Source of the DNA: a virus
Lineage: Duplodnaviria > Heunggongvirae > Uroviricota > Caudoviricetes
Virus record (IMG/VR): IMGVR_UViG_2634166492_000001
Reading direction: 5' to 3' (one strand)
Length of the DNA stretch: 5,018 bases
Shown here one piece after another: positions 1 to 5,018 of the stretch (within the stretch, counting starts at the first letter, position 1; the number at the start of each line of letters is the position of its first letter). Below the pieces are notes generated by a model that had not been told where the DNA came from, did not search any database, and saw nothing but the letters and a program-made list of their open reading frames with translations. The position numbers and the translations under genes were made by a program.

Positions 1-37
1 AAGATAGGGTCCGCAGGATGCTCAGGGCCGTGTCTCT

Positions 38-1214
<1,177 letters not shown>

Positions 1215-1250
1215 TGGAGCACCTGTGTTGTTCTGAGGTGAGCATATCAC

Positions 1251-1286
1251 CTCTGTTCAGGTGGCCAAATTCAGTGTGCCACTTCA
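1251..1286. repeat. IS911-like left terminal inverted repeat (IRL); inner boundary approximate
   Basis: Minus strand reads TGAAGTGGCACACTGAATTTGGCCACC from 1286 inward, matching the IRR at the 8 terminal bases and at the TGGCCACC block. Confidence 0.75.
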
Positions 1287-1376
1287 TTTCTTGCCTCAAA
1301 TGGCAGTACGTTAACTATTCAGTCAAATGGTGCGGCGTTTACTGCCACAACCATCAAGATAATCGCGGAGCAGTGA
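1287..1376 (+). pseudogene. 3'-terminal 29 codons of an ORF interrupted by the IS (possibly the tail-needle gp26-position gene by P22 synteny)
   Basis: Frame is open from the first base after the IS end (FLASNGSTLTIQSNGAAFTATTIKIIAEQ) to TGA at 1374..1376, which overlaps the next gene's ATG (TGATG), a typical coupled junction. Identity of the gene is inferred from position only. Confidence 0.4.
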
Positions 1377-1831
1377 TGATTCAGTTCAAACCAACGCGAA
1401 ACATCGACCTGATCGAAGCAGTAGGAAATCACACTGACATTATCGCCGGGAGCAACAACGGCGATGGATACGACTACAAGCCTGAATGCCGTTACTTTGA
1501 GGTTAACGTGCACGGGCAGTTCGGCGGAATTGTTTACTATCAGGAGATTCAGCCGCTAACCTTTGATTGCCACGCCATGTACCTGCCAGAGATTCGTGGA
1601 TTCAGCAAGGAAATCGGGCTGGCGTTCTGGCGATACATTCTGACTAACACCACCGTTCAGTGCGTCACATCGTTCGCTGCGCGCAAATTCCGCCACGGTC
1701 AGATGTACTGCGCAATGATTGGCCTTAAGCGTGTAGGAACCATCAAGAAATACTTCAAAGGCGTGGATGACGTGACGTTTTACAGCGCCACACGCGAAGA
1801 ACTAATCGACTTCCTGAATCACGGGAGATAG
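1376..1831 (+). CDS. P22 gp14-position protein (151 aa), function unknown
   Basis: ATG at 1376 with GGAG 5 nt upstream; stop TAG at 1829..1831. It sits immediately upstream of the gp7-like gene, as gene 14 does in P22. The track ORF start at 1214 lies inside the IS and is rejected. No motif recognised by eye. Confidence 0.8.
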   Translation: MIQFKPTRNIDLIEAVGNHTDIIAGSNNGDGYDYKPECRYFEVNVHGQFGGIVYYQEIQPLTFDCHAMYLPEIRGFSKEIGLAFWRYILTNTTVQCVTSFAARKFRHGQMYCAMIGLKRVGTIKKYFKGVDDVTFYSATREELIDFLNHGR

Positions 1832-1833
1832 CC

Positions 1834-2526
1834 ATGTTATATGCATTTAAGCTGGGCAGAAAACTGCGCGGCGAGGAACCTTATTGCCCTGAAAAAGGCG
1901 GGAAAGGTGGCAGCTCTGATAAAAGCGCAAAGTATGCAGCAGAAGCTCAGAAGTATGCCGCAGACCTGCAAAATCAGCAGTGGCAGACGATCATGAAAAA
2001 CCTTGCTCCGTTCACGCCTCTTGCGGAGCAGTATGTTAACCAGCTTCAGAACCTTTCCAGTTTAGAAGGTCAGGGGCAGGCACTTAATCAGTATTACAAC
2101 TCTCAGCAGTATAAAGACCTTGCAGGTCAGGCTCGTTACCAGAGTCTTGCTGCTGCGGAGGCGACGGGTGGACTTGGTTCGACAGCCACAAGCAATCAAC
2201 TGGCTACGATCGCGCCGACACTCGGTCAGTCTTGGTTATCAAACCAGATGAGCAATTACAACAATCTGGCAAACGTTGGGCTTGGTGCGCTGCAAGGTCA
2301 GGCAAACGCCGGGCAGACATACGCCAACAACATGAGCAGCATTGCACAGCAAAGCGCAGCTCTTGCCGCTGCTAATGCCAATAAACCATCAAGTCTTCAG
2401 ACAGCAATTAGTGGCGGAACGTCTGGTGCGATTGCCGGTGCAGGTCTTGCCAGCCTTTTGGGAATATCAACACCTTGGGGCGCTGGCATTGGTGCTGGTA
2501 TCGGATTGCTTGGCTCGTTGTTTTAA
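1834..2526 (+). CDS. DNA-ejection (E) protein, P22 gp7-like (230 aa)
   Basis: ATG at 1834 with GGGAGA upstream, 2 bp after the previous stop. Q/N/A-rich protein with a Gly-Ala-rich hydrophobic C-terminus; size matches what I recall for P22 gp7 (about 229 aa) and position matches gene 7. Confidence 0.85.
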   Translation: MLYAFKLGRKLRGEEPYCPEKGGKGGSSDKSAKYAAEAQKYAADLQNQQWQTIMKNLAPFTPLAEQYVNQLQNLSSLEGQGQALNQYYNSQQYKDLAGQARYQSLAAAEATGGLGSTATSNQLATIAPTLGQSWLSNQMSNYNNLANVGLGALQGQANAGQTYANNMSSIAQQSAALAAANANKPSSLQTAISGGTSGAIAGAGLASLLGISTPWGAGIGAGIGLLGSLF

Positions 2527-2535
2527 GGGGTAATC

Positions 2536-3867
2536 ATGGCTACTTGGCAAGGATCAAATGGCGGATTGTTAGCTGGTATCGGCGGCGTCAACTCAAACGC
2601 TCCGAACGTAAATGACATCGGCAATACGCTTCAGCTTATCAGGCAGAACAATGATATTGAGCGTTCAGGCGCTAACAATGTTGGGCTGACTGCTTTGCAA
2701 GGCCTTTCAGGTATTGCGGGGGTGTTTCAGCAGGAAAAGCAGGCTCAGCGGCAGAAAGAATTTCAGCAGGCGTACGCTAATGCTTATGCGTCTGGTGATC
2801 GCGGTGCTTTGCGTCAGTTGGCTACTCAATATCCAGACCAGATTGAATCCGTTCGTAAAGGCATGGGATTCATTGATGAAGACCAGCGTAATTCTATCGG
2901 CACCTTAGCGGCTGGCGCACGCCTTGCGTCATCGTCTCCAGAAGCAATGCAATCATGGCTGCAAAACAACGCCGGTGAGTTAGCTCGTGTTGGCGTTAAT
3001 CCTCAGGACGTCGCTCAGATGTACCAACAGAACCCGCGGCAGTTCGGCGAATTTGTCGATCACCTGGGGATGAACAGTCTCGGACCCGAAAAATACTTTG
3101 ACCTACAGGATAAAATGCAGGGTCGCCAGGTTACCATGCGCGGTCAGGACCTGGATTCGCAAACCGCCGCTCGGAATCAGGCAATCACAATGCGCGGGCA
3201 AGATATCCAGGCGAATTTAGGTCAGCAGCGCATTAATCTGGACGCAGAAACAAACCGCATTAACAACGAAAATAAGCGCCTTGACCGGATGCTATCAGCA
3301 GAAACTAACGACCTGAAGCGCCAGGAAATACAGAGCCGCATAGCAGCCAACAACCAGCAGTTGCAGCAGAAGCAGCAAGCGCTAAATGATGGCTACAAAG
3401 ACGGCATCAACACCCTCACAACCAGCATGTTCACTCTGAACGATATCGTTAGTTCTCCTTCACTTAAGAGCATTACAGGCTTACGTGGAGTAATCCCCAA
3501 CGTTCCAGGCTCACAGGCTGCAGACACTCAGGCACGACTTGATACCTTTAAATCCCAAGCATACCTGACAGCGGTTCAGGCCATGCGAGGCATGGGCGCA
3601 CTTTCTGATGCCGAGGGCAAAAAGCTCGACCAGGCTGTTGGTTCGCTGCAGAACTCGCAGAGCGAGGAGTCCTTTCGTCGCAACGCTGGCGTCATCCTGA
3701 ACACGCTCAACCAGAAGCGTAATGAGGCGGTTGGTAAGTACGTTCAGCAAAACGGTATCAAGCGAGTGGAAGCGCCTCAGGCTTCTATAGATTACCTGAA
3801 GCAGCACCCCGAGCTGTCAATCGACTTCATTAATCGCTACGGATATCTTCCATCTTTGGGGCAGTAA
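2536..3867 (+). CDS. DNA-ejection (E) protein, P22 gp20-like (443 aa)
   Basis: ATG at 2536 with AAGGGG upstream; stop TAA at 3865..3867. Q-rich, predicted coiled-coil protein in the gene 20 position; P22 gp20 is about 471 aa from memory. Confidence 0.8.
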   Translation: MATWQGSNGGLLAGIGGVNSNAPNVNDIGNTLQLIRQNNDIERSGANNVGLTALQGLSGIAGVFQQEKQAQRQKEFQQAYANAYASGDRGALRQLATQYPDQIESVRKGMGFIDEDQRNSIGTLAAGARLASSSPEAMQSWLQNNAGELARVGVNPQDVAQMYQQNPRQFGEFVDHLGMNSLGPEKYFDLQDKMQGRQVTMRGQDLDSQTAARNQAITMRGQDIQANLGQQRINLDAETNRINNENKRLDRMLSAETNDLKRQEIQSRIAANNQQLQQKQQALNDGYKDGINTLTTSMFTLNDIVSSPSLKSITGLRGVIPNVPGSQAADTQARLDTFKSQAYLTAVQAMRGMGALSDAEGKKLDQAVGSLQNSQSEESFRRNAGVILNTLNQKRNEAVGKYVQQNGIKRVEAPQASIDYLKQHPELSIDFINRYGYLPSLGQ

Positions 3868-4473
3868 ATGGCTAATTACCGTGATTTGTTAGAGCAGGCT
3901 GGCGCACGTTACGGTGTGCCAGAAGGGTTGATGACTGCACTGGGTGCCAAGGAGTCTTCTTACAACCCTGCCGCAGTAAGCTCCGCCGGGGCTGTAGGAT
4001 TGACTCAGGTCATGCCTGGGACATGGCGTGATATGGGTTATACCGATGAGCAAATGCAAAACCCCGAATATCAGGCTGACGCTGGCGCGCGCTATCTGGC
4101 AAAGATGTACCAGCAGTTTGGTAACTGGCGTGACGCTCTTCAGGCTTATCACGACGGTCCCGGCAACGTTATGAAGGCAAAGCGTGGTGAATATACGCCA
4201 GGACCTGAAGGCCGCGGTTACGTTGATGATCGCTTTGCTCAATGGGCTGGTGACCCGGTGACAGACTCAACAGTCGAACAGCGCGCCACCTCTGCAAAGG
4301 TACATCCTCAGCAAGACCCTAACAACCCGTTTGCACAACTGGAAGTACAGTCATCCGAACAAGTATCGGCATCAGGTGTGCAGTCAGACCCAAATAATCC
4401 ATTTGCTCAGATTGAGCAGCAGGCAGCCAGTCAGCATGCCTTCGCAACTCTTCACTATGGCGCGTTCTTTTAA
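3868..4473 (+). CDS. SLT-domain lytic transglycosylase (201 aa) in the third ejection-protein (gp16) slot
   Basis: ATG at 3868 directly abuts the previous stop (TAAATG). Family-1 lytic transglycosylase motifs are readable: [24 protein letters not shown] (E-S ... GLxQ, catalytic Glu at 3952..3954) and [10 protein letters not shown] (AYNxG-like). C-terminal third is low complexity with two DPNNPFAQ repeats. Confidence 0.85.
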
Positions 4474-5018
4474 AGCCGTAGCCAATGGCAAAATTTATAT
4501 CGGAAAAATTGACACTGACCCGGTAAATCCTGAAAACCAGATTCAGGTTTATGTAGAGAATGAAGACGGATCTCACGTCCCTGTTTCTCAGCCAATTGTT
4601 ATCAATGCTGCCGGATATCCTGTGTACAACGGGCAGATTGCCAAATTTGTAACTGAGCAAGGCCATTCAATGGCTGTATATGATGCGTATGGTTCGCAGC
4701 AGTTCTATTTTCAGAATGTGCTGAAGTACGATCCTGATCAGTTAAAGCAGTTACTTCAATCAGATGAAGGAGCTGCTCACATTGGCACTAATAGCGGAAA
4801 AAATCTCCAAGAGGAGCTATTTGCAATAAAAAATGAAATATATCAAGACCCGCTTACATCGTGGCCTTTCGGTGGAACATTAAAAATAAAGCAAGGGGTG
4901 TACGATATCGCGTCACCACTCGTTCTTGATTACGGCAACTATGACGCTAAATTTATTGGTTCGACAGGAGTCCGTGCTCATTATTCCGGAGAAAATATGG
5001 CAGAAACGATATTTAACT
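4436..5018 (+). CDS. Tailspike protein, 5' part (P22 gp9-type head-binding domain then divergent receptor-binding module); continues beyond window
   Basis: Translation ...[48 protein letters not shown]...[27 protein letters not shown] aligns almost residue for residue with recalled P22 gp9 residues about 10-113. No stop before 5018. Start is ambiguous (ATG 4436, ATG 4457 or TTG 4412); the frame is open back to 4262. Confidence 0.9.

What the first reader, a model, noticed from the sequence alone, without database searches (positions are those of the whole stretch)
1287..1376. IS inserted inside the 3' end of a phage gene, 29 codons before a coupled TGATG junction
The first base after the IS end continues an open frame for 29 codons to a TGA that overlaps the gp14-position ATG. 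That is the signature of the C-terminus of an upstream late gene (tail-needle gp26 position by P22 order) cut by the IS. The IS transposase runs opposite to the phage late operon, so late transcription entering from upstream would cross 1.25 kb of antisense IS before reaching the ejection genes.
Basis: partly seen in the sequence, partly recalled or inferred. Interest (0 to 1): 0.5.

Follow-up and report, generated by a model that had tools for sequence, protein, structure and literature searches.

The report
IS911-truncated tail-needle gene stub in prophage remnant
The 90 bases are the leftover last 29 codons of a phage tail-needle gene sitting against an IS911 insertion sequence in a decaying P22-like prophage remnant of Shigella flexneri, which is an ordinary product of IS-driven genome decay and not a live phage gene split by a simple insertion.

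Summary
IS911 occupies 38..1286 with its transposase on the minus strand. Bases 1287..1373 are 29 sense codons, and the TGA at 1374-1376 overlaps the ATG of the gp14-like gene. The peptide FLASNGSTLTIQSNGAAFTATTIKIIAEQ matches the C-terminus of the 282-aa Sf6-type tail-needle knob protein (P22 gp26 position): 28/29 to database proteins, and DNA identical to intact prophages.

The other IS flank (1..37) is not the needle gene, and there is no 3-bp target duplication (TCT versus TTT). The 37-mer belongs to an unrelated integrase/KilA-N island that splits ynfE in some E. coli. In complete S. flexneri genomes the same IS|stub junction has tRNA-Thr plus a start-less integrase on the other side. In a third arrangement it has a gene that precedes the terminase. 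No late operon lies upstream, so "late transcription crossing the IS" does not apply.

The stub has no start codon and no promoter-like site. The downstream genes are also decaying: a 2.6-kb deletion fuses gp16 to the tailspike.

The window is a whole 5-kb draft contig, so its left junction across a multicopy IS may be an assembly artefact.

One oddity remains. The same junction occurs with IS911 in both orientations on an identical flank.

The parts
1..37 (.). Left flank of the IS. It is a fragment of an unrelated integrase/KilA-N chromosomal island, not the tail-needle gene.
   Evidence: The 37-mer has no match in E. coli complete genomes, phages or plasmids, and its central 25-mer has none in GTDB representative genomes or IMG/VR. 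The full 37-mer occurs exactly in metagenome contigs L019 and L020, inside a 101-aa minus-strand ORF next to an anti-repressor-like gene. L020 is 91-94% identical to a ~6.8-kb island that splits ynfE in E. coli.
38..1286 (-). IS911 (IS3 family), 1249 bp. IRR is at 38-64 and IRL at 1260-1286. orfA is 912-1214, orfB is 46-885, and the A6G frameshift motif is at 957-963. The fused OrfAB frame is open for 389 aa.
1287..1376 (+). 3' stub of the Sf6-type tail-needle knob gene (P22 gp26 position): the last 29 codons plus TGA.
   Evidence: In other assemblies the stub is called as a 27/28-aa product hitting PF16532 Phage_tail_NK. No ATG, GTG or TTG lies between the in-frame TGA at 1239-1241 and the stop.
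1367..1370 (+). GGAG Shine-Dalgarno sequence for the gp14-like gene, retained inside the stub 5 nt before the ATG.
   Evidence: Read directly from the sequence.
1376..1831 (+). gp14-like gene (DUF2824), 151 aa.
   Evidence: PF11039. The exact protein is named as a Shigella flexneri / Shigella DUF2824 protein and is seen on 637 contigs.
1834..2526 (+). gp7-like ejection protein, 230 aa.
   Evidence: PF25688 P22_gp7.
2536..3867 (+). gp20-like ejection protein, 443 aa.
   Evidence: PF16928 Inj_translocase.
3868..4473 (+). Truncated gp16-like ejection protein. The SLT lytic transglycosylase N-terminus (~190 codons) is fused out of frame to sequence from the tailspike start.
   Evidence: PF01464. 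The full-length relative is 797 aa with SLT plus Phage_P22_gp16 domains. The deletion junction is shown.
4430..4436 (+). Junction of a 2600-bp deletion (GTCAGCA microhomology). The deletion removes the rest of gp16, mnt, and the first 11 tailspike codons.
   Evidence: The same fusion protein occurs in five independent Logan assemblies.
4436..5018 (+). Tailspike gene with the P22-type head-binding domain. It starts at the original Met12 and runs off the contig end.
   Evidence: PF09008 on L014-L016 homologues.

Best explanation
Bases 1287-1376 are a dead 3' stub: the last 29 of 282 codons of an Sf6-type tail-needle knob gene. The stub sits at the IRL end of an IS911 copy in a degraded P22-like (Lederbergvirus, Sf101/Sf6-related) prophage remnant of Shigella flexneri. 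Inferred history: IS911 once inserted at the TTT that now begins the stub. IS911-mediated events (recombination with other IS911 copies or adjacent deletion) then replaced or removed everything on the other side. The IS is therefore now a deletion/rearrangement end point rather than a simple insertion. The stub has no start codon and no upstream promoter. It survives only because it lies between the IS end and the gp14-like gene, whose own Shine-Dalgarno sequence it carries. The downstream ejection and tailspike genes are themselves decaying. Shown: the identity of the stub and of the IS, the absence of the needle gene and of a target duplication on the left, the genomic context in complete genomes, and the further deletion. 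Inferred: the order of events and the mechanism of loss.
For: Stub identity. IS911 identity and integrity. Left flank is not the needle gene and there is no TSD. The same right junction has three different left flanks. In L003 and L008 the flank is a start-less HK446-like integrase next to tRNA-Thr(CGT) and proA. In L005, L007 and L010 it is a DUF2560 gene fragment that follows lysis genes. In the window it is the ynfE-island fragment. The right flank is identical or 1-2 SNPs apart among all junction-bearing loci, but differs at 9 or more sites from intact prophages. Short-read contigs L011, L012, L030 and L031 start at window positions 1289-1292, meaning they break at this IS boundary. The host is S. 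flexneri. The junction is absent from 5,426 complete E. coli genomes. No start codon occurs in the stub frame and no sigma-70-like site occurs in 1..1900. Further decay is shown by the 2.6-kb gp16-tailspike deletion and by an in-frame stop in gp16 of L008. The literature describes S. flexneri prophages as mostly IS-riddled cryptic remnants (PMC6424224).
Against: The window is an entire 5018-bp contig of a fragmented draft assembly. Continuity of 1..37 with the stub across a 1.25-kb multicopy IS is therefore not independently verified. I could not inspect the rest of the source genome, so the 5' 253 codons of the needle gene might survive elsewhere as the reciprocal product of an inversion rather than being deleted. 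The promoter scan is a simple consensus search and cannot exclude weak or read-through transcription of gp14-gp20.
Confidence: 0.85

Rival explanations
1. One reading: a simple IS911 insertion into the 3' end of the needle gene of an otherwise intact, inducible P22-like prophage, so that late transcripts must cross the antisense IS.
For: The right junction falls inside the needle gene and the IS is intact and antisense. Related S. flexneri prophages with an intact 282-aa needle gene exist.
Against: The left flank is unrelated DNA and there is no TSD. In complete genomes with this junction the left side is integrase, tRNA-Thr and proA. The downstream genes are damaged.
Confidence: 0.04
2. The left junction (1..37 | IS) is an assembly artefact. 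The assembler walked through a collapsed multicopy IS911 and attached about one k-mer of the flank of a different IS911 copy, the one sitting in the ynfE island. The true left neighbour would then be the integrase, as in L003 and L008.
For: The window is a whole 5-kb draft contig ending 37 bp beyond a repeat. Other assemblies break exactly at this IS boundary. The window's IS is identical to the L003 copy except at position 142, close to the left end, where it carries the base seen in other copies.
Against: There is no direct evidence. A genuine IS911 x IS911 recombination would produce the same sequence. The 37-mer is real DNA found in other samples.
Confidence: 0.4
3. The stub is retained for function, for example as a translated leader that couples translation into gp14 or as a small peptide gene.
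For: The TGATG overlap and the GGAG are preserved, and the stub is conserved among many S. flexneri genomes.
Against: No ATG, GTG or TTG occurs in frame after the TGA at 1239-1241, and no promoter-like site was found. The conservation is explained by recent common descent, because the whole flank is identical or 1-2 SNPs apart.
Confidence: 0.03

Closest known systems
IS911 (IS3 family), first described in Shigella dysenteriae; copy-out/paste-in transposition
   Same: The element is 1249 bp. Its terminal repeats begin TGAAGTGG. OrfA is 100 aa, there is an A6G -1 frameshift site, and the OrfAB frame with the rve domain is open. It is 99% identical to annotated IS911 copies.
   Different: This copy lacks the flanking 3-bp direct repeat, so its two flanks did not originate from one insertion event. 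It is 1 bp shorter than the SfII copy. The fused frame is 389 aa, against the published 382 aa.
Sf6 gene 9 / tail-needle knob protein (Pfam PF16532 Phage_tail_NK), the P22 gp26-position gene
   Same: The C-terminal 29 residues are 27-28/29 identical. The position immediately upstream of the gp14 gene, with overlapping stop and start, is the same.
   Different: Only 29 of 282 codons remain. The gp10-binding N-terminus, the coiled coil and most of the knob are absent. The stop is TGA instead of TAA.
IS-riddled cryptic serotype-converting prophages of S. flexneri, such as the Sf6 remnant of strain SFL1520 and the SfII remnants of strains 301 and 2457T
   Same: This is a P22-like late-gene remnant located next to tRNA-Thr (anticodon CGT, taken from prior knowledge to be thrW) and proA. 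It is bounded by IS elements, and in sister genomes it is followed by tailspike and gtr genes (PMC6424224, PMC3636060).
   Different: I did not find this particular IS911|needle-stub junction described in the papers I could read. The lineage-specific 2.6-kb gp16-tailspike deletion is an additional decay step.

Membership tests
IS911 (IS3 family) | Size of ~1250 bp with imperfect terminal inverted repeats beginning 5'-TG | tested here: met
   1249 bp. The arms at 38-64 and 1260-1286 are 27 nt long and 74% complementary, both beginning TGAAGTGG.
IS911 (IS3 family) | orfA (100 aa, HTH) and overlapping orfB (DDE/rve) joined by a -1 frameshift at A AAA AAG | tested here: met
   orfA is 100 aa with PF01527 and orfB carries PF00665 rve. 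The A6G motif is at 957-963 and the fused frame is open for 389 aa. The architecture matches PMC2909936.
IS911 (IS3 family) | High nucleotide identity to named IS911 copies | tested here: met
   99.2% over the full length to copies annotated 'IS3-like element IS911 family transposase'.
IS911 (IS3 family) | 3-bp (occasionally 4-bp) direct target duplication flanking a simple insertion (from prior knowledge of IS911) | tested here: not met
   TCT on the left versus TTT on the right. This does not argue against the element being IS911. It shows that the flanks come from different events.
Sf6-type tail-needle knob gene (PF16532) | C-terminal knob sequence ending ...TATTIKIIAEQ | tested here: met
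   28/29 identity to P0035-P0038. Stub products in other assemblies carry a precomputed PF16532 hit.
Sf6-type tail-needle knob gene (PF16532) | Complete ~282-aa ORF with N-terminal domain, coiled coil and knob | tested here: not met
   Only 29 codons are present, with no start codon. The left flank is unrelated.
Sf6-type tail-needle knob gene (PF16532) | Synteny: immediately upstream of the gp14 gene with overlapping stop and start | tested here: met
   Sf6 and phiKp_30 gene tables and the window sequence.
Functional P22-like (Lederbergvirus) prophage | Contiguous late operon (terminase, portal, scaffold, coat, gp4, gp10, gp26) upstream of gp14 | tested here: not met
   Absent from the window. 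In L003 and L008 the IS is preceded by integrase, tRNA-Thr and proA. Intact relatives L004, L006 and L009 show the expected order.
Functional P22-like (Lederbergvirus) prophage | Intact ejection protein gp16 and tailspike | tested here: not met
   A 2600-bp deletion fuses gp16 codon ~190 to tailspike codon 12.

The most novel reading that the evidence does not exclude
The identical IS911|TTTCTTGCC junction exists with the IS in both orientations on a sequence-identical flank. IRL abuts the stub in the window, L003 and L008, and IRR abuts it in L005, L007 and L010. Homologous recombination or adjacent deletion cannot change which IS end touches a flank. The reversed form therefore needs a second transposition event at exactly the same phosphodiester bond. 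One reading is a natural footprint of IS911 'targeted insertion' at the tip of a resident IS911 end, the pathway known from Chandler-lab experiments. Loss of the resident copy and of the head genes by adjacent deletion would then have followed.
Probability: 0.3. Interest if true: 0.35.

Novelty: already known. Interest (0 to 1): 0.15.

Why it matters
The practical value is for annotation. The 29 codons should be labelled as a tail-needle pseudogene fragment, and the locus as a non-inducible remnant rather than an IS-interrupted live prophage. The fixed IS911|stub junction and the nested 2.6-kb deletion could serve as lineage markers in S. flexneri. The case also shows that a draft contig running through a multicopy IS cannot be trusted on the far side. 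The only mechanistically interesting aspect is the occurrence of the same junction with both IS orientations, which could be a natural example of end-targeted IS911 insertion.

Tried and rejected
1. I looked for the left 37-mer in Sf6 and phiKp_30 upstream of the stub and found no match, even allowing 3 mismatches.

2. I searched for the 37-mer in complete E. coli genomes, phages and plasmids, and for its central 25-mer in GTDB representative genomes and IMG/VR. Nothing significant was found. Only the metagenome scan found it.

3. I considered that the 37-mer might be an adaptor, a hairpin artefact or a copy of something else in the window. A short-word BLAST against the window and the loci gave only 7-9-nt chance hits. 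A passing resemblance to the Nextera/454 adaptor ends, recalled from memory, was only 8 nt and in the wrong context, so I rejected it.

4. I tested whether the IS911(-) copy at the start of L005, L007 and L010 carries the same flank. BLAST had extended the match 5 nt, but the flank there is CTTCTGCTT, so this was a coincidence.

5. I compared the L003 integrase with the P22-like integrase of L006 and found them unrelated. It is instead 99% identical to the HK446/HK542 integrases.

6. A literature search for a description of this exact junction found only general statements on cryptic S. flexneri prophages and IS911 elsewhere. The two primary IS911 targeted-insertion papers (PMC126149, PMC2546779) are not held.

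7. The homologue search with the full-length needle protein was meant to reveal N-terminal truncated forms next to IS911. The listed hits were all full length, because truncated forms are hidden inside 90% clusters.

Full report
**The observation**

The window carries a complete IS at 38..1286. Its 27-nt terminal inverted repeats lie at 38-64 and 1260-1286, and both begin TGAAGTGG. It is 99.7% identical to the IS in phage SfII. It is 99.2% identical to E. coli copies that PGAP labels 'IS3-like element IS911 family transposase'.

On the minus strand it has a 100-aa orfA (912-1214, PF01527) and an rve-domain orfB (46-885). It has an A AAA AAG motif at 957-963, and a -1 fused frame that stays open for 389 aa. 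This matches the published IS911 architecture (PMC2909936).

Bases 1287-1373 translate to FLASNGSTLTIQSNGAAFTATTIKIIAEQ, followed by TGA at 1374-1376. That stop shares its A with the ATG of the next gene.

**What the 29 codons are**

Nucleotide homology to phages Sf6 and phiKp_30 starts exactly at base 1287. In both phages it corresponds to the last 90 nt of a 282-aa gene, which is followed, with an overlapping stop and start, by the gp14 homologue. In Sf6 this is gene 9 ('similar to P22 gene 26'). In phiKp_30 it is annotated 'tail needle knob protein'.

Full-length knob proteins from E. coli and S. flexneri end ...FFSVDKDG|FLATNGSTLTIQSNGAAFTATTIKIIAEQ, which is 28/29 identical to the window peptide. 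The intact prophages L004 and L009 are identical to the window over the first 44 nt of the stub that were printed.

**Why this is not a simple insertion**

In intact genes the sequence before the TTT is ...GATAAAGACGGC. In the window the sequence before the IS is ...GGGCCGTGTCTCT. The 3 bp on the two sides of the IS differ (TCT versus TTT). IS911 normally leaves a 3-bp duplication (prior knowledge).

The 37-mer has no match in 5,426 complete E. coli genomes, the phage collection or PLSDB plasmids. Its central 25-mer has none in GTDB representative genomes or IMG/VR. The full 37-mer is found exactly in two metagenome contigs. There it lies inside a 101-aa ORF beside an anti-repressor-like gene. 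That DNA is 91-94% identical to a ~6.8-kb island with a site-specific integrase and a KilA-N protein, which splits ynfE in some E. coli. The left flank is therefore real DNA, but it comes from a different mobile element.

**Context from other genomes**

The exact gp14 protein is named as a Shigella / S. flexneri protein and occurs on hundreds of contigs.

- In the complete genome CP054892.1 (S. flexneri FDAARGOS_713, serotype 3a) and in L008, the window matches at 99.9% from the first IS base through position 4440.
- To the left of the IS in those genomes lie proA, tRNA-Thr(CGT), and an integrase ORF whose first 26 residues are IS-encoded. The rest of that ORF is 99% identical to HK446/HK542 integrases. 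Between that integrase and the IS none of the early, lysis or head genes, and none of the first 253 codons of the needle gene, is present.
- In L005, L007 (S. flexneri 3b SFL1520, CP032513.1) and L010, the same stub is preceded by IS911 and then a DUF2560 gene fragment that follows the lysis genes.

Three different left flanks therefore share one right junction. Across all junction-bearing loci the 1240-bp right flank is identical or differs by 1-2 SNPs, whereas intact prophages differ at 9 or more sites. This indicates a single ancestral junction followed by different IS911-associated rearrangements.

Several short-read contigs begin at window positions 1289-1292, meaning assemblers break at this IS boundary. 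No complete E. coli genome carries the junction. Related S. flexneri prophages, such as the one in strain 8401 (CP000266.1), retain an intact 282-aa needle gene but are 1.2% diverged.

**Function**

The stub frame is closed by a TGA inside the IS (1239-1241). It contains no ATG, GTG or TTG before its own stop, so it cannot be translated from a canonical start and the original translational coupling into gp14 is lost. gp14 keeps its own GGAG five bases upstream of the ATG. A consensus scan finds no sigma-70-like promoter on either strand in 1..1900.

The IS is the boundary of the remnant.

**Further decay**

Relative to L008 and L011, the window lacks 2600 bp between gp16 codon ~190 and tailspike codon 12. 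The junction lies in a 7-nt microhomology, GTCAGCA, at 4430-4436. The result is the 201-aa SLT-only ORF (3868-4473) and a tailspike ORF that begins at the original Met12. The same 201-aa fusion protein is present in five independent Logan assemblies, so the deletion is real and lineage-specific. In L008 the full-length gp16 frame carries an in-frame stop.

**Caveat on the window itself**

The window is the whole of contig AMWM01000449.1 (5018 bp) from a fragmented draft assembly. Continuity across a multicopy 1.25-kb IS in such an assembly is unreliable. The only difference between this IS and the L003 copy is at position 142, near the left end. The island|IS911 junction may therefore be a true IS911 x IS911 recombinant or an assembly chimera. 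Either way, it is not the needle gene.

**An unexplained detail**

In the window, L003 and L008, the IRL end abuts the stub. In L005, L007 and L010, the IRR end abuts exactly the same nucleotide. That second IS is a different IS911 variant, with 10 SNPs clustered at the equivalent of 916-1041, yet the flank is sequence-identical.

Recombination between IS copies and adjacent deletion both preserve which IS end touches a given flank. A second transposition at precisely this bond is therefore required. [quoted passage not shown] That mechanism would fit, but a twice-hit hot spot is not excluded.

**Verdict**

This is a correct observation of an ordinary object: an IS911-bounded pseudogene stub in a cryptic P22-like prophage remnant of S. 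flexneri. It fits the known picture of IS-driven prophage decay in this species (PMC6424224). Interest is low.

Noticed in passing
window 1260-1290; L005/L007/L010 9885-9920; L003/L008 9885-9920: The identical IS911|TTTCTTGCC junction occurs with IS911 in both orientations. IRL abuts the stub in the window, L003 and L008, and IRR abuts it in L005, L007 and L010. The flank is sequence-identical. The reversed IS is a different IS911 variant with 10 SNPs clustered at the equivalent of window 916-1041. Homologous recombination cannot explain this. It may reflect end-targeted IS911 insertion or a hot spot.
   Followed up: partly
window 4430-4473 (compare L008 13061-15661): A 2600-bp deletion at a 7-nt microhomology (GTCAGCA) removes the C-terminal ~600 codons of an SLT-type gp16, mnt, and the first 11 tailspike codons. 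It leaves a 201-aa SLT-only ORF overlapping a start-less tailspike. The same fusion protein is present in five independent Logan assemblies.
   Followed up: yes
window 1-37; L020 2693-2998 (- strand); L021: The contig's left end is a fragment of a small ORF from a ~6.8-kb island with a 541-aa site-specific integrase, a KilA-N/Rha-like protein and hypothetical proteins. In some E. coli this island splits ynfE. The exact 37-mer is absent from all complete E. coli genomes searched. What the island is (satellite or other) was not determined.
   Followed up: partly
L003/L008 7542-8741: In complete S. flexneri genomes the IS911 copy abuts an HK446/HK542-type integrase next to tRNA-Thr(CGT) and proA. 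The called integrase ORF takes its first 26 residues from IS sequence. A paper on oac1b prophage remnants also reports an HK022-like integrase adjacent to IS911 in serotype 1b strains (PMC3630932), so this integrase|IS911 junction may recur in other arrangements.
   Followed up: partly
window 3868-4440; L023 5333-7726: The gp16-position ejection protein of this phage lineage carries an N-terminal SLT lytic transglycosylase domain (797 aa in L023). The Sf6-type gp16 (665 aa) has no SLT hit recorded. In L008 the gene has an in-frame stop.
   Followed up: no
L011 1-88, L012 1-85, L030/L031 1-88: Several draft assemblies start contigs 2-5 nt inside the stub. Their annotation calls the 27-28-aa stub as a protein with a Phage_tail_NK Pfam hit. 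This is a pseudogene fragment entering protein databases as a 'gene'.
   Followed up: no
window 38-1286: This IS911 copy is 1249 bp, 1 bp shorter than the SfII copy. Its fused OrfAB frame is 389 aa, against the 382 aa quoted for IS911. All S. flexneri copies examined share this length.
   Followed up: no

Follow-up and report, generated by a model that had tools for sequence, protein, structure and literature searches.

A gene overlap in a defective SfX-type prophage remnant of Shigella flexneri is very probably the scar of a 2,600-bp deletion between 7-bp repeats

We analyzed a 5,018-bp stretch of phage DNA (the window), which is the entire draft contig AMWM01000449.1 of assembly GCA_000826695.1 and in which an open reading frame for an SLT-domain protein overlaps the beginning of a tailspike gene. 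We conclude, with a probability of about 0.93, that this odd overlap was left when a deletion between two copies of a 7-base repeat removed 2,600 bases from an already-dead SfX-type remnant; as part of that whole explanation, the same confidence applies to the assignment of the window to a defective Shigella flexneri prophage remnant of SfX type (P22-like, Lederbergvirus), of which it is a fragment. Both conclusions were reached by comparing sequences. The host is indicated by the names of the matching proteins, the identity of an IS911 element, a gtrX gene with 97.2% identity to the SfX record L05001.1, and a location next to proA.

Gene layout of the window

An IS911 element of the IS3 family occupies 38..1286 on the minus strand. 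Its 1,249 nt agree fully (100%) with annotated IS911 elements of S. flexneri virulence plasmids, by which identity its ends were set, and it carries orfA (912..1214, minus strand, Pfam HTH_Tnp_1) and orfB (minus strand, the frame with the rve domain, ending at 46). An inverted-repeat search of window 1-1400 found no pairs of 15 nt or longer. On the plus strand, the final ~90 nt of a tail-needle gene of the P22 gene 26 type follow (1287..1376), recognized by alignment to loci L012 and L013 and to Escherichia coli PapM-32-1; window 1286..4440 aligns with 8751..11904 of L012/L013, where the tail-needle-knob gene spans 7993..8841, and the end of the PapM-32-1 'tail needle knob protein' gene aligns with window 1287..1378.

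Five further features lie downstream, all on the plus strand. A gene 14-type gene of 151 aa (1376..1831; DUF2824, PF11039, E = 5e-53) holds the position of the Sf101 'head assembly protein', and is followed by a gp7-type ejection protein of 230 aa (1834..2526; PF25688 P22_gp7, with ~98% nucleotide identity to Sf101 hereabouts) and a gp20-type ejection protein of 443 aa (2536..3867; PF16928 Inj_translocase), an exact copy of which is present on many S. flexneri-type contigs. The truncated SLT-gp16 ejection-protein gene, 201 aa, spans 3868..4473 (Pfam SLT at residues 7-110, E = 3e-26), and the 5′-truncated tailspike gene, assigned by the Pfam Head_binding domain and by sibling contigs, extends from 4436 off the contig end at 5018. 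The deletion junction itself, placed by comparing flanks with sibling locus L017, is the single retained GTCAGCA at 4430..4436.

Sibling loci carry the missing segment

Sibling loci were located through their exact match to the window's gp20-type protein. In four of them (L014, L017, L018 and L019), the order is gene 14, gene 7, gene 20, an SLT-gp16 gene of ~2.7 kb, an Arc/Mnt-family gene on the minus strand, a 570-aa tailspike gene, gtrX, gtrB and gtrA, and the SLT-gp16 gene has a full length of 911 codons in the sibling loci. Upstream of gene 14, L014 also has proA, an integrase gene and IS911; L010 shares this upstream context and diverges downstream of the SLT gene. Three of the loci (L014, L017 and L018) match both flanks of the window at 99.9–100% and differ from it by one 2,600-bp segment. 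Specifically, window 37..4440 has 99.86% identity to L014 7502..11904, and the sequence from window 4430 onward, when extended by contig L004 (100% identical to the window across their 2,075-nt overlap), is 100% identical to L017 5742..8930 over 3,189 nt.

Base by base, the left flank is identical through window 4436 and the right flank is identical from 4430. Within L017 2580..5800, the heptamer GTCAGCA has two copies only, at 3142 and 5742, so the lost segment is exactly 2,600 bp (5742 − 3142); the window retains one copy, and everything between the two sibling copies is gone. The repeat copies lie in SLT-gp16 codons 188-190 and in tailspike codons 10-12 of the parent, and the deleted interval contains SLT-gene codons 190-911, the repressor-like gene, and the tailspike's ribosome binding site, start codon and first 11 codons. 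Two repeat copies that become one, with loss of the interval, are the classical signature of illegitimate recombination, and the locus agrees with known short-direct-repeat deletions in each respect (a 7-bp repeat flanking the loss, twice in the undeleted parent and once in the derivative, the interval precisely lost) and with nothing notable unlike them.

The direction of change was a deletion, and not an insertion, because three relatives keep both a long gp16-type gene and a complete tailspike N-terminus. In the outgroups Sf101 and PapM-32-1, the gp16-type gene is long (911 and 673 aa, respectively) and a small gene separates it from a tailspike with its entire N-terminus, and L011 likewise has the long gp16-type gene and the complete tailspike; in Sf101, the order is the 911-codon SLT gene, a small minus-strand gene and then the tailspike. 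Sf101, which the window resembles apart from the excised interval, was considered as the direct parent and set aside, as it offers only 4 bp of exact microhomology (AGCA) and is superseded by the sibling loci with 7 bp.

A sequence-only reading of the window had proposed that one deletion took the 3′ part of a longer gp16-type gene, any cargo beyond it and ~30 bp from the start of gene 9. The siblings bear this out, as they contain the 2,600-bp segment between the GTCAGCA copies, and the junction does not arise by chance, with left-parent similarity stopping at 4436 and right-parent similarity starting at 4430. It had also left a sequencing frameshift as its alternative, which is excluded because the difference amounts to 2.6 kb rather than one base and because five assemblies carry the junction.

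The SLT reading frame ends in foreign codons

The first 189 codons of the SLT frame are native. Codon 190 has changed from Q to H; the TAA is then reached after 11 foreign codons, which are tailspike DNA in the wrong frame. Similarity to the 911-codon homologues (Sf101 and the siblings) ends at 4436, and the stop at 4471-4473 lies 38 bp beyond this first tailspike-homologous base, as first noticed when the frame was read on its own. The SLT domain (PF01464) scores 91.7 bits against a cut-off of 21.3, with residues 7-110 covering profile positions 2-110 of 117, and the frame contains AKESSY, GLTQVM and AYHDGPG, which we take to be the family-1 motifs, putatively catalytic. The C-terminal region PF26808 (Phage_P22_gp16) is absent from the 201-aa frame, which consists of the SLT domain and a linker alone; relatives of 797 and 576 aa have both SLT and PF26808. 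According to these profile matches, the deletion spared the SLT domain and removed the gp16-type part.

Within the linker, the peptide DPNNPFAQ[LI]E occurs twice, 14 residues apart (window 4315-4344 and 4387-4416), encoded by diverged DNA (gaccctaacaacccgtttgcacaactggaa and gacccaaataatccatttgctcagattgag). A programmed frameshift from the SLT frame into the tailspike frame, which lies at +1 to it, was also considered; it would call for a rare +1 shift and was rejected because the deletion accounts fully for the junction.

A gp16-type ejection protein with an N-terminal SLT domain is present in many P22-like phages and prophages, including Sf101, IME10, Dewey and Huey, and in some of the E. coli genomes (roughly 1,000) with a match to window 4200-4560; the SLT-type gp16 loci recorded here are window 3868-4200, L001 5001-7736 and L011 11333-13726. 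T7 gp16 likewise has an N-terminal SLT domain on a gp16-type protein. The first 573 nt of the SLT gene recur at 99.3% in a record named Klebsiella phage phiKp_30 (LC768498.1 10713-11284), which equals the identity to E. coli and Shigella phages and is unusually high for a different host genus. A review has placed P22 gp16 (609 aa) among P22-like proteins that have no transglycosylase domain (PMC8954989). SLT-bearing gp16 proteins are already annotated in databases, and the point bears on that review and is not new biology.

The tailspike has lost its start and 11 residues

The tailspike frame is open from 4262, directly after a TGA at 4259-4261, as the sequence-only reading had it. In the siblings, MSDIAANVVVS stands ahead of MPSQLF, and the codon for Ser11 is recreated in the window by the retained repeat copy. 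The Head_binding domain (PF09008, E = 2.3e-58) matches tailspike residues 1-102 to profile positions 12-113 of 113; as residue 1 aligns to position 12, the first 11 positions of the domain are absent. Absent as well is the N-terminal arm M-[ST]-D-I-x-x-N-[VI]-[VI]-[VI]-[SG], together with its own start and ribosome binding site, and a segment of 11-12 residues precedes [MN]P in all eight intact tailspikes compared (P22, Sf6, HK620, CUS-3, Sf101, PapM-32-1, L017 and L011). The earlier claim that the normal start and conserved beginning are missing thus holds, with the correction that 11 codons are gone, by the siblings and by the profile, and not ~9. Its comparison was to P22 gp9; the nearest N-terminus is of the Sf6/SfX type and not that of P22. 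The YDPDQ hinge, invariant in the alignment, is found at window 4727..4741. Similarity to Sf6 ends at 4743, and the receptor-binding part 3′ of the hinge is SfX-type.

The usable starts that are left are the former Met12 (ATG 4436) and Met19 (ATG 4457), between which gene callers are split. Followed to the stop codon in sibling contigs, their products would have 559 and 552 aa, respectively, compared to 570 aa for the intact protein. Ahead of ATG 4436, pairing with the anti-Shine-Dalgarno sequence amounts to −3.4 kcal/mol at a 12-nt spacing; ATG 4457 has no such pairing, and the values for the native tailspike starts are −5.6 kcal/mol (Sf101) and −5.8 kcal/mol (Sf6). Four upstream starts in the tailspike frame (TTG 4331, GTG 4376, TTG 4403 and TTG 4412) were rejected; they would add out-of-frame SLT-linker DNA, and gene callers do not choose them. 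A consensus scan of the plus strand across 1200..5018 returned no sigma-70-like sites. From such scans we infer that the remaining genes may have no useful expression, where read-through from an outward IS911 promoter or translational coupling would be possible sources. In the Sf6 virion, tailspike residues 4-16 are ordered, and their conformations differ among the three protomers of the head-binding trimer (PMC9728967). By analogy, the loss of residues 1-11 could plausibly disturb assembly.

At the other end of the tailspike gene, the 1993 GenBank record of SfX gtrX (L05001.1, 1,730 bp) includes ~390 nt that are the 3′ end of a tailspike gene, as aligned to L004 2783-4510; the glucosyl transferase is the sole feature listed beneath this match.

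IS911 and earlier decay of the remnant

IS911 stands in place of all but ~90 nt of the tail-needle gene and of everything upstream. In the siblings, it stands in place of the whole interval from the integrase gene to that same point in the tail-needle gene, and the remnant is therefore without early, lysis, head and most tail genes. In addition, codon 238 of SLT-gp16 has changed from CAA to TAA in all five undeleted siblings (L010, L014, L017, L018 and L019; positions 3291-3293 of L017). SLT-gp16 was therefore probably a pseudogene before the 2.6-kb deletion, and codon 238 is not readable in the window's own lineage because it lies inside the deleted interval. Other decay among the siblings includes a 207-aa tailspike fragment in L019 and an IS66 downstream in L010. 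As judged from these sequences, the prophage was already defective before the 2.6-kb deletion.

Left of IS911, window 1-37 (AAGATAGGGTCCGCAGGATGCTCAGGGCCGTGTCTCT) is unlike the siblings, whose IS911 abuts the phage integrase gene. These 37 nt had no megablast match in complete E. coli genomes or plasmids, and none in any fetched locus. Their difference from the siblings therefore points either to at least one further rearrangement in the strain, mediated by IS911, or to assembly ambiguity at a multicopy, repeated IS.

Relationship to SfX, Sf101 and P22

The SfX-type serotype-converting prophage and the SHI-O island of S. flexneri are among the systems closest to the window. Contigs that are 100% identical to the window where they overlap it carry gtrX after the tailspike gene; the window ends at 5018, before these genes, and the junction-bearing contigs L004-L006 show gtrX and the start of the next gene. 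In the siblings L014, L017 and L018, the full cluster of gtrX, gtrB and gtrA lies 3′ of the tailspike, on the proA side, in a locus that adjoins proA and has an integrase gene. Unlike SfX/SHI-O, the window's lineage has the extra 2,600-bp deletion that fuses SLT-gp16 to the tailspike. SfX is described in the Sf101 paper as a podovirus with a layout like those of Sf6 and Sf101 (PMC4159516), and gene loss in SfX-derived SHI-O islands is on record (PMC5402852); our literature search found no paper on this SLT-gp16/tailspike deletion allele.

Sf101 (KJ832078, genes 0010-0015) shares the gene order, ~98% nucleotide identity that covers genes 14, 7 and 20 together with the first 569 nt of its 911-aa transglycosylase gene, and a tailspike head-binding part that is near-identical in protein. 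It differs in being an intact phage that can be induced, in which gene 0013 is full-length and gene 0014 and the tailspike N-terminus are present, in having AGCA (4 bp) at the endpoints instead of 7 bp, and in the downstream conversion gene, which is oacB and not gtrX. The corresponding region of P22 (16/immI/9) also runs from ejection proteins, through a variable stretch that carries Arc/Mnt-type repressor genes, to a tailspike that has the conserved head-binding domain and YDPDQ, whereas its genes 16 and 9 never overlap and are separated by ~2.9 kb (sieA, mnt, arc and ant). The premise that these two genes are normally separate extends to HK620 (~1.2 kb), Sf6 (0.16 kb) and Sf101 (0.4 kb), and in CUS-3 several genes lie between them.

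E. coli PapM-32-1, isolated from a baboon in The Gambia, carries an apparently more complete P22-like prophage. From window 4743 onward, it has a 97.7% identical SfX-type tailspike, then a gtrX-like glucosyltransferase, gtrB and gtrA (L009 8968-13301), and ybhB and bio genes come right after the gtr genes. The tailspike and gtr set therefore circulates in E. coli too.

Frequency of the junction and alternative explanations

The same junction is present in five Logan assemblies from different runs (ERR6005117, ERR6004925, ERR6004928, ERR6004689 and ERR6004691), which apparently belong to one sequencing project and may represent a single clone, and which support the junction as assembled sequence. 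Four of the five junction contigs are 100% identical to the window, and that of ERR6004689 has 3 SNPs over 2,857 nt. Among contigs sorted by tailspike form, the 570-aa form (S. flexneri) is found on 76, the 559-aa form on 4 and the 552-aa form on 3, and a separate 552-aa variant is on record with an S. flexneri label. The five assemblies, together with the recorded truncated tailspikes (4 and 3 contigs versus 76), therefore indicate a real minority allele. A 22-mer across the junction had 0 matches in a contig collection that holds one genome per species. No record among 50,697 phage records covers both sides of the junction, and of the complete E. coli genomes (5,426), 1,094 have a partial match to 4200..4560 and none matches across the junction.

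The two arms could in principle have come from different phages, by illegitimate recombination that joined an Sf101-type left arm to an Sf6/SfX-type right arm, with no deletion inside a prophage. P22-like phages are highly mosaic, and the phage collection shows such a split: matches to 3868..4440 at 99.3% come from Sf101, IME10, Dewey, Huey and others, while the first 308 nt of the tailspike (4436..4743) are closest to Sf6 (99%). Yet single S. flexneri loci hold both arms at 99.9–100%, with the intervening 2.6 kb, and because the arms are contiguous there, no second parent is needed. We consider an inter-phage origin very improbable.

The overlap could instead be a natural and functional arrangement, in which a ~200-aa SLT protein ends within a tailspike that starts at MPSQLF and the two are translationally coupled. 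The SLT stop comes 35 nt after the candidate start at 4436 and 14 nt after that at 4457, a spacing at which re-initiation is conceivable; gene callers do call the 559-aa and 552-aa tailspikes, and the SLT domain itself is whole. Against this, the junction is spanned by none of the phage records or complete E. coli genomes counted above, the N-terminal segment is found in every intact tailspike compared, the final 11 residues of the SLT frame are out-of-frame tailspike DNA, and the locus contains IS911 and has lost most phage genes. An intact phage with precisely this arrangement, which the sequence-only reading had named as the observation that would overturn a deletion, was found neither in the phage records nor among those tailspikes. 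We regard a designed overlap as exceedingly improbable.

An artefact could also mimic an overlap, either through a frameshift error or because a short repeat led to a chimeric assembly. In its favour, the window is a short draft contig (5,018 bp) with IS911, a multicopy element, at its end, and its leftmost 37 nt have no match in the siblings. It has almost no likelihood in view of the clean 2,600-bp absence where a 1-base indel would be expected, a 7-bp repeat far below assembler k-mer length, the recurrence of the junction in five other assemblies (one with its 3 SNPs elsewhere), and the separate deposition of 552-aa tailspikes, one labelled S. flexneri.

Proposed history and meaning

Under the deletion explanation, the ancestral order would have been IS911, the 3′ tail of gene 26, genes 14, 7 and 20, SLT-gp16, a small Arc/Mnt gene on the other strand, the tailspike gene, gtrX, gtrB and gtrA, with the integrase gene beside proA just outside IS911, as in the siblings. 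A single intramolecular deletion of 2,600 bp then occurred between the GTCAGCA copies in the SLT-gp16 and tailspike genes, likely by replication slippage or another RecA-independent form of illegitimate recombination at microhomology, a mechanism to which the 7-bp repeat is our guide. The event fused the two genes out of frame, so that the SLT frame now ends at 4473 after 11 foreign codons; it removed the Arc/Mnt-type gene along with the intergenic region, and stripped the tailspike of its Shine-Dalgarno sequence, start codon and 11 N-terminal residues. As a product of out-of-frame fusion, the overlap is therefore a mutational scar and has no designed function.

It is very unlikely that the scar has been co-opted, either through a clipped tailspike, re-initiated at ATG 4436 or 4457 and acting alongside gtrX as a free enzyme that binds or cleaves O-antigen, or through a free 201-aa SLT protein acting as a murein hydrolase of the host; such a tailspike would no longer be able to dock on a virion. 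The deletion scar is, by comparison, unsurprising: all of its components come from known families, the junction is a textbook short-direct-repeat deletion, and the whole is ordinary prophage decay.

For annotation, the frames called as a 201-aa 'lytic transglycosylase' and as 552/559-aa 'tail spike' proteins are pseudogene fragments, from which neither a short SLT protein of a new kind nor a novel start of the tailspike should be deduced. The junction sequence (GCCAGTCAGCATGCCTTCGCAA) could serve as a marker for the S. flexneri lineage with this gtrX remnant. The significance is slight beyond such bookkeeping, in annotation and possibly as a lineage marker; the locus shows, cleanly and at base resolution, how a serotype-converting prophage is whittled away while its gtr genes are kept.

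Follow-up and report, generated by a model that had tools for sequence, protein, structure and literature searches.

Does a short protein with a lytic transglycosylase domain, found where a P22-like phage would encode its large gp16 ejection protein, represent a naturally compact member of the ejection set, or is it what was left of a larger gene after a deletion? A sequence-only reading of the viral DNA presented above proposed both possibilities for a 201-codon open reading frame (ORF) at positions 3868-4473. The whole stretch analysed, hereafter the window, is an entire short draft contig of 5018 bp (AMWM01000449.1, assembly GCA_000826695.1). Our comparisons favour the second possibility, with a probability of roughly 0.93: the ORF would be what is left of the gene for a gene-16-type ejection protein in a P22-like temperate phage, truncated and in effect a pseudogene.

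The transglycosylase domain and its gene neighbourhood

The features of the window on which the argument is built are as follows.

38-1286, minus strand: complete IS911, 100% identical over 1249 bp to the IS911 copies on Shigella flexneri pCP301, cutting the prophage off upstream inside the tail-needle gene
1287-1375: last ~90 bp of the tail-needle (gp26) gene, preceding the gp14 homologue
1376-1831, plus strand: gp14 homologue (DUF2824), 151 aa, intact (Pfam and PHROG)
1834-2526, plus strand: gp7 homologue, first ejection protein, 230 aa, intact (PF25688, E=1.4e-134, full length)
2536-3867, plus strand: gp20 homologue, second ejection protein, 443 aa, intact (PF16928, E=1.5e-67; phrog_2534 over its full length; same length as Sf101 gp12)
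3868-4473, plus strand: ORF of 201 codons from ATG to TAA, predicted 5' remnant of gene 16 (codons 1-189) followed by 12 foreign codons and the stop
3886-4197, plus strand: predicted SLT domain (residues 7-110), complete, a family 1 lytic transglycosylase of GH23 type (PF01464; Slt70, E=5e-11; T7 gp16 N-terminus, E=5e-4)
3952-3954, plus strand: predicted catalytic Glu29 codon (E-S motif), aligned with Slt70 Glu478 in QESAWNP, the sequence being read directly
4315-4410, plus strand: linker after the SLT domain, native gene-16 sequence, with two copies of DPNNPFAQ (residues 150-157 and 174-181), both identical in Sf101 gp13
4433-4436: deletion junction with the 4-bp microhomology AGCA, at gene 16 codons 189-190 and tailspike codons 11-12 (three-way alignment; BLAST breakpoints)
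4435-4473, plus strand: foreign codons 190-201 and TAA; from 4437, tailspike DNA out of frame, identical to Sf101 tailspike codons 12 onward
4436-5018, plus strand: tailspike gene without its first 11 codons and its own start, running off the contig end (Head_binding PF09008, E=1.3e-54, from profile position 20)

The ORF had been described as a 201-aa protein with clear SLT motifs; its limits proved exact, and a profile search bore the domain out. The Pfam SLT family (PF01464) matches residues 7-110 over profile positions 2-110 of 117 with E=3.1e-26, scoring 91.7 bits against a gathering cut-off of 21.3, a match far beyond chance. In the alignment with E. coli Slt70, Glu29-Ser30 corresponds to the catalytic Glu478-Ser479, GLTQ (residues 44-47) to GLMQ and AYHDG (residues 93-97) to AYNAG, the motifs thus being kept, and automatic annotation already names the ORF a 'lytic transglycosylase domain-containing protein'. 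The C-terminal catalytic domain of Slt70 (PDB 1QSA) is also the closest solved structure by sequence (E=5e-11), and the family 1 lytic transglycosylases MltC and EmtA/MltE are similar as well. Unlike these cellular enzymes, which are exported to the periplasm, the ORF would represent a phage virion-protein domain devoid of an export signal, no hydrophobic signal sequence being present at the N-terminus when read directly from the translation. An Rfam scan of the window gave no match.

The placement of the ORF at the gp16 position by synteny was likewise upheld. It begins one base past the stop of the gp20 homologue, with no gap, and the order of gp7 homologue, gp20 homologue and ORF indicates that it occupies the gp16 slot, as the third gene of a gp7-gp20-gp16 block that lies upstream of the tailspike head-binding domain. 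At the other end of the block, a 205-codon ORF that can be drawn from a TTG at 1214 (window 1214-1831) is an artefact whose first 54 codons cross the IS911 end and the tail-needle remnant; the true gene within it is the 151-codon gp14 homologue starting at 1376.

A first sign of truncation came from the PHROG comparison. The best match, phrog_21143 (E=1.5e-134), spans 576 positions, and residues 1-190 of the ORF cover positions 1-190 of that profile only, which makes the ORF a 5' fragment of a PHROG 21143 member.

Full-length relatives and the deletion junction

The window between 3400 and 4440 is ~99% identical in megablast searches of phage genomes to the P22-like phages Sf101, IME10, Huey, Dewey, APC_JM3.2 and phiKp_30, after which the match ends; DNA identity with Sf101-type relatives is 99-100% as far as base 4436. 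At the protein level, 188 of the first 190 residues of the ORF are identical to those of Sf101 gp13 (YP_009153087.1), and the two are unrelated past residue 189. The proteins that fill the gp16 slot of close relatives measure 797-911 aa in every case, compared with the 201 aa of the ORF, the following having been located in comparator stretches.

6469-9204 of its comparator stretch: Sf101 gp13, 911 aa, annotated 'transglycosylase' / 'lytic tail fiber protein'
6469-9096 of its comparator stretch: Huey gene-16-slot protein, 875 aa, annotated 'DNA transfer protein'
5583-7976 and 5082-7475 of their comparator stretches: two E. coli prophage gene-16-slot proteins, 797 aa each

An E. coli prophage protein of this length, WP_087503468.1 (797 aa), is recorded as a 'lytic transglycosylase domain-containing protein'. 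Full-length proteins with the SLT domain and gp16 sequence are thus already in public records, under names that include 'transglycosylase', 'lytic tail fiber protein' and 'DNA transfer protein' and with a PHROG of their own, and the window copy is a deletion derivative of an already known, annotated protein. In searchable open full text, mention of an SLT-type gp16 was limited to annotation-level uses of 'transglycosylase' in Lederbergvirus genome papers.

These relatives also settle what the slot originally contained. P22 gp16, whose length had been given as about 609 aa and was confirmed as 609 aa, shares 81% identity between its residues 53-189 and residues 221-353 of Sf101 gp13 (E=1e-67), which identifies the full-length parents as true gp16 homologues. 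The earlier suggestion that the slot holds a short transglycosylase rather than a large gp16-type protein therefore does not stand, since full-length relatives contain the gp16 segment and the slot did hold such a protein. In the window ORF itself no similarity to P22 gp16 was detectable (best E=1.5), and the gp16 core (the equivalent of P22 gp16 residues 53-189) is absent, as it falls inside the deleted segment. The family is thus a gp16 homologue that has an SLT domain and a Q/P-rich linker, together ~215 residues long, where P22 gp16 has its first ~50 residues. The comparison with gp16 homologues that the sequence-only reading had proposed consequently had an informative outcome: full-length relatives do exist, and what follows their SLT domain is the DPNNPFAQ linker, the gp16 core and a variable C-terminus.

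The C-terminal parts of gene 16 vary among the phages, Dewey matching Sf101 gp13 over residues 1-348 only and IME10 diverging earlier, and the association of one SLT module with differing C-terminal parts is mosaicism of the kind that P22-like ejection genes usually show. More distant proteins from IME_EC2, Lumpael, Skarpretter and Kosakonia phages, annotated 'DNA transfer protein' or 'transglycosylase', are of similar length and 31-34% identical over 65-99% of Sf101 gp13, which makes the SLT-gp16 architecture old and widespread. The two DPNNPFAQ copies (4315-4338 and 4387-4410) are exact repeats placed 24 residues apart, between the SLT domain and the position of the gp16 core. Several draft S. 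flexneri contigs break in this linker or just past it, giving rise to partial proteins of 154-170 aa.

The suspected deletion at the 3' end of the ORF is real. It was located at 4433-4436 by aligning three sequences, namely the window, a central portion of Sf101 gene 13 and the beginning of the Sf101 tailspike gene. The window tracks Sf101 gene 13 through ...CAGTCAGCA, up to base 4436, and tracks the Sf101 tailspike gene from AGCATGCCTTCGCAACTC..., starting at base 4433. In the window itself ...CAGTCAGCA is followed directly by TGCCTTCGC..., and AGCA (4433-4436) is the sole overlap between the two parent sequences. BLAST breakpoints fall in the same place, the gene-16 match ending at 4436-4440 and the tailspike match beginning at 4429-4430. 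The join is out of frame, and the TAA that ends the ORF arises by chance.

The implied deletion amounts to 2601 bp when measured against Sf101, 2331 bp against the E. coli SB0258h1 prophage and 2024 bp against the E. coli 7/2 prophage, the resulting size of ~2.0-2.6 kb being taken from relatives and not from the exact parental phage. The missing segment comprises the other 600-700 codons of gene 16 as well as the intergenic sequence, where Sf101 and SB0258h1 have a small opposite-strand gene that the SB0258h1 annotation assigns to the Arc family. We also considered the converse event, an insertion in the relatives instead of a deletion here, and rejected it on the grounds that the window tailspike lacks the first 11 codons present in Sf101. 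Genes 16 and 9 are essential in P22. The window, missing both the tailspike N-terminus present in Sf101 and a part of a gene that is essential in P22, hence represents the derived state, which indicates in turn that the deletion arose in a resident prophage.

The tailspike gene was damaged at its other side of the same junction. What is missing is the ATG and first 11 codons (MSDITANIVVS in Sf101), and from ~4430-4436 the window matches the 5' part of the tailspike gene of phages (Sf6, 99%), with 99.5% identity to the Sf101 tailspike over 4430-4834. The only in-frame tailspike ATGs are those at 4436 (equivalent to Met12) and 4457 (equivalent to Met19), either of which has been picked by gene callers. 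Both ATGs precede the stop of the remnant (4471-4473), by 16-37 nt, so that translation of the tailspike would need a weak or coupled restart. The ribosome-binding region of the gene is also lost, and in the upstream direction the tailspike frame can be read without a stop back to a TTG at 4331, within the gene-16 remnant. The tailspike is itself a mosaic, its first ~135 codons being 99.5% identical to Sf101 and 99% to Sf6, after which identity drops to ~88% or less.

Reality and distribution of the junction allele

The window is a short draft contig, 5018 bp long and ending in repeats or unplaced sequence, a setting in which an assembler could have fused the beginning of gene 16 with the tailspike gene as a chimera. 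The probability of such an artefact is practically nil. Five Logan contigs that were assembled independently, from different runs, encode an identical 201-aa protein and are 99.9-100% identical in DNA to the window across the junction, and a separately deposited NCBI protein named Shigella flexneri (HCR7049512.1, partial) carries the same foreign C-terminal residues at a contig end; together they establish the junction as real and exclude an assembly artefact.

The allele has a restricted distribution. No place in 5426 complete E. coli genomes spans the junction, and the exact 47-nt junction sequence found no match among GTDB species-representative genomes, so that the allele is carried by no species representative. 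In the same 5426 genomes the SLT module is present at >=95% identity (that is, at least 95%) in 70, and the adjacent tailspike head-binding sequence in ~1085. Within the 90% identity cluster of the protein, the 29 other members are all fragments from the ends of contigs, and those with a name are labelled partial; one of the 29 has the same deletion allele, and a native short C-terminus was found in none. A separate observation concerns E. coli YJR_complete (NZ_CM146016.1, 1547659-1547743), in which the match is confined to the final 85 bp of the SLT-linker module, apparently another truncated copy; the annotation at this match lists an antitermination protein N and a lytic transglycosylase protein, and an independent rearrangement of the same gene may be involved.

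With these results the first of the two possibilities can be weighed, namely that of a naturally compact and functional third ejection protein, a free-standing virion SLT enzyme that replaces the large gp16. It would draw on a complete SLT domain lying in the gp16 slot and on the precedent of T7 gp16 for a murein hydrolase within an ejected protein, to whose N-terminus the ORF has a weak match (E=5e-4). We nevertheless regard it as extremely improbable. The last 12 residues of the ORF derive from out-of-frame tailspike DNA, and the event that supplied them took away the tailspike start codon; the close relatives are all of 797-911 aa; the other 29 cluster members offer contig-end fragments and no native short C-terminus; and the junction occurs in 0 of 5426 complete E. 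coli genomes as against 70 for the SLT module. Moreover, with genes 16 and 9 essential in P22, a phage bearing the deletion could not spread, and the prophage is in addition interrupted by IS911. The alternative first put forward, 'naturally compact or truncated by deletion', is thus decided for truncation, compactness being contradicted by the length of the relatives, the partial phrog_21143 match and the tailspike origin of residues 190-201.

A defective serotype-converting prophage

The truncated gene lies in a locus that has decayed elsewhere too. The IS911 element is complete, as judged by direct reading of its inverted-repeat ends, and lacks a target-site duplication, the flanking three bases differing (TCT vs TTT). 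The 37 bases to its left (1-37) have no match in the phage comparators or in any complete E. coli genome, the contig being limited by these 37 bp past IS911 on one side and by the interior of the tailspike gene on the other. The lack of a target duplication and the unmatched flank argue that IS911 marks a rearrangement or deletion and not a simple insertion, and suggest that the prophage upstream of this point was lost in an IS-mediated deletion or rearrangement.

Longer sister contigs extend the view downstream. There the tailspike gene runs for 552-559 codons from internal ATGs, and beyond it lies a gene of 421 codons on the other strand; the tailspike 3' end and this gene (gtrX) are 97% identical to the SfX glucosyltransferase record L05001.1, which points to an SfX-like O-antigen-converting prophage. 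Record L05001.1, when compared with sister contig positions 1487-4504, was seen to contain the 3' end of the same tailspike gene itself. Taken together, these similarities place the locus in a defective, decaying SfX-like serotype-converting prophage, assigned to Shigella flexneri from the named S. flexneri proteins with the same allele, IS911 and gtrX. Missing from the prophage are at least the start of the tailspike, the greater part of gene 16 and, in this place, all that lay upstream of the 3' end of the tail-needle gene, and in such a decayed element it is likely that the gtr genes alone matter to the host.

Could the truncated protein nonetheless have been retained for a host role, being expressed from the cryptic prophage in local murein remodelling or as a toxic or lytic product? 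Its catalytic motifs are intact, several S. flexneri isolates share the allele, and gp14, gp7 and gp20 beside it show no damage. Such an exaptation is very unlikely all the same. The copies are 99.9-100% identical in DNA, including their flanks and the out-of-frame part, which indicates recent clonal descent and not selection, and with an N-terminus that lacks a hydrophobic signal a cytoplasmic product cannot reach the murein. Nor is there an evident means of expression: no sigma-70-like promoter was found on the plus strand in 1200-5018, an absence that is expected of late-operon genes, and the upstream IS911 transposase genes are oriented away from the ORF. More specifically, that S. flexneri has co-opted the 22-kDa SLT fragment as a free murein hydrolase, or has kept it together with gp14, gp7 and gp20 as a functional unit, appears highly improbable. 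Some residual expression and enzymatic activity of the remnant may persist, considering that the SLT domain is complete and that gp14, gp7 and gp20 are full length.

We therefore return to the remnant of an ejection-protein gene as the preferred reading, according to which the short protein would comprise the first 189 residues of an ejection protein of ~800-900 residues and be an ordinary gene remnant, not a new compact protein. The intact parent, of ~800-900 aa, would have had an N-terminal SLT domain (~residues 1-125), the low-complexity DPNNPFAQ linker, the gp16 core and a C-terminal part that varies. On the model of T7 gp16 and P22 gp16, the virion would have contained this parent protein and released it before the DNA, its N-terminal domain cutting murein locally and the rest helping to build a trans-envelope conduit. 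In the prophage state, a deletion of ~2.0-2.6 kb would then have joined gene-16 codon 189/190 to tailspike codon 11/12 at AGCA, removing everything gp16-like, the Arc-like stretch between the genes and the start codon of the tailspike, and leaving an ORF that ends after 12 foreign codons. The 201-aa product, if made, would have a complete SLT fold; having neither a signal peptide nor a virion through which to reach the periplasm, it is most likely inert. Residing in a defective prophage, the remnant most likely cannot act as an ejection protein, and it is probably non-functional.

Comparison with the ejection proteins of P22 and T7

With the proteins of Sf101 (gp13), Huey, IME10, Dewey, APC_JM3.2 and the E. 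coli prophages, the window gene shares its slot, the SLT domain and the DPNNPFAQ linker; unlike them, it loses the gp16 core and the C-terminal 600-700 residues, which are replaced by the 12 out-of-frame tailspike codons. Likeness to P22 gp16 lies in the syntenic position and in the segment of the full-length relatives that is 81% identical to P22 residues 53-189. In contrast to P22 gp16, a protein of 609 aa that has no SLT domain, the window ORF retains the SLT extension and linker only. A part for P22 gp16 in a trans-envelope channel has been proposed.

The sequence-only reading had further seen here a possible P22-like lineage of ejection proteins with an N-terminal murein-cleaving domain, arranged as in T7 gp16. 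The presence of the gp16 core in Sf101 gp13 supports such a lineage at the level of the predicted proteins. As in T7 gp16, with its catalytic Glu37, the intact parent would be the third and the largest of the ejection proteins and would begin with an SLT-type domain. Residues 11-126 of T7 gp16 align weakly (E=5e-4) with residues 3-112 of the ORF, the SLT domains alone being aligned, and the likeness is to be taken as an architectural analogy that covers this domain. Unlike T7 gp16, the parent belongs to the P22-like phage group, which has no internal core stack, and the window copy is truncated. T7 gp16 is an ejected internal virion protein whose N-terminal transglycosylase opens the murein and which has a role in the trans-envelope channel (PMC8954989). 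An amber fragment of P22 gp16, 171 residues long, went undetected in particles (PMC8402733), a result that fits N-terminal gp16 fragments being not assembly-competent, the P22 fragment being not homologous to the part kept here.

In itself, the ORF represents routine prophage decay by deletion and IS insertion beside the serotype-conversion genes of Shigella flexneri, and is of minor significance. Of broader interest are its intact relatives, for a sizeable minority of P22-like phages and prophages (Sf101, Huey, Dewey, IME10, APC_JM3.2) carry a predicted T7-gp16-like N-terminal lytic transglycosylase domain on their gp16 homologue, and it is these intact relatives, not the truncated window copy, that should be taken for comparisons of the ejectosome.

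Follow-up and report, generated by a model that had tools for sequence, protein, structure and literature searches.

Whether the open reading frame at the end of a stretch of tailed-phage DNA encodes a P22-like tailspike whose receptor-binding part has been exchanged, and if so what kind of module replaced it and in what kind of genome, is the question that this locus raises. The stretch, hereafter the window, is 5,018 nucleotides long (IMG/VR record IMGVR_UViG_2634166492_000001, Caudoviricetes). A sequence-only reading had proposed a module swap immediately after the peptide KYDPDQ, a drop in GC content at the same place, and a surface polysaccharide specificity different from that of P22. 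We find that positions 4436-5018 very probably hold the 5' part of a tailspike gene built of two modules, from a temperate P22-like (Lederbergvirus-type) phage of the SfX/Sf101 kind. The swap is upheld on grounds other than base composition.

The tailspike gene and its head-binding domain

The features of the window are as follows.

38..1286, minus strand: complete IS911 (IS3 family), lying in the prophage tail-needle gene (identity to Sf6 IS911)
1287..1375, plus strand: 3' remnant, about 89 nt, of a P22 gp26-like tail-needle gene cut by IS911 (L001 alignment)
1376..3867, plus strand: three intact late genes (Pfam; 98% nt identity to Sf101 9039-12102)
1376-1831, plus strand: DUF2824/gp14-like gene (PF11039)
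1834-2526, plus strand: gp7-like ejection protein gene (PF25688)
2536-3867, plus strand: gp20-like ejection protein gene (PF16928)
3868..4473, plus strand: truncated SLT-domain ejection protein, 201 aa, analogue of Sf101 gp13 and P22 gp16 (PF01464)
4430..4440, no strand: deletion junction with AGCA microhomology, where about 2.6 kb present in Sf101 is missing (alignment with Sf101)
4436..4741, plus strand: tailspike head-binding domain, native residues 12-113, ending in KYDPDQ (PF09008; P22/Sf6 identity)
4742..4876, plus strand: native residues 114-158 at the start of the receptor module, predicted to form an alpha-helical neck (AF2 model)
4877..5018, plus strand: predicted first right-handed beta-helix rungs, native residues 159-205 (the gene runs past the window end)

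The frame opened by the ATG at 4436 runs off the window at 5018, and the CAG codon for the final Q of KYDPDQ ends at 4741. Pfam recognises residues 1-102 of the frame as PF09008 (E=1.8e-59; 199 bits, where the cut-off is 24), over profile positions 12-113 of 113. By BLASTP, the same part is 74% identical to P22 gp9 (L010:16204-18204) over gp9 residues 13-113, with the alignment ending exactly at KYDPDQ, and at the nucleotide level 4436-4741 is 99.0% identical to gene 14 of phage Sf6. Near-collinearity with P22 gp9 up to 4741, as originally read, is thus borne out, and the peptide quoted for the residues after KYDPDQ agrees with the translation.

Several features of a P22-like tailspike were looked for in the gene. 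The PF09008 head-binding domain is present, and the gene occupies a Lederbergvirus-type late operon position downstream of the ejection-protein genes; the three late-gene Pfam families were assigned in gene order across 1376-3867, and the order gp14-like, gp7-like, gp20-like, gp16-like, tailspike is that of Sf101, Escherichia coli G3/10 and P22. A C-terminal right-handed parallel beta-helix is predicted, and homology extends across the neck, beta-helix and C-terminal domain of the SfX/Sf101/Sf11-type module. The native start codon and residues 1-11 are missing. Judged by these similarities, the head-binding part is a truncated member of the P22-like tailspikes.

A homology breakpoint after KYDPDQ

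Similarity to the well-studied tailspikes ceases abruptly at the end of this domain. From 4742 onward, nucleotide identity to Sf6 falls to 25%, the shared run stopping at ...GATCAGTT, window position 4743. BLASTP found nothing significant in P22 gp9 beyond residue 113 (best E=1.9), which confirms that the sequence after KYDPDQ is unlike gp9, and no significant alignment emerged when the receptor module was compared with that of P22 (gp9 residues ~114-667; E=1.5) or, again by BLASTP, with the receptor domain of Sf6 gp14 (residues ~114-623; E=1.0). A phmmer search of PDB sequences likewise matched Sf6 gp14 over residues 1-116 only.

The distribution of the two parts in databases is equally uneven. 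A megablast search with 4436-5018 matched its first part in 28 records from phages and in 1,024 from E. coli. Among the matches listed, only Sf101 and the E. coli genomes G3/10 and PapM-32-1 reach the end of the query; in the other listed records the match ends at query positions 305-330, that is, at about window positions 4740-4765. The head-binding part is carried by 1,020 of 5,426 complete E. coli genomes, and what follows it by 2; with the receptor part alone as query, again just G3/10 and PapM-32-1 were retrieved. At the level of sequence comparison, the breakpoint at KYDPDQ is real and far beyond chance. A full-text literature search for 'YDPDQ' returned unrelated matches only.

Two known tailspikes frame this result. 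P22 gp9 (PDB 1TSP, 2XC1, 1LKT) shares with the present gene the two-module design, the place in the late operon and a head-binding domain collinear to residue 113, but differs in everything beyond that residue. The Sf6 gp14 endorhamnosidase (PDB 2VBK, 7SG7) is closer, with the same KYDPDQ junction, the same host species and the same general beta-helix architecture, whereas its receptor domain is related at most by a resemblance of fold at about 10% identity.

Identity and predicted fold of the receptor module

The nearest relatives of the sequence after KYDPDQ are found in Shigella flexneri phages. Nucleotide identity to Sf101 is 99.5% over 4430-4834 and 88% after about 4835, and the full-length protein could be read from annotated records of E. 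coli G3/10 (570 aa) and Sf101 (580 aa). A tblastn search against phages gave Sf101 (85%), Sf11 (85.5%) and the 3' end of the SfX gtrX record, which encodes the SfX C-terminus (85%); the remaining matches were distant, at about 30%, and came from Aeromonas and Pseudomonas phages. The full-length receptor module taken from a sibling contig matches PHROG 17420, 'tail protein', with E=6e-225. Pfam gave no match after residue 113, so the receptor module is without a Pfam family. These comparisons assign the receptor part to the SfX/Sf101/Sf11 module family, which at sequence level lies outside the P22 gp9 and Sf6 gp14 receptor-domain families.

Among PDB sequences, phmmer found 'putative tail protein gp13' of entry 9OCC (chain G) with E=4e-256 over residues 121-569. 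This entry is the tail of the Shigella siphophage Sf11 (PMC12724387); gp13 is modelled there over residues 4-59 only (PMC12724387, Table 1), and 9OCC was therefore set aside as a solved structure of the receptor module, for which it provides sequence evidence only. Similarity to Sf11 gp13 begins at about residue 121 (nucleotide 402 of the truncated gene in the sibling contig) and continues at about 80-85% identity to the end of the protein. Conservation in the alignment sets in at the neck motif L-R/K-x-x-L-x-S-x-x-G-A-x-x-I-G and then grows strong.

AF2 was used to model, as a monomer, a full-length relative with 99% identity; helices there occupy residues 111-119, 123-126, 135-146 and 150-156. 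They would form a neck of about 45 residues after KYDPDQ, with the beta-helix starting at about residue 159 (window ~4877). The head-binding part of the model is poor (pLDDT below 50) and was ignored, since the alignment mixed unrelated N-terminal anchors. The architecture predicted after KYDPDQ starts with a helical neck, continues as a right-handed parallel beta-helix and closes with a C-terminal beta-sandwich. Homology and the AF2 model thus support the original proposal that a different beta-helix receptor-binding domain starts here, with the refinement that a helical neck precedes the beta-helix. By analogy with Sf11 gp13 (PMC12724387), the protein would be a homotrimer on the tail hub, onto which the head-binding adaptor (residues 12-113) would dock the trimer.

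The module itself varies among relatives. A 30-nt unit at 4799-4828, encoding 10 aa of the helical neck, is single in the window and in G3/10 and tandemly duplicated in Sf101 (L002 ~6363-6429), whose protein therefore has 580 instead of 570 aa. The allele in sibling contig L005 (1493-3172) is identical to that of G3/10 (L001 7968-9680) up to residue 221, differs at 48 positions in residues 222-500, the central beta-helix, and is identical again over the last 70 residues. Such mosaicism points to recombination, or to diversifying change, in the part that binds the glycan.

Module exchange and base composition

A search for the receptor module over 5.8 billion proteins showed that at least four kinds of N-terminus precede it (e.g., P0033, P0034, P0041, P0043 and P0047), in the following combinations.

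Behind PF09008: 570 aa, in E. coli and Shigella prophages
Behind PF18668: 585 aa, Sf11 type
Behind PF18668 plus PF03906 (T7 tail-fibre N-terminus): 673 and 774 aa
Behind unannotated N-termini: 447, 612 and 676 aa

In Sf11 gp13, unlike in the present protein, the anchor is a PF18668-type helical N-terminus that binds the distal tail protein gp17. Occurrence on unrelated anchors implies that the module moves between podophage and siphophage tail types. Within the PF09008 group, protein P0001 joins a head-binding allele other than that of the window (I66, V85, V98) to a 99%-identical receptor module; together with the variety of anchors, this allele indicates that adaptor and receptor parts assort independently. 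The exchange is the ordinary means by which P22-like phages change host serotype, through recombination in the conserved sequence that ends the adaptor or the neck. The authors of the Sf101 genome paper described ORF15 as a tail spike with a conserved N-terminus and a divergent C-terminus (PMC4159516), so that the module-exchange architecture is already known; what is added here is a new annotation, not new biology. Sf101 ORF15 ('bifunctional tail protein', AII27839.1) shares with the present gene the same head-binding domain and the junction after KYDPDQ; it differs in its own tandem 10-aa duplication, in the divergence after ~4835, in its neighbouring gene (see below) and in belonging to an intact, inducible phage.

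Horizontal acquisition of the module had also been argued from base composition, on the view that it came recently from an AT-richer donor and that GC content drops from about 50% to 40% at about 4742. The second figure is accurate, as 4742-5018 has 40.1% GC against 52.0% in the upstream ejection genes, the source of the '50% upstream', and a local minimum of 36.7% lies near 4697-4846. The conserved head-binding part (4436-4741), however, already stands at 43.5%, and the two parts do not differ significantly, either in overall GC (Fisher p=0.45) or in GC3 (42% versus 33%; p=0.18); over 4436-5018 the profile is statistically flat. The maximum-likelihood single change point within 1834-5018 falls at about 4465, with a step from 52% to 42%, and coincides with the tailspike gene start and the deletion junction. 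The complete receptor module, read from L005, reaches 45.3% (p=0.57 against the head-binding part), and the Sf11 homologue has about 45% GC on either side of its own junction. As for the local dip, the lowest 150-nt window (start 4697) was equalled or undercut in 78% of codon shuffles and is thus not significant. Flanking the complete gene are 52.7% GC upstream and 31.8% in gtrX downstream. The tailspike gene overall is AT-richer than the virion genes, with no step between its modules, and an AT-richer donor, already refuted by the exact calculation, deserves almost no credence. With no significant GC difference between the modules, base composition lends no support to horizontal acquisition, and GC content should not serve as evidence of acquisition here. 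The exchange itself stands, on the homology breakpoint and on the occurrence of the module behind several unrelated N-terminal anchors.

A deletion and IS911 in a defective prophage

The missing start of the gene is explained by a deletion relative to Sf101. Window positions 1376-4440 are collinear with Sf101 L002 341-3404, and 4430-4834 corresponds to L002 5995-6399; at the junction, ...CCAGTCAGCA is joined directly to TGCCTTCG... at a short AGCA microhomology. Lost in the deletion are most of the SLT ejection gene, tailspike codons 1-11 together with the region upstream of them, and a small divergent gene that is annotated in G3/10 as an Arc family DNA-binding protein. The native start reads ATG TCA GAT ATC ACC GCA AAT ATT GTG GTA AGC ATG CCT; the lost codons encode MSDITANIVVS, and the ATG at 4436 is Met12. 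The frame 3868-4473, whose SLT domain matches PF01464 at aa 7-110 (E=3e-26), consists of about 190 native codons and then reads on past the junction into tailspike sequence in the wrong frame; its intact homologue in Sf101 has 2,736 bp. An exact look-up of the 201-aa fusion protein identified the window as the whole of contig AMWM01000449.1 (GCA_000826695.1) and retrieved five Logan contigs (L004-L008) with the same junction; read sets of this deletion lineage include ERR6004689, ERR6004691, ERR6004925, ERR6004928 and ERR6005117. An assembly artefact at 4430-4440 was considered and is unlikely, since independent read sets show the same junction.

At the left end of the window lies IS911, whose 1,249 bp are 99.9% identical at the nucleotide level to the IS911 copy annotated in phage Sf6; the genes called on the window copy are orfA (912-1214) and orfB (46-699), with the Pfam domains HTH_Tnp_1 and rve. 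Window 1287-3072 corresponds to L001 2862-4647, starting inside the G3/10 CDS 'tail needle knob protein' (2103-2951). Positions 1-37 do not extend the G3/10 needle sequence, and the left flank would thus be a different needle allele or unrelated DNA. With about 2.6 kb deleted and IS911 inserted, the prophage is defective and its tailspike a remnant, and this copy is probably unused for virion production in this genome.

The remainder of the gene, gtrX and the host

The remainder of the gene, and gtrX, were read from the deletion-sharing sibling contigs, which are separate assemblies from the window. L005 is identical to the tailspike part of the window at 583 of 583 nt, and its frame continues as an intact ORF of 559 codons; the siblings thereby add 365 codons beyond the window end. 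After the tailspike, on the opposite strand, L005 encodes a 421-aa membrane protein (3239-4504) that matches PHROG 19534 (glucosyltransferase). This downstream DNA shows the tailspike-then-gtrX order of SfX, a P22-like phage (PMC3851460), and is 97.2% identical at the nucleotide level to the SfX gtrX record L05001.1 across the tailspike end and gtrX, a comparison that covers 384 nt of the SfX tailspike, outside the part lying in the window. Unlike SfX, the present copy is without codons 1-11 and the upstream region and carries the deletion and IS911. In Sf101 the neighbour is O-acyltransferase B (oacB; L002 7764-8936) instead of gtrX, and G3/10 has an acyltransferase at L001 9734-10906; the same tailspike module is thus linked to different O-antigen-modifying genes across lineages.

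Judged from gtrX downstream in the sibling contigs, the element is a defective SfX-type serotype-converting prophage. Its host is most likely S. flexneri; identical or near-identical truncated proteins (552 aa) are named 'Tail spike protein [Shigella flexneri]' in their source records. We propose that the gene be annotated as a truncated SfX-type tailspike of a defective gtrX prophage and not as a P22 gp9 orthologue. The prophage remnant that carries oac1b in serotype 1b was considered as a candidate and rejected: that remnant, which sits between torT and ycmA, has tail tape-measure and baseplate genes and no remnants of Sf6 genes (PMC3630932), and gtrX downstream in the sibling contigs also contradicts the identity.

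Two further database proteins may be mentioned. P0093, a 570-aa tailspike of the identical cluster, bears the source label 'MAG: ... [Mogibacterium sp.]', which on an Enterobacteriaceae prophage protein is probably a binning or contamination error. P0071 is a truncated relative of 333 aa containing PF09008, 75% identical over 48% of the receptor query, with 260 member sequences and a longest contig of 4.5 Mb, which suggests another widespread chromosomal tailspike remnant.

Possible functions and receptor specificity

A remnant of this kind could conceivably have been put to use by the host: expressed from Met12 or Met19, the truncated tailspike might act beside gtrX as a free enzyme that trims O-antigen or blocks phages. 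If this were so, the enzyme would work without a virion, either reshaping the O-antigen of its own host or keeping superinfecting phages out. The 559-codon ORF is intact in every sibling contig with the deletion, and ORF 3868-4473 overlaps the ATG at 4436, which makes translational read-through or coupling conceivable. A precedent for host proteins derived from tailspikes also exists: WceF of Pantoea stewartii (PDB 6TGF chain F), a bacterial enzyme that modifies exopolysaccharide, is matched by the head-binding part over query residues 8-119 (E=6e-8). However, only 8 of 559 residues separate the deletion lineage from the intact allele P0001; the ORF may be intact simply because the deletion is recent. 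A promoter scan found no sigma-70-like site for the tailspike, and no obvious Shine-Dalgarno motif was seen by eye just upstream of 4436, both being purely negative observations; the truncated protein is without a signal peptide or export route. We consider such a domesticated role highly improbable; the gene reads far better as a remnant of a virion tailspike, whose specificity can be discussed for the intact phage.

On that point, the earlier expectation that the polysaccharide specificity is probably not that of P22 is well supported. P22 cleaves Salmonella O-antigen, whereas the relatives of the present module are tailspikes of S. flexneri phages, and a specificity shared with P22 is very unlikely. 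Sf101 forms plaques on S. flexneri serotypes 1a, 1b, 3b and Y (PMC4159516), and Sf11, which carries the receptor module, depends on full-length LPS, being unable to grow on waaC, waaG and waaL mutants (PMC12724387). In an intact phage, the trimeric beta-helix would bind and probably hydrolyse S. flexneri-type O-antigen. The module might instead be a capsule or exopolysaccharide depolymerase, as its best fold matches include many capsule depolymerases and alginate epimerases and lyases, and some database names read 'pectate lyase superfamily'. These depolymerase-type matches, though, stand at 8-14% identity and reflect a generic beta-helix only, and all close relatives come from S. flexneri phages. 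The loss of Sf11 infection on the LPS mutants also speaks against a depolymerase, as does the genetic linkage of the module to genes that modify O-antigen, namely gtrX in this lineage and an acyltransferase gene in both Sf101 and G3/10; we regard a depolymerase as very improbable beside an O-antigen-specific tailspike.

The O-antigen of S. flexneri has a Rha3-GlcNAc backbone that is not known to contain uronic acid, which makes a lyase mechanism (beta-elimination) implausible for the O-antigen-specific tailspike. Two acidic residues, E338 and E372, are invariant in the family alignment; both lie beyond the window, and they are candidate acid/base catalytic residues. The receptor module, found on different anchors in podophages of S. 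flexneri as well as in a siphophage, is a reasonable target for studies of Shigella phage host range and for O-antigen diagnostics.
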